64,000 nt of DNA from Blastocatellia bacterium (GCA_046331565.1 JAXLQP010000001.1:1433162-1497161), one strand, 5' to 3'; counted from the stretch's first letter, positions 1 through 64,000 are shown. Translations and numbers: made by a program. Notes: generated by a model not told the origin, from the sequence alone.

Positions 1-7
1 CTGCCTT

Positions 8-190
8 TCAATGATGCGCCATTTGCGAACGTTCAGCCGGTGCGCCCGCCACACACCCCGCGTGTCCGCAACCACAGATCACTTCATCGGGCGAAGTTTC
101 ACAATGCGGACTGCACCACTTTTCATCCTTCGTCACGGAACAGTTGCAGCCCGGATGCGCACATTTATTTTCATTTTTTTCGACTGTCAT
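8..190 (-). CDS. Small Cys/His-rich protein, bacterial metallothionein (SmtA/BmtA-like)
   Basis: 60 aa with the Cys pattern KCAHPGCNCSV...WCSPHC...CGCGHAGC, close to the SmtA motif layout (CxCxxCxC...CSxxC...GCGHxGC). Confidence 0.5.
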   Translation of the reverse strand: MTVEKNENKCAHPGCNCSVTKDEKWCSPHCETSPDEVICGCGHAGCVAGAPAERSQMAHH

Positions 191-441
191 TGTTTACGCT
201 CCTTTCTGATTCTGACTCACTGAAACTCGCAAGCAGAGTGCCATTGGCCGGTGCGCGGCGCTGTCAGATGCCGGTCATCATTCAGCCGTGACGGGCGGCT
301 GGCCTGGCGATTGCAGCGATGCCGGAAGCGCGCAACAGGGCAGGCATTCCGTGCAGCGACAAGCGCCATTGCAGCGCGTCAGTACACAGGTGTTTGCGCA
401 CCGGACGAATTTTCAGATGAGACAGATGGAGGAATAATCAA

Positions 442-903
442 ATGGACGGGCTTGAATTATTGAAGCAGGATCACCGGAAAGTTGAAGAACTCTTTTCGCA
501 GTTTGAAAAATCAGAAACTGACCAGCAGAAAGAACGGCTCTTTGAGCAGATCAGGCACGAACTCGAAGTTCATACGTACATTGAGGAGGCGGCGCTCTAC
601 CCCGCCCTTCAGCAGCACGAGGAACTGAAGGACATGGTGCTTGAGGCCATTGAGGAACACCGCCAGGTGAAAAATCTGCTGCGCGAAAGCGAACGCCTCA
701 CCGAAGGCAGTGAGCGACTCGACGCCAAAGTAAAAGTGATGAGCGAAGACGTGGAACACCACGTTCAGGAAGAAGAGGAAAAAATGTTCCCGCAGGTGCG
801 CAGGCTTTATTCACAGGCACAGCTTGATGAACTTGGTCAGCAGCTCACAGCCGCAAAGCAGGAATTCGACAGTCAACCCCGCACCCGCTCAACCGTCGGG
901 TAA
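442..903 (+). CDS. Hemerythrin HHE cation-binding domain protein
   Basis: Repeated H...E / HH..E motifs (DHRKVEELF, HELEVHTYIEE, EEHRQV, EHHVQEEEE); GGAGG RBS 8 nt upstream. Confidence 0.75.
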   Translation: MDGLELLKQDHRKVEELFSQFEKSETDQQKERLFEQIRHELEVHTYIEEAALYPALQQHEELKDMVLEAIEEHRQVKNLLRESERLTEGSERLDAKVKVMSEDVEHHVQEEEEKMFPQVRRLYSQAQLDELGQQLTAAKQEFDSQPRTRSTVG

Positions 904-1015
904 TCAGGAATGGCGCTTTGACAGCCGGTGCTGAACAGACCGCTGAAGACACGGATGAAGCCAGTCAGCCCTGATCCGCCGCATCTGCGTCATCGGTGGT
1001 CTGTTTGCCGACGCT

Positions 1016-1390
1016 TTACGCTGCCTGCTGTTTGACGATGACACTGGCCCGAACCTCAGCGGGATAATTCTGATCAGCCTCATCAGACACCACTCTGACC
1101 GCGTAGCTGTATGTTCTGACTCCGACTTCGTCATTCAGCACTCCCGACAGGCAGACGCCTTTGACCGGGCAGCGATAGTGGTAGTAATAAAACGGCCCGG
1201 GCCGGTCAAAAATGATCTCGACGCGACCATTTTCTGACTTCCATCTGACCTCCTGCCGACTGCCTTTGCTCAGCACAATCTCTGTCGGGCTGATCGTCAG
1301 TGCCCTGCGCTCCGGCGAGTAACTGATGCTGACCGTGACCGGTTCAGTGTTTCTGACATACGCCTGCTGTCTTATCGTAATTTCGCCCAT
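1016..1390 (-). CDS. Hypothetical protein
   Basis: 124-aa ORF with an RBS-like AAAGG upstream; no recognisable family. Confidence 0.4.
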   Translation of the reverse strand: MGEITIRQQAYVRNTEPVTVSISYSPERRALTISPTEIVLSKGSRQEVRWKSENGRVEIIFDRPGPFYYYHYRCPVKGVCLSGVLNDEVGVRTYSYAVRVVSDEADQNYPAEVRASVIVKQQAA

Positions 1391-1416
1391 TGGATTTGCC
1401 TTTCGCTGCTGCGTGA

Positions 1417-1842
1417 TCAGTTCATCCTGCGCCGTCTGATGATGACGCGCGGATCGGAATTGATGACCTGTCCCTGGCGGACGACCTCAATGGTGTAATC
1501 GAATTCCGCAATCTCAAACTGATTGTCATTGGTATCAGGAACGAAAATCACCTCGTCATCAGGGAGCCGGTTACTGGAAACCTCCGCCAGCTTTGCGGGA
1601 TCAGTGCCTGAACCGGCGGCACCAGCCTCAAGCGCGGGCGACACGATTTCATGATCTTCAAATGGCTGCTGCCCCGGAATGAAACTGATCTTCCAGTCCG
1701 TTTCATCCTGTGAAGTCCAGCTTACATTTTCACCTTCGTTGAGAATGATGGGGTCAACGGTTCGTTTATTTTCGTCTCTGACCCTGGCACAAGGCTGACC
1801 ATTCTGCGTGTCCACAAAAATAAAAACTGTCTTGTCTGCCAT
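1417..1842 (-). CDS. Hypothetical protein (start probably MADKT with AAGGAG RBS)
   Basis: ORF 1417..1887; the internal ATG at 1842 is preceded by AAGGAG; no family recognised. Confidence 0.4.
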   Translation of the reverse strand: MADKTVFIFVDTQNGQPCARVRDENKRTVDPIILNEGENVSWTSQDETDWKISFIPGQQPFEDHEIVSPALEAGAAGSGTDPAKLAEVSSNRLPDDEVIFVPDTNDNQFEIAEFDYTIEVVRQGQVINSDPRVIIRRRRMN

Positions 1843-2142
1843 TTGCTGCTCCTTTCCGAAAAGTTGAAGCGTTGCGAGTGGTGTCAAGCCGAATCCAGAT
1901 CCGCCCCGTCTTCATGTGGCCGGAATTGAAAAACGTTTCAGTCGGCCCGACGAAATCCGGGACAAAAGGCGGTTCTGGTTTGTGCTGAGGCGCTATTTAA
2001 TCTTACTCCGGGCCAGCCGCAAAGCCCTGCTCTGTTCACAGCCGCAGCAAATCATTTATGATTCGTGCAGCAATCATCTGCGGTATCGCCCTCGCTGCGG
2101 GGGCCATTCCTTTCAGCAGTATTTTCAGTGGAGATTATTTAT

Positions 2143-3370
<1,228 letters not shown>

Positions 3371-3415
3371 TTCACAAAGCGAAATAGTAAAGAGATCCCC
3401 CACTCAGGGACTCAT

Positions 3416-3533
3416 CAAAAGAACCGGGCGGCACCCTCGTAGTAACGAATTCATTCGTTTTGTTTCCGAAATTGCCTTGATTCGAAACCGAACGAATGAA
3501 TTCGTTACTACGAGGGTGCCGCCCGGTTCTTTT
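3416..3533. repeat. Palindromic repeat, family A (GTAGTAACGAATTCATTCGTT core), copy 1; probable bidirectional terminator
   Basis: Perfect ~43-bp inverted arms (AAAAGAACCGGGCGGCACCCTCGTAGTAACGAATTCATTCGTT / reverse complement) between convergent genes; related copies at 26291 and 42067. Confidence 0.8.
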
Positions 3534-3577
3534 GGATGGCTTGCTGCCTGAATGAGATTGTTTTTCGCCTTCCCTGT

Positions 3578-4651
3578 CTATTTCTCCGCAGCCAGGGCGG
3601 CCATCTCTTCATCAGTGCGGCGCGGTTTGCCGAAGACCCAGACGATGCCGATGCTCAGGAAGTAAAGCATCAGCATCGGCGTGGCAAAGATCAGCATATT
3701 GAAGGCGTCCGCCGTCGGTGTCAGCACCGCCGCCAGAATAGCAATTATCACGACCGCGTACCGCCAGCCCTTCCACAAAATCCCCGGCGTCACCAGCCCG
3801 ACGCGGCCCAGGATGAAGGCAATCGTCGGAATCTGAAAGACGATGCCGAGGCCGAGCATAATGATCAGAATCAGATCAAGATAATCTTCGGCATTGATCA
3901 GCGTCTGAAAGCCTTCCTGCAAACCGAGCAGGTAATTGCAGGCGGCGGGAAAAGCGACGTAATAACCAAAGGCCGCGCCCAGAATGAACAGAAAACTGCC
4001 CATCACCAGCACCGGGCCGATATATTTCTTCTCGTGCTGGTATAACCCCGGCGAGACGAAGGCCCAGATTTGAAAGAGCAGAAACGGAATCGCAAACGCG
4101 ACGGCGGCATACATGCCGACTTTCATATACAGCGAAAAAGCGCCGCCGACCGTCGTAATCACCAGTTCATCGCGCGAATCGAAGCCGGGAATCAGCGCCG
4201 CCTGGCCAAGCACTTCGCCCAGTTCGGTTCCCGTCGGCAGAACGGTTTTGCCGAGCAGCCAGGGCTGTGTCAGCACGGCTGACGGATGGCCATTCTTACT
4301 GACCACTCTGGCCGGAATCGTTGTGCCCGCCGGAACCTGCACCTTCTCGACCACTGCGGTAAAAGGAAAGGTGTACTGGAAGATTTCGCCTTCCTTCAGA
4401 CTTGTCCGCGTGTCCGGGCCGAGCAGCTTCGATTCTCTTTCGACGCGGGCCTTGCGGGCTTCCTGTTTGACCGGAATCGCCAGAAACCGGTAGATGTAAT
4501 CAGAAACGGCAAAGCAGACGCAGAAGGCGATGCCAATCGCCACGACCGAATGAATCAGCCTGCGACGCAGTTCGTCGAGGTGATCGAGGAAGGACATCTG
4601 CAATCCTTCGTCTTCGTGTTCTTCTTCTCTGGTCTCAACCATGTTTTTCAC
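3578..4651 (-). CDS. tatC: Twin-arginine translocase subunit TatC (enlarged first periplasmic loop)
   Basis: MSFLDHLDELRRRL N-terminal signature and six TM segments; ~100 extra residues between TM1 and TM2; start ambiguous (GTG 4651 / ATG 4642 / ATG 4597). Confidence 0.85.
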   Translation of the reverse strand: MKNMVETREEEHEDEGLQMSFLDHLDELRRRLIHSVVAIGIAFCVCFAVSDYIYRFLAIPVKQEARKARVERESKLLGPDTRTSLKEGEIFQYTFPFTAVVEKVQVPAGTTIPARVVSKNGHPSAVLTQPWLLGKTVLPTGTELGEVLGQAALIPGFDSRDELVITTVGGAFSLYMKVGMYAAVAFAIPFLLFQIWAFVSPGLYQHEKKYIGPVLVMGSFLFILGAAFGYYVAFPAACNYLLGLQEGFQTLINAEDYLDLILIIMLGLGIVFQIPTIAFILGRVGLVTPGILWKGWRYAVVIIAILAAVLTPTADAFNMLIFATPMLMLYFLSIGIVWVFGKPRRTDEEMAALAAEK

Positions 4652-4744
4652 TCAACAGGCAAAAGGCAAAAATCAGCGCATGAAAAGCTGAAACTCCGCA
4701 GCTCCCATCCACTGATTTTTGCCTTGTGCCGCTGCCTTTGATGC

Positions 4745-5173
4745 TCAAATCCAGTGTCCGGCCTGCGGCGCTTTGCCGGTGGTTTCGTTCTGATGCGCTG
4801 CCACAACCGCCGGCTGGGCGGGTGTCGCGGGCTGAGTTGCAGGCGTTCCGGCATCGGCCTGTTCACTTGTCGTTTCAGCGCCGGAATGGGCCGCATCCGA
4901 ATACGGATCGTAATGATAAGTGCTGTCAGAAGTGTATGAATGATCGGCCTGGTAATCGGAGTGATAAGCCGTCTCTGAACTGCTGCTGATAGTGGTTTTG
5001 TGTTTTTCCAGTTCGACTTCCTGCTCCCAGGTGCGCTTGAAATCATCCGAAGCGCGGCGGAATTGCGCGAGCGCCTGCCCCAGCGATTTGCCCAGTTCCG
5101 GCAGCTTGCGCGGGCCAAAGACGATCAGCGCGATCACCATAATGATCAGAATTTCAGTCATTCCAAGATTCAT
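4745..5173 (-). CDS. tatA: Sec-independent translocase TatA/TatB family protein with long His/Tyr/Ser/Thr-rich tail
   Basis: N-terminus MNLGMTEILIIMVIALIVFGPRKLPELGKSLGQA is canonical TatA/E; lies immediately upstream of tatC. Confidence 0.8.
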   Translation of the reverse strand: MNLGMTEILIIMVIALIVFGPRKLPELGKSLGQALAQFRRASDDFKRTWEQEVELEKHKTTISSSSETAYHSDYQADHSYTSDSTYHYDPYSDAAHSGAETTSEQADAGTPATQPATPAQPAVVAAHQNETTGKAPQAGHWI

Positions 5174-5317
5174 TGCGAATCCTCATCCTGCATGGTCGGG
5201 TTAGTGACGAAGGTATGAAACAATAGCGACAAAACAGACTATATGTTGCCGTCCAGGCTCAGTCAAGCAACGCTCCCGGCCCCTTTGTCTGCTCCTTCAC
5301 TCAGAGCCAGCCAGGAG

Positions 5318-5485
5318 CCAGCAAGGAGCGCAGGCGTCCCGCCTGCCTGTCTTTCAATCAATGCGCCTTTAATGAAAGCCGATCCCCAGCAGACTGAATT
5401 CAGTAGTGAAGGCGCACCGCCTGTGTTTCAATCAATGCGCCTTTAATGAAAGACAGGCAGGCGGGACGCCTGCGCTCCTTGCTGG
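5318..5485. repeat. MITE-like inverted-repeat element, family C (AAGGAGCGCAGGCGTCCCGCCTGCC arms), copy 1
   Basis: 38-bp perfect inverted arms 5318-5355 / 5448-5485; internal 27-bp direct repeat TTTCAATCAATGCGCCTTTAATGAAAG x2; second family member at 35974-36178. Confidence 0.7.
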
Positions 5486-5521
5486 CTCCTTGTCAGCTCC
5501 TTGTCAGCTCCCTGCTGGTTC

Positions 5522-6607
5522 TCATTTTTTCGCTTTGCTGGCGAAATAGCCCTGGCGGGTGCGGACGGTGTAACTGGCCCCGGTGCGCACATCAATCGCC
5601 CGCCAGCGTCCGTCGCGTTTGTCATTGGTGGGTTCGTAAGCGATGGTGTACTGATTGCGCAATTCCTCAACGGTCTGCTCAAAAGCCTCGCGCAGTTTGC
5701 TGCCGCCCGGCGTCGGAAAGAATCGCCCGCCGGTTTTGGCCGCCAGCGCCTTGAGAACTTCAGAACCGTTGTCGCGCGCCGGAGTGCGGTAAACCGCCGT
5801 ATCGCTCATATCAACCGCATAAACCGTAATCTGTCCGGCCAGTGAACGCTTCAGCGCGTCTTCAAGCGTGTGTTTGCTGGTCGTGTCAGCGCCGTCAGAA
5901 ACAATCAGAATGGCGCGGCGGCGTTCGGGCCGTTTCGCCAGCGATTCAACCGCCTCGCAGATGCCGTCATAGAGCGGCGTCATCCCGTCGGCGTTCACTT
6001 CCCAGAGTGACGGGTCAACGTCGCGCACTTCGGAAAAGTCCTGAAGCTTTTTGATCTTCGTCCCGCCAAAACTGTAAATCGCCACGTTGTCGCCTTCGCG
6101 GATGCCGCTGACAAAGTATGAACACGCGGCCCGCGCCATACTCATCCGCGCCGACATGCTGGCGCTCGTGTCCATCAGAATGACGGCGGCGAACGGCGTT
6201 TCCTCAAAACTGAAGCTGACGATTTTCTGCGGCGCCCGGTCTTCAAAAATACTGAAGTCCTTTTCGCGCAGCCCGGCCACGTACTTTGACTTTGCATCAG
6301 TCACCGTCACGTTCAGCACAACCAGCGTCGTGTCAACCGAGGTCACATCGTCCGCGGACTCCTGTTTCTCCTGCTGCTGCGCCAGCGCAGTCAGACTCAA
6401 TAACGAAAGCAGCGTGAGCAGGCCGAGAACCGAAAACACTTGTGCCCTGCCGAATGACCACACACTGACTGCAACGGCAACGCCCTTTTCTCTGTGCCGC
6501 TGCGCCTCTGCGTGAGATAAAGTTTCTCGCAGCGGCGCAGAGCACGCAGAGGTAAAGAGTTCACCTGTGTCAGCCGGTGTGGTGCGAATCGGTGCAGGAC
6601 AAAACAT
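5522..6607 (-). CDS. VWA domain-containing secreted protein (Acidobacterial VWFA-related family)
   Basis: Signal peptide (VWSFGRAQVFSVLGLLTLLSLLSLTALA), MIDAS-like DTSASM motif, C-terminal beta-rich domain; true start probably near 6463. Confidence 0.75.
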   Translation of the reverse strand: MFCPAPIRTTPADTGELFTSACSAPLRETLSHAEAQRHREKGVAVAVSVWSFGRAQVFSVLGLLTLLSLLSLTALAQQQEKQESADDVTSVDTTLVVLNVTVTDAKSKYVAGLREKDFSIFEDRAPQKIVSFSFEETPFAAVILMDTSASMSARMSMARAACSYFVSGIREGDNVAIYSFGGTKIKKLQDFSEVRDVDPSLWEVNADGMTPLYDGICEAVESLAKRPERRRAILIVSDGADTTSKHTLEDALKRSLAGQITVYAVDMSDTAVYRTPARDNGSEVLKALAAKTGGRFFPTPGGSKLREAFEQTVEELRNQYTIAYEPTNDKRDGRWRAIDVRTGASYTVRTRQGYFASKAKK

Positions 6608-6649
6608 AAGGCGTGTGACCTGGGAAGTCAGAAAAGAATCAGGCAGGCA

Positions 6650-7186
6650 TCAGTTCAGATAGCCGCGAATCACTTTGACAAGCTGAATTACTTCGGTGGC
6701 GGTCGAAGCAACCGTGATCGAAACCACGTGGCGCGAGGTTTTTTCCACGCCTTCCTGTAACTTTTTGCTGGCTTCGCTCAGTTGCTTGAGCGCCTCTTCC
6801 AGATTTGAAGGAGTCGGAACGGATGCCTCTTCATCACCGCTGCCGCCCGATTCGGTGCGAATCTTTTTCGCGCCCTTTTCAATCTCCTTCAGCTTCTTTT
6901 CAGCGGTTTTGGGCAACGCGCTGCCGCTGGCATCCTTCAGCAGGGCTTCGGCATTCTCCTTCACTTCGACAGCAGTTTTGACCAGCTTTTTGTGTTCTTC
7001 CTCTTCACGCTTGATCTGCATTTTTTTGAGCGTGTCGAGCCAGGTTTCACTCTGCTGATCTTCGTTCTGGTGTTTGTCGGGAGGATTCTGAGCAATGCCG
7101 GGAGGAGTCACCAGCAGCACGGCAGCCAGCGCCAGCAGGATCAATAAGAAAATACTCCGGGAAATCATTGGCTTCACCTCGCGCAT
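6650..7186 (-). CDS. Secreted coiled-coil hypothetical protein
   Basis: Signal peptide MISRSIFLLILLALAAVLL; Lys/Glu-rich helical sequence. Confidence 0.45.
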   Translation of the reverse strand: MREVKPMISRSIFLLILLALAAVLLVTPPGIAQNPPDKHQNEDQQSETWLDTLKKMQIKREEEEHKKLVKTAVEVKENAEALLKDASGSALPKTAEKKLKEIEKGAKKIRTESGGSGDEEASVPTPSNLEEALKQLSEASKKLQEGVEKTSRHVVSITVASTATEVIQLVKVIRGYLN

Positions 7187-7318
7187 TTTGTATCACAAAC
7201 GCCAGCCGCGCTTCTACCATTTGTTTTTTCTGACTGGCGCAGCGCCGCGCCACCGCGAGTCAGCGGGCGGTTGTCTCTGCTGCCCGCCGTTTGCTGACGC
7301 AGGCGGTACCGCGCCAGT

Positions 7319-8032
7319 TCATCGGATTCCGGCCTGCAAAAATGCAGTCATCCACCGCGTCACCACTGATTCATCAGTCGGCAGATGCAGGCTGTCGAGT
7401 CCCGCCTGCACGCGCTCCGCGCCGATGCGCGCCACGCGGTCACGCAGCAATGCTTCCTGATAGGCCGGAGTGAATTCAGGATGTGCCTGAATTCCGAGCA
7501 GGCTGTCCCCGATTCGAAACATCGCCACCGGACAGTGCGCGCTGCGACCAAGCACCACCGCGCCTTCCGGCAACTGCTGTACCTGATCCTGATGCATGTA
7601 CTGTAACCGGCAAACATTTTGCGGCGGCTCCATCCACGCTTCAGGCCGGATGATTTCAACCTCACCAGTGCCCACGCCCCAGCCCTGCGCCGCTTTGGCA
7701 ACTTTCCCGCCCAGAGCTTCAGCCAGCAACTGATGCCCGAAGCAGATGCCGACAAACGGTCGGCGCGCCGCGTCAATTCGCCGCACGAAACCCTTCAGCG
7801 CGTGAATCCACGCCACGTCGTCGTAAACCGAAAACCGCGACCCGGTGCACAGCCAGCCGTCGCAGTCTTCAGGCGAATCCGGCAGTTCACCATTGCAGAC
7901 ATCAAATGGCCTGAGCGTCAGTGGCGGCGCACCGGTCGCAAACAAGGCGGCAAACATTTCGCGGTAATCGCCCGCCAGGTGGCGATATTTCTCCAGCACG
8001 TGATCGCATTCAAGCAGGCCGATCTTCATCAC
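7319..8032 (-). CDS. Class I glutamine amidotransferase-like protein (GATase1)
   Basis: GICFGHQLL nucleophile-elbow motif and C-terminal HPE triad residues typical of type-1 GATase. Confidence 0.75.
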   Translation of the reverse strand: MMKIGLLECDHVLEKYRHLAGDYREMFAALFATGAPPLTLRPFDVCNGELPDSPEDCDGWLCTGSRFSVYDDVAWIHALKGFVRRIDAARRPFVGICFGHQLLAEALGGKVAKAAQGWGVGTGEVEIIRPEAWMEPPQNVCRLQYMHQDQVQQLPEGAVVLGRSAHCPVAMFRIGDSLLGIQAHPEFTPAYQEALLRDRVARIGAERVQAGLDSLHLPTDESVVTRWMTAFLQAGIR

Positions 8033-8053
8033 AAATCCACCCGGTCGAAATTG

Positions 8054-8503
8054 TCAGTCAGTGGCATTACCCGTAACCCGCCCGGCAGCCCGGGCGTGAC
8101 ACTGATGATAAAAAGCCCGTTCCACTTCTGCCGGTTCAATCCAGCACAATTCATGCTCACCAGTCCCGTCTGGTTCGCTGCTGAATTCAGCCGCATAAAA
8201 GATCGCTTCCATGCGATAGTGCCGCCCGTCAGCCTCGAAGTGCTGCACAGCCTCACCAATGCAGTAAAGCAGTCTCACCTCGCGGGCCAGTTCTTCGAGT
8301 ACTTCACGCCTGATCGTCTGCTCCGGCGTTTCACCGGGCAGCGCGCCTCCGCCCGGCAGAAAGTAACCCGCTTTTCCCTGAACAGCGGCAATCCTTCCCG
8401 CGTTATCAGTGACAACCACATAAGCCGCCACGCGACGGGTATCTTTCTGAGCCGGGTTCGGCGCACCAAAAACCGGGATTGAAAGCTGGCTTGAATGCAT
8501 CAT
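8054..8503 (-). CDS. NUDIX hydrolase
   Basis: Nudix box GGALPGETPEQTIRREVLEELA; start taken at MMHSS so the CDS avoids the upstream hairpin. Confidence 0.75.
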   Translation of the reverse strand: MMHSSQLSIPVFGAPNPAQKDTRRVAAYVVVTDNAGRIAAVQGKAGYFLPGGGALPGETPEQTIRREVLEELAREVRLLYCIGEAVQHFEADGRHYRMEAIFYAAEFSSEPDGTGEHELCWIEPAEVERAFYHQCHARAAGRVTGNATD

Positions 8504-8540
8504 CCTGTGCTTCAACCAGAGATGCTCAGGTTGAATCGAA

Positions 8541-8637
8541 GCGCGGCGCGTGTGGAGTGCGGCAGCCTGGTACCGCTTTGAATTGTGATTTGAAAACCAA
8601 AGCGGCACCAGGCTGCCGCACTCCACACGCGCCGCGT
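8541..8637. repeat. Long intergenic hairpin (39-bp arms, 1 mismatch)
   Basis: CGCGGCGCGTGTGGAGTGCGGCAGCCTGGTACCGCTTTG and its near-perfect reverse complement, between the aldehyde dehydrogenase stop and the NUDIX start. Confidence 0.7.
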
Positions 8638-8667
8638 AACTGAGACTGCTTACACATCGAAATGCGC

Positions 8668-10071
8668 TTAAATTTTCAGCCGCAGGTGAAATGACTTTGG
8701 CCGCGTGAATGCTTCAAAGCCGAGCTTCGAGAGCGTGCAGCCGCGACCTGAATCCTTCACGCCCGTCCACGCCAGCGCCGGGTCGAGGTAATCACAGCGG
8801 TTCATGTACCACGTCCCGGTTTCAATCTGATCGCCAATCCGAATTGCGGCATCAGCGTCCGTTGTCCAGATTGAAGCGGTCAGGCCGTAGCGGCTGTCGT
8901 TCATCAGCGCGACGGCTTCTTCATCATCGCGCACCGGCATAATTCCGGCGACCGGGCCGAAGGTTTCTTCGGTCATCACCAGCATCCGGTGATCCACGCT
9001 GACGAGCACCTGCGGAGCCAGATACGGCGTGCCTGCGCGGTCTGCCGGGAATTCGCGCGGATCAATCAATGCTCGTGCGCCCTGCTGAATCGCCTCGCTG
9101 ATGTGGGCGCGCACTTTGTCAGCGGCATCGGTGCGCACCATCGGCCCCAGCGTCGTTTCAGCTTCGAGCGGATTGCCGAGTTTGTAACTGCGGGTCAGCG
9201 CGACAAAGCCTTCGACAAACTGCTCATAGACATCGCGGTGGACATAGATGCGTTCGACGGCGCAGCACGACTGACCCGAATTGAACATTGCGCCGTCAAC
9301 CAGGTTTTCAATCGTCGCGTCAAGCGGCGCATCGGCGCGCACATAAGCCGGATCCTTGCCGCCGAGTTCAAGGCCCGTGGCAATGAATCTTTCGCTCGCG
9401 GCGCGCTGCACGGCGTGACCGCCTGCGACCGAGCCGGTGAAAGCGACAAAGCTGATGCGCGCGTCACGAATGACTTCGGCCACCTGATCGTGATCAATGT
9501 GCAGAAACTGAAAGACGCCTGCGGGCAGTCCGGCTGCGGCAAAGGCTTCGGCGTAGCGTTCAGCGACGAGCGGCGTTTGCGGCGCGATCTTCAGAATCAC
9601 GCTGTTGCCTGCGAGAATCGCCGGAACAATCGCATTGACTGAAGCCAGCCAGGGATAGTTCCAGGGCGCGAGAACAAGCACGACGCCGAGCGGTTCGCGG
9701 CGAATGAACCGCTGAAAGTTTTCCTTCGGTTCAATCATCATGTCCGCGAGTTCGCGTTCGGCGATGTCGCACATATAACTGACGCGCTCGCTGAAGCCCC
9801 GGCGAATTTCAAACGGACTGTAAGCCACAGGCCGCCCGATCTGCCACGTCAGTTCCCTGCCGACATCGTCAGCGTGTTCATTCAGCCACGCGGCCATGCG
9901 GCGGCAGATGGCGGCGCGTTCGGCAACGGGCACGCGCTTCCATTCACGCTGCGCGCTGACAGCAGCGGCGATTGTTTTTTCGATCTGTTGATTCGATGCC
10001 AGTTCACGTTCGGCATAAACCGAGCCGTCAACCGGGCTGATGGTCTGCTGGATTTGATTGTTCATTGGCAA
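8668..10071 (-). CDS. Aldehyde dehydrogenase family protein
   Basis: Catalytic motifs ELGGKDP and NSGQSCCAVER (Glu/Cys); 467 aa. Confidence 0.9.
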   Translation of the reverse strand: MPMNNQIQQTISPVDGSVYAERELASNQQIEKTIAAAVSAQREWKRVPVAERAAICRRMAAWLNEHADDVGRELTWQIGRPVAYSPFEIRRGFSERVSYMCDIAERELADMMIEPKENFQRFIRREPLGVVLVLAPWNYPWLASVNAIVPAILAGNSVILKIAPQTPLVAERYAEAFAAAGLPAGVFQFLHIDHDQVAEVIRDARISFVAFTGSVAGGHAVQRAASERFIATGLELGGKDPAYVRADAPLDATIENLVDGAMFNSGQSCCAVERIYVHRDVYEQFVEGFVALTRSYKLGNPLEAETTLGPMVRTDAADKVRAHISEAIQQGARALIDPREFPADRAGTPYLAPQVLVSVDHRMLVMTEETFGPVAGIMPVRDDEEAVALMNDSRYGLTASIWTTDADAAIRIGDQIETGTWYMNRCDYLDPALAWTGVKDSGRGCTLSKLGFEAFTRPKSFHLRLKI

Positions 10072-10088
10072 GTCAGGCTGTGCATCAG

Positions 10089-10180
10089 CGGTACAGTACC
10101 GGGAGCGTGAGCGACCGGGTGAATCAGGACAGCGATGGATTCGTCAGCATCCGGTCGCTCACGCTCCCGGTACTGTACCG
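10089..10180. repeat. Palindromic repeat, family B (CAGTACCGGGAGCGTGAGCGACCGG), copy 1
   Basis: 30-bp perfect inverted arms 10089-10118 / 10151-10180; near-identical element at 40911-41006. Confidence 0.75.
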
Positions 10181-10186
10181 ATGCTT

Positions 10187-10960
10187 TTACTCCGGCGTCA
10201 CGTAAGCCGCCGTGATTCCTCCGTCAACCAGAAACTCTGTTCCGGTCACATACGACGATTCATCCGAAGCCAGATAGAGCGCGGCGTATGCAATCTCCTT
10301 CGCTTCGCCAAACCTGCCCATCGGAATGTGAACGAGGCGACGCTGTTTTTTCTCGTCGGTGTTGAGATAGCTCATCAGCAGTTCGGTTCTGAGCGGCCCC
10401 GGACAAAGCGCATTGACGCGAATGTTTTCGCGGGCGTGAATGACTGCGAGTTCGCGCGTCATCGAAAGCACTGCGCCCTTGCTCGCGGTGTAGGCAATCT
10501 GCGGCGTCGCCGCGCCGAGCAGCGCCACAAACGAAGCGGTGTTGATGATCGAACCGCCGCCCGCGCGGCGCAGCGCCGGAATGCCGTATTTACAGCCGAA
10601 AAAGACGCCCTTCGCGTTGATGTTCATCGTCTGATCCCAGATCGCTTCTTCGGTCGTCACGGCGTTGTCATCGCTGTGGTGCATAATGCCCGCGTTATTA
10701 AAAAGCACGTTCAGATGCCCGAATTCCTTTTCAGCCACCGCCACCATCAGATTGCAGTCAGCCGCCTTTGACACATCGGCGTGAACGTAAACGGCGCGGC
10801 CTTCGTTTTTTCTGACCATCTCAACGGTTTCATTGCCGCCTTCGTCATTGACATCAGCGACCACGACCGATGCGCCTTCAGCGGCAAACAGCAGCGCCGT
10901 TTCGCGGCCAATGCCGCTGCCACCGCCCGTAATCAGTGCAACTTTGTTTTTCAGTCTCAT
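10187..10960 (-). CDS. SDR family oxidoreductase
   Basis: TGGGSGIGRETA glycine-rich NAD(P)-binding motif; NNAG; YxxxK active-site region. Confidence 0.85.
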   Translation of the reverse strand: MRLKNKVALITGGGSGIGRETALLFAAEGASVVVADVNDEGGNETVEMVRKNEGRAVYVHADVSKAADCNLMVAVAEKEFGHLNVLFNNAGIMHHSDDNAVTTEEAIWDQTMNINAKGVFFGCKYGIPALRRAGGGSIINTASFVALLGAATPQIAYTASKGAVLSMTRELAVIHARENIRVNALCPGPLRTELLMSYLNTDEKKQRRLVHIPMGRFGEAKEIAYAALYLASDESSYVTGTEFLVDGGITAAYVTPE

Positions 10961-10999
10961 AGTATTCCTCAGTTCAAATCAGGCCGTAAAAGAAAGAGT

Positions 11000-11154
11000 G
11001 AACCACGAAGGGAAGAAAGAAGAGGAGAAAAGGGGAAGAGGCGACAGGGAACATCCATGTTGCCGATAGTGTGCCTCACCTTTTCCCCTTTTCTCCCTGT
11101 CACCTTTTCCCCTTTTCTTTCTTCCCTTCGTGTTCTTCGTGCCCTTCGTGGTTC
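11000..11154. repeat. Purine/pyrimidine-asymmetric hairpin element, family D (CACGAAGGGAAGAAAGAAGAGGAGAAAAGGGG...GACAGGGA), copy 1
   Basis: GA-rich arm 11000-11050 pairs with TC-rich arm ~11090-11154 (imperfect, with an inserted CACGAAG unit); related elements at 29494-29692 and 43223-43361. Confidence 0.65.
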
Positions 11155-11191
11155 ATTTCTGTGTGTCAGTGTTTTGTCTTCTGTCGTTTCG

Positions 11192-12583
11192 TCAGATTCT
11201 TTCAAAGTATCGTCTGCGTTCCCAGTCCGTCACAGCGGTATCAAAGGCGCGCTGTTCGGTTCTGAAAAAGTGCGCGTAATGCTCAACCACGTCAGCGCCA
11301 AAAGAAGCTTTGGCAAATTCGCTGTGAGCAAATTTATCGGCGGCTTCGGCCAGGGTGTAAGGCACGCGGGGCAGATGACGCGCCGCGTAAATGTCGCCGG
11401 TGAAACATTCCGGCGGTTCGATTTTATTTCTGATGCCGTCCAGTCCCGAAGCCAGCGCCGCCGCATAAGCCAGATACGGATTGCAGTCTGCGCCGGGAAT
11501 GCGGCATTCAATCCGCAGGCTCTCGCCGTGACCAACGACGCGAAAGCCGCCCGTGCGATTATCGTAACTCCAGGCCAGCCGCGTCGGCGCCCACGAACCG
11601 TCAACGTAGCGTTTGTATGAATTCACCGTTGGCGCATAAAACGGCATCACGTCCGGCACGTGCGCCATCCAGCCGCCCAGGAACCAGCGAAATTCATCAG
11701 AGCACCTGACCGGGCCGAACTGATTTTCTCCGGCAAAAATATTGCTGCCGTCGCGCCACAGGCTGAAATGAATGTGGCAGCTCGAACCGGCGCGGTCAGC
11801 GGCGAACTTGGCCATAAAGGTCACGCTCACGCCCATCTGATCGGCCACTTCCTTCAGGCACTGTTTGTAAACCACATGGCGGTCGGCCATCTCCAGGGCT
11901 GCGGCGTAACGAATGTTGAGTTCGTGCTGACCGAGGCCCCATTCGCCTTTGGAATTTTCAACCGGAACGCCGGAATTTTTCAGGTGCTGACGCGCGGCTG
12001 CGGTGAAAGGTTCGGTGCGCGTGCCCTGCAGAATGTGGTAATCCTCCAGATACCACCCGGCAGGGTCAAAGTGACGATAACCAGTCGTCGCAGCTTCGCG
12101 GTAGCTGTTCTGAAACAGATAGTATTCAAGCTCAGAGGCCGCGAAGCTTTGAAAGCCGGTACTCTGCGCGGCTTCAAGCTGCCGGCGCAGCAGCGAACGC
12201 GGCGCAACTGAAATCAGATCGTGCGTCTTTTCGCTGCTGACATCGCACAGCACGAGCGCCGTTTTCTCAAGCCAGCTTGCCACGCGCAGCGTCGTCAGAT
12301 CGGGCACGAGATGAAAATCACCATAGCCCAGTTCCCAGTTGGCGAATTTGTAACCCGGCACCGGCTCCATTTCCATATCAGTCGTCAGCAGGTAATCGCA
12401 GCCGTGCGTGCCGTGCTGCCAGGTGTCTTCGACAAACATTTCGGCGTCGTACCGTTTGCCGCACAATCGCCCGTAATGATCGGTGAAACCGACAACGACG
12501 GTTTCAATCTCTTCCTCTGCGACCAGTTCGCGCAACTGATCGAGCGTCAGCATTCCTCTGGTTCGTTTTTCCTGTTCTTTCAA
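11192..12583 (-). CDS. Glutamine synthetase family protein (GS-like; gamma-glutamyl-amine ligase candidate)
   Basis: 463 aa with the GS catalytic domain (e.g. ...NSKGEWGLGQHELNIRY...); shorter N-terminal domain, as in PuuA/GlnA3-type enzymes. Confidence 0.75.
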   Translation of the reverse strand: MKEQEKRTRGMLTLDQLRELVAEEEIETVVVGFTDHYGRLCGKRYDAEMFVEDTWQHGTHGCDYLLTTDMEMEPVPGYKFANWELGYGDFHLVPDLTTLRVASWLEKTALVLCDVSSEKTHDLISVAPRSLLRRQLEAAQSTGFQSFAASELEYYLFQNSYREAATTGYRHFDPAGWYLEDYHILQGTRTEPFTAAARQHLKNSGVPVENSKGEWGLGQHELNIRYAAALEMADRHVVYKQCLKEVADQMGVSVTFMAKFAADRAGSSCHIHFSLWRDGSNIFAGENQFGPVRCSDEFRWFLGGWMAHVPDVMPFYAPTVNSYKRYVDGSWAPTRLAWSYDNRTGGFRVVGHGESLRIECRIPGADCNPYLAYAAALASGLDGIRNKIEPPECFTGDIYAARHLPRVPYTLAEAADKFAHSEFAKASFGADVVEHYAHFFRTEQRAFDTAVTDWERRRYFERI

Positions 12584-12647
12584 GCTTGACCTCCACAGGG
12601 CCGGGGTACAGGCGACAGCGAGTACCGGGGCTGATCAGGGCATTTCT

Positions 12648-14570
12648 TCAGGGCTGCTGATCGGCAGCGGGTGGCGGCGGATGCTGATGTTCAGCGCCGG
12701 TTGAATGTTCAGCTTTTTCTGCGCTGCCAGGTTCATCATGACTGCCTTTGCGCGGGCTGGCGGAATGTTCGCTGCTGCTGAAATTTTCGAGCAGTTTGCG
12801 GTGCGCCCAGCGCCACACATCTTCGCTGAAGACTGCCGCCACCAGACAGGTCAGCAGCAGCACATAAGGGTTCGGTTCACTGCCACTCGATGCAAAGATC
12901 GCCAGGCCGCCTTCCACCGCCAGAAAGACGACTATCGCCGCCGACAATCCCCTGATTACCACGCCGGGCAGGTCAGCGACCAGCACACCGTCATTTCCCC
13001 GGCGCACGCGCTCACGCACAAAGGTCGAGCAGGCCGAACCGAGCAACCCGAATCCCAGCAGGCCGGTGATGAGCGCCAGCGACAGCGATTCGGTGCTGAG
13101 CAGCCACCGGGCGACAAAGCCGAACGGCCCCAGGAATGAACCGAGCGCGGGACGTTCGGGCAATCCTTCGAGCGATAATACAGGGCGGCAGGAATCCAGC
13201 GTTTTGCGGTACGACTCGCTCAGCGTCGCCCCGAAAATCACATCGTCCGGCAGTTCGCGCCCGTGCGTGAGGGCATCCTGCAACTGCGAACTCCAGATTC
13301 GCCAGTAAATGTCATTGCTGCCCACAGCCGAGCCGCAGGCGTTGATGCGGCTTTCAAATTCGCTGACCTTCTGCCGGTAAAAAGCCGACAGCGCCAGAAA
13401 GTGCTGCACCTTTTCGCGCCCGCCGATGCGATAGGCATTACTCGCCTCATAGGTCGAGACAATGGCCGATTGCGTGTCCTTCAGGCGGGCCTGCGCATTC
13501 TGCACCAGGTTGCGATATTCATTGAGCAGGTCATCGCGCATGCCTTTATGTCGCAGCAGCAGCGGCTTGACGTATTCAATGTCAACTGCCTGAACGGGCG
13601 TGGGAATGGCAGGCGCTGAAGGCGAAGGCTGCGCGGCTGCGTCAGTTTTCTGCCCGGTCTGCGGTGTGGCTGAAGCCTGGGTTCCTGTCGGCTGAATGTT
13701 CTGCGGCGATGGCGATGGTGAAGCTTGCGCGGCGGGCTTCGCGGCTTCCGTTTCTTTCTGCCTGTCGGAGCGGCTGATCACTTCTTCAAGCGGAGTGAAC
13801 GGATTGATGCTTTTCAGTTCACGGTTCAGGTTGATTTCGGCCTGCTGCCGGACTTCCTCAAGCTGTTGTTTGAGCTTTTCAGGATTGACCTGCTCGGCTT
13901 CAGGCGAAGTCTGCCGCAAACCGGGAATGGCAGTGATGGCAGCGACACTGAGATAACCGGCCAGGGCGAGCACCAGAAAAAAGATCATATTCTGTCGCGT
14001 CACTGGCCTGAGTCCGGCCAGCGCGTCATAAATGCGCCAGTGGCCGGTCGCAGTTCCGCTTTGATCTGCCGCGCCCGGACTGAGAAACCGGGCGATGACT
14101 GCCCACAATGCCAGCATCAGCACCAGTTGTCCCCAGGGCAGCGCCACCGGTTCGAGCGAAAGAATGACGTTGGCCACAGCCCGCCCCCAGCCGGTGAGAA
14201 AAAAGATTCCGCTCTGGGCAATGCAGTTTGTTGTTTCGCTGTCGCGCCCGCACATCTGCCGGATGAATTCCCAGTTCCGGGGCAGTTCAACCAGCACATC
14301 CCTGAACAGCCTGACCACGAGGTTGATCATCGCGCCAATGAATGATGGCAGCACCGCCGGGAAAAACAGCGTCGCCAGACCCAGGCTGATGAGGCGCGTT
14401 CTGAGATCCTCGCCAAACAGGCCGTCGCCGCGCGACCAGATTCTGAAGATGCCCCGGAGCAGCCGGAACATCAGGTAAAGCAGAATGAGCAGCCCCAGCA
14501 GCGACAGCGCCACAAAACAAATGGCAATGATCAGCAGGTGATTTTGTGACTGGTCGTTCATGGCCGTCAC
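12648..14570 (-). CDS. Hypothetical polytopic membrane protein with Pro/Ser/Ala/Gln-rich central region
   Basis: 640 aa, multiple hydrophobic segments at both ends, low-complexity PSPS/AQ linker, charged C-terminal tail; no family recognised. Confidence 0.5.
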   Translation of the reverse strand: MTAMNDQSQNHLLIIAICFVALSLLGLLILLYLMFRLLRGIFRIWSRGDGLFGEDLRTRLISLGLATLFFPAVLPSFIGAMINLVVRLFRDVLVELPRNWEFIRQMCGRDSETTNCIAQSGIFFLTGWGRAVANVILSLEPVALPWGQLVLMLALWAVIARFLSPGAADQSGTATGHWRIYDALAGLRPVTRQNMIFFLVLALAGYLSVAAITAIPGLRQTSPEAEQVNPEKLKQQLEEVRQQAEINLNRELKSINPFTPLEEVISRSDRQKETEAAKPAAQASPSPSPQNIQPTGTQASATPQTGQKTDAAAQPSPSAPAIPTPVQAVDIEYVKPLLLRHKGMRDDLLNEYRNLVQNAQARLKDTQSAIVSTYEASNAYRIGGREKVQHFLALSAFYRQKVSEFESRINACGSAVGSNDIYWRIWSSQLQDALTHGRELPDDVIFGATLSESYRKTLDSCRPVLSLEGLPERPALGSFLGPFGFVARWLLSTESLSLALITGLLGFGLLGSACSTFVRERVRRGNDGVLVADLPGVVIRGLSAAIVVFLAVEGGLAIFASSGSEPNPYVLLLTCLVAAVFSEDVWRWAHRKLLENFSSSEHSASPRKGSHDEPGSAEKAEHSTGAEHQHPPPPAADQQP

Positions 14571-14600
14571 CCTCCTTTCGGGCCGCAGCAGCCGGATCTG

Positions 14601-16118
14601 TTATTTTTCCGGGCTGGTCAGCGTCGGCCTGTCAAATTCAGTCGCAGCCGGATGGTCAGAGTTTTGAGCCGCCCACGCCGGGCCGATAAAACGATGGCGT
14701 TCGTGCAGCACGTACCACAAGGCCAGCGCAACAGTCACCGCCGCAATTGATTTGCCAGCCCGCAGGTTGTCCGGCAGGCTGAGAATGATGCTCAGAAAGA
14801 TGACATACAAAATAGCGATGATATTGATCGCGGCGCTGTATCGCCCAAGATGCCAGGGGCCGCGTTTGATCTGCCGTTCAGTGCCGCTCGCCCGTCGCGC
14901 CAGGTAAACCGGCAGGATGTAGGAAATATAAAGTCCGATGGTGCTGATCGAAGTCACCACCGCATAAGCTCCGCTGTAAACCGCTGCGACAAACGCGGCA
15001 GCCACGCACAGCCAGATGGCCGGAACCGGAGTTGAATGTTTGTGGCTGACCTGCTTCCACACCACTGACAGCGGCAGGCCTTCATCACGCGCAAAGGCCC
15101 AGATCACACGCGAACTCCAGGTCACTGCCGACAGTCCGCAGAACCACATCGCCATTGCCGCGAGCGCCGAAAACAGGCTGCCCGCGCGTTCGCCGAGCGC
15201 CGTCCCTAGAATCGCAATCACCGCCGGAACGTCATTGCCGCTCGCATCCTTTGCATTCAGCACGCCTGAAATATCCCTGATCGAAAGCGTCAGCGCAATC
15301 AGCAGCAGGTAGCCGACCACACCCGACACCACAACCGCCATCAGCATGCCCCAGGGCGCGCGGCGTCGCGGATCAACCGTTTCTTCTGACACGCTTGCCG
15401 AAGCGTCGTACCCCGTGAACGTCCACATCGCCTGCAACAACCCGATGACGAAAGCCCAGCCGTAAGACCAGCCTTCGGTGTTGCTCGTGATGCGCGCAAA
15501 GAAAAATCCGGCGGGCTGTTTCGGCGCAAAAAGCAGCAGCGCGCCGACAATCACAATCACGCCGATGATATGCACCGTCACACTGAAATCATTGAGCCAC
15601 GCCACCAGCCGGATGCCGTAATGATTGATCAGCGCGTGCGAGAGCAGAATCACGGCGTAAACGATCAGCAGATTCTGCGTCGTTGCAGCCAGCCCGATGA
15701 GCGGCGTCACGAACAAAGCGCAGCCGTAATCAATTCCGGCCAGCGCGGCAATCTGCCCGATGATATTGAACCACGCCGTAAACCAGCCCCAGCCTTTGCC
15801 ACCGAGATGACACGACCAGTGATACATCGCGCCCGAAGTCGGCAGCGCCGAAGCGAGTTCGGCCATGCTCATCACGACCGCAAGCGTCAGCAGCGTAACG
15901 AGCGGCCAGCCGAGCGACATCTGCGCCGGGCCGCCCATTTTCAGACCGTGACCGTAAAGCGTCACGGCTCCGGTCAGAATTGAAATGATTGAAAACGAAA
16001 TAGCGAAGTTCGAGAACCCGCCCATGGTGCGAAAGAGCTGCTGGGCATAACCGAGTCGGCCCAGTTCCTGCGCATCCTCGCGGGCATCGTGTGCGGCGTG
16101 ATCCGGGGACTTGTTCAT
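14601..16118 (-). CDS. APC family amino acid/polyamine permease
   Basis: 505 aa, 12 predicted TM segments, typical APC N-terminal motifs (FSNFAISFSIISILTG...). Confidence 0.8.
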   Translation of the reverse strand: MNKSPDHAAHDAREDAQELGRLGYAQQLFRTMGGFSNFAISFSIISILTGAVTLYGHGLKMGGPAQMSLGWPLVTLLTLAVVMSMAELASALPTSGAMYHWSCHLGGKGWGWFTAWFNIIGQIAALAGIDYGCALFVTPLIGLAATTQNLLIVYAVILLSHALINHYGIRLVAWLNDFSVTVHIIGVIVIVGALLLFAPKQPAGFFFARITSNTEGWSYGWAFVIGLLQAMWTFTGYDASASVSEETVDPRRRAPWGMLMAVVVSGVVGYLLLIALTLSIRDISGVLNAKDASGNDVPAVIAILGTALGERAGSLFSALAAMAMWFCGLSAVTWSSRVIWAFARDEGLPLSVVWKQVSHKHSTPVPAIWLCVAAAFVAAVYSGAYAVVTSISTIGLYISYILPVYLARRASGTERQIKRGPWHLGRYSAAINIIAILYVIFLSIILSLPDNLRAGKSIAAVTVALALWYVLHERHRFIGPAWAAQNSDHPAATEFDRPTLTSPEK

Positions 16119-16422
16119 AAGTTTGAAAAGGCGGACGGGACCTGGGGTCGTGATGCTGGCGTTTGGAACTGCTTCCTGCTATGCTGCGCGCCGGTTCACG
16201 CGGTCTTCAACTTTGCATCAGCAACAACAATTCAGCCGGGGAAATCACTCTGAGTTCGCAGACCTGACCTCGATCTGGCGCAGGATTCTAAGTAACCCTC
16301 CCGCGCACGTCAACCAGCAGTCACTTTCCCCTGGCGCACCAGTTGATTTAACGGTCACCTGGCACGCACGTAACTTCATCTGAACATCCGTCCGCTATGC
16401 TGTGCCTCACCAGCAGGATGTT

Positions 16423-16443
16423 CGACAAGCTGCCAGCTTGTCG
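16423..16443. promoter_or_regulatory. 21-bp palindromic operator-like site 1 (CGACAAGCTGCCAGCTTGTCG)
   Basis: Perfect 10-bp half-sites; second copy 54 bp downstream; both lie within 100 bp upstream of the TonB-receptor start. Confidence 0.55.
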
Positions 16444-16476
16444 CCGCTTCACCACAAATGATTCATCACGACGCCA

Positions 16477-16497
16477 CGACAAGCTGGCAGCTTGTCG
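16477..16497. promoter_or_regulatory. 21-bp palindromic operator-like site 2 (CGACAAGCTGGCAGCTTGTCG)
   Basis: Same palindrome with the centre base swapped; ends 22 bp before the ATG 16519, overlapping the expected promoter/RBS region. Confidence 0.55.
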
Positions 16498-16518
16498 GAC
16501 AAGCAATGAGGAGGAATT

Positions 16519-19500
16519 ATGATCACCCGGAAACTGCCGCTTCAACGCGCGCTGCTGCTCCTTGTCACAGTTCTGCTGCTGACCCACGCGAGTTTTGCTC
16601 AGTCAACTTTCGGCGCTCTTACCGGCACCGTGACTGATCCGAGCGGCGCGGTCATTGCCAGCGCCACCGTTTTGATTACCAGCAAAACCACCAGCCTTTC
16701 GCGCACGGCGACGACCAATGCCGAAGGCACTTTTCTCGTGACCAATCTTGATCCGGGGATTTATACCGTCGAAATCAGCTCAACCGGATTTGCGAAATCG
16801 GCGCATACCGTCGAATTGCTCGCTCGTCAGATTGCGCGTGTTGATGTGCGGATGGAAACCGCCGCCACGACCGAGCGAGTTGACATCATCGCGCAAAGCA
16901 CCATCACGACCGAAACGCCGACGATTGCCGATTCAAAATCGGGCCGTGAAATCAGCGAACTCGCGCTCAACTTTCGCGCCACGACTTCACCGAGTCCGAT
17001 TGTCGTCGCCACGCTCGCGCCCGGCGTGCAGCAGGATCGCAGCGGCAATGTCTCGGTCGCCGGCGGCCAGCCTTTTACGACTTCGTTTTCGATTGATGGC
17101 ATTTCAACTCAGAGCGTGCGCGGCGGCAGCGCCGTGCGTGACCTGTTCCCCTCGGTCGAAGGCATCGCTGAATTCAAGGTCAGTTCGATCAACAACAATG
17201 CCGAATTCGGCCAGGTCAGCGACCTGACGACGATTTCGAAAAGCGGCTCGAACGATTATCACGGCACGGCGTTCTGGTTTCATCAGAACAACCGCCTCAA
17301 CGCCACCAACCCGTTCGGCCCCGTCGCCAATGGCAAACGCATTTACTTTCCCGGCCACGCCAACAGCTTCGGCGGCGCATTCAGCGGGCCGGTGAGCATT
17401 CCGAAACTTTACGATGCGCGCAATCGCACGTTCTTCTTCTTCGATTACGAAGGCGTGCGGCGCGGCGACCCGCTGCCGATCAGCCAGTTTGTGCCGCCTG
17501 ATGCCTTCAGAACCGGCGACCTGTCGAGCATCACGACGCCGATCAGGAATCCGTTCACCGGCGGCACGTATGCGAACAATCAGATTCCGGTCAACCCCGC
17601 GTCAGCCAAAGTTCTCGAACTGCTTTACGTCCGGCAGAATCAGGCGACCGGCGCGGCGATCAACCGGCCCAATTTCATTTCCAGCGCGACCAATGTTTAC
17701 ACGGTCAACGGCTGGGATCTGCGCGGCGATCACAATTTCAACGACCGTCACAAAGCCTTTGCCCGCTACACGCACAAGAATGTGCAGACCGCCGGAACTG
17801 ACGGGGGCGGCAATTACAACACGAAGTTCGGCGAATACACTGCCTCTACCGAAGTGCGCAACCTGGCCGGATCGTATAACTGGATCGTGCGCCCGAATCT
17901 GATCAATGAATTTCGCGCCGGTTACACGATCAATGATGTGCTGCAATCCTATCCGCTGGCTTCGCAGGGAGCGCAGATCACGCAGCAGATCGGCCTGACC
18001 GGCCTGCCCAAACCGCCCGCGCTCGGCGGCATTCCGAACTTCAATTTCAGCGACGGCTCGTTTATGCCGACCAACAACACCGGTCGTCCGCATTTCACCG
18101 GCAATCGCACTTACCAGTTCAGCGACAGCCTGACGTGGACGAAGGGCAGCCATACGTTCAAGGGCGGCATTGATTTTCAGAAGCTGAAGTTTCAGGACTA
18201 TCTGAGTTTCTTTGCCGGAGATGATTTCGGCGAATACAGCTTTACGGGTCAGTACACCGGCAATGCCTTCGCTGATTTTCTGCTCGGCCTGCCTTCGGTG
18301 ACGACTTATGCGGCGAACGGCCCCGACGTAAAGCCCTTTGCTTATCACTATGCGTTTTACTTTCAGGATGACTATCGCGTTTCACCGAAACTGACGATCA
18401 ATTACGGACTGCGGTATGAACTGCATCCGCCGTTCAATGATGAAACGAATCAGTTGACCAACTTTGACCGCTTCACCAAAGGCGGGCGCGTCGTCGTGCA
18501 GAATCAGAAAGGCCTTGATCAGGTCGCGCCATCGTTCCGCGTGGACATTGGCAACACGCCGATCCTTCTGGCTAAGGATGCCGGACTGCCTGACACCCTG
18601 CGCCAGACGGACAGGAATGATTTCAACCCGCGTTTCGGTTTCGCTTATCGTCCCTTCAATGACAACAAGACCGTCATTCGCGGCGGAGCCGGGGTTTACA
18701 CCATCACCGTGCTTGGCTCGGTGCTCTATTCGCTCGCGGGCATTGCGACCAGCAACGCGCCGGTGTTTGCCAATTCAGTGACGAATGGTCAGTTCAGATT
18801 GCAGTTGCCAAACGCCTTTCCGTCCGGCACCACGACGGGTTCGGGCGGCATTCCTGATTTCCGGCGCGCCAATCAGACCGACCTGACTGATCCTTATTCG
18901 ATTCAGTGGAACCTGACGGTCGAACGTGAATTGTGGTGGCGCACCGGATTGCGGCTGACTTACACCGGCTCGAAGACCCGCAATCTGATTTACAGTCCCG
19001 ATCTCAACCAGGTGCGACCAAACACGCTTGGTTATGCCGCCGTCAGAAACACGCGGCCTTACCCGAACTTCAATGCCGTGCTGACGCGCGACAACGGGCC
19101 GAGCGCCAAATATCACGCCTTTACGGCTGAATTTTCGCGCCGCTTCAGCAACGGCGTCAGCTTCCAGAATTCGTACACGCTTTCAAAGAACCTGTCGAAC
19201 GCGGGCGGCCCTGCGCCTGGCGGTTTTGCGGCTGAGAACGGCCCGACCACGCTCAATATTTTCGGCATCGCGGACGATTACGGCGATGTCGCGTTCACGC
19301 GTCGTCATCGTTTCCTCAGCACGTTTTTGTGGGAACTGCCGGTTGGTCGCGGCAGGAGATTTCTGAGCGGCATCAACGGCGCGGCGAATCAGGTCATCGG
19401 CGGCTGGCAGATCAACGGCATTCTGCTGCTGCAAACCGGCCCGTACCTGACGCCGACTTTTACCGGCACCGATCCGTCGGGCACCGGCGTGCTGGTGCGC

Positions 19501-19878
19501 GGCGTGACCACCACGCAGCGACCTGACCGCATCGGCAACGGCAATCTCAGCAATCCGACCATTGACGCCTGGTTTGACAAGAATGCCTTCGTGCGTCCGG
19601 CCAATAATATCGGTCGTTTCGGCAATGCCGGAGTCGGCATCCTGCGCGGGCCGGGCACGCAGGTCTTTTCAATGACGCTCGGCAAGCAGTTCGCCATCAC
19701 TGAAAAACTGCGGCTGCGGTATGAGGCGGCATTCTCAAATCTCTTCAATCATCTGAATCCGGATGTTCCCGGCACGCTCAATATCACCGGCGCCGCCTTC
19801 GGTCGCATCACGCGCACGCAGACGGTTGACCAGGCCGGGCCGCGTACCATTCAGATGTCATTGCGACTGTCGTTCTGA
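16519..19878 (+). CDS. TonB-dependent receptor with N-terminal carboxypeptidase-regulatory-like domain
   Basis: Signal peptide; CarbopepD_reg-like N-terminus (GTVTDPSGAVIASATV...TNAEGTFLV); 1119 aa; C-terminal aromatic residue (…RLSF); GGAGGA RBS. Confidence 0.85.
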   Translation: MITRKLPLQRALLLLVTVLLLTHASFAQSTFGALTGTVTDPSGAVIASATVLITSKTTSLSRTATTNAEGTFLVTNLDPGIYTVEISSTGFAKSAHTVELLARQIARVDVRMETAATTERVDIIAQSTITTETPTIADSKSGREISELALNFRATTSPSPIVVATLAPGVQQDRSGNVSVAGGQPFTTSFSIDGISTQSVRGGSAVRDLFPSVEGIAEFKVSSINNNAEFGQVSDLTTISKSGSNDYHGTAFWFHQNNRLNATNPFGPVANGKRIYFPGHANSFGGAFSGPVSIPKLYDARNRTFFFFDYEGVRRGDPLPISQFVPPDAFRTGDLSSITTPIRNPFTGGTYANNQIPVNPASAKVLELLYVRQNQATGAAINRPNFISSATNVYTVNGWDLRGDHNFNDRHKAFARYTHKNVQTAGTDGGGNYNTKFGEYTASTEVRNLAGSYNWIVRPNLINEFRAGYTINDVLQSYPLASQGAQITQQIGLTGLPKPPALGGIPNFNFSDGSFMPTNNTGRPHFTGNRTYQFSDSLTWTKGSHTFKGGIDFQKLKFQDYLSFFAGDDFGEYSFTGQYTGNAFADFLLGLPSVTTYAANGPDVKPFAYHYAFYFQDDYRVSPKLTINYGLRYELHPPFNDETNQLTNFDRFTKGGRVVVQNQKGLDQVAPSFRVDIGNTPILLAKDAGLPDTLRQTDRNDFNPRFGFAYRPFNDNKTVIRGGAGVYTITVLGSVLYSLAGIATSNAPVFANSVTNGQFRLQLPNAFPSGTTTGSGGIPDFRRANQTDLTDPYSIQWNLTVERELWWRTGLRLTYTGSKTRNLIYSPDLNQVRPNTLGYAAVRNTRPYPNFNAVLTRDNGPSAKYHAFTAEFSRRFSNGVSFQNSYTLSKNLSNAGGPAPGGFAAENGPTTLNIFGIADDYGDVAFTRRHRFLSTFLWELPVGRGRRFLSGINGAANQVIGGWQINGILLLQTGPYLTPTFTGTDPSGTGVLVRGVTTTQRPDRIGNGNLSNPTIDAWFDKNAFVRPANNIGRFGNAGVGILRGPGTQVFSMTLGKQFAITEKLRLRYEAAFSNLFNHLNPDVPGTLNITGAAFGRITRTQTVDQAGPRTIQMSLRLSF

Positions 19879-19921
19879 GTCCGTTGTTCTCTGAATTGAA
19901 ACAGCCGCAACGGGCCGTGAA

Positions 19922-19969
19922 AACACGGGGAGCGTGAGTAATCAATTGATCACTCACGCTCCCCGTGTT
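19922..19969. terminator. Perfect palindrome between convergent genes (bidirectional terminator candidate)
   Basis: AACACGGGGAGCGTGAGTAATCAA / TTGATCACTCACGCTCCCCGTGTT, followed by TTGTTT. Confidence 0.6.
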
Positions 19970-20012
19970 GTTTAGCTGATGCGGCCCTGTGGCCAGAGCC
20001 GGGTTGTTCGAA

Positions 20013-22055
20013 TTAACGGCGTGCAGGAAACCAGGGCATCGGCACATCGCCCAGGCGTTGCAGCCCCCACTGTCTGACAGTCGTCGAACCGTTCGAGCTG
20101 TTGATGATGTACCAGTTGCCTTCAGGCCCGCGCCACACGGCAAAATCAGACCTGCCGTCACCATCAAAATCGCCCTGCACCGGAACGTCACCCAGTCCTT
20201 TCAGCCCCCACTGTTTCACAGTCGTGCTGCCGTTCGAACTGTTGATGACATACCAGTTGCCTTCAGGCCCGCGCCACACGGCCAGATCGGTTTTGCCGTC
20301 GCCGTCATAATCACCCGGCACCGGAATGTCACCACCAGCCTGCCAGCCCCACTGCCTGACGGTCGTGCTGCCATTTGAGCTGTTGATGACGTACCAGTTG
20401 CCTTCCGACGGACGCCAGACCGCGAAATCGGTTTTGCCGTCGCCGTCGTAATCGCCCGGCACCGGAATGTCACCGAGGCTTTGGCCTCCCCACTGTCTGG
20501 TGAGAGTGCCGCCATTCGAGCTGTTGATGACATACCAGTTGCCTTCAGGCCCGCGCCACACCGCGAAGTCGGATTTCCCATCGCCATCAAAATCAGCCAT
20601 GGGCCTGACCCTGGATGGTTTCGGAGCCGGAGCCGGAACCGGATTCGGCACCGGCACAGGTGTCGGCGTCGGTGTTGGCGTTGGCGTTGGCGTTGGTGTC
20701 GGTGTTGGTGTCGGTGTTGGTGTCGGAGTCGGGGTTGGCGTTGGCGTTGGCGGCGGCACATAGGATGAACCTGATGAAGCATACGCGCCGAGGCTGACAC
20801 CTTTATCATTTCGCGCCTGATAATTCAGATCACGAATGTATTCGTCATACGGCACATAAGCGTCGGACAGCCCGGTATAACCACCTGCCAGCAGCGACGA
20901 CCCGCTTTGAATGTGGTAATCCTTCTTGTCTGCATTGACGAATCCGGGCCACTGACCATACGTCGTGTTGGCCAGGCCCGGCGCATTCGTGTTCGTCATC
21001 AGCCAGTTGTTCATGCCGGTAAAGCCTGCGCCTGAACCATCGTTGTTGAGCTTTTCACCGCGATAGTAAATGTTGTTGTAAAGCTCAACCGCCGTCCCGC
21101 TGCCGTTGACCACGAGCGCATTGTCAGGGCTGGAACCGATGATCGTGTTGTTGACCAGCCGGATGCGGCCCTGCCGCCCGTCGTTGCCGAAGACCATAAT
21201 CGTATAGCGATTGCCGCTGCCCGATTTGGTGATGATATTGCCGACGAGCAGGGCATCCTGCGTGCGCCCGTTCGCCACGCCACTCACGCTGAAGTCGAGT
21301 TCATAGCCGCCGTTGTTGGCGTTCTCCAGCCAGTTGTACGCAAACTCTACCGCCGTCCCCGTGCTGTCCGGCAGCGACCGATCCTTGTAATTGATCCCGC
21401 CGTTCGCATCGTGAATGTAGTTGAATCGCACGTAAGTGCCTGCGCCCTGCATGTAGAAGTTGTGCGTGTAGCCGCTGCCCGTCCCGTTGAAGGCCACTTC
21501 GCACTGCTCGATCCGTGTGTTGACGGCTTCATAAGTCGAGAAGAACCCGTTCGGGTTGTGATGAATGTAGCAGTCGCGGATGGTGATGTTTTTGCCGCGA
21601 ATCTGCATCGCGCGGTTGTTGTCATCCGGGCCGGGCTGGACGTTGCGGACTTCGAGATGCCGCACCTCGATGTCGTGGCTGTCGGGGAAAAATGACCACA
21701 GATAACCGTACTGATCCACATTGGTCTTTGCCCCGTCCCAGACAGCACGGGTTGAATCCTCGCACAGAATGATGACCGGATTGCCCGGCTCACCCGAATG
21801 CTGTGCGGTGAACTTGATACGATCAGTGTAAATGCCTGTGGCTCTGATCTTCACGACATCGCCGCCGCGCAGGGTGACGGCGGCGAGCAGTGATGACAGA
21901 TTCTGATAAGTGGTGGCGCTCGGCTGCGCCGTTGCGTCAACCGTGTAAGTTGTTGCCAGAGCAGTTCCGGCGCTCAATATAACAAACATCAAAAGCATCG
22001 GCAGGCTGTGGACAGACCTGCGGATGAGGGGAGTTCGAGAAAAAACCATTTTCAT
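20013..22055 (-). CDS. Secreted right-handed parallel beta-helix protein with (PT)n linker and four C-terminal FG-GAP/Asp-box-like repeats
   Basis: Signal peptide; beta-helix region (NITIRDCYIHHNPNGFF...); ~50-residue PTPTPT linker; 4x DFDGDGKSDFAVWRGPEGNWYVINSSNG repeats. Confidence 0.65.
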   Translation of the reverse strand: MKMVFSRTPLIRRSVHSLPMLLMFVILSAGTALATTYTVDATAQPSATTYQNLSSLLAAVTLRGGDVVKIRATGIYTDRIKFTAQHSGEPGNPVIILCEDSTRAVWDGAKTNVDQYGYLWSFFPDSHDIEVRHLEVRNVQPGPDDNNRAMQIRGKNITIRDCYIHHNPNGFFSTYEAVNTRIEQCEVAFNGTGSGYTHNFYMQGAGTYVRFNYIHDANGGINYKDRSLPDSTGTAVEFAYNWLENANNGGYELDFSVSGVANGRTQDALLVGNIITKSGSGNRYTIMVFGNDGRQGRIRLVNNTIIGSSPDNALVVNGSGTAVELYNNIYYRGEKLNNDGSGAGFTGMNNWLMTNTNAPGLANTTYGQWPGFVNADKKDYHIQSGSSLLAGGYTGLSDAYVPYDEYIRDLNYQARNDKGVSLGAYASSGSSYVPPPTPTPTPTPTPTPTPTPTPTPTPTPTPTPTPVPVPNPVPAPAPKPSRVRPMADFDGDGKSDFAVWRGPEGNWYVINSSNGGTLTRQWGGQSLGDIPVPGDYDGDGKTDFAVWRPSEGNWYVINSSNGSTTVRQWGWQAGGDIPVPGDYDGDGKTDLAVWRGPEGNWYVINSSNGSTTVKQWGLKGLGDVPVQGDFDGDGRSDFAVWRGPEGNWYIINSSNGSTTVRQWGLQRLGDVPMPWFPARR
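20626..20755. repeat. Tandem hexanucleotide repeat (GGYGTY)n encoding the (PT)n linker
   Basis: Roughly 20 consecutive GGCGTT/GGTGTC units inside the beta-helix gene. Confidence 0.85.
21296..21953. repeat. ~655-bp segment near-identical to 23442-24093 (paralogue gene-conversion tract), copy 1
   Basis: The six-frame ORFs 21301-21504, 21347-21793 and 21411-21695 have protein sequences identical to the ORFs at 23447-23650, 23493-23939 and 23557-23841; DNA read by eye is identical apart from ~1 mismatch. Confidence 0.85.
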
Positions 22056-22440
22056 CTCCAGTTAATAACGGGGAGTTAATGGGGCTGAGCTGAAAACAGT
22101 TTCGGCAGACACACCTGTGGATTAAATGATGAGGAAGGAATCAGGCGTATGACGTCTATTGGTCAATACCAGACAAATCTGGCTGGATCATTGATGCGAG
22201 GGCAAAGCGTGGTATCAGAGGGTTCGCGCCAATGGCTGACTTCTGATGTCATTGGTCATCATCAGAAACCGGGGTGATCGTAACACGACCTGACAGGTCT
22301 GAAATTCACGATAATATTAAATCGCGCCAACTGAAAGACAGTACCGTTAGCATCAGCGAGCGGAAATGCGTCAATCACGGCTCACGCTGTTCTCCGCCTG
22401 CTGACGCTCACGGTACTGTCATTGTGCTGTGTTTCAGACA

Positions 22441-24198
22441 TTACTGCCCGGCGGGTCGGTAACCTGTGACTCGCGCTTCCGAGAGATTCCAGTACGACTT
22501 TCCGAACTCATCGTAATCAAGCGCGGTTTTGGTGAATCGCACGAAGCGGAATGCTCGCGTCTCGCTGACCGGCGCTGACCACGTCTGCCTGAACACTGTC
22601 GAACTGCTGCCCCGCGCGGCCAGACGCACGACGCCGGATTTGAATTCAGGATCGTCAGAAGCGTAAACCGCAAAATTTCGCCGCGTTGATGGCTGATCCT
22701 GATCGGTGCGAAAGACGATTTCAACTTTGGTGATGACGGCTGCCGAACCGAGATCAAGCTGCACATATTCAAGCTGCAACAGATTCAGCGCCGAATGCCA
22801 GATCGTCGCCGCATTGCCATCAATGGCGCTCTCTGCCGGGTACCCGCCAAGCAGGCTTGAAGCGGCGATGGTTTTGCCCGCCGACAAATTGACCGGCAGC
22901 GGCGGCCCGCTTTGTGACGAAGCCGCATAAGCGCCCTGGCAGCGTCCGCTGTCCTTGCGCGCCTGGTAATTCAGGTCGCGCAGATATTCCATTTTCGGAA
23001 CATACACATCAGGCAGCGCGGTGTTGCCCGCACTGACCAGGCTGGCAGTGCTGACGATGTGATAATCCTTTTTATCGAGACTGACGAATCCGGGCCACTG
23101 ACCATAAGTCGTGTTGGCCAGGCCCGGCGCATTCGTGTTCGTCATCAGCCAGTTGTTCATCCCCGTCACGCCTGCGCCGGATCCGTCGCCGGTCAGCTTT
23201 TCACCGCGATAGTAAATGTTATTGTAAAGCTCAACTCTTGCGCCATTGCCAGGCAGCACCAGCGCATTGTCAGGACTCGCGCCGATAATTGTGTTGTTGC
23301 TCAGGCGCAGCGTTCCCAGACGACCATCGTTGCCAAAGACCATCACCACTGAACGATTGCCGCTGCCCGATTTGGTGATGATATTGCCGACGAGCAGAGC
23401 ATCCTGTGCGCGTCCCCCGCCAATCGAACTCACGCTGAAATCGAGTTCATAGCCGCCGTTGTTGGCGTTCTCCAGCCAGTTGTACGCAAACTCTACCGCC
23501 GTCCCCGTGCTGTCCGGCAGCGACCGATCCTTGTAATTGATCCCGCCGTTCGCATCGTGAATGTAGTTGAATCGCACGTAAGTGCCTGCGCCCTGCATGT
23601 AGAAGTTGTGCGTGTAGCCGCTGCCCGTCCCGTTGAAGGCCACTTCGCACTGCTCGATCCGTGTGTTGACGGCTTCATAAGTCGAGAAGAACCCGTTCGG
23701 GTTGTGATGAATGTAGCAGTCGCGGATGGTGATGTTTTTGCCGCGAATCTGCATCGCGCGGTTGTTGTCATCCGGGCCGGGCTGGACGTTGCGGACTTCG
23801 AGATGCCGCACCTCGATGTCGTGGCTGTCGGGGAAAAATGACCACAGATAACCGTACTGATCCACATTGGTCTTTGCCCCGTCCCAGACAGCACGGGTTG
23901 AATCCTCGCACAGAATGATGACCGGATTGCCCGGCTCACCCGAATGCTGTGCGGTGAACTTGATACGATCAGTGTAAATGCCTGTGGCTCTGATCTTCAC
24001 GACATCGCCGCCGCGCAGGGTGACGGCGGCGAGCAGTGATGACAGGTTCTGATAAGTGGTGGCGCTCGGCTGCGCCGTTGCGTCAACCGTGTAAGTGGTC
24101 GCAGTGACGGACACTGTTCCCAGGCTCAGAGCTGTACAAAAGGTGAGTAATGAGACGATGCGCCGCAGTGCGACACAGAATGGTTTGCCGGTAAACAT
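22441..24198 (-). CDS. Secreted right-handed parallel beta-helix protein with C-terminal F5/8 type C (discoidin)-like domain
   Basis: First ~230 N-terminal residues identical to the 20013-22055 paralogue; divergent beta-helix remainder; C-terminal jelly-roll-like domain (…AIDGNAATIWHS…); start probably MFTGKPF (signal peptide). Confidence 0.65.
   Translation of the reverse strand: MFTGKPFCVALRRIVSLLTFCTALSLGTVSVTATTYTVDATAQPSATTYQNLSSLLAAVTLRGGDVVKIRATGIYTDRIKFTAQHSGEPGNPVIILCEDSTRAVWDGAKTNVDQYGYLWSFFPDSHDIEVRHLEVRNVQPGPDDNNRAMQIRGKNITIRDCYIHHNPNGFFSTYEAVNTRIEQCEVAFNGTGSGYTHNFYMQGAGTYVRFNYIHDANGGINYKDRSLPDSTGTAVEFAYNWLENANNGGYELDFSVSSIGGGRAQDALLVGNIITKSGSGNRSVVMVFGNDGRLGTLRLSNNTIIGASPDNALVLPGNGARVELYNNIYYRGEKLTGDGSGAGVTGMNNWLMTNTNAPGLANTTYGQWPGFVSLDKKDYHIVSTASLVSAGNTALPDVYVPKMEYLRDLNYQARKDSGRCQGAYAASSQSGPPLPVNLSAGKTIAASSLLGGYPAESAIDGNAATIWHSALNLLQLEYVQLDLGSAAVITKVEIVFRTDQDQPSTRRNFAVYASDDPEFKSGVVRLAARGSSSTVFRQTWSAPVSETRAFRFVRFTKTALDYDEFGKSYWNLSEARVTGYRPAGQ
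23442..24093. repeat. ~655-bp segment near-identical to 21296-21953, copy 2
   Basis: See copy 1. Confidence 0.85.
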
Positions 24199-24709
24199 TC
24201 TTCTGGACTCCTGTTTGTCAATTCGAGGAAGGTTGAGGGGCAACAGGAAATGCGTTGCGGACACACCTGTGAAAGCGTGATGAGGAAGATGAGATCAGGT
24301 GTGTTACTGGGGCGACAGCCTGACACAAGCCGGGAACCATTCGCAGGGGCAGCACTGGACAGAAGAGGATTACGAAGGAGGCATGTTCCGGTTTTTCAAT
24401 TGCGCGATGAGGGTGTAAGCCTGTCGTGTTGGTTTCACGCGCAAAATGAGAAATGTTCCGATTTAATTTCTCATCAATCAGCACTGATCCGGCACCGGCG
24501 AATTAAAACTGATCTGCCGCAGCCGGGGCAATTCTGGTCTGTTCGTTCTCTTTTCGGCCTGGCGTGGCGGCGCTTGCTGCGTTCAGCGATGAATAGTAGG
24601 ATGACGCCGCCTGTGCTGCTGAATCCGCAGACTGGTTCATCAACTCATCGCGGCAGTCATCACCGTTTCAGTAGTCCTGTTCAATCAGACAATTCCGAAA
24701 GGAGAAAGT

Positions 24710-26188
24710 ATGCTCCGTCTTTCGCCTCTTTCCGGCCATCTTCTGTTGCGTGCAGCGTGCGCGGTGCTGCTTCTGTTCAGCCCGATGCCGCAGGGTCAGG
24801 CACAGCGCGCCGGATTCGATCTGGTGCTGGCAGGTGGCCGCGTCATTGATCCTGAATCCGGCCTCGATGCGGTGCGTTATGTCGGCATTCGCGGCAAAAC
24901 CATCGCGGCGATTTCGAGCACACCGCTGCGCGGCGCGACCGTGATTGACGCCACCGGACTGGTGATTGCGCCCGGTTTTATTGATCTGCATTCGCACGGG
25001 CAGACTGATGAAAACTATCGCTACAAGGCGATGGACGGTGTAACCACAGCTCTGGAAATGGAAGTCGGCGTCTCGCCCGTCGCTGCGTGGTACGCCGCCC
25101 GCGATGGCAGATCGCTGATCAACTTCGGCGCCACGGTCGGCCACATTCCGGCCCGCATGACTGTGATGCACGACACGGGAACTTTTCTGCCGCGTGATAA
25201 TGCCGTCACCAAACGCGCCACCGCCGATGAAGTCAGGCAGATCACCGAACTGATTCAGCGCGGGCTTGATGAAGGCGCGCTCGGCATCGGCTTCGGCATC
25301 AACTATGTGCCGCAGACCACGCGCCCTGAAATCCTCGACCTGTTTCGCCTGGCTGCCGCACGCGGAGTGGCGAATTACATTCACCTGCGCCACGCCGGAG
25401 CCGTCGAACCCGGCAGCGCGATTGAAGCGTTGCAGGAAGTTATTGCCGATTCCGCCGCGACCGGCGCTGCGCTGCACGTCGTTCATCTGACCAGCACCTG
25501 CCTGCGGCAGACCGCCACCTGCCTGCAGATGATCGAAGGCTCACGCAAACGCGGGCTGGATGTCACGACTGAGGCTTATCCTTATACGGCCACGCAGACC
25601 AACATTGATTCGGCCATCTATGACGAAGGCTGGCAGGAACGACTCGGCATGACTTACAAAGACCTGCAATGGGTGGCGACGGGTGAAAGGCTGACGGCTG
25701 AAAGCTTCGCGCGTTACCGCAAACAGGGCGGTTCAGTGATCGGGCATTCGATTCCTGAAGAGATTTCGCGCCTCGCCGTCGCCAGTCCGATTGTGATGGT
25801 CGCCAGCGACGGCCTCATCAATGAAGGCAAGGGCCACCCGCGCGGCGCAGGCACTTATGCCCGCGTGCTTGGTTATTACGTGCGCGAACAGAAAGCCACG
25901 ACGCTGATGCAGGCCATTCGCAAAATGACGCTGATGCCCGCGCAGCGGCTGGAAACTGCCGTGCCGATGATGCACCGGAAGGGACGCATCAAAGTTGGCG
26001 CTGACGCTGATCTGACGATCTTCAATCCGAACCGCGTCACCGACCGCGCCACTTTTGAAAATCCCGCGCAGTATTCCGAAGGCATCACTCACGTCATCGT
26101 CAACGGCGTGCCGGTCGTGCGTGATGGCCGCCTGGTTGAGCAGGTCAGACCCGGCGTGGCCATTCGTCGCCCGGTCACCCAGCAGTAA
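24710..26188 (+). CDS. D-aminoacylase / N-acyl-D-amino-acid deacylase family amidohydrolase (secreted)
   Basis: Signal peptide; metal-binding DLHSHG motif; ~490 aa amidohydrolase architecture. Confidence 0.7.
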   Translation: MLRLSPLSGHLLLRAACAVLLLFSPMPQGQAQRAGFDLVLAGGRVIDPESGLDAVRYVGIRGKTIAAISSTPLRGATVIDATGLVIAPGFIDLHSHGQTDENYRYKAMDGVTTALEMEVGVSPVAAWYAARDGRSLINFGATVGHIPARMTVMHDTGTFLPRDNAVTKRATADEVRQITELIQRGLDEGALGIGFGINYVPQTTRPEILDLFRLAAARGVANYIHLRHAGAVEPGSAIEALQEVIADSAATGAALHVVHLTSTCLRQTATCLQMIEGSRKRGLDVTTEAYPYTATQTNIDSAIYDEGWQERLGMTYKDLQWVATGERLTAESFARYRKQGGSVIGHSIPEEISRLAVASPIVMVASDGLINEGKGHPRGAGTYARVLGYYVREQKATTLMQAIRKMTLMPAQRLETAVPMMHRKGRIKVGADADLTIFNPNRVTDRATFENPAQYSEGITHVIVNGVPVVRDGRLVEQVRPGVAIRRPVTQQ

Positions 26189-26290
26189 CACACATCTTTG
26201 ATGCAGTACCGGGTCGGCTTCAATCAAAACGGGCCGCTCATCAGCATCGGGGCGCTGTCGTCCCGAAGTCGAAGATGCCTGAAAGAAACT

Positions 26291-26385
26291 CGAAACACCC
26301 TCGTAGTAACGAATTCATTCGTTCATTTGAAAATCCGTGATTTCTGAAACAAAACGAATGAATTCGTTACTACAAGGGTGCGACC
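26291..26385. repeat. Palindromic repeat, family A, copy 2
   Basis: CACCCTCGTAGTAACGAATTCATTCGTT ... AACGAATGAATTCGTTACTACAAGGGTG (1 mismatch). Confidence 0.8.
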
Positions 26386-26418
26386 TGGTTACTCTCACAC
26401 AACGAAAGTCCGGCAGAG

Positions 26419-26880
26419 ATGGAAGATCAGCTTCTCGAAACCTGGCAGATTCACAATCGCATCAACCTGTATCTGCTTGCGGCCATCGAAGCGTCATCGC
26501 TCAATAATGTTTCAGCTTCAAAGGGTCGCACGGTCGGTGAACAGTTTGCACATCTGCACAATGTCCGGCTGATGTGGCTCAAAGCCGCCGCGCCGGAACT
26601 GCTCGCCGGACTTGAAAAGATTGAAAAGGATGCGGCCAGTGATCAGCCGTTGCTGCATTCATCGCTTGAAGCTTCAGGCGCAGCCATTGGCAGACTGTTG
26701 CAACAGAGTTTTGCGGCGGGCCGCGTCAAAGGCTTCAAACCGCATCCGGCAGCGTTTCTCGGCTATCTGATTTCGCACGAATCGCACCATCGCGGCCAGA
26801 TCGCGCTCGCGCTCAAACAGTCCGGCCACCCGCTCGACAAAAAGACCAGCTTTGGTCTGTGGGAGTGGGGCGTCCGGTAA
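26419..26880 (+). CDS. DinB-family (DinB_2-like) protein
   Basis: Four-helix-bundle His motifs FAHLHNVR and HESHHRGQ. Confidence 0.65.
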   Translation: MEDQLLETWQIHNRINLYLLAAIEASSLNNVSASKGRTVGEQFAHLHNVRLMWLKAAAPELLAGLEKIEKDAASDQPLLHSSLEASGAAIGRLLQQSFAAGRVKGFKPHPAAFLGYLISHESHHRGQIALALKQSGHPLDKKTSFGLWEWGVR

Positions 26881-26918
26881 CGATCATCAATTCGCATCAT
26901 TCAATTCTCAAAACCAAC

Positions 26919-27689
26919 ATGGAACCACTTAATCTGAAACGGGAACTGCTGGCTGAATTTCTGGGGACACTGGTGCTGATCACCTTCGGCACTGCCGTTG
27001 TCGCGCAGGTGCTGCTCAGCAAGGAAAAGAACGGGCAGTATCTGTCAATCAATCTGGCGTGGGGCCTGGGCGTGACGATGGCCGTTTACGTCGCGGGCGG
27101 TGTGACGGGCGCGCATCTCAATCCGGCAGTGACGCTGGCGATGGCGATGCGCCGCGCGCTGAGCTGGCGCAAGGTGCTGCCTTACTGGATCGCACAAACC
27201 GTCGGTGCCTTTGCCGGAGCCGCGATTACTTTCATTCTGTATCGTGACGCATTCAATGACTTCGATGGCGGCACGCGACAGATGGCAACGGCGGGAATTT
27301 TTGCGACTTATCCGCAACCTTACCTGTCAACAATCGGCGGGCTGCTCGATCAGATTATCGGCACGGCGTTTCTGCTGCTGGTCATCTGCGCGATTGGCGA
27401 TGCGCGCAATCTCGCGCCGTCAGCGAATGTCGGCCCGCTGATTGTGGGTTTGCTGGTGGTGCTGCTGGGAATGACGATGGGCTTCAACTGCGGTTATGCG
27501 ATCAACCCGGCGCGTGATCTGGGGCCGCGCCTGTTCACGCTGGTGGCAGGCTGGGGCGGCCAGGTTTTCAGCACAGGCAATAACGGCATTCCCTGGTTCT
27601 GGGTGCCCATCGTCGGCCCGCTGATTGGCGGAGTGCTGGGCGCGCGGGTTTATGACCTGATGATCGGGCAATATCTGCCGAAGGAATAA
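26919..27689 (+). CDS. Aquaporin / MIP family channel (GlpF-like)
   Basis: Two NPA boxes (HLNPAVTLAMA; INPARDLGPR); six TM segments. Confidence 0.9.
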   Translation: MEPLNLKRELLAEFLGTLVLITFGTAVVAQVLLSKEKNGQYLSINLAWGLGVTMAVYVAGGVTGAHLNPAVTLAMAMRRALSWRKVLPYWIAQTVGAFAGAAITFILYRDAFNDFDGGTRQMATAGIFATYPQPYLSTIGGLLDQIIGTAFLLLVICAIGDARNLAPSANVGPLIVGLLVVLLGMTMGFNCGYAINPARDLGPRLFTLVAGWGGQVFSTGNNGIPWFWVPIVGPLIGGVLGARVYDLMIGQYLPKE

Positions 27690-27694
27690 CCGGT

Positions 27695-29461
27695 TCAATG
27701 CGCCCGCACCACTCGCGCCCGCTTTGCGGCTGGCGAATGATGACGACGCTCCTTCAGCCATTGACTGAATTTTGCCCAGGGCCACGTATTGACAACTGAA
27801 TCAGCCGTGATCCAGCCGCGCCGGGCCTGAAAGACTCCGTAACGCACGTTCGCCAGTTGCGCTGTGTTGTGCGCGTCTGAATCAATGGCCAGCCGCACAC
27901 CGGCTTCCTGCGCCGTGCGCGCCATCTGATCGCTCAAATCCAGACGGCTCGGTGAACCGTTGATTTCAAGCGCCACACCGGCTTCAGCCGCCGCCTGCAC
28001 GATCTTCTCAAAATCGAAATCAACCGGATCGCGGCTGCCAATCAGTCGTGTCGTCGGATGACCGATGATGTGAACGTAAGGATTGGCAATCGCATCCAGC
28101 AGCCGCCCGGTCATCCGGTCACGACTCTGCCTGAACGCGCTGTGCAGCGAAGCCACCACGACATCCAGCCGCGCCAGCACTTCATCGGGATAATCAAGCC
28201 GCCCGTCCGACAGAATATCAACTTCAGCGCCCAGCAGCAGGCGCGGTTTGCGGCGGCCACGCTGCGCGCGAATTTCATCAAGCTCGGCCATCTTTTCTTC
28301 AAGCCTGCTCACATCAAGCCCGTTCGCAATTCGCGCTGATGTGGTGTGGTCGGTGATGGCGATGTATTCATAACCAGGCTGCGCTGCCGCATCAGCCATT
28401 TCCGCGATTGACGCCGCGCCGTCAGACCACGTCGTATGCATGTGCAGATCGCCGCGCAGGTCATCCAGCGTGATCAGCTTCGGCAGATGATCCTTCATTG
28501 CGGCTTCGATCTCGCCCCAGTCCTCGCGCAATTCAGGCGGCATCACCTTCAAACCAAGCGCGCGATAAAGTTCTTCTTCATTCCGTCCTGCCAGTCGCCT
28601 GTCGCCGCGAAACAACCCGTATTCATTGAGCTTCAGCCCGCGCGCCTGTGCCAGCGTGCGCAGGTGAACGCTGTGCGCTTTCGAGCCGGTGAAATACTGC
28701 AACGCCGCGCCATAAGACTCATCAGGCACGGCGCGCAGATCAACCTGCAGCCCGCCATCAATCAGCACCGTCGCCCGCGTCTCGCCCCGCGCCAGCACCT
28801 GTTTGATTGACGGCAGCCTGACAAATTTGCGGATGACCTCTGCGCTGTCGTTTGAAACAATGACCAGATCGAGATCGCCAATGGTTTCGCGGCGGCGTCG
28901 CACCGAACCGGCAATGTCAGCGCGCGTGACGCCGGGCAGTTTGCGCACTTCGGCCAGCAGCTTTTCAGCCATTGGCAGCGCCACGCCAAGCAGCAAACGC
29001 TGCTGTCCGGCCTGCCATAATTCGATGCCGCGTTGCAGGTTGCTGATCTTTTTCTCACCAAATCCGCTCAGCTTTCTGAGCGCGCCGCTTTCGATCAGTC
29101 GCTTCAGATCGTCAATGTTTTTGATGTGGAACTTTCGATAAATCTGCGCCAGCGTTTTCGGCCCCAGACCAGGAATGTCGAGCAGATCAAGGACACCGGC
29201 AGGGACGCTGGCAATTTCGCGTTCAGCGCGGCGAATGTGGCCGGTGGCAATGTATTCCTCAATCATTTCGGACAGGTCGTGACCGACGCCGGGAATTTCA
29301 CCAAGCCTGCCTGAACGCGCCAGTTCGCTGACATCCTGTTCCAGGCTGCGCAATGAAACAGCCGCGCGATCATAGGCCAGCGCGCGAAAGCGATCTTTCT
29401 CCTGAAAGGTCAGCACCTGCGCCATGCGCTCAAAAATTGCGGCAATCTCATCATTGACCAT
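27695..29461 (-). CDS. polX: DNA polymerase X family protein with C-terminal PHP domain (PolX)
   Basis: Helix-hairpin-helix GIG motifs, Pol beta-like palm, PHP motifs (LHMHTTWSDG…, …DHT…, DSDAH). Confidence 0.85.
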   Translation of the reverse strand: MVNDEIAAIFERMAQVLTFQEKDRFRALAYDRAAVSLRSLEQDVSELARSGRLGEIPGVGHDLSEMIEEYIATGHIRRAEREIASVPAGVLDLLDIPGLGPKTLAQIYRKFHIKNIDDLKRLIESGALRKLSGFGEKKISNLQRGIELWQAGQQRLLLGVALPMAEKLLAEVRKLPGVTRADIAGSVRRRRETIGDLDLVIVSNDSAEVIRKFVRLPSIKQVLARGETRATVLIDGGLQVDLRAVPDESYGAALQYFTGSKAHSVHLRTLAQARGLKLNEYGLFRGDRRLAGRNEEELYRALGLKVMPPELREDWGEIEAAMKDHLPKLITLDDLRGDLHMHTTWSDGAASIAEMADAAAQPGYEYIAITDHTTSARIANGLDVSRLEEKMAELDEIRAQRGRRKPRLLLGAEVDILSDGRLDYPDEVLARLDVVVASLHSAFRQSRDRMTGRLLDAIANPYVHIIGHPTTRLIGSRDPVDFDFEKIVQAAAEAGVALEINGSPSRLDLSDQMARTAQEAGVRLAIDSDAHNTAQLANVRYGVFQARRGWITADSVVNTWPWAKFSQWLKERRHHSPAAKRARVVRAH

Positions 29462-29493
29462 GTCGGCGATACTCCGTATTCAAAAAGAATTTC

Positions 29494-29692
29494 ACCACGA
29501 AGGGCACGAAGAGCACGAAGGGGAAGAAAGAAAAGGAGAAGAGGGGAAGAGGAGAAAAGGGGAAAAGGAGAAAAGGAGAAAAGGGGAAAAGGGGAAGAAG
29601 CAACAAAGATTATCTGAGCCGCTAACAAAGATTATCTGAGCCGCTGCTGTTGCCTGTCTCCTTTTCTCCTCTTCTTTCTTCCTGTCGTGTTC
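29494..29692. repeat. Family D purine-rich hairpin element, copy 2, with expanded (GGAGAAAAGG)n purine tract and an internal 21-bp tandem direct repeat
   Basis: CACGAAGGGCACGAAGAGCACGAAGGGGAAGAAAG… purine arm pairs with …CCTGTCTCCTTTTCTCCTCTTCTTTCTTCCTGTCGTGTTC; loop carries ACAAAGATTATCTGAGCCGCT x2 (29603-29645). Confidence 0.65.
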
Positions 29693-29865
29693 AACTGCGG
29701 GCAAATCGCACAACACTGGCTGTGCAAGCACCGTTCCATCAGTTTCCGTTCACTGAATGGCGCAGTGATTGCTGTTATAACCAGTCACTCTGGCCGGGTG
29801 TATGAACCGGCATCCGGTCGGAGTCAGGCAGTCTTTGTAACGTACACTGCGGCTGAACAGGGAGT

Positions 29866-30837
29866 ATGGAAATCTTCGGTATCAGGCTGATGGGCATCAG
29901 CGCACAGAATGGAGAGAAGCTGCTCTTTACGCTGATTTTCATTCTGCTCATCCTGCTCATCAGATTTCTGCTGGTCAGCGCAGCGCAGGCCATCGGTCAG
30001 CGGCGGCGTGATGCGCGCCTGTGGTTCTGGATGCAGCAGGCCGTCAGCCTGACGCTGATGGCGCTGCTGGTTTTCGGGCTGCTTTCGATCTGGTTTGACG
30101 ATCCTGAGCGGCTGGCGGTGGTGGCCGGGCTGATGTCTGCCGGGCTGGCCTTTGCCCTGCAACGTGTCGTCACGGCAATTGCAGGTTATTTTGTCATCCT
30201 GCGCAATCGCGTCTTTACGGTCGGCGACCGCATCAAAATGGGCGGCGTGCGCGGTGATGTGATTGCGCTCGGTTTTATTCAGACGACAATTATGGAAATG
30301 GGCCAGCGCCCGCCGATGCAGCCGCAGGATCAGGCCGTGTGGGTCAGAAGCCGCCAGTTTACCGGACGCATTGTCACCATCACGAATGACCGCATCTTTG
30401 CGGAGCCGGTTTATAACTACACGCGCGATTTCCCGTACCTCTGGGAAGAACTGAGCATTGCGATTCCTTACGACTGCGACCGCGACCGCGCCGAACGCAT
30501 TGTGCTGGAAGCCGCCACTCGCCACACGCACGAAATGAGCGAAATGAGCGAAGAAGCAATGCGGGAGTTTGAGCGGAAATACTTTCTGGTGCGGTCTGAT
30601 CTTTACCCGAATATTTATTACCGCCTCACTGAAAACTGGCTGGAACTGACCGTGCGCTTTGTCGTGCGTGAACACGGCACGCGGGCGGTCAAAGATGCCA
30701 TCAGCCGCGATGTGCTGAAGGGCTTCGATCAGGCAGGCATCAGAATTGCACCGAATACTTTTGCCATCGCCAGCCTGCCGCCGCTGCGCCTCGCCGAAAG
30801 CGGGCAGTCCGAATCTGAACCGCACGGCAGGCGGTGA
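29866..30837 (+). CDS. Mechanosensitive ion channel family protein (MscS-like)
   Basis: N-terminal TM helices followed by an MscS beta-domain (VGDRIKMGGVRGDVIALGFIQTTI). Confidence 0.7.
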   Translation: MEIFGIRLMGISAQNGEKLLFTLIFILLILLIRFLLVSAAQAIGQRRRDARLWFWMQQAVSLTLMALLVFGLLSIWFDDPERLAVVAGLMSAGLAFALQRVVTAIAGYFVILRNRVFTVGDRIKMGGVRGDVIALGFIQTTIMEMGQRPPMQPQDQAVWVRSRQFTGRIVTITNDRIFAEPVYNYTRDFPYLWEELSIAIPYDCDRDRAERIVLEAATRHTHEMSEMSEEAMREFERKYFLVRSDLYPNIYYRLTENWLELTVRFVVREHGTRAVKDAISRDVLKGFDQAGIRIAPNTFAIASLPPLRLAESGQSESEPHGRR

Positions 30838-31089
30838 AGCTGCCACACGGAACTGTTGCGTCTCTGACCCGGAGCAGATTTCGATTGTGTGTCCGGGTCG
30901 TAGTCCCGGCTTCGGTCGAATGTTATGATAGCGCCCTGTAGTGAAGGGTTACTTTTGCCGCAGCAAAAACCGGCGAATTTTCCGTGAACCACCCTGTCGT
31001 TCAAGTTCCGGTGCCAGCTTTTCACTGCACCGATCTGTCGCATGATCACTGCATTTTTTCTGCCTCAATCCTGAAAGCATTTACTGCCC

Positions 31090-32469
31090 ATGCCAAAACT
31101 GATTCTGCTGCCTCTGCTTTGTCTGCTCAATCCGGCTTTATTGTTGCCCGCGTCGCCATTGCCGCAGTCATCGTCATCACGACCCGGACGCAAATACACG
31201 ATGACTGAACGGCTGCTGCCTGAACGGTTGCGCGCGGTTCACGAAGCCCGCCGCCGACTGAGCGAACAGCGCAGGGATGTCAGGCTGCAAACCGGACTCA
31301 GGGATTTCAAAGCCATTCTGCACGCGCACGCCGAAGATGCGCAGCACACCGGCGGGACGCGCCCCGAACTGTTGCGGGCGGCAAAGGCAACAGGCATCAG
31401 CGTCGTGATGCTGACCGATCACGTCCGGCCTCATCGTGATTTCATTGATGACAGTTGGCGCGGTTTGCGTGACGGCGTGCTGTTCATTCCCGGCGCTGAA
31501 GCCGAAGGCTTCCTGGTTTACCCGCAGCGTTCGATCAAAGGCCAACAGTGGCAGACACGCGACGATTACATCAGGCTGATTAAGGAAGGGGGCGGCGACA
31601 TTTTTTTATCGCATATCGAAGAGCGCCCCGACTGGCCGACCGAGCAGCTTGATGGAATGGAAATTTACAACCTGCACGCTGATTTCAAGGGCGATCAGTT
31701 CGAGTTTGCCGGATGGTTGCGCAAAACCGTTTCCGATCCTGACCGCCTGGCGGCATTCCAGAAGCTGCTGGCTGAATACCCGCAGGAAATTTTCGGCGCA
31801 TCGCAGGATTATTTAACTGATTACATCGCCAAATGGGATCGTGATTCGCAAACGCACCGCGTCACCGGCGTTGCCGCCAACGACTGTCATCATAACCAGG
31901 TCGTCACGATCAAAGTTGCTGACGCCACGACGCTTGAATTGTGGCTGACCGGCGACAAGGAACCTTCGCTGAAGGTCACAGCGAGCCAGGCGCCGCGCCT
32001 GAATGAACTGACGCGCAATCGCCAGCCCGGTGATGTCATCGCCACGCTCGACCTTGATCCGTATGAACGCAGCCTCAGTTACGTCAGCACGCACATTCTG
32101 ACCAGGCAACTCAGCGAAACATCCGTGCGCCAGGCGCTGCGCCAGGGCCACGCTTACGTCGCGCACGACTGGCTGTGCGATGCAACGGGCTTTGCATTCG
32201 TCGCGGCCATGCCGGGTCAGAAACCTTTTGCAGTGATGGGCGACGAAACCAGATTCAGACCCGGCGCAGTCCTGTCACTCGAAGCTCCGGCTGAAGGCGT
32301 GATCAGATTATTTCGCAACGGCGTGAAGATCGCGGAAACAAAAGGGCGGGCAATGCAGCAGGCAGTCTCCGAACCGGGAATGTATCGCGCCGAAGTCTGG
32401 CTGGAAGTTGATGGCGAACTGCGTCCCTGGATTTATGCCAATCCGATCAGGGTTCTGGCTGCGGAGTAA
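31090..32469 (+). CDS. Secreted hypothetical protein with PHP / metal-dependent phosphoesterase-like N-terminal motifs
   Basis: Signal-peptide-like N-terminus; HAHAED…DH motif series; start uncertain (31090 or 31201). Confidence 0.4.
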   Translation: MPKLILLPLLCLLNPALLLPASPLPQSSSSRPGRKYTMTERLLPERLRAVHEARRRLSEQRRDVRLQTGLRDFKAILHAHAEDAQHTGGTRPELLRAAKATGISVVMLTDHVRPHRDFIDDSWRGLRDGVLFIPGAEAEGFLVYPQRSIKGQQWQTRDDYIRLIKEGGGDIFLSHIEERPDWPTEQLDGMEIYNLHADFKGDQFEFAGWLRKTVSDPDRLAAFQKLLAEYPQEIFGASQDYLTDYIAKWDRDSQTHRVTGVAANDCHHNQVVTIKVADATTLELWLTGDKEPSLKVTASQAPRLNELTRNRQPGDVIATLDLDPYERSLSYVSTHILTRQLSETSVRQALRQGHAYVAHDWLCDATGFAFVAAMPGQKPFAVMGDETRFRPGAVLSLEAPAEGVIRLFRNGVKIAETKGRAMQQAVSEPGMYRAEVWLEVDGELRPWIYANPIRVLAAE

Positions 32470-32476
32470 CAGGAAA

Positions 32477-32560
32477 TTTTCACCGCAAAGAAACAAAGAG
32501 CGCAAAGCAGAAAGATCAAACCGATTCTGCTTTGCGCTCTTTGTTTCTTTGCGGTGAGAA
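32477..32560. terminator. Near-perfect 36-bp-arm palindrome between convergent genes
   Basis: TTTTCACCGCAAAGAAACAAAGAGCGCAAAGCAGAA …12-nt loop… TTCTGCTTTGCGCTCTTTGTTTCTTTGCGGTGAGAA; arm motif related to the 39001-39080 element. Confidence 0.65.
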
Positions 32561-32561
32561 A

Positions 32562-33947
32562 CTATGTCAGTGTCGGCAACTTCCACGGCTCACGATAATC
32601 CTTTGCAACCAGCTTCTGAGCGTCGGCGTCACCGATGACTCTTTCCTTTTCGACATCCCACCGGATCGTGCGCTTCGTGCGATAAGCGATGTTGCCGAGA
32701 TGCAGCGCGATCATCGAATTGTGGCCGATCTCAACGTCGCTGTTCGGACGCTTGCGCGAATCGAGACAATCAAGCCAGTTTTTGACGTGCAACTGATGAT
32801 AATCAGTGCCGCCGCTCGATTGTCGCGGCAGCGAAGCCGCGCCGTTCTTGTATTTCTTCCGGCCCGCTGACCCGTCGGTTTCTGGATAAACTTCCCAGCC
32901 GCCGCGATCAACCACCAGAATGCCGTTATTACCGTGAAAGGCGACGCCGTGATCGCGCATAAACGGCCCCTGCCCGATGGCTGTCGCGTGTTCCCAGATC
33001 ATCGAATAATTGCCGCAGTCCCAGATGGCCTGCTGCGTGTCGGGCGTCTCTTCGTCGTTGTCCGGGAAGCCGAATTTGCCGCCGACTGAAGCGGCTGAGA
33101 GCGGCGCTTTGACCTTCATTGCCCAGTTGGCGATGTCAATCATATGCGCGCCCCAGTCGGTCATCAGCCCGCCGCTGTAGTCGTAAAACCAGCGGAAGTT
33201 GAAATGAAAGCGATTCTCGTTGAAGGGTCGTTTTGGAGCCGGGCCGAGCCAGAAATCATAATCAACTTCGGGCGGCGGATCGCTGTCCGGCTTGTGGCCG
33301 ATGTTGCCCATCCAGTCCTGATAAGCCCAGCAGCGCACCGCGCGGATTTTGCCAAGCTGCCCGCTCTGCACGTATTCAATCGCATCCCTGTAATGCGGCG
33401 CGCTGCGCTGCTGCGTGCCCATCTGCACGACGCGGTTGTAGCGTCGCGCCGCGTCAACCATCGCCCGGCCTTCGGCAATGGTCAGCGACAGCGGCTTCTC
33501 AACATACACATCCTTGCCCGCCATGCAGGAATAAATCATCGTCAGCGCGTGCCAGTGATCGGGCGTGCCGATAATCACCGCGTCAATGTCTTTCAGTTCA
33601 AGCAGCTTTCTGAAATCTCTGGTCACAAGCTGCGGGCTGACTGTGAGGCCATCGCGCTTCTGCATTTTTTTGATCGCCTCAGGAGCCTGGCGATCATCCA
33701 CATCGCACATGGCGACGAGTTCAGTATTGCCGATCCTGAGCGCCGCGCGCAGGTCACTCGTCCCCTGCCCGCCGCAGCCAATCAGCCCCAGCCGCACACG
33801 ACGATTCGCGCCAATGATGCGACTGTATGAACCAGCCGTCCCGGCCTGCGTGATTTTGCCGGTGATGAGGTTCATTCCGGCAGCGGCAGCAGTCAGGCCC
33901 AGTGATTTTCCAAGAAATGAACGACGTGTCTGGCGAAACATGGTCAT
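32562..33947 (-). CDS. Gfo/Idh/MocA family oxidoreductase with TAT signal (paralogue of the 2143-3370 gene)
   Basis: MFRQTRRSFLGKSLGLTAAAAG TAT motif; RLGLIGCGGQG Rossmann motif; shared C-terminal blocks (WDYAGGLMTD / FYDYSGGLMTD). Confidence 0.8.
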   Translation of the reverse strand: MTMFRQTRRSFLGKSLGLTAAAAGMNLITGKITQAGTAGSYSRIIGANRRVRLGLIGCGGQGTSDLRAALRIGNTELVAMCDVDDRQAPEAIKKMQKRDGLTVSPQLVTRDFRKLLELKDIDAVIIGTPDHWHALTMIYSCMAGKDVYVEKPLSLTIAEGRAMVDAARRYNRVVQMGTQQRSAPHYRDAIEYVQSGQLGKIRAVRCWAYQDWMGNIGHKPDSDPPPEVDYDFWLGPAPKRPFNENRFHFNFRWFYDYSGGLMTDWGAHMIDIANWAMKVKAPLSAASVGGKFGFPDNDEETPDTQQAIWDCGNYSMIWEHATAIGQGPFMRDHGVAFHGNNGILVVDRGGWEVYPETDGSAGRKKYKNGAASLPRQSSGGTDYHQLHVKNWLDCLDSRKRPNSDVEIGHNSMIALHLGNIAYRTKRTIRWDVEKERVIGDADAQKLVAKDYREPWKLPTLT

Positions 33948-34039
33948 CCTCCCGTTCAGAACGTTCCAGATAAAGTGATCTGATGGCACCGCTGACAGAC
34001 AATCTGCGGAGTGCGGAATCCTGATGTCAGAAAAGCTGG

Positions 34040-35890
34040 CTACCAGCCAATCGCATAACGCCCGCGCCGCACATCTGCACCGGCCTGAATCACTCTGGTC
34101 TGCGGATCATAAATGATGATGGTCGGAGCGGCGGCATTGGAATAAGCTCCGCCGGTTTCGACCTTGTGGCCGCGAGCTTTCAGTTCGTCAATGGCTGCTG
34201 CGCTGATGCGGTTCTCAAGCTGCAACAGGCCGGGATTGAATTTGTGGTCATCGAATGAACTGACGAAATGTTTCGTCTCAAAGCGGGGCGCTTCGACGGC
34301 TTCCTGCGGGTTCAGGCCAAATTCGATGACGTTGAGCAGCACCTGCAACAAAGCCTGATCCTGATTGTCACCGCCCGGAGTCGAAAGCGCGGCAAAGGGC
34401 TGCCCGTCCTTCAGCACCAGCGTCGGTGAGAGCGTAATGCGCGGGCGTTTGCCGGGCTTCAGTTCGTTCGGATGATCGGGCGTGAGCAGGAAGCTTTGCA
34501 GGCGCGATGACATCAGAATGCCGGTGTCTCCGGCCACGACGGCGGGCAACCACGCGCCGCTGGGCGTGGCCGAAAAGACGTTGCCCTGCGCGTCAATCAC
34601 GTTGACGCAGGTCGTGTCGTGGGCGCGTTCGGCTTCATCAACTTCAGACGGGCCGGTGGCATTAAGCCCGATCATCTGCGCGACTGATTTCATTCTGACC
34701 GGATCGCCGGGACGCTGTTCCAGCGAAGCCGATTTCGGATCAATCAGGCTGCGGCGCATCGCGGCGTAATCCTTCGAGAGCAGTTCTGCGCCCGGCACTT
34801 TGACAAAGCGCGGATCGCCGTAATAACGGTCGCGGTCGGCAAAGGCCAGCTTCAGCGATTCGGTCAGCGTGTGAACATAGTCCGCCGAATTGTGCCCGGC
34901 TTTCTTCAGATCGAAGCCTTCCAGCAGGTTGAGCGTTTCAAGCAGCACCGGCCCCTGCGCCCAGAATCCGGTTTTATAAACTTCATAGCCGCGATAACTG
35001 ACGTGCGTCGGCTGATCAGTTTCAGCGTGAAAGGCGGCCAGGTCGCTGGCGCGCAGCAGCCCGCCCATTTCTGCCATCGCCCTGCCGATGCGTTCGGCAA
35101 CCGGGCCGCGATAGAAATAGTCGCGCACGGCAACGAGCGCGGCGTGACGGCCCTTCGCTTCATTTTTCTTTTCGACAGCGACCAGTTCGCGCAGCGTGCG
35201 GGCGAGGTCTTTCTGCGCGAAGATGTCGCCCACTTTCGGTTCCTGACCGTTGGGCAGAAAGATCGCCTTTGCGGCAGGCCACTGCTCAAAGATGCGGCGC
35301 GTGTTGTGAATGTAACTGACGCGCAATTCGTCAATCGGGAATCCGTCAGCCAGTTCAATCGCCGGTTGCAGCACATCGCTCAGTTTCATGGTGCCGAACT
35401 GATCGAGCGCAACAATCATTGCATCCAGCACGCCCGGCACAGTGGCCGCGAGCGGGCCGGATGAAGGAATCGGGCCGGGCTTTGACGCGCTGCGCCCGGA
35501 TGCGCCTGCGCCTGATTCGCTCGCAGCGCGCTTTTCAAAAAATTCACGCGTGGCAAGCGCGGGGGCGATACCCTGCCCGTTGATCGTGATGACCGGTTTG
35601 CCAGCCAGTTTGATAATGACCGGCACTTCGCCGCCAAACGCGAAGTGTGAAAATTCAATCACCGATCCGGCAAAGGTCGCGGCGACTCCGGCATCAACCG
35701 CGTTGCCGCCCTTGTGCAGCATGCGCAATCCCGCCTCGACAACGAGCGGCTGACCTCCGGCGACAACAGCGCGCGTGCCGCGCACGGTCGGCCTGAAAGT
35801 GTCGGCGCGCGGGGTCTGAGCAAAGGCAGTCATATTCAGTGCAAGAGTGAGCGCCAGGATGAGCGCCCGGCTGAACTGATTCGATTTCAT
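34040..35890 (-). CDS. ggt: Gamma-glutamyltransferase family protein (secreted)
   Basis: Signal peptide; GGT large/small-subunit architecture with nucleophile-region DTTCVNVIDAQGN; 616 aa. Confidence 0.8.
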   Translation of the reverse strand: MKSNQFSRALILALTLALNMTAFAQTPRADTFRPTVRGTRAVVAGGQPLVVEAGLRMLHKGGNAVDAGVAATFAGSVIEFSHFAFGGEVPVIIKLAGKPVITINGQGIAPALATREFFEKRAASESGAGASGRSASKPGPIPSSGPLAATVPGVLDAMIVALDQFGTMKLSDVLQPAIELADGFPIDELRVSYIHNTRRIFEQWPAAKAIFLPNGQEPKVGDIFAQKDLARTLRELVAVEKKNEAKGRHAALVAVRDYFYRGPVAERIGRAMAEMGGLLRASDLAAFHAETDQPTHVSYRGYEVYKTGFWAQGPVLLETLNLLEGFDLKKAGHNSADYVHTLTESLKLAFADRDRYYGDPRFVKVPGAELLSKDYAAMRRSLIDPKSASLEQRPGDPVRMKSVAQMIGLNATGPSEVDEAERAHDTTCVNVIDAQGNVFSATPSGAWLPAVVAGDTGILMSSRLQSFLLTPDHPNELKPGKRPRITLSPTLVLKDGQPFAALSTPGGDNQDQALLQVLLNVIEFGLNPQEAVEAPRFETKHFVSSFDDHKFNPGLLQLENRISAAAIDELKARGHKVETGGAYSNAAAPTIIIYDPQTRVIQAGADVRRGRYAIGW

Positions 35891-35973
35891 TACGGCCTCC
35901 GGGTCTGGACAAGAGTGCTGCTGGTGCGTGAGTAACTTCTATCAGATCAGCCACAGTCCGGCAAGACGGATTG

Positions 35974-36178
35974 GCCGCCTGAACAAGGAACGCAGGCGTC
36001 CCGCCTGCCCTGCTTCAGCTCAGTTTTCAATTGAATATCCTGGAGTGTGGCGCGATTTGCCCAAATCGCGTAACACGCACGGGCACTGATCTGAAATCCG
36101 ATGACTTAAAAGTATCTGTGCCGGAATTCAGGCAGGCGGGACGCCTGCGTTCCTTGTTTGCGTTCCTTGTTCAGGCGG
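35974..36178. repeat. MITE-like inverted-repeat element, family C, copy 2
   Basis: Arms GCCGCCTGAACAAGGAACGCAGGCGTCCCGCCTGCC / reverse complement, with a 12-nt internal duplication (GCGTTCCTTGTT x2); ~120-bp loop. Confidence 0.7.
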
Positions 36179-36270
36179 CTCAAAAGTGTCGGTTGTCCGG
36201 GGCTGCGGCGCTGTGTTAAATTCAGGTTGCTGATATTTGAGATCAATTTTCCGGAGGTACACTGACAGTT

Positions 36271-36528
36271 ATGCCGATTTATGAGTATGTTTGCGAAAAG
36301 TGCGGTCACCATCTTGAGATCATGCAGAAGATGACTGACGAGCCTCTGGCCAGATGCCCGAAATGCGGCAAAAAGGCCCTGGAGAAAATCTTCTCGCAAA
36401 CCAGTTTCCAGCTTAAGGGCGGTGGCTGGTACGTGTCTGATTACGGCAAAAGCGGCGGCGGTAAAAAGGACAGCAGTTCAGAGTCCAAAGAGTCGAAAGA
36501 CAAGAAAGAGCCTGCTGCCGCGGCCTGA
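36271..36528 (+). CDS. FmdB family zinc-ribbon protein
   Basis: MPIYEYVCEKCGHHLE…CPKCG Cys4 ribbon plus Gly/Lys/Ser-rich tail. Confidence 0.8.
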   Translation: MPIYEYVCEKCGHHLEIMQKMTDEPLARCPKCGKKALEKIFSQTSFQLKGGGWYVSDYGKSGGGKKDSSSESKESKDKKEPAAAA

Positions 36529-36604
36529 ATGCCGGTCAGAAGCGGCGGGTGTGCCGCTTGTGAATAAGCTGCGAGCGCCAGCAACAGCGCCCGGCTGACG
36601 TGGG

Positions 36605-37609
36605 ATGAAAGCAATGTGGGTTATGTGCAGTCAGAGTTTTGCGGTTCTTCGAAAGTTCTCAGGTTTGTCCTGCCGTCACGGTCTGCTGTTGCTGGCGCTG
36701 CTGCTCGCTCTGCCTGCCCTGACTTCGGCCCAGTCCGGGCGCAATGTGACTTCCAGCCGTCGCACGACGGTCATTCCGCTCATCGTTCAGCACACCGATG
36801 ATCCATCCAAACCGAAGCCGCTGCTCGGCGGCGAATCGGGCGAAGAGAAAGAAGGGATCATTTCCAGAAATCAGCTCGAATTTTATGACGGCGGCGTGCT
36901 GCAAAAGATTGAATCACTCGCGCCCGACCCGTCCCCGGCCCGCTTCGTCATCCTGATGGACAATTCCTCGACGCTGCAATGCGACCTGAAAAAGCTGGCC
37001 GCCGTCCCTGCCGCCTTTGCGCCGGAAATTTACGAAGGCGACAAGGTCATGGTCATCGGTTATGACACCAAACCCGAAGTCATCACCGATTTCACTGACG
37101 ATCCGAAAGAGTTGCAGAACACGCTCGGCCTGTTGCGCAAGGCCGATTCACCGCGCCTGTTCGATGCGCTCAATGTCGCTATGGAAGATGTGCTGCGTCC
37201 GGCAGTCGGTTTTACAAAACGCATTGTCATCATCGTCGGCGACGGAATGGATCGCGGCAGCCGAATCAAATATGACGACATCCTGGCGACATTGCAGGAT
37301 GAAAATGTCACCGTCTATGCGATTCAGGTTAAGGATCGCTCGCGTGGCGCCATCCGGCGCGACGGGCCGAAACCGGCAGAGGCGCTCGAACAACTGACCA
37401 AAGGAACCGGCGGAAAAATCTTTTCGATTGACAGCGACATCAAACAGGCCGTCAAGGAAATCTGCGACGAAGTGCGCAACAACCGCTATCAGCTCACCTA
37501 CTACCCTGAAGGCATCAGTTCCATCAACAAACGCCTGATTCTGATCAGCGCGTCTGACGAATCGCTCAAATTGCGATTCAAGGGCTGGCATCCGGCGCAC
37601 ACCCGGTAA
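36605..37609 (+). CDS. VWA domain-containing secreted protein (Acidobacterial VWFA-related family, paralogue of 5522-6607)
   Basis: Signal peptide; VILMDNSSTL MIDAS region; same C-terminal block order as the 5522-6607 gene (…TVYAIQV… / …TGGKIFS… / YQLTYYP). Confidence 0.75.
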   Translation: MKAMWVMCSQSFAVLRKFSGLSCRHGLLLLALLLALPALTSAQSGRNVTSSRRTTVIPLIVQHTDDPSKPKPLLGGESGEEKEGIISRNQLEFYDGGVLQKIESLAPDPSPARFVILMDNSSTLQCDLKKLAAVPAAFAPEIYEGDKVMVIGYDTKPEVITDFTDDPKELQNTLGLLRKADSPRLFDALNVAMEDVLRPAVGFTKRIVIIVGDGMDRGSRIKYDDILATLQDENVTVYAIQVKDRSRGAIRRDGPKPAEALEQLTKGTGGKIFSIDSDIKQAVKEICDEVRNNRYQLTYYPEGISSINKRLILISASDESLKLRFKGWHPAHTR

Positions 37610-37934
37610 GCCCGCGAAACGAAAACCGTAAAGCGACAGATCAATGGATTTTCAGTGGCCGGTGTATATCAGGCGGCGGTCGCAATCCCCTGCCTGAAGA
37701 CTGCCGCCTGAGGCCGGGCGCGTTCATCAATGTTACCGAAGTTTTACATTGCACCCGCTTTGACTATGGCACTATCGGGCTGCATCTCTCTGAAGCGGCT
37801 TCAGTCAGGATGGCGCCAGAGCTGAAGTGATGCCCCCCTTTAATTAACTCCTGACCAGAATATTTTGCAGATGGATCCGGGCCGGGCGGCCCGGCTGAAT
37901 CCGGTTTTATGCTTACCCCGAATGAAAGGCAAAA

Positions 37935-38972
37935 ATGACGAAAAACTCTGATCCCCGGTCTCCCCTGAAAGCTGTTTCGTGGCGCGATCTGTGCGCGCCT
38001 TATATGTCGCCCGATGCGCGGCGCAGCGTGTGGCAGATCATCAACAGCATCGGCCCGTTCCTGCTGACGTTTTATCTGATGTACAAAAGCCTGGCCGTGT
38101 CGTACTGGCTGGTGCTGGCGCTGGCAGTTCCGGCGGCGGGTTTTATGACCCGCATCTTTATCATCATGCACGACTGCGGGCACGGTTCATTTTTCAAGTC
38201 GCAGCGCGCCAATCAGGTGGTTGGAACAATCTGCGGCATTCTGGCCAACACGCCGTATTTTCAATGGACGCGCGAACACGCGATTCATCACGCCACCTCA
38301 GGCGATCTTGACCGCCGGGGCGTGGGCGATGTGGACACGCTGACGGTCAGGGAATATCTGGCGCTTTCGTCTTTCGGGCGGCTCAAGTACCGGCTCTATC
38401 GCAATCCGCTGGTCACTTTCGGCATCGGGCCGCATTACATCTTTATGCTCTGCTCGCGCCTTGTCGGCAAACATTCAGGACGGCGTGAACGCAATGGCGT
38501 GTACCTGACCAATGTGGCGCTTTTCAGCATCTGGGGCGCGCTGATTTACACGCTGGGCATCAGGGACTTTCTGCTGATCTGGCTGCCGGTGCAGATTCTC
38601 GCGGGTGTCTGGGGCGTGTGGCTCTTTTACGTGCAGCACCAGTTTGAAGACACTTACTGGCGGCGGCACGATGAATGGGATTACGCGACGGCGGCGCTGA
38701 TGGGCAGTTCGTTTTACAAGCTGCCGCGCCTGGTGCAGTGGTTTTCAGGCAACATCGGTTTTCATCACATTCATCATCTGTGCCAGCGCATCCCGAATTA
38801 CAAACTCGAAGCCTGCCACAACGCCAACCCTGTCTTTCAGCAGGCGCCGACGCTGACTTTCTGGCGCAGTCTGAAATGCGTGAGGCTGAAGCTGTGGGAT
38901 GAAGATCAGCAGCGACTCGTCGGCTTCAGTGATCTGAAGGAAGTGCGCGTGCGAAAGCAGGCGCTGGCCTGA
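37935..38972 (+). CDS. Membrane fatty-acid desaturase
   Basis: Three His boxes HDCGH, HAIHH, HHIHH; four TM segments. Confidence 0.85.
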   Translation: MTKNSDPRSPLKAVSWRDLCAPYMSPDARRSVWQIINSIGPFLLTFYLMYKSLAVSYWLVLALAVPAAGFMTRIFIIMHDCGHGSFFKSQRANQVVGTICGILANTPYFQWTREHAIHHATSGDLDRRGVGDVDTLTVREYLALSSFGRLKYRLYRNPLVTFGIGPHYIFMLCSRLVGKHSGRRERNGVYLTNVALFSIWGALIYTLGIRDFLLIWLPVQILAGVWGVWLFYVQHQFEDTYWRRHDEWDYATAALMGSSFYKLPRLVQWFSGNIGFHHIHHLCQRIPNYKLEACHNANPVFQQAPTLTFWRSLKCVRLKLWDEDQQRLVGFSDLKEVRVRKQALA

Positions 38973-39000
38973 TCGCCTTTCACTGCTTCCGGCCAAACAT

Positions 39001-39080
39001 TTTCACCGCACAGAGACAAAGGACACAAAGGTGAATGAAAGCTTTCATTCACCTTTGTGTCCTTTGTCTCTGTGCGGTGA
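39001..39080. terminator. Perfect ~40-bp-arm palindrome between convergent genes
   Basis: TTCACCGCACAGAGACAAAGGACACAAAGGTGAATGAAAGC / GCTTTCATTCACCTTTGTGTCCTTTGTCTCTGTGCGGTGAA. Confidence 0.65.
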
Positions 39081-39101
39081 ATTATTTTCCGATTTGCAGG
39101 T

Positions 39102-40625
39102 TCAGTATTTCACCCGCACGCGATAAGTCAGCACGGCCTCGCCATCCTTCGGCACCGGCACATTGAAGCGAGCCGCAAAGGCTGCCGTTTTTTCCGCCGG
39201 GAACGATGAATTGATGATCTCCCATTCACCGCCGATTGGTTCATTGACGATGACGTTGACCGCTTCTTCCTTGTGGTTGCGGATGCGAATTTCGTAAGCG
39301 TATTCGAAAGCGCGGCGCGAAATGGCTTTGTAATCGGTCTGCTTGCGTTCAGCCACGACATCGAACACGTCACCGAGTTTGATTCTGACCGCTTCATCCT
39401 TCGGCGTGTGGTCAATGCGGTTTTCACCGATAAACTGATTTGCCCCCGTCTGATCGGCCTTGTAAACGCGCACGACTCCGGCAGGCAGCGGCTGACCGAG
39501 GTTGTTTTCCTTCGAGTTTTTGAACTCAACGTAAACGCCAACCTTTTCCTTGATCGCTTCGCCGGGATTGTTATAGCCCTGGTAATAATACTGCTGGCCG
39601 TTCAGAACAAGTTCCTTTTTGACGTTGAAACCGGCAGCCGAAAGCAGGCTGATCTGTTTGGTCTCGTTGTTTTTCAATGTTGCCGGGCGTTGCAGCGTGT
39701 AGAGGTGATATTCAAAAAACGCCTGCTCCTGAAACTGCGGCGGCGGCGCAGCTTCGGCTCTGGCGGCTCCGGCCATACTTTTCATCATCACGCGCTCATC
39801 CTGCACGCGATTGACATCACCCGCGACGAGTTTCAATTCAGCGTTGCGATACGTTGTGCCGGTGTTGTTGTTGATCGTCACCCAGCCGTTCAGGTCGGCT
39901 TTGGTGTCATTCTGATTGACGACGACAACGTAATCAGCGCGCCAGCCGATGCCGCTGGTCAGATACGACGCTTCGACGGTGTGCGTGTCTGCGCCGGTGT
40001 TGCTGAGTGTCCAGACCAGCGTCGGTTTGGCAATCAGGTCAGAGGGCAACTGATCGAAGCGCGTTTCGACGATGTTGGTGGGATTGATGACGATCTGATT
40101 GCCGATCTGCCAGACCTGGCCGCTGTTGTTGGACAGCAGCGTGGCGCGCGTCGGCGTCAGTTTCTCGCTGTTGTTTTCAAAGGTTCGCAGGACGAGAGTC
40201 ACTTCGCGGCCCACGAATTTATCCAGCAGTTTGGCCGGATTGAGCAGGTCGTATTCGTAATTCTGTTCGATGACGGCGAGCGCGTTCGGCGCGGTGACGG
40301 ATTTGATCGAAACGCTGGTCGGGTTGATCTGCTGCGCCACATCCATAAACCGCAGCGACGAAGTGCCGCGCGGCAGCCTGATGTTGCGCGTGTCCTTCAC
40401 CAGTCCGAGGTTTGAATTGTAGACGGTGATGGCGATGCTTTTCTGATCTTCAATCGTGCTGCTGCCAGTGGGTGACTGCGTGGTTGAAGTCTGTGCTGGT
40501 TCATTCATGGCGGCTCCTTCAGTGTGATCCGAACTGTCCGCAGCAAAGCTGGTTCCCGCCACCATCACCAGCGCCAGAAAGTGTGCGGCGACGGTGCGGC
40601 TGTATTTTTCAATCGTTCTGAGCAT
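39102..40625 (-). CDS. Secreted DUF4139-like protein (mucoidy-inhibitor MuiA-like family)
   Basis: Signal peptide; ~500 aa beta-rich protein; family assignment from memory of DUF4139/DUF4140 architecture, moderately uncertain. Confidence 0.45.
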
Positions 40626-40910
40626 GTTGATCTTCTCCTTCAGGCGCTGACCGGATTCAATTCCTTTCATGTCGGGCCTGACACAATAGTTCCGCAGAAA
40701 CAAGCAGGGGCCTTGTCTGTGCGCTGTCTGAACGGTTACGGTGCGGGGGCTTGCAAAGATTCAGCGTGGCTGAAATCACTATAATGAATGCGCCGCGATT
40801 TGCCAAAATAACGCCCGCGAATCTGATTTGCCCTGCCGCTGGCTTTGCCGCTATATTCACCCGCGCAAGTAACACTTCAGTTTTATCAGACCACGCAATA
40901 CTGCAAAGAT

Positions 40911-41006
40911 GCCGGGACAGTACCGGGAGCGTCAGCGACCGGATTCCTGCGGAGCAGTCACCTGACAAGTCACCCGGTCGCTGACGCTCCCGGTACTGTC
41001 CCGGCG
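40911..41006. repeat. Palindromic repeat, family B, copy 2
   Basis: GCCGGGACAGTACCGGGAGCGTCAGCGACCGG … CCGGTCGCTGACGCTCCCGGTACTGTCCCGGC. Confidence 0.75.
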
Positions 41007-41022
41007 TCACAAGGAGGCACAA

Positions 41023-42018
41023 GTGCTGAAGAACATCCGTCAGATCCGGCTGTTGCTGCTGTCTGTCGCTGTTGTCTGCTTCGGTTTTACTGCTGTGGCA
41101 AAAGTCGAAATGAAAACCGTTGAATACAAGGGCTGGAAGAACAATCTGCAACTGTCAAACGGCACAGTTGAACTCATCATCACGCTCGATGTCGGGCCGC
41201 GCATCATTCGTTACGGTTACATCGGCGGGCCGAATATCTTCAAGGAATTTACCGATCAGATCGGCAAGTCGGGCGAAAAGGAATGGCAGATTCGCGGCGG
41301 CCATCGTTTGTGGCACGCGCCCGAAGACCTCAAACGCACCTACGAACTCGACAACTCACCGATCAGATTTGAAAAGCTCAGTGACAACAGCGTGCGCCTG
41401 ATTCAGTCTGTCGAACCAAACACCGGCCTGCAAAAAGAGATTGATGTCACGCTCGATGCTGGCAGCACAAAGGTCACTCTCGTTCACCGGCTGCGCAATC
41501 ACGGCATGTGGGAAGTCGAACTTGCGCCCTGGGCATTGACGGTGCTGGCGCAGGGCGGCACTGAAATCATTCCGCTGCCGCCGAAAACGCCACATCCGCA
41601 GGGACTGCTGCCCAATCAGCAGATGATCGTCTGGCCTTACACCGATCTCGCTGACACGCGCTGGCGCTGGGGCACGAAATACATCACGCTCACGCAGGAC
41701 AACGCCAAAGGCCCGACCAAAATCGGCCTCGCGCACAAACTCGGCTGGCTTGGTTATCTGAACGGAGGCAATCTGTTCGTCAAACAGATCGAATACAGGG
41801 AAGGTCAGCCTTACGCTGATAACGGGTGCAACTTCGAGACTTTCACGAATCAGGAATTTCTCGAACTCGAATCGCTCGGCCCGCTTCAGAAGATCGCGCC
41901 GGGCCGCAGTATCGAACACACCGAACACTGGTGGTTATTCGGAAACGTTCCGAATGACACTTCTGACACAGGCATCGAAAAGAACGTCAGACCGCTGATT
42001 GAACCGCTGCTCAGATAA
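41023..42018 (+). CDS. Secreted hypothetical protein
   Basis: Signal peptide MLKNIRQIRLLLLSVAVVCFGFTAVA; no confident family. Confidence 0.5.
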   Translation: MLKNIRQIRLLLLSVAVVCFGFTAVAKVEMKTVEYKGWKNNLQLSNGTVELIITLDVGPRIIRYGYIGGPNIFKEFTDQIGKSGEKEWQIRGGHRLWHAPEDLKRTYELDNSPIRFEKLSDNSVRLIQSVEPNTGLQKEIDVTLDAGSTKVTLVHRLRNHGMWEVELAPWALTVLAQGGTEIIPLPPKTPHPQGLLPNQQMIVWPYTDLADTRWRWGTKYITLTQDNAKGPTKIGLAHKLGWLGYLNGGNLFVKQIEYREGQPYADNGCNFETFTNQEFLELESLGPLQKIAPGRSIEHTEHWWLFGNVPNDTSDTGIEKNVRPLIEPLLR

Positions 42019-42066
42019 CAGCAATGCAGGCTCACTGAATCAGGCCGTCATAAAGATAACCAGCGA

Positions 42067-42152
42067 CACCCCCGTAGTAACGAATTTATTCGTTTTGTTC
42101 TGGATCAGCATAAACTCAGAATCAACGGATAAATTCGTTACTACGGGGGTGG
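42067..42152. repeat. Palindromic repeat, family A, copy 3 (convergent-gene terminator position)
   Basis: CACCCCCGTAGTAACGAATTTATTCGTT … AACGGATAAATTCGTTACTACGGGGGTGG. Confidence 0.8.
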
Positions 42153-42202
42153 TTCGAGTTTCTTTCAGGATGTCGGCAGCGTTGAGTTGAAACCCTGCTT
42201 AT

Positions 42203-43198
42203 TCATCTGATGGCCGGAATCACCTCGCGGCCATAAACATCAACCGTCTGCTCTTCATCGCCGCACATCAGGTAAATATTGAACTGCGTCACGCCGACTG
42301 ACCGCAATTCCTCAAGGCGGCGCACCTGCTCAGACACCGGGCCGACCAGACAGAAACGATCAACCACGTCATCAGTCACAAAGTCGGCATTGCTGCTGCC
42401 GACTTCAGCGTGATGCAGATAGTTGTAGCCCTGGCGGTCACGAATGTATCCGGTCAGTTCCGGCGGCAGTTCTTCGGGTTTGTAGCGCGACACCAGATCA
42501 GCCACGTGATTTGACACGAGCGCCGGAAACCAGCGCACCCGGTCGCGCGCCTCAGCCAGATCGTCAGACACCCACACCGGAGCCGCGCTCATCACTCTGA
42601 TTTTGCTGAAATCGCGCCCGGCTTCCGCTGCGCCCTCCCGCACAAAACCGAGACACCACTTGATCAGGTGCGGATCGGCAAATTGCAGAATCACGCCGTC
42701 AGCAATGCGTCCGGCGCAGCGCAACGCTTTCGGGCCGTAACCGGCCACCCAGACCGGCGGCACTCCGGCCTCGGCCCACGTCATCTGAATCGGCTGATCT
42801 TCATAAACAATCTGATGCCCGCTGCACAGTTCGCGCACCACGCTGACAGCCTCTTCAAGGTTCGCTAGGGTCGTCGGCTTCCTGCCCATCACGCGCCGCG
42901 AACTGTCACCGCGCCCGATGCCCAGATCCATCCGCCCGCCCGAAATGCGATTGAGCGTCGCCAGCAGGCTCGCCGTCACCGTCGGGTCGCGCACGACCGG
43001 ATTGGTCACACACGTTCCCATCCGCATGTTTTTTGTATTCACCGCCATCAGTGTCAGCAGCGGGTAAGGCTCCTGCCACAGCACGTGCGAATCGAAAATC
43101 CAGCCGTAACCGAATCCGGCAGCCTCAGCCTGACGCGTCAGACTGACAATGCGCTCAGGCGTCATATCGGGTTTGAAGGTGATGCCAAACTCAAGCAT
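42203..43198 (-). CDS. LLM class flavin-dependent oxidoreductase (luciferase-like monooxygenase family)
   Basis: TIM-barrel LLM motifs (MLEFGITFKP…, GRMDLGIGRGD); 331 aa. Confidence 0.75.
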   Translation of the reverse strand: MLEFGITFKPDMTPERIVSLTRQAEAAGFGYGWIFDSHVLWQEPYPLLTLMAVNTKNMRMGTCVTNPVVRDPTVTASLLATLNRISGGRMDLGIGRGDSSRRVMGRKPTTLANLEEAVSVVRELCSGHQIVYEDQPIQMTWAEAGVPPVWVAGYGPKALRCAGRIADGVILQFADPHLIKWCLGFVREGAAEAGRDFSKIRVMSAAPVWVSDDLAEARDRVRWFPALVSNHVADLVSRYKPEELPPELTGYIRDRQGYNYLHHAEVGSSNADFVTDDVVDRFCLVGPVSEQVRRLEELRSVGVTQFNIYLMCGDEEQTVDVYGREVIPAIR

Positions 43199-43222
43199 GA
43201 ATCAGCGCCTCCTGAAAAAATC

Positions 43223-43361
43223 ATCCACGAAGCCACACGAAGAATTTTCCAGACAGGATTGACAGGATAAACAGGATGATGCTGATAAAACCTGTCTGAT
43301 CCTGATCATCCTGTCAATCCTGTCAAAATATCTTTGCGCCTCTTCGTGCAGCTTCGTGGAT
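43223..43361. repeat. Hairpin element related to family D (CACGAAG…GACAGG motifs), copy 3
   Basis: ATCCACGAAGCCACACGAAGAATTTTCCAGACAGGATTGACAGGAT… pairs with …ATCCTGTCAATCCTGTC…CTCTTCGTGCAGCTTCGTGGAT. Confidence 0.6.
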
Positions 43362-43374
43362 CAGTTTCTGATCG

Positions 43375-44244
43375 TTATTCTTTGACCAGCGCACCGTAAG
43401 TTTCCGGTCTGCGGTCACGGAAGAACTGCCACGTATTGCGCACTTCGCGGATCAGATCAAGATTCAGATCGGCCAGGATCACGGCATCTTCATCGCGCGG
43501 AGCCTGTGCGATGATCTGGCCGCGCGGGTCGCAGAAATAGCTCTGCCCGTAAAATTCACCGATATTCCACGGCGCTTCGTAACCGACGCGGTTAATGGCC
43601 CCGACGAAATAGCCATTGGCGACGGCGTGCGCGGGCTGCTCCAGCTTCCATAAATATTCAGAGAGTCCGGCGACGGTGGCTGATGGATTGAAAACAATCT
43701 CAGCGCCGTTCAGACCGAGCGCCCGCGCGCCTTCGGGAAAGTGCCGGTCGTAGCAGATGTAAACGCCGATCCGCGCAAACGCCGTGTCAAAGCACGGGTA
43801 GCCCAGATTGCCAGGCTTGAAATAGAACTTCTCCCAGAAACCGGGCGCGACGTGCGGAATGTGATTCTTGCGATACTTGCCCAGGTATTTGCCATCGGCG
43901 TCAATCACGGCGGCGGTGTTGTAATAAATCCCGGTTATTTCTTCCTCGTAAACCGGAACGATCAGCACCATGCCGTGATCGCGGGCGACTTCCTGCATCA
44001 GTCTGACGGTCGGGCCGTCGGGAACCTTTTCGACCGCCTCGTACCAGCGCGTCTGCTGTTCGGCGCAGAAATACGGCGTCGTGAAGACTTCCTGCATGCA
44101 GAGAATCTTTGCGCCTTCTCTGGCGGCAGCTTCGATCAGGTTGAGGTGTCTTTCAATGTTGATGCGTTTGATGTCTTCAATCGCGGCATCAGTCGGAGCC
44201 GCGTTTTTGGCCTGAATCAGGCCGCATTTGACAGTTTGTGCCAT
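43375..44244 (-). CDS. Carbon-nitrogen hydrolase family protein (beta-ureidopropionase / N-carbamoyl-amine amidase-like)
   Basis: Nitrilase-superfamily E-K-C triad context (…MQEVF…, …YRKNH…, GVYICYDRHFPE). Confidence 0.8.
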   Translation of the reverse strand: MAQTVKCGLIQAKNAAPTDAAIEDIKRINIERHLNLIEAAAREGAKILCMQEVFTTPYFCAEQQTRWYEAVEKVPDGPTVRLMQEVARDHGMVLIVPVYEEEITGIYYNTAAVIDADGKYLGKYRKNHIPHVAPGFWEKFYFKPGNLGYPCFDTAFARIGVYICYDRHFPEGARALGLNGAEIVFNPSATVAGLSEYLWKLEQPAHAVANGYFVGAINRVGYEAPWNIGEFYGQSYFCDPRGQIIAQAPRDEDAVILADLNLDLIREVRNTWQFFRDRRPETYGALVKE

Positions 44245-44268
44245 TGACCGTTCTCCTCTGAAAGATGG

Positions 44269-45792
<1,524 letters not shown>

Positions 45793-45843
45793 AAGGAAGC
45801 TGAACTCCTGAATTGTGCGACTGCGACAAAATGCAGGTGAGAT

Positions 45844-46233
45844 TCAAGCGGGCTGCACCAGATCCCACTTGTTGCCGTAAAGGTCGAGGAACACCACCAC
45901 CCGCCCATAAGGTTCATCGCGCGGCTGTTCGATAAACCTGACGCCGCGTGACCGCATCTGCTGGTAATCGTTCTCAAAATCGTCAGTGTGCAGGAACAGA
46001 AAGACGCGCCCGCCGGTCTGATTGCCCACTGCCGCAAGCTGCTCAGGCGTCACGGCCTTCGCCAGCAGCAGCGCCATTCCGGCTGACTCTGCCGGAGCCA
46101 TCCGCACCCATCGCTTGCCGCCACCGAGCGGCGTGTCTTCGAGCAGCGTGAAGCGCAGGGCGTCCGTGAAAAAGGCGATGGCCTCATCGTAATCACGAAC
46201 AACCAGGGTGAGTGATGCAATCGAACGATTCAA
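45844..46233 (-). CDS. VOC family protein (glyoxalase/bleomycin-resistance fold)
   Basis: 129 aa, paired beta-alpha-beta-beta-beta modules (…LVVRDYDEAIAFF…, …FLDLYGNKWDLV). Confidence 0.6.
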   Translation of the reverse strand: MNRSIASLTLVVRDYDEAIAFFTDALRFTLLEDTPLGGGKRWVRMAPAESAGMALLLAKAVTPEQLAAVGNQTGGRVFLFLHTDDFENDYQQMRSRGVRFIEQPRDEPYGRVVVFLDLYGNKWDLVQPA

Positions 46234-46434
46234 TCTTCCCTTTGCTGACTAATGATTTCAGATGTTCTGAGTTTTACCGGCGAACGGGCCGGAGTATATT
46301 CCCGCCCCGCAGCCATTGCAATTATCTCAATCTGAAGACCCGCCCGGCACTGCATTTGACCACACTGAGATAAATGATTACCCTGTGATTTACTGCGATC
46401 ATCAATTCTGAAACCCCTTTTAATTTCTGCCTGA

Positions 46435-47586
46435 ATGGCTGGCGCAATCAGACGAGCGATCATCATTGGCGGCGGTATTGGCGGGCTGTGTACAGCGATT
46501 GCGCTGCACCGGGCCGGAATTGAAGCCGTCCTGTATGAACGCGCCGCTGAATTTGGCGAAGTGGGCGCGGGCCTGACGCTGTGGGCCAACGCGATTCGCG
46601 GCCTGCGTGCGCTCGGCCTGGCTGACGCGGTGCTGGCGAGCGGGTCGAAGGTGCAGCGGGCTTCGATCCTGGACAGTCGCGGACGAGTGCTGAGCCGCAC
46701 GCGAACCGATGAGTTTGAACAGCTCTTTGGCGATCCGACAATTGCCATTCATCGCGCCAGGCTGCATCAGATTCTGCTGGCGGCGCTGCCTGTTGAAGTG
46801 GTGCGAACCGGCGAAAGCTGCACCGGCTTTGAGCAGGACGGCGTCAGCGTGACGGCGCGATTTCAGGGCGGGCTGACCGAACGCGCCGACCTGCTGATTG
46901 GCGCTGACGGCATTCATTCGGCCATTCGTCGGCAGTTGTTTCCTGAGGTCAGGCTGCGCTATTCAGGCTACACGGCCTGGCGCGGCGTGGTGACGACTGC
47001 CGATCAGACCGCGCTCGGCGCAACGTCTGAATCGTGGGGCTGCGGGTCGCGCTTTGGCATTGTGCCGATCAGCGAGCATGAGGTTTACTGGTTCGCCACC
47101 GACAACGCGCCTGAAGGGATGAAACTGCGCTCAGTTGTGCAGAAGGCTTCGCTGCTTGAACGCTTTCGCGGCTGGCATCAGCCGGTTGAAAAGCTGCTCA
47201 GTGAAACGCCGTCCGAAGCGATTCTGCACAACGATATTTATGATGTTGTGCCGATGGCGAAATGGTCACGCGGGCGCGTCACGCTGCTCGGTGATGCGGC
47301 GCATCCGACGACGCCGAATCTGGGTCAGGGCGCGTGCCAGGCCATTGAAAGCAGCGTCACACTGGCCCGCTGTCTGAGCGGGGCCGCGACCGTTGCCGAA
47401 GCATTGCAACGCTACGAAAGCGAACGCCGCCCGCGCACCGCCTGGATTACCGAACAATCGTGGAAGTTCGGACGGATGGCGCAACAGGATAATCGCCTGG
47501 CCTGTGCGCTGCGCAATCTGATCGTCAGGTTCACGCCTGAAAGCGTAACGCGCAAAGTCATCATTCAGGCGGTGGGAACTCAATGA
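46435..47586 (+). CDS. FAD-dependent monooxygenase (salicylate hydroxylase / UbiH-like)
   Basis: GGGIGGL dinucleotide motif, DG (GADGIHS) motif, C-terminal GDAAHP motif. Confidence 0.85.
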
Positions 47587-48392
47587 CCAGTTTTTATCAA
47601 ACCATCACAGAGCATCGTGACCGCCTGTTTCTGCTGGCCGGGCCGTGCGTCATCGAATCAGAAGCGCACGCGCTGAAAATGGCGGCGGCCATTGCACAGA
47701 TCGCGCGCAAGGCCGGGCTGCCTTATGCGTTCAAGGCGTCGTATGACAAGGCCAACCGTTCCGGTGCAAAATCATTTCGCGGCCTGGGGATGGATGAAGG
47801 CCTGCGCGTGCTGGAAAAAGTCCGGCGCGAAACCGGCGTGCCCGTGCTGACCGACGTTCACGAAACCACGCAGGTTCCGGCTGTGGCTGAAGTCGTGGAC
47901 TTGTTGCAGATTCCCGCGTTCCTGTGCCGACAGACCGACCTGCTTAAAGCCGCTGCCGAAAGCGGACGTATCGTGAATGTCAAAAAGGGTCAGTTTCTCG
48001 CGCCCTGGGAAGCCCGCAACATTGTCGAAAAAGTGCGCAGCTTTGGCGGCGGTGAAATGATGCTGACTGAACGCGGCAGCAGTTTTGGTTACAACAATCT
48101 GGTGGTTGATATGCGCTCGTTTCCGATTATGCGCAGTTTCGGCGTGCCGGTGGTTTACGATGCCACGCACAGCCTGCAACTGCCGGGCGGCCTGGGCGAT
48201 GCGACCGGCGGAATGGCCGAATACATCCCGCATCTGGCCCGCGCTGCCGTCGCCTGTGGAATTGACGGCCTGTTTATGGAAGTCCACGACAATCCGGCCC
48301 AGGCGCTGAGCGACGCAACGACACAGTTTCCGCTCGACAAACTGGAATCGCTGCTGATGACGCTGCTCAGAATCCAGGAAGCCGCGCGGTAA
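47583..48392 (+). CDS. kdsA: 3-deoxy-8-phosphooctulonate synthase
   Basis: 269 aa; KDO8PS motifs (LAGPCVIES, …[10 protein letters not shown]…, …DVHE…, …ERG…); start overlaps the stop of the upstream gene by 4 nt. Confidence 0.9.
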
Positions 48393-48437
48393 ACCGATTT
48401 GTCAACAAATGCTCCTGCGCCTTTACAAAACACTGCA

Positions 48438-50930
48438 ATGAACAAAGTATTTCTGATTATCACTGCCCTTCTGCTGTTCAGTTCCTTCGCCTTCGCCCAG
48501 GAATTTGAGGTCAAAAAATATGATGTCGCGGCGCGCGTTGATCTCGAAAACCACACGCTCGAATCAAAGGCGAAGCTGGATCTCATCAATCTTTCCGGGC
48601 CTGAACTGGCCGACAAAATTCTGCTGGCCGGGCCGGATGGCAAGCCGAAGCTTTCGTTTCAACTCAACGGCAGGGCCAAAGTGTCGGCGATGACGATCAA
48701 CGGCAGTCCGGTCACTTTCACGGCAAAGGAAGATTCATCGCGCACCGGGGCCGGGTTGCAGAATGTCTCGACCGAAATCAATTCAGCCATCGCCGCGATG
48801 CGCGAACTCGAAGTTGAATTCACCTACGCGATTCCGATGTTTGACAAGGCTGCCGGGCAAAGCAGCGATTCGGCGCGCAGCGGGTTGCTGATTTCATCGC
48901 TTGAATGCTTCGCGCTGCCGACCGCGTTCTGGGTGCCGGTCAAACATTCACCGTATGGCGATCACGGGCCTGACACTGCGCCGTTTACGTTGAATGTCAC
49001 TGCGCCTGCGGGTCTGAAAGTCGTGACTTCCGGCGTGCGCAAATCCGACAGCGCCTTCGATCAGACCTATGCCGCGCAGCCGTTCTTTATGGCGGGCGAT
49101 TACGAAATCTTCAGCGCGGGCGGCAGCCAGACCGCCGGGCTGCCTTCGGCTCCGAAAGTTGAAGTGTATGCGCCGCGCGGCCTCGATGAGGCCGGACGGC
49201 AGCAGGCGCAGCGCATCGCCACCGAAGCGGCGCGGATGATTGATTTTTACACGAAGTATTTTGGCGGCCTGGTGGGCGGCACCTTTCGCATCGTGTCATC
49301 GAATGTGCGCGAACGCGATACGGCCATCACGGGCGAACTGGTTTCGCACGGGCTGAGCTTTGCCGCGCCCGGCGTGGTCGCCATTCCTGACAGCCTCTTT
49401 CATCGTCAGATTCTCGACCTCGGCACGATTGAACTGCTCGCCAGCGCAGCGGCGCGGCAATGGATTGACGGGCGCGTGCTGCTGCGCGGGCGCGGCACCG
49501 GCGTGCTGCGCGACGCGCTGCCGATTTACCTGACGGCGCAATACCTCGGCGAAAGGTTCGGCGACAAGCAGCGCGAAGCCGCCTTTGAACGCTATCGCCG
49601 CGCTTATGCTCCGGTGGCGCGTGGCGGCGATGCTCCGCTGCTGCTGCAAAGCCAGCTTGATCGCGGCTACACGACCAGCGTTTACAACAAGGGCGCGCTG
49701 GTCTGGCGCATCTTTGAAAAGGCGCTCGGCAGACAGGCGCTTGATGCCGTGATTACTCGTTCGCTTGATCGTCAGCGCACTGATGTGCTGGTGCTGACCG
49801 ACTGGCGTTCGCCATTGTGCGGCGCGGCGCGCTGCGCCAGTCTGAAAGGCAATCTCGCCGGAGCCGCCACGCCGCAGATGCGCCAGGCGGTCACTGATCT
49901 TTTTGCGCAATGGATTGAAAACGTCGTGCTGCCCGACATTGCCGTTGGCCAGCCCACCAGCACCGCCAGCGGAGTTGAATCAACCATCACCAATTTCGGC
50001 AACGGCGATTTCCCCGTTGAAGTCGTGGCGACAACCGACAAAGGCGAAAAGCTGCGCCGGACAGTGATGGTCAAGGCCGGAGAATTCGGTTCGATCACTT
50101 TTCCTGCCGGAACGCAGATCAAAACCATCGAAGCCGACCCTGAGCGCGTTTACATTCAGAAGGATTACACGAACGATGAATTCCCGCGCCATTCAGCGAG
50201 CGCCGATCTGTACGGCCAGGCGGCGCTGGCGCTGAGCAAGGCCACGCAAACCGGAGCCGACGCCCGAACGCGCCAGACTGAAATTGCGACGGCTGAAGCG
50301 AAAGTGCGCGAAGCTCTGGCGGACGACCCCGATTCACCGACGCTGCTGGCATTGCAGGGCCGCGTGCTGCTCGCGGCTGGCAAAAACGACGAAGCCAGTC
50401 GCGCCTTCAATGCCGTTTTGAAAGCCGAACCGCTGCCGATCCAGGCCTACGGATTCGCGCTGCTCGGCCTGGGCGAACTGGCGATGCAGCAGAACAATGC
50501 CGCCGAAGCCGCCCGCCGCTTCCGCGAAGCCGCCGCCACCGATCTTGACCAGGCCACGATTGATGCTGCCCGCGACGGCGCACTGCGCGCTGAACGCGCG
50601 GCAGGCGTAATCAAAATTCCTGAAGACATCAAAGGCTTCCTGCAAAAATTCGACACTGCCGTTTTGCAGGGTTCAGACGAATCAATTTCAACGCTGCTCG
50701 AACAGGGCACGCTGCGCAAATTCGGCAAGTCGCTGCTCGGCACCAAACCAGCGGTCTGGGTTACAGAACCGCTGCGCGCTGAAACGCTCGATGCCAACCG
50801 CGTCGCCGTTGATGTGGCGCTGAAAGTCAAACTGCTCGGCAAGGATTACTCAGGCCGCGCGCTTTACATCATCAGCCGCAACGGCGGCAGACTGCTGCTG
50901 AGCGAGGTTCCGGTTTTCGATGTGAAGTGA
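48438..50930 (+). CDS. Large secreted hypothetical protein with C-terminal TPR-like repeats
   Basis: Signal peptide MNKVFLIITALLLFSSFAFA; 830 aa; TPR-like helical repeats near residues 640-720. Confidence 0.5.
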   Translation: MNKVFLIITALLLFSSFAFAQEFEVKKYDVAARVDLENHTLESKAKLDLINLSGPELADKILLAGPDGKPKLSFQLNGRAKVSAMTINGSPVTFTAKEDSSRTGAGLQNVSTEINSAIAAMRELEVEFTYAIPMFDKAAGQSSDSARSGLLISSLECFALPTAFWVPVKHSPYGDHGPDTAPFTLNVTAPAGLKVVTSGVRKSDSAFDQTYAAQPFFMAGDYEIFSAGGSQTAGLPSAPKVEVYAPRGLDEAGRQQAQRIATEAARMIDFYTKYFGGLVGGTFRIVSSNVRERDTAITGELVSHGLSFAAPGVVAIPDSLFHRQILDLGTIELLASAAARQWIDGRVLLRGRGTGVLRDALPIYLTAQYLGERFGDKQREAAFERYRRAYAPVARGGDAPLLLQSQLDRGYTTSVYNKGALVWRIFEKALGRQALDAVITRSLDRQRTDVLVLTDWRSPLCGAARCASLKGNLAGAATPQMRQAVTDLFAQWIENVVLPDIAVGQPTSTASGVESTITNFGNGDFPVEVVATTDKGEKLRRTVMVKAGEFGSITFPAGTQIKTIEADPERVYIQKDYTNDEFPRHSASADLYGQAALALSKATQTGADARTRQTEIATAEAKVREALADDPDSPTLLALQGRVLLAAGKNDEASRAFNAVLKAEPLPIQAYGFALLGLGELAMQQNNAAEAARRFREAAATDLDQATIDAARDGALRAERAAGVIKIPEDIKGFLQKFDTAVLQGSDESISTLLEQGTLRKFGKSLLGTKPAVWVTEPLRAETLDANRVAVDVALKVKLLGKDYSGRALYIISRNGGRLLLSEVPVFDVK

Positions 50931-51514
50931 TGGAGAATCTTATGTCATTGCCAGCCAGAGTCATCAACCTTACTGTTGAAGAGTACCTTGAAATGGAAGC
51001 AGAAAGTCCGGTCAGGCATGAATATGTTGCCGGACAGACTTTTGCCATGGCCGGAGCCAGTGATGCACACAACATCATCGCCGGAAACATCTTTACGATC
51101 ATCCGTTCTGTCCTGCGCGGGAGCGGGTGCCGTGTCTGTCTCGCTGAGATGAAAGCCTGGGTTGAAGAGATCAACGCATTCTATTACCCGGATGTAATGG
51201 CGACCTGTGAACCATTCGATCCGAAGAGCGTATTCAAAAGTCGTCCTTTTCTGATAGTTGAAGTATTGTCGCCATCCACAATGAGCACAGACCGGCGCGA
51301 GAAACTTTCAGCTTATGGGCAACTGGACAGTGTGCGGGAATATGTGGTGGTTTATCAGGATCGCAGGCGTCTTGAAGTTCATCGCAAAGACACACAGGGC
51401 GTCTGGCTGACAGTTGTGCTGGGTGAAAACGATGAACTGCGACTGGATTCCCTGCCCACCGGCCCGTTGACAATGAAGATGGATGAAATTTACGAGGATG
51501 TCACATTTGTCTGA
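50930..51514 (+). CDS. Uma2 family (DUF820) endonuclease
   Basis: Signature …YVAGQ…, …PFLIVEVLSPST…D…KL.AYG…EYVVV…; start overlaps the upstream stop. Confidence 0.8.
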   Translation: MENLMSLPARVINLTVEEYLEMEAESPVRHEYVAGQTFAMAGASDAHNIIAGNIFTIIRSVLRGSGCRVCLAEMKAWVEEINAFYYPDVMATCEPFDPKSVFKSRPFLIVEVLSPSTMSTDRREKLSAYGQLDSVREYVVVYQDRRRLEVHRKDTQGVWLTVVLGENDELRLDSLPTGPLTMKMDEIYEDVTFV

Positions 51515-51531
51515 GAAAGGCTGTCAGCCCA

Positions 51532-52074
51532 ATGCCTGCTTTGACTGCTGCTGAACGCGCGCGCCGCATTCGCCTGCTGCTGCTTGACTGTGACGGAGTG
51601 CTGACCGACGGCACGCTGGTTTATCTGACCGACGGCGAGCGCGTCTTTTCTGATGCCAGAATCTTTCACATTCACGATGGCCACGCGCTGAAAATGGCGC
51701 GCCAGGCCGGACTCAGAACCGGCATCATCAGCGGTCGCACTTCAGCCGCGCTCGCCGCCCGCGCCCGCGAATTGCAGCTTGATTATCTTTACCAGGGCAA
51801 CGACCAGAAGCTCGCCGCGTATGAAGAAATTCGCGCCGCTGAAGGCCTGAGCGATGACGAAATTGCTTACATCGGCGATGACCTGCCCGACCTGCCGCTG
51901 CTTGGTCGCGCCGGACTGGCCATTGCCGTTGCCGATGCAGTCAGCGAAGTCCTCAGCGCCGCACATCTGATCACACAACGCTGCGGCGGGCGCGGCGCAG
52001 TGCGCGAGGCCGTTGAATTTATCCTGAAGGCGCAGGGCCGCCGGGACGAACTGCTGCGCCAGTTTCAGAGCTGA
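51532..52074 (+). CDS. kdsC: KdsC-like HAD-IIIA phosphatase (3-deoxy-D-manno-octulosonate 8-phosphate phosphatase family)
   Basis: LLLLDCDGVLTDG motif I, …ISGR… motif II, …YIGDDLPDL… motif III; 180 aa. Confidence 0.8.
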   Translation: MPALTAAERARRIRLLLLDCDGVLTDGTLVYLTDGERVFSDARIFHIHDGHALKMARQAGLRTGIISGRTSAALAARARELQLDYLYQGNDQKLAAYEEIRAAEGLSDDEIAYIGDDLPDLPLLGRAGLAIAVADAVSEVLSAAHLITQRCGGRGAVREAVEFILKAQGRRDELLRQFQS

Positions 52075-52097
52075 TCAGTCAGCGTGCGGCAACGAAT

Positions 52098-52180
52098 GAC
52101 GGTGTTTGGAGTTCCAGCTTTAGCTGGCTGTGGCTTGTTTCAGGCCAGACCAGCTAAAGCTGGAACTCCGAACACTGTCA
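52098..52180. terminator. Long imperfect palindrome downstream of kdsC
   Basis: TGACGGTGTTTGGAGTTCCAGCTTTAGCTGG … CCAGCTAAAGCTGGAACTCCGAACACTGTCA (G·U-compatible mismatches). Confidence 0.55.
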
Positions 52181-52229
52181 CTTCAGATGTTCGTGAAAAT
52201 TCGTGTTCATTCGCAGCTCAAACAAATGA

Positions 52230-52257
52230 TTGAAATCCGCTGAAGACCTTCTATAAT
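52230..52257 (+). promoter_or_regulatory. Sigma70-like promoter candidate (TTGAAA-16 nt-TATAAT) in an AT-rich gap upstream of the TIR gene
   Basis: Consensus-like -35/-10 with 16-nt spacer, inside the locally AT-rich 52200-52300 stretch; roughly 210 bp upstream of ATG 52467. Confidence 0.35.
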
Positions 52258-52466
52258 CCTGCCGACATAATTCATAACAACAAATTATTAACGACCAGAG
52301 CCACGTACCTGTATCTCCTGTCAGCCTGACGCCCCATTAACGGCTCGCACCTGATCAGCCTGATTTGCAGCATCCGGCAGGGCTTCGCGTTCTGATTTGC
52401 CTGATGCCGAAGCAGGCGGATTAAAGCGATGAGTCTTTCCGTCTGATCTTTCAGAGTGAGGCAGCT

Positions 52467-54017
52467 ATGGATAACCCTTCAAGTGACACGCGGCGGGCGC
52501 GCATCTTCATCAGCTACAAACGCACCAACCCGGACGAGGCGCTGGCGATGGAAGTCTTTCGCGCGCTCCAGTCAAAGTACGATGTCTTCATTGATCAGAC
52601 CATGCTGGTCGGCACGCCCTGGGCGCAGCGGATTGAAGAAGAACTGCGGCGCGCTGATTTTCTGATCACCTTCCTTTCTGAACATTCGGTCAACAGCGAA
52701 ATGGTGCTGGGCGAAATCGAAACCGCGCACCGGCTGGCGAAGGAATGCCAGGGCAAACCGGTCATCCTGCCGGTGCGGCTGGCTTACCGCGAAGCTTTCA
52801 GGTATCCGCTCAGCGCGTTTCTCAATCCGATCAACTGGGCTTTCTGGAACAGCCCTGAAGACACGCCGCGCCTGATTGATGAACTCAGTCGCGCCATCAA
52901 CGGCGGCAGCCTGGCAGGCAGCGGGCAGCCGACAGCCCCGGCTACTTCACCTGCGCTCAATGCCCTGCCGCAACCACTGCCTGCGGCGCAGCCACCTGCG
53001 CGCAAGGTGACGCTTGATCTGCCCGAGGGAACGATTGACACGCAATCACAGTTCTATGTCGTCCGCGACACCGACGCGATTGCGCTCGAAGCCATCAAAC
53101 GACAGGGCGTGACCATCACGATCAAAGGCCCGCGACAGATGGGCAAAAGCTCGCTGCTGATTCGCACCATCAAGGCGGCGACGAATCTGGGCAAGCGCGT
53201 GGCCTTTCTCGATTTTCAGTTATTCGACAAAACGGCGCTCTCAAGCGCGGATGTTTTTTTCAGGCAGTTCTGTTCGTGGATGAGTGATGAACTCGACCTT
53301 GAGGACAAGACCGAGGAATGCTGGAAGGCTCCGCTGGGCAACAGCCAGCGGTGCGCGCGTTACGTCAGCCGCTATCTGCTGAAGGAACTCAAAGGCCCGC
53401 TGGTGCTGGCGATGGATGAAGTCGAAAGCATCTTTGAGACTGATTACCGCACCGATTTTTTCAGTATGCTGCGAAGCTGGCACAACAGCCGCGCCACTCA
53501 GGCGACCTGGAAACAGCTTGATCTGGCGCTGGTGACTTCAACCGAGCCTTACCAGTTGATCGAAAATCTGAATCAGTCGCCATTCAATGTCGGTGAAGTC
53601 ATCGAAATGTGCGATTTCAACGCCGCGCAGGTGGCCGACCTCAATCAGCGGCACAACAACCCGCTCAATCAGGAACAGCTCAATCAACTGATGGCGCTGC
53701 TCAGCGGGCATCCTTATCTCGTGCGGCGCGCGCTGTACGTGGTGGCCAGCGGGCGCATCAGCGTGGCCGATCTGTTCGCCCAGGCCACAAGTGATCGCGG
53801 GCCGTTCGGCGATCACCTGCGCTATCACCTCTTTCGGCTCAACAACCACGAGGAACTGATTCGCGGGCTGCAACAGGTCATCAGGCATCACGCCTGCCAG
53901 AACGAGGAAGTCTTTTTCAGATTACGCGGCGCAGGCCTCGTCCGGCGCGAAGGCCACGCCGACCTGCCGCGCTGCCAGCTTTATGCCGATTATTTCCAGG
54001 AGTACCTCCATGTCTGA
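52467..54017 (+). CDS. TIR domain protein fused to an AAA-like (PF14516-type) P-loop NTPase domain
   Basis: N-terminal TIR_2-like block (RIFISYKRTNPDEALAMEVFRALQSKYDVFIDQ…ADFLITFLSEHSVNSEMVLGEIETA); Pro/Ala linker; then QFYVVRDTDAIALEAIKRQGVTITIKGPRQMGKSSLLIRT (Walker A) and hhhhDE Walker B (LVLAMDEVE). Confidence 0.75.
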   Translation: MDNPSSDTRRARIFISYKRTNPDEALAMEVFRALQSKYDVFIDQTMLVGTPWAQRIEEELRRADFLITFLSEHSVNSEMVLGEIETAHRLAKECQGKPVILPVRLAYREAFRYPLSAFLNPINWAFWNSPEDTPRLIDELSRAINGGSLAGSGQPTAPATSPALNALPQPLPAAQPPARKVTLDLPEGTIDTQSQFYVVRDTDAIALEAIKRQGVTITIKGPRQMGKSSLLIRTIKAATNLGKRVAFLDFQLFDKTALSSADVFFRQFCSWMSDELDLEDKTEECWKAPLGNSQRCARYVSRYLLKELKGPLVLAMDEVESIFETDYRTDFFSMLRSWHNSRATQATWKQLDLALVTSTEPYQLIENLNQSPFNVGEVIEMCDFNAAQVADLNQRHNNPLNQEQLNQLMALLSGHPYLVRRALYVVASGRISVADLFAQATSDRGPFGDHLRYHLFRLNNHEELIRGLQQVIRHHACQNEEVFFRLRGAGLVRREGHADLPRCQLYADYFQEYLHV

Positions 54018-55626
54018 AATCCAAACTCAGTCGGTTATGCCTGCGCCTCAGGTGGTCTTTACCACAGGCGGCACCGTGCAGGCAGGCAATGGCATTTACC
54101 TCGCGCGCCGCGCTGACGATGAACTGCTCGCGCTCTGTCGCAAAGCGGTGTTCGCTTATATTCTGACGGCGCGGCAGCTTGGCAAATCCAGCCTGATGAT
54201 GCGCACGGTTGAGCGATTGCACAGCGAAGGCATCAGAACAGTCATCATTGACCTGACTGCCATTGGCGTCAACGTCTCAGCCGATGAATGGTATCTCGGA
54301 CTGCTGGCGACAATGGAAGAACAACTGATGTTTGAGACTGACATTGTCGAATGGTGGCGCGAGCGGCAGCACCTGGGCCAGACGCAGCGGCTGACGATGT
54401 TTTTTGAGGAAGTGCTGCTGAGCGAGGTGAAAGAGCCGGTCGTGGTTTTTGTGGACGAAATTGACACCACGCTGAGCCTGAAATTCACCGATGATTTCTT
54501 TGCCGCGATTCGCTACTTCTACAACGCCCGCGCTCAGAACCACGATCTGGCGCGGCTTTCGTTCGTGCTGATCGGAGTAGCCACGCCGGGCGATCTGATC
54601 AAGGATGAACAGCGCACGCCTTTCAATATCGGTCATCGGGTCGAACTGACCGACTTCACTTTTGAAGAAGCTCTGCCGCTGGCCGATGGGTTCAGGCTGT
54701 CGGCGCCGGAAGCTGAACAACTGCTCCGGTGGGTGCTGAAATGGACGAGCGGGCATCCGTACCTGACGCAGCGGTTGTGTCGCGCGCTGGCTGAAGAAAA
54801 ACGAACAAGCTGGACTGAGGCCGCCGTTGATGAAGTCGTGGCCCGCACCTTTTTTGGTGAACGCAGCGAACAGGACAACAACCTGCAATTCGTCCGCGAC
54901 ATGCTGACCAAACGCGCGCCTGACCGTGACGGCGTGCTGTCGGTTTACAGCGCGGTCATCGAGGGCCGTGTGCCGGTGCCGGATGAAGAACAGTCGCTCG
55001 TCAAATCGCACCTGAAACTGTCGGGCGTCGTGCGGCGCGAAAATTCAGAACTGAAATTGCGCAATGCCATTTACGGCCATGTCTTTGATCGCAAATGGAT
55101 CAGCGAACATCAGCCGGTGAACTGGATGCGGCGGCTGGTCAGAATCGGTTCGGCAATTCTGGGCATTCTGATGCTGCTTTCGATTCCGCTGGCGATCTAT
55201 GCTTTCTATCAGGCCAGCCAGGCCAATCAGGCCCGCACCAAAGCTGAAGAAGCACTCAAACAGGTCAGACTGGAACGCGAATACGCGCTTGAGCAGGAGC
55301 GCAAGGCCAAAGAAGCCCAGGACAGAGAACGGGCGCAGAAAGAAGCCCTGGCCAGCGATCAGGCTGAGTTGCAGGCTCTGATCAATCAGTTGCAGCAACA
55401 GTCGGGTGACAGTTATGAGCCGCTCTCAAAAAAATTGCAGCGTCTGCTCGATGCTCAGAAAAAACTTTCCGATCAGCAGCGAACTGCCGCCGCCCGCGCG
55501 CAGTCCGAATCTGACAAATTGCGCGCCACGCTGAACACAGTGCAGGGTGAATTACAGCAGGCTAAAAATGAACTTACTGCGTGCCGTCGCAACCTCAATC
55601 CGAAAATGCAACTGAAGGGCAATTGA
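54010..55626 (+). CDS. AAA-like (PF14516-type) P-loop NTPase with C-terminal TM helix and ~140-aa coiled coil
   Basis: GIYLARRADDELLALCRKAVFAYILTARQLGKSSLMMRT (Walker A), VVFVDEID (Walker B); hydrophobic helix LVRIGSAILGILMLLSIPLAIYAFY; heptad-rich Q/E/K/R tail; ATG overlaps the upstream stop (ATGTCTGA). Confidence 0.7.
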   Translation: MSEIQTQSVMPAPQVVFTTGGTVQAGNGIYLARRADDELLALCRKAVFAYILTARQLGKSSLMMRTVERLHSEGIRTVIIDLTAIGVNVSADEWYLGLLATMEEQLMFETDIVEWWRERQHLGQTQRLTMFFEEVLLSEVKEPVVVFVDEIDTTLSLKFTDDFFAAIRYFYNARAQNHDLARLSFVLIGVATPGDLIKDEQRTPFNIGHRVELTDFTFEEALPLADGFRLSAPEAEQLLRWVLKWTSGHPYLTQRLCRALAEEKRTSWTEAAVDEVVARTFFGERSEQDNNLQFVRDMLTKRAPDRDGVLSVYSAVIEGRVPVPDEEQSLVKSHLKLSGVVRRENSELKLRNAIYGHVFDRKWISEHQPVNWMRRLVRIGSAILGILMLLSIPLAIYAFYQASQANQARTKAEEALKQVRLEREYALEQERKAKEAQDRERAQKEALASDQAELQALINQLQQQSGDSYEPLSKKLQRLLDAQKKLSDQQRTAAARAQSESDKLRATLNTVQGELQQAKNELTACRRNLNPKMQLKGN

Positions 55627-56020
55627 AGACCAGGAAGTCAGTCGGCCCCTGAGGCAGCGGCGCGAGCGCCAGCCTGCTTCAGGTCGGGCAAACTGCCGGT
55701 TTTACCCTTCCCGCATTCTGACGCTCGCGGCGCTGCCCCGGTCGCCTGACCAGACTTCACCCGCAGTAACGGCACCGATGAAGATCGCTTCACCGGCTGT
55801 TACCGGGCAACTGTCAGCAGCAGATTGTGAGGTCGTGAGAATGGCCGAAACGGAACCGCTCAAAGATCATTCGTTGTTTACTGGTCAGTCATCAAAGCAA
55901 TGTTCATCGGCCTGGAACCGGGTGGGCAGCAACTGCATCCTGGCACAACTCACGGCCAGGTGTAAACTTTTCGTTTCGCGGAAGGACATTAGAAAATCAG
56001 GCCGGTTCAGATGGTTGGCT

Positions 56021-57475
56021 TCAGTCAAAAACGATGTTGTGGCCTTTTTTGTGTTCGCGGCACATCTTCTGCGCCGGGACGGCCTTGCCTGGATTGCAGA
56101 GTCCGGTCGGATTGAAAACATCCTTGACCGACAGCATCGCATCCAGCGAAGCCTGATCGAAAATCAGCGGCATATAGCTGATCTTGTCCACGCCGACGCC
56201 GTGTTCGCCTGAAATCGAACCACCGGCGGCCACGCACAGTTTCATAATCTCGCTGCCAGCCAGGTGCACACGTTCGACCTCATCGCGGTTGCGCCCGTCA
56301 AAATTGATGTTCGGATGCAGGTTGCCATCACCCGCGTGAAAGACCGTCGAAAGCCGCAGTTTGTATTTCGCGCCGATGGCGTAAATGCCCGCCAGCACTT
56401 CGGGCAGCTTTGTGCGCGGCACGACCGAATCCTGCACAAAGAGATCAGGACTGACGCGACCGAGCGCGCCGAATGCGCCCTTGCGTCCGGCCCATAATTT
56501 TTTGCGTTCGACCTCATCACGCGCTTCGCGCACCGACCGCGCGCCGTGTTCGCAGCAGATGTCAATGGCGCGCTGCACCTGCTGATTCATCCCGGCCTGC
56601 AATCCGTCAAGCTCGACAATCAGACAGGCCGCCGCATCGCGCGGATAACCGGCGGCATAAACCGAATCCTCGACCGCATTGATCGTCACGCGGTCAATCA
56701 TTTCAAGCGCCGCAGGCAGAATCCCGGCGGCAATAATCGCCGACACCGCGCGACTGGCATCGTTGATGTCGAGAAAATCCGCGAGCAGCGTGACCACCAG
56801 TTGCGGCGTGCGCGTCAGCTTCACAGTAATTTTCGTTGCAATCCCAAAGGTGCCTTCGCTGCCGACAAACAGCCCCAGCAGGTCATAACCAATCGTGTCA
56901 GCTCCGTGCCCGCCCAGGCTGACGATTTCACCATCGGGCAGCACGACTTCCAGACCCAGAATGTGATTGGTCGTCATCCCGTATTTCAGACAGTGCGGCC
57001 CGCCGGAATTTTCAGCGACGTTGCCGCCCAGCGTGCACGAAGTCTGCGACGAAGGATCAGGCGCATAATGATAACCATTGGCCGCAATCGCCTGCGAAAG
57101 GCGAACATTAATCAAGCCCGGCTGCACGATGGCCCGCTGATTGGCGTAATCAATTTCGAGGATGCGATTCATCCGCGCCATTTCGATGATGACGGCTCGT
57201 TCGCCCTTTTCGCAGCCAATCGCCAGCGCGCCCGAACTCAGCCCCGTGCCCGCGCCACGCGGCCCGAAAGCGATATTGTTTTTTGACAGCAGCCGCACCG
57301 TGCGCGAAACCTGTTCAGTCGTCGTCGGAAAGACAACCGCCAGCGGGCGCACTTTATGCGTCGTGATGGCGTCGCATTCGTAAACCATCAGTTCGGCCTC
57401 ATCAGTCAGCACTGCGTCTTTGCCGAGAATCGAATGAAGTTCGGTAATAACTGCCTTGTCGAGTGTCTGCATAAA
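56021..57475 (-). CDS. FAD-binding oxidoreductase (GlcD / D-lactate dehydrogenase-like, FAD-linked oxidase family)
   Basis: FAD_binding_4 motifs (…PRGAGTGLSSGA…), C-terminal FAD-oxidase_C region; ~480 aa. Confidence 0.8.
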   Translation of the reverse strand, partial: FMQTLDKAVITELHSILGKDAVLTDEAELMVYECDAITTHKVRPLAVVFPTTTEQVSRTVRLLSKNNIAFGPRGAGTGLSSGALAIGCEKGERAVIIEMARMNRILEIDYANQRAIVQPGLINVRLSQAIAANGYHYAPDPSSQTSCTLGGNVAENSGGPHCLKYGMTTNHILGLEVVLPDGEIVSLGGHGADTIGYDLLGLFVGSEGTFGIATKITVKLTRTPQLVVTLLADFLDINDASRAVSAIIAAGILPAALEMIDRVTINAVEDSVYAAGYPRDAAACLIVELDGLQAGMNQQVQRAIDICCEHGARSVREARDEVERKKLWAGRKGAFGALGRVSPDLFVQDSVVPRTKLPEVLAGIYAIGAKYKLRLSTVFHAGDGNLHPNINFDGRNRDEVERVHLAGSEIMKLCVAAGGSISGEHGVGVDKISYMPLIFDQASLDAMLSVKDVFNPTGLCNPGKAVPAQKMCREHKKGHNIVFD

Positions 57476-57617
57476 GAATCGGGAGCGGGTCAATTAATGC
57501 GAGCGCAAATCCGGTAAAAGTTTTCTGCGTGATTCGCCTTCCGGTCTGACATTGCGTGCCAGGATTGCTAGAATAGTCGTTCGCAAATTCTGAAACAAGC
57601 ATGGCACATTCAGGCTT

Positions 57618-58628
57618 ATGAATTCCGAAACAATGCCCCTTCAACTCCGCGACAGCTATGGCCGCGTCATTCGTGACCTGCGGATTTCAGTGACCGACCG
57701 GTGCAACTTTCGCTGCTTTTACTGCATGCCGAAGGAAGCGATGGAATGGTCGCCGAAGGCTGAGATTCTGACTTACGAAGAGATTCTGAGGCTCGCTGAA
57801 GTTTTCGTATCGCTGGGCGCGAGCAGGTTGCGCGTCACGGGCGGCGAACCAATGGTGCGGCGCGACCTTGAAAACCTGATTGAGCGGCTGGCGCAGTTGC
57901 CGCAGCTTGCCGATCTGGCGATGACGACCAATGCACACTTCCTGCGCGGGCGCGCGGCGGCGCTCAAACGCGCCGGATTGCAACGCATCACGATCAGCCT
58001 GGATTCGCTGCAACCGGAACGGTTCGCGCTGCTCACGGGCCGCAACGGTCTGAAGCAGGTGCTGGAAGGCATAGACGCCGCGATTGAAGCGGGACTCAGC
58101 CCGGTCAAAATCAACAGCGTCGTAATTCGCGGCATCAACGATGACCAGGCGCTTGATTTTGCAGCCTTCGCGCGCGAACGCGGCGTCCACGTCCGGTTCA
58201 TCGAATTTATGCCGCTCGATAACGGCAAGGTCTGGCGGCGCGAAATGGTTGTGCCCGGCGAAGAACTCAGACAGCGAATCAACGCCGTCTTTCCGCTCGA
58301 ACGTGTGCCTGCGGCAAGTCCGAGCGAAACTGCAAGAAGATGGCGTTTTGCCGACGGCGCGCCGGGCGAGGTTGGTTTCATCAACCCGGTCACGCAACCT
58401 TTCTGCGGCCATTGCAGCCGCATCCGGCTGACCGCTGACGGAATGATTCGCACCTGTCTTTTCTCAACCGTCGAACACAATATCAAGCGCCTGCTGCGCA
58501 CAGGCGCAACCCGCGAGGAACTGACTGATTTCATCGTCACGACAGTTAATAAAAAAGAAGATCGTCACCACATCAACGATCCCGAATTTGTGCAGCCGCT
58601 CAGGACGATGTCGTGTATTGGAGGGTAG
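57618..58628 (+). CDS. moaA: GTP 3',8-cyclase (molybdenum cofactor biosynthesis protein A)
   Basis: Radical-SAM CNFRCFYC motif, C-terminal CxxC…C cluster (CGHCSRIRLTADGMIRTC), 336 aa. Confidence 0.9.
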   Translation: MNSETMPLQLRDSYGRVIRDLRISVTDRCNFRCFYCMPKEAMEWSPKAEILTYEEILRLAEVFVSLGASRLRVTGGEPMVRRDLENLIERLAQLPQLADLAMTTNAHFLRGRAAALKRAGLQRITISLDSLQPERFALLTGRNGLKQVLEGIDAAIEAGLSPVKINSVVIRGINDDQALDFAAFARERGVHVRFIEFMPLDNGKVWRREMVVPGEELRQRINAVFPLERVPAASPSETARRWRFADGAPGEVGFINPVTQPFCGHCSRIRLTADGMIRTCLFSTVEHNIKRLLRTGATREELTDFIVTTVNKKEDRHHINDPEFVQPLRTMSCIGG

Positions 58629-58790
58629 GTTCTTTAATGAACACTTTTCGTCCCTGTCCGATACCAAAAGGTGATTTTGAAGTTTGCGATACTCCTGAAT
58701 TCGGTATTGCTTATTACAAGTTACATGAATTGCGAAAAGCCTGAATCAAAACTTTATTGAACCACGACAACCCATAACCACAATCTTTTC

Positions 58791-60886
<2,096 letters not shown>

Positions 60887-60900
60887 GAGGAAAGCTGGCG

Positions 60901-61176
60901 ATGGAACACACCATAACAGTCACACTGCCGGATGAAATCTATCAGCCGCTGGTCGAAGCCGCGCTCAAACACGGACAGACCCCTGAAGAGTTTGCGGCTG
61001 AGCGACTGGCCGAATCAGTTCCGCTCCCGCAGTTGAATGGCGGGCAGGTCGGGAAAGGCGACATCACTCGCTTCTTTGGAATGTGGGACAGCGGTGATCT
61101 GAATTCAGCCGATAACGAGCGCATTGACGCTGATCTGGCCCGCGAATATGGCAATGTACTCAATGAGGATCAATAG
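60901..61176 (+). CDS. Putative type II antitoxin (VapB-like) paired with the downstream PIN toxin
   Basis: ~90-aa acidic protein immediately upstream of, and 2 nt from, the PIN gene; N-terminal beta-strand-like region (TITVTLPDEIYQ). Confidence 0.5.
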   Translation: MEHTITVTLPDEIYQPLVEAALKHGQTPEEFAAERLAESVPLPQLNGGQVGKGDITRFFGMWDSGDLNSADNERIDADLAREYGNVLNEDQ

Positions 61177-61178
61177 CC

Positions 61179-61574
61179 ATGTTCCTGGACACCTCAGGGT
61201 TGATGTGCCTGCTCGACCACCGGGACCATCGCCACGTTAAGGCGCTGGAATTTTATCGGCCTGCTCGCATCCGAATAATCAGCAGTTACGTTCTGGCTGA
61301 ATACGTTGCGCTGGCCCAGGTGCGCGGGATGCCACGTCGGCAGACGCTGGAGTTCAGCGCTGAAATTCTGGAAGACAAAACAGTCGAAATTGTCTGGGTC
61401 ACGGAATCCCTGCACTTGCGTGCATTGCAGTTGCTCCGGGCTCGTCAGGATAAAACGTATTCCCTGTGCGACGCTGTTAGTTTTGTCCTGATGCGTGATT
61501 ACGGCATTCACGAAGCATTGACCACCGACAGGCATTTCGAGCAGGAAGGCTTTACACGACTACTTGAGGGATAA
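61179..61574 (+). CDS. vapC: PIN domain toxin (VapC family)
   Basis: MFLDTSGLM… N-terminal Asp and C-terminal …TTDRHFEQ acidic residues typical of VapC PIN domains. Confidence 0.75.
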   Translation: MFLDTSGLMCLLDHRDHRHVKALEFYRPARIRIISSYVLAEYVALAQVRGMPRRQTLEFSAEILEDKTVEIVWVTESLHLRALQLLRARQDKTYSLCDAVSFVLMRDYGIHEALTTDRHFEQEGFTRLLEG

Positions 61575-61637
61575 CGCATCAGCCTTTCAGAACCTGATAA
61601 TCACTTAACCACTGTACTGACCCGATAAAGGAGAGCC

Positions 61638-62000
61638 ATGAAACATCACAAGCTGCACCAGATTCCCGAAGAACATGTGACCCCGCTGTTTTCGCGCCGC
61701 TTTTTTACCGGCGCGAATATCACGATAGCTTTTCTGACGCTGAAGGAAGGCTGCGTTGTGCCTGAACACCAGCACGACAGCGAACAGTTCAGTTACATTA
61801 TTACCGGCGCGCTGCGCTTCAACATCGGCGGCGAAGAGGTCATCGTGCGTGGCGGCGAAATGGTCGAAATCCCATCCAATGTGCCGCATTCAGCCGTCGC
61901 CATTGAAACCGTCACCGGCATTGATGTCTTCAGCCCGATCCGCAGGGACTGGCGCGATGGCACCGATGATTATCTGAAGCGCGGCAATCCGGGCGACTAA
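61638..62000 (+). CDS. Cupin domain-containing protein
   Basis: Two-His cupin motifs (PEHQHDSEQFSYIITG…; …PSNVPHSAVA); 120 aa. Confidence 0.7.
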   Translation: MKHHKLHQIPEEHVTPLFSRRFFTGANITIAFLTLKEGCVVPEHQHDSEQFSYIITGALRFNIGGEEVIVRGGEMVEIPSNVPHSAVAIETVTGIDVFSPIRRDWRDGTDDYLKRGNPGD

Positions 62001-62016
62001 CCTCGAATCCGTTCAG

Positions 62017-62058
62017 CAACGGGCCTGAACCCTGCCTGAATCCTTCAGGCCCGTTTAG
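62017..62058 (+). terminator. Hairpin downstream of the cupin gene (weak terminator candidate)
   Basis: AACGGGCCTGAA …14-nt loop… TTCAGGCCCGTT followed by TAG/TTT; short U-tract. Confidence 0.3.
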
Positions 62059-62262
62059 TCAGCACTGCTGATTCAGCCGTTTTTTCATCTTTGCCGTAAA
62101 ACTGCGGTGTGGTACATTCCGCCCGCCGGATCAGCCCTGGTCTGAAGCACCAGAACCCCGCTCAGCGCAGTCCCGCGCTGAAAACTCACTCAGGTACGAT
62201 TCGTAATCACATCGCCTGCCATCGGCCCCGCCAGGCTGGTCTGTTCGGAATCCGCTTTGGCT

Positions 62263-64000
62263 ATGATCGGAAAAACCATCGGCAATTACGTCATCACCAG
62301 CGAACTGGCTGAAGGCGGCATGGGTGCGGTCTATCGCGGCAAACATCGCACGCTGCCGCGCGAAGTCGTGATCAAATCCATTCTGCTGTCAGGCTTTTCT
62401 TCGGGCACGCACGAACTGCTCAAGGCGCGGTTTCTGCGCGAGGCCTGCATTCAGTCACAGCTTGATCATCCGAATATCGTCCGCATCTACGAATTTTTTG
62501 CGGCGCAGGACAACTACTATCTGGTGATGGAATACGTGGCCGGAATGAGCCTCGCAGACCTGCTGAAACGACAGGGCCGCCTGTCACCGCCGCAGGCGAT
62601 TCAGCTTTTCAAACAGGCGCTGGCCGGGATGGATTACGCGCACAAATTCACTTACCTGGATGAAGCAAACGCGACGCACACCGGCATCGTGCATCGTGAC
62701 ATCAAGCCGGGCAACATGCTGCTTGACGGGCAGGCGCGGCTCAGAATCACTGATTTCGGCATCGTCAAAGTTGGCAGCGAAAGCGGGCTGACGCAGTCGG
62801 GTTTCAATCCCGGCACGGTGGCTTATATGTCGCCGGAACAGTTGCGCGGTCTGGCGCTCGATGCGCGCTCGGACATTTACAGTCTGGGCGTGACGTTTTA
62901 TGAAATGCTGGCCGGACAACTGCCTTTCCCGTCCTCAACGCCTGGTTCCGATTACGAAACCCGCAAGGGGCATATCGAACTGCAACCGCCTGCGCTGCCT
63001 GAATTGCACGCCGATATTCCGGCTGAGCTGAATGAACTCGTTCAGCGTTCGCTGCACAAGGATCCGGGCGGGCGTTACCAGACCGTCGCTGAATTTATGG
63101 AAGCGATTCTGGATTACGAACAGCGCACACTGACCGGAGAAAGGATGGCTGGCAACAGCCTGGACACAGTTCGCCAGACGGTTCTTGCGGCAACCAGACA
63201 GATGCGGCCCGCCGCGCTGACTTCAGATTCCACGCTTCCGCGCGCGGCTCAGGCACACGCCGTTCAGGAGCGGATCAGATTCAATGTCCCGCTCGAACCA
63301 GTATCCTTTCGCCGCACGACGAATGAATCAGGAAATAACCGGGGCAAATTGATTGCAGGCGCGGCGCTCGGACTGCTGCTGATCGGCGCAGCCGTACCGT
63401 TTTTCCGCTCGCATAACGGTCAGGATTCGAAAGTTGAAAATAATCCGGCGCCAGTCGTGCAGCCGTCTGTCAATGTCACTTCGACAAACGGGCCGACAAC
63501 GCCTGTCATCACGACAACTCAGCCAACTGCTCCGGCAATGACAGCGCAGGATGCAGCGACACCAGAACCGTCACCTTCGCCTGTGCCTGAGAGCGCGGCA
63601 ACCGCAACCTCAACGGCAGGCGCAACCGAACTGGCACAAGCCCGCGAACACGAAAGCGAGGAACGTTACCGCGAAGCGATTGCCGCTTACGAAAATTATC
63701 TGCGCGTCAATCCGGGCGGCGCGCAGGCGGGGATGGTGACTGAAAATCTGAAGCAGCTTCGGCAGTTTCTGGGCGTCCTGACGCTGGCCGATCAGGAACT
63801 GCGGCAGCAGGATTACGAATCGGCCGAACGCAATTTCAAACAGGCCATCACGCTCAGGCCCGATTCGAGGCGCGCCAAATCCGGTTATGAAGAAGCCCGC
63901 ACACAGCTTGAACTGGCGCGTCGTTATGGCCCGACGCCAACACCCGCCAGCGGCAATCAGCAATCACCGCCACCAAACGTTCAGCCGCCACCGCCAGGTC
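62263..64000 (+). CDS. Serine/threonine protein kinase with Pro-rich linker and C-terminal TPR region (3' partial; runs off the window)
   Basis: MIGKTIGNYVITSELAEGGMGAVYRGKH…VIKS; HRDIKPGNML; DFGIV; GTVAYMSPEQ; TM-like GAALGLLLIG; TPR-like repeats; no stop before the window end. Confidence 0.8.
   Translation, partial: MIGKTIGNYVITSELAEGGMGAVYRGKHRTLPREVVIKSILLSGFSSGTHELLKARFLREACIQSQLDHPNIVRIYEFFAAQDNYYLVMEYVAGMSLADLLKRQGRLSPPQAIQLFKQALAGMDYAHKFTYLDEANATHTGIVHRDIKPGNMLLDGQARLRITDFGIVKVGSESGLTQSGFNPGTVAYMSPEQLRGLALDARSDIYSLGVTFYEMLAGQLPFPSSTPGSDYETRKGHIELQPPALPELHADIPAELNELVQRSLHKDPGGRYQTVAEFMEAILDYEQRTLTGERMAGNSLDTVRQTVLAATRQMRPAALTSDSTLPRAAQAHAVQERIRFNVPLEPVSFRRTTNESGNNRGKLIAGAALGLLLIGAAVPFFRSHNGQDSKVENNPAPVVQPSVNVTSTNGPTTPVITTTQPTAPAMTAQDAATPEPSPSPVPESAATATSTAGATELAQAREHESEERYREAIAAYENYLRVNPGGAQAGMVTENLKQLRQFLGVLTLADQELRQQDYESAERNFKQAITLRPDSRRAKSGYEEARTQLELARRYGPTPTPASGNQQSPPPNVQPPPPG

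Follow-up and report, generated by a model that had tools for sequence, protein, structure and literature searches.

STAND/NLR proteins are central intracellular immune switches in plants, animals, fungi and bacteria. To our knowledge, the characterised bacterial examples (Avs, bNACHT) are all single cytosolic proteins; in Avs1-5/7 and bNACHT the effector, the NTPase and a cytosolic TPR-type sensor lie in one chain. A two-gene arrangement has been described for nSTAND2, a mobile operon with paralogous STAND cores, a predicted hetero-multimeric toroid and variable effectors (Kaur et al. 2021, PMC8195603). The MNS clade of STAND NTPases includes the archaeal PAB2304/2qen and SSO1545/2fna and the family that Leipe et al. 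2004 called 'Npun2340/2341' (as cited in PMC8195603); the published descriptions consulted are of single effector-STAND-lectin proteins, with no two-gene pair that includes a membrane partner, and the archaeal proteins are stand-alone ATPases without an assigned role. A full-text literature search gave 0 matches for PF14516 and nothing usable for AAA_35. Searches on two-gene, paired or membrane STAND systems returned only general papers from the Aravind laboratory and, from 2026, a survey covering 589 STAND clades, in which the family is not named, and in the PMC8195603 supplements 'MNS-Npun2340' appears only in unrelated architectures.

Here we analysed a gene pair within a 64,000-nt stretch of DNA (the window) from a Blastocatellia bacterium (GCA_046331565.1 JAXLQP010000001.1:1433162-1497161). 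The pair is a real, widespread and uncharacterised two-gene NLR-like module. It represents a very large family whose switch is divided between a TIR executor that lacks a sensor (gene A) and a mostly membrane-anchored partner that lacks an effector (gene B).

Architecture of the overlapping genes

The two genes overlap on the + strand, as ORFs 52467..54017 (516 aa) and 53983..55626. The features of the upstream region and of gene A are listed below.

52230..52257 (+): sigma-70-like promoter, TTGAAA-16 nt-TATAAT, 11/12 consensus match, ~210 nt upstream of gene A
52467..54017 (+): gene A, TIR-linker-AAA_35 (STAND) protein, 516 aa, candidate effector or 'executor' subunit (ORF, Pfam, AF2)
52503..52850 (+): TIR_2 domain, residues 13-128 (Pfam E 3e-19)
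52713..52715 (+): codon of Glu83, putative catalytic glutamate of a TIR NADase (alignment)
52914..53036 (+): Pro/Ala-rich flexible linker, residues 150-190 (AF2 pLDDT <50 at residues 152-193)
53019..54002 (+): AAA_35 STAND-type NTPase module, residues 185-512 (PF14516 E 4e-114)
53127-53150 (+): Walker A, GPRQMGKS
53415-53420 (+): Walker B DE (LAMDE)
53706-53717 (+): GHPY (GxP-like) motif
54010..54017 (+): ATGTCTGA overlap of the gene B start and the gene A stop, 8 nt, translational coupling

The gap upstream of gene A spans 392 bp with a GC content of 0.495, against 0.573 for the window, and both promoter hexamers are kept in another Blastocatellia locus (L013) despite diverged flanking sequence. 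A search of this leader for regulatory RNA gave only sub-threshold miRNA-hairpin matches, located on an inverted repeat. At the junction, the gene B ATG at 54010 overlaps the gene A TGA by 8 nt, with GGAG ~10 nt upstream of the ATG. The 8-nt ATG/GTG-stop overlap recurs in 11/17 loci, across phyla, and is also present in L026 and L027; L028, where the A gene is split, has the corresponding gene spacing (6001/6008). The dN/dS ratio was 0.07-0.46 across all segments of both genes, indicating that A and B are real, constrained coding genes.

Gene A (AF2 pLDDT 83.7) has >4,600 homologues, a dN/dS of 0.07-0.3 and an identity of 65-70% between phyla. Glu83, in the alpha-C region where NAD+-cleaving TIR domains have their catalytic glutamate, is invariant in 51 gene A homologues, and its counterparts in the alignment are the Glu residues of AbTIR '...NYELDG' and Cat1 '...WDELEQA', which we take to be the catalytic ones. 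The profile matches of the TIR domain extend to Cat1, AbTIR and SARM1, and the domain has the TIR fold of NAD+-cleaving TIR domains; judged by its sequence, it is a putative NAD+-cleaving type. The AAA_35 match scored 381.3 bits over model positions 1-331 (gathering threshold 27 bits), and the Walker A Lys, the Walker B DE and GHPY were invariant (51 homologues). The protein terminates 4 residues past the NTPase module and is without a sensor.

54010..55626 (+): gene B, AAA_35 (STAND)-transmembrane helix-coiled coil protein, 538 aa, candidate membrane-anchored sensor/regulator subunit (ORF, Pfam, AF2, homologues)
54070..55089 (+): AAA_35 STAND-type NTPase module, residues 21-360 (Pfam E 7e-37)
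54172-54192 (+): Walker A, RQLGKSS
54454-54459 (+): Walker B DE (VFVDE)
54751-54762 (+): GHPY motif
55144..55209 (+): predicted transmembrane helix IGSAILGILMLLSIPLAIYAFY, residues 379-400 (Kyte-Doolittle 2.2 over 19 residues)
55216..55623 (+): Q/A/L/E/K-rich coiled-coil tail, residues 403-538, predicted extracytoplasmic (heptad contrast, AF2)

The gene B module (AF2 pLDDT of the whole protein 77.4) matched AAA_35 with 127.4 bits over model positions 4-330, again against a gathering threshold of 27 bits, and its Walker A Lys, Walker B DE and GHPY were invariant in 50 homologues. The NTPase modules of A and B share 30% identity over 238 aa (E 9e-35). Behind the module lies a single hydrophobic span of 22 residues, and a comparable helix was found at the same position in 75/120 B-type proteins. 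The net charge is +2.5 for the N-side flank and +0.3 for the C-side (positive-inside bias, Wilcoxon p = 7e-5), and the juxtamembrane motif is conserved. The expected extra transmembrane helices are present in CHASE2 fusions of B, the variant with a cytoplasmic-type GAF/PAS sensor is without the helix, and the GUN4 variant has it further downstream (residues 467-485). The helix most likely places the C-terminal part of gene B outside the cytoplasm (predicted N-in/C-out), a probable topology that the original prediction had missed.

The 136-residue tail of gene B showed heptad periodicity above shuffles (z 3.9), and AF2 modelled long helices at residues 372-461 and 472-528. Its dN/dS was 0.16-0.24; against L001, the closest comparison, the tail had a dN ~5x the value for the NTPase module, but against L013 the two were similar, and positive selection on the tail was rejected (dN/dS <0.5). 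The HpsJ_fam (NCBIfam) match to the transmembrane/coiled-coil part reached 28.5 bits against a cut-off of 60 and was thus taken as compositional or undecided. In the window, gene B bears only this coiled-coil stalk, without a recognisable sensor domain.

This architecture agrees closely with the original prediction, which was made from sequence alone. HMM searches of both proteins found the proposed TIR_2 domain and PF14516-type NTPase of the first gene and, in the second, the divergent copy of the module, and the quoted motifs (GPRQMGKS and RQLGKSS, each with its DE) were all recovered. The single hydrophobic helix and the ~140-residue coiled coil of the second gene were likewise found, as were its start inside the stop of the first gene, an arrangement kept in relatives, and the AT-rich gap of ~390 bp with a consensus-like sigma70 promoter. 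The ORF of the second gene stood but its length of 539 aa did not, as the ATG at 54010 gives 538 aa.

STAND fold and division of labour across the family

For both modules, the top structural matches were the archaeal MNS-type STAND ATPases 2qen and 2fna, followed by the TIR-NLR WRR4A, CED-4, a wheat resistosome, MalT, Avs3, Avs4 and Avs5; the RPS4 TIR domain was also among the structural neighbours. Both conform to the STAND pattern at Walker A (GxxxxGK[ST]; GPRQMGKS in A, ARQLGKSS in B) and at Walker B (hhhhD[DE]; LAMDE in A, VFVDE in B) and contain the three-part NOD module (nucleotide-binding, helical with GxP, winged-helix), closest to solved STANDs. The fusion of an effector with a repeat-type sensor, which also marks STANDs, is found across the pair, not within one chain. 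Pfam assigned the window proteins to AAA_35, with no nSTAND match. In a PDB sequence search the NTPase module had no relative of solved structure; the RecA matches were discarded as P-loop-only and repeated along a RecA multimer construct. A DNA-transaction role of the ORC/Cdc6 or TnsC/MuB type was rejected because the STAND matches rank higher and there is no conserved transposase or replication context.

The pair is kept as a unit. Both genes were present in 25/25 loci examined, which span Cyanobacteria, Acidobacteria, Abditibacteriota, Chloroflexota and one viral contig. They adjoin in 18/18 A-anchored loci with room, in 4/4 B-anchored loci, in 2 distant plasmid loci (32-37% identity) and in the viral contig. 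The distance matrices of the A and B modules correlate (Mantel r = 0.72, p = 2e-4), and two natural fusion proteins (P0077, P0240) have the order B-TIR-A. An all-against-all comparison of neighbours (17 loci) revealed no third conserved component, only antisense shadow ORFs. Clustered at 50% identity, the family comprises ~2,300 clusters for E <= 1e-30 and >7,000 for 1e-10. In L025 and L028 the A genes look disrupted and B is intact.

Across the family, gene A is an effector without a sensor and gene B a sensor without an effector, a split that the original prediction had overlooked. Among A-type proteins, 257/261 end <=10 residues past the NTPase module and 240/267 carry TIR, whereas in 115/120 B-type proteins the NTPase module comes first and a C-terminal extension follows (median 289 residues). 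The N-terminal outputs of A-type proteins are TIR (also extra TIRs), CHAT, trypsin, kinase (Pkinase) and guanylate/adenylate cyclase; CHAT, trypsin and the extra TIRs are typical death or effector domains. The variable C-terminal sensors of B-type proteins are WD40, TPR, CHASE2, GAF/PAS and GUN4, and further regulatory outputs in relatives are FHA, REC and GerE/LuxR HTH. These regulatory outputs and sensors had likewise gone unremarked, and they keep a non-immune signalling role alive. No form is smaller than the one in the window, which at 516 + 538 aa and without a repeat domain is a convenient construct for biochemistry and structure.

As originally described, the flanks in the window are housekeeping genes, with a KdsC subfamily member (above the curated cut-off) upstream and a GlcD-like oxidase and MoaA downstream; ThiC is also among the flanking genes. 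In a related Blastocatellia genome the pair occupies the same site after kdsC, with the upstream synteny common to both. A horizontal-transfer signature in the window was rejected, as the GC of the pair equals the window mean and the genome background. Among relatives, the pair was found on 39 plasmids, adjoins integrases or transposases in L018, L025 and L028, neighbours TIR-NB-ARC and bpMoxR systems in L021, and also lies beside an LSDAT-SLATT system. In a plain count, the 122 neighbours in 16 related loci included one match each to ThsB-like TIR, Cas6, PD-T4-6 and IetA, along with 3 TIR_2, 4 FGE-sulfatase and 2 integrase proteins; all others were housekeeping. The proposed 'defence islet' context found no backing in this count, only scattered neighbours matching defence models. 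The family had 0 matches in 50,697 phage records, and of the 2.9 million viral contigs in IMG/VR a single one, whose viral nature is uncertain, carries the pair; carriage by prophages or viruses was rejected on these counts. Given the absence from phage records and the weak defence-island association, the anti-phage role first proposed stays a plausible candidate function. PADLOC gave generic TIR matches (weak ThsB, TIR-SAVED) and no matching system model, in line with the earlier view that no named defence system fits, and NCBIfam had nothing above its curated cut-off for either protein.

Proposed mechanism and alternative readings

The reading we favour, to which we give roughly even chances, is an NLR-like (STAND) switch whose two subunits divide the labour, most likely serving abortive infection or another inter-genomic conflict. 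In its favour we count the STAND fold and the invariant NTP-binding and TIR residues, the strict co-occurrence of the genes with their correlated divergence, fusions and conserved overlap, the split of effector and sensor, the death-type outputs of A, the predicted topology of B, and the occurrence of the pair on plasmids, by integrases or transposases and, in L021, near TIR-NB-ARC and bpMoxR systems. Gene B would be the receptor or regulator, with a cytoplasmic NTPase module, an inner-membrane anchor and a C-terminal part outside the cytoplasm, here a coiled-coil stalk that in relatives bears WD40, TPR or CHASE2. Gene A would be the executor, with a paralogous STAND module, no sensor of its own and an N-terminal TIR carrying the NADase-type glutamate. 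A cue sensed by B, or a disturbance of B at the envelope, may shift its NTPase to the ATP-bound open state, upon which B would nucleate a hetero-oligomer with A, the contacts being made between homologous NTPase modules as in NAIP-NLRC4 and in the sensor/helper NLR pairs of plants. The clustered TIRs of A would then form composite active sites and degrade NAD+ or make an NAD-derived signal, leading to growth arrest or cell death. The pair probably works like plant sensor/helper immune-receptor pairs. A bolder version, in which B is a genuine transmembrane NLR with an extracytoplasmic sensor that signals to a sensor-less TIR-STAND through hetero-oligomerisation, is held tentatively, as less likely than not. 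Counted against the favoured switch are the conservation of A, unusual for an immune gene at 65-70% between phyla, the lack of a matching PADLOC system model, the absence from phage records with a single IMG/VR occurrence, the mostly housekeeping flanks, the native GC and shared upstream synteny of the window locus, the regulatory outputs and sensors of relatives, and the sensor-less gene B of the window.

Several of these observations would suit a non-immune transmembrane signalling switch of the MalT/AfsR kind, in which the TIR is an oligomerisation scaffold or a maker of regulatory nucleotides, not a killer. The family outputs Pkinase, guanylate/adenylate cyclase, FHA, REC and GerE/LuxR HTH point this way, as do the GAF/PAS, CHASE2 and GUN4 sensors of B, which are classical signal-transduction domains, the presence of MalT among the structural neighbours, the weak defence-island association and the family missing from phages. 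The window locus itself is chromosomal, syntenic, of native GC and under strong purifying selection. However, the modules found most often on A are TIR, its catalytic-type Glu intact, CHAT/caspase-like and trypsin, hallmark death or conflict effectors, and the spread across phyla at 65-70% identity is patchy. That the pair occurs on plasmids, near transposases or integrases and in the company of TIR-NB-ARC, bpMoxR and LSDAT-SLATT systems also argues for conflict, and the same effector repertoire on STAND modules has been read as conflict systems (Kaur et al. 2021, PMC8195603). We regard such a signalling switch as unlikely, though a serious competitor.

A guard or antitoxin-like arrangement appears less probable still. 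Here B would be a membrane tether and inhibitor of A, and its loss, cleavage or displacement, for example upon envelope damage or host translation shut-off, would free A to self-assemble and fire its TIR. The conserved translational coupling would fix the A:B stoichiometry, the window B is without a sensor beyond its stalk, and both paralogous NTPase modules appear active from their motifs, so that mixed, poisoned oligomers could form; the disruption of A with B intact in L025 and L028 fits A as the toxic partner. Yet most B relatives carry large, highly variable sensor-type domains, which fit a receptor better than a simple inhibitor, and covalent B-TIR-A fusions are hard to square with activation by release of A. 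The gene order, with A first, is also the reverse of the usual antitoxin-first layout. The idea that the adjacency is meaningless, A being an autonomous Avs-like TIR-STAND and B an unrelated membrane ATPase or an AAA+ of the ORC/Cdc6 or TnsC/MuB type, is very improbable and effectively refuted already by both genes occurring in 25/25 loci; it also runs against the correlated divergence, the fusions, the lack of a conserved third gene or transposase, and an A without any sensor region.

Comparison with described systems

If the favoured co-assembly holds, the pair would serve as a simple model, in bacteria, of how sensor and helper NLRs cooperate, and it would show that a STAND switch can take its input from sensing outside the cytoplasm. 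The list of candidate systems for immunity or cell death would then gain a widespread TIR module, above all for cyanobacteria and soil Acidobacteria. If the transmembrane-NLR version is true, it would combine the logic of Toll-like receptors with that of NLRs in a bacterial hybrid and be the prokaryotic equivalent of the sensor/helper NLR pairs of plants, and attack could be detected at the envelope before or without cytoplasmic entry.

Avs systems are single polypeptides with a C-terminal cytosolic sensor, a layout that the pair does not share, and no PADLOC Avs/NLR model matched at E <= 1. In contrast to Avs and bNACHT, effector and sensor here sit on two paralogous STANDs, and the sensor side is predicted to be extracytoplasmic. 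With Thoeris ThsB, TIR-SAVED and Cat1 the pair has in common a TIR with the catalytic-type Glu, but no ThsA, SAVED or CRISPR partner accompanies it; for Thoeris in particular, the ThsB-type matches were sub-threshold and there was no gene like ThsA, whose effector is of the SIR2 or TM + SLOG/Macro type. The pair resembles nSTAND2 in being a two-gene unit whose products both contain a paralogous STAND core. One nSTAND2 partner, however, has eroded NTP-binding motifs and bears GT4 or HEPN effectors, whereas both partners here keep Walker A and B, the effectors are TIR/CHAT-like and one partner is membrane-anchored.

Toll-like receptors resemble the proposed switch in that they sense on the outside, cross the membrane with a single helix and cluster their TIRs on the inside, but they carry the TIR on the same chain as the ectodomain and have no NTPase. 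Plant RPS4/RRS1-type pairs and NAIP-NLRC4 are similar as adjacent paralogues of which one senses and one executes, and with plant paired NLRs the likeness extends to a TIR as the executor output. The plant and animal receptors differ in being cytosolic and in using NB-ARC or NACHT in place of the MNS-like AAA_35, and the likeness to them is one of logic, not of orthology.

Gene pair and surroundings in the window

Both genes of the original prediction were found in place, and every motif quoted for them lay at the expected coordinates. Pfam assigned TIR_2 and AAA_35 domains to gene A (TIR-linker-NTPase) and an AAA_35 domain to its membrane-anchored partner, gene B.

Features of the gene pair in the window
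52230-52257: TTGAAA-16-TATAAT, promoter hexamers inside the gap upstream of gene A
52467-54017, same strand as gene B: gene A ORF, 516 aa
Gene A residues 13-128: TIR_2 (Pfam E 3e-19)
Gene A residues 185-512: AAA_35/PF14516 (Pfam E 4e-114)
53983-55626, same strand as gene A: gene B ORF, 538 aa from the ATG at 54010
Gene B residues 21-360: AAA_35 (Pfam E 7e-37)
Gene B residues 379-400: single hydrophobic span, 22 residues

The gene B start overlaps the gene A TGA (ATGTCTGA), and a GGAG lies about 10 nt upstream of the gene B ATG, within the end of gene A. The two NTPase modules share 30% identity over 238 residues (E 9e-35). A transmembrane helix and a coiled coil had been proposed for gene B, and both were supported by the hydrophobic span, by the Q/A/L/E/K-rich tail of 136 residues that follows it, with heptad periodicity above that of shuffled sequences (z 3.9), and by two long helices in the AlphaFold model (residues 372-461 and 472-528). 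All segments of both genes are under purifying selection (dN/dS 0.07-0.46). The membrane and coiled-coil tail (55105-55623) also matches the NCBIfam HpsJ family (hormogonium polysaccharide protein; E 1.3e-6) with 28.5 bits vs a cut-off of 60, and this resemblance could be compositional or could reflect distant homology of membrane-stalk modules. Pfam PF28006.1 is listed in the precomputed annotation of the closest gene B homologues, P0121 and P0122.

The gap upstream of gene A measures 392 bp and has a GC content of 0.495 vs 0.573 for the window. It contains the consensus-like promoter that had been claimed, with both hexamers and the Shine-Dalgarno region kept in a Blastocatellia relative despite diverged surroundings. 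The named flanking genes were likewise recovered, namely a KdsC-subfamily phosphatase (above the curated cut-off), a GlcD-like oxidase and MoaA, and ThiC was found in addition. Directly after the kdsC stop is a 31-nt inverted repeat (52097-52127 / 52150-52180; 94% complementary, 22-nt spacer), which occurs once in the window, has no equivalent at the syntenic Blastocatellia locus L013 and gave only sub-threshold miRNA-hairpin matches in Rfam; it may serve to terminate kdsC or represent a small palindromic insertion. A gene for a Uma2-family putative endonuclease (50927-51514; PF05685, E 6e-33), whose GTG start overlaps the stop of an upstream gene for an 843-aa TPR protein, is missing from the interval between the same two genes at L013 and is thus a lineage-specific insertion; a Uma2 gene is also found near the pair at L027, a related locus. 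Downstream, a 144-aa ORF (55778-56212, + strand) shares part of its length with the 3' end of the convergent GlcD-like gene; it matched no family and is probably not a gene.

Conservation and division of labour

Conservation of the pair as a unit was evaluated in loci from a genome-collection scan (15 loci), exact-protein look-ups, plasmid records and IMG/VR. A and B were both present at 25/25 loci with enough DNA: B lay beside A at all 18 A-anchored loci (window included), and both genes occurred at 4/4 B-anchored loci, at two divergent plasmid loci (32-37% identity; Nostoc HK-01 and the Chloroflexota 'Ca. Chlorohelix') and on one viral-collection contig (IMG/VR). B usually follows immediately 3' of A; it is divergent relative to A in Nostoc linckia, and the order is reversed in Chlorohelix. 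The arrangement for translational coupling seen in the window, an ATG/GTG start overlapping the A stop by 8 nt, recurred across phyla at 11 of the 17 junctions. The A and B modules diverge in a correlated way (pairwise distances, r = 0.72, Mantel p = 2e-4), and natural single-chain fusions exist in the order B-TIR-A (P0077 and P0240), all of which upholds the pair as a conserved unit. No third conserved gene was found next to it. At 50% identity the family comprises 2,320 clusters with E <= 1e-30 and 7,367 with E <= 1e-10, mainly from Cyanobacteria, Acidobacteria (Blastocatellia, Pyrinomonadaceae), Chloroflexota and Abditibacteriota. On two cyanobacterial-type metagenome contigs an A gene that appears truncated or split stands beside an intact WD40-bearing B (340 aa in L025, 4479-5501; 459 + 104 aa in L028, 4306-6008), which suggests pseudogenisation of the TIR executor.

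The two proteins are built in opposite directions from the shared module. A-type proteins end within 10 residues of it in 257/261 cases and carry 17 to 1,168 residues in front, with a TIR in 240 of 267 and additional CHAT, trypsin, guanylate/adenylate cyclase, Ser/Thr kinase, FHA, REC, WD40 or further TIR domains; one Chlorohelix A protein has a GerE HTH added at its C terminus. B-type proteins place the module at the very start (115/120) and extend behind it by a median of 289 residues, with WD40 propellers, TPR, CHASE2, pentapeptide repeats, CarboxypepD_reg, GUN4 or GAF/PAS. Hence, A proteins are outputs without a sensor and B proteins sensors without an output. The window holds the minimal form, A with only a TIR and B with only a stalk; B is not short through an artefact of truncation, as close homologues of 530-563 aa have the same minimal layout. 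The reversed pair on the Ca. Chlorohelix allophototropha plasmid (NZ_CP128401.1; L022, 1567-8266) consists of an AAA_35-TM-WD40 B protein of 1,490 aa and a Pkinase-AAA_35-GerE HTH A protein without a TIR, the latter to be read from its domains as the same switch with a transcription-factor-like output.

STAND modules, topology and working model

After the archaeal MNS-type ATPases, the modules matched the TIR-NLR WRR4A, CED-4, a wheat NB-ARC resistosome, MalT and Avs3/4/5, with ORC/Cdc6, TnsC and MuB ranking below. The helical domain contains a G-H-P-Y motif invariant in both families, which we take to sit where the STAND GxP motif does. This ranking and the motif identify AAA_35 as an MNS-type STAND (NLR-like) module. 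A-type and B-type proteins alike have an invariant Walker A Lys and Walker B Asp-Glu, and neither A nor B looks like an inactive STAND. Kaur et al. (2021, PMC8195603) described a STAND family, cited from Leipe et al. 2004 (the Npun2340/2341 family), with fusions to TIR, caspase, trypsin, kinase and FHA domains. That family is probably AAA_35.

In 75/120 B-type proteins a hydrophobic helix (median span 22 residues) directly follows the module, with a net charge of +2.5 on its N-side and +0.3 on its C-side (Wilcoxon p = 7e-5) and a juxtamembrane motif, NWxKRLxR-helix-IYA, kept across phyla. CHASE2 fusions show the helix, then CHASE2, then more transmembrane helices, the order expected for an extracytoplasmic CHASE2 sensor; no such helix is present in the GAF/PAS variant, and in the GUN4 variant one lies further downstream. 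Together with the flank charges, both observations argue for an N-in/C-out B, and because its NTPase is necessarily cytoplasmic, the stalk and the WD40/TPR parts of relatives are predicted to be extracytoplasmic. At the metagenomic locus L021 a third gene (14489-15796) overlaps the B stop by 4 nt; the encoded protein, with a transmembrane helix at its N terminus and faint CarboxypepD_reg/PEGA matches, may be an additional envelope component of some versions of the pair.

TIR domains are activated by oligomerisation in SARM1, plant TNL resistosomes and bacterial TIR filaments, and by analogy the same may apply here. The best-supported model, to which we give about an even chance, is a two-subunit NLR-like switch. 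A cue would change the nucleotide state of membrane-anchored B, the receptor or regulator. Contacts between the paralogous NTPase modules would let B nucleate a hetero-oligomer that includes A, whose TIR domains, once clustered, would become active, consuming NAD+ or making an NAD-derived signal, and growth arrest or death of the cell would follow. That B is a transmembrane NLR sensing outside the cytoplasm and signalling to a TIR-STAND helper is a more tentative proposal, conceivable rather than probable.

Defence, signalling and known systems

The strongest rival, in our view unlikely though it deserves weight, has the same machine serving physiological signalling. Against a defence role stand the regulatory outputs or sensors of many relatives, zero matches among 50,697 phage records and only one contig in IMG/VR, and the neighbourhood: among 122 flanking proteins at 16 loci each defence model was matched by single proteins and most neighbours were housekeeping, and the window pair has background GC, lies among KdsC, GlcD, MoaA and ThiC and shares its upstream synteny with another Blastocatellia genome. 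PADLOC system models did not match the pair either, in line with the original view, which recognised no named defence system in it. For a role in conflict or defence speak the effector repertoire of A, the patchy spread over phyla at 65-70% identity, 39 plasmid records with the pair, integrases/transposases adjoining it at L018, L025 and L028, and neighbours such as TIR-NB-ARC and bpMoxR in L021 and LSDAT-SLATT in L028. A B that tethers or inhibits a self-activating A is distinctly improbable, and an adjacency without meaning is scarcely credible next to such constant pairing.

The AAA_35 family has a Pfam entry and probably received a name in 2004, and the general idea of effector-STAND conflict systems is already in print. 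In the literature we found no account of a split into A and B in which one partner is anchored in the membrane and has no effector, nor any experimental work on a family member. The two-subunit switch resembles Avs/bNACHT proteins and plant sensor/helper NLR pairs in its working and belongs to none of them; Avs is defined as a single chain, unlike the A/B pair, and no Avs model matches. Thoeris relies on a ThsA partner, which the pair lacks, so it is not Thoeris. The pair is likewise distinct from the predicted two-gene nSTAND2 system, where GT4 or HEPN serve as effectors and one of the partners is inactive.
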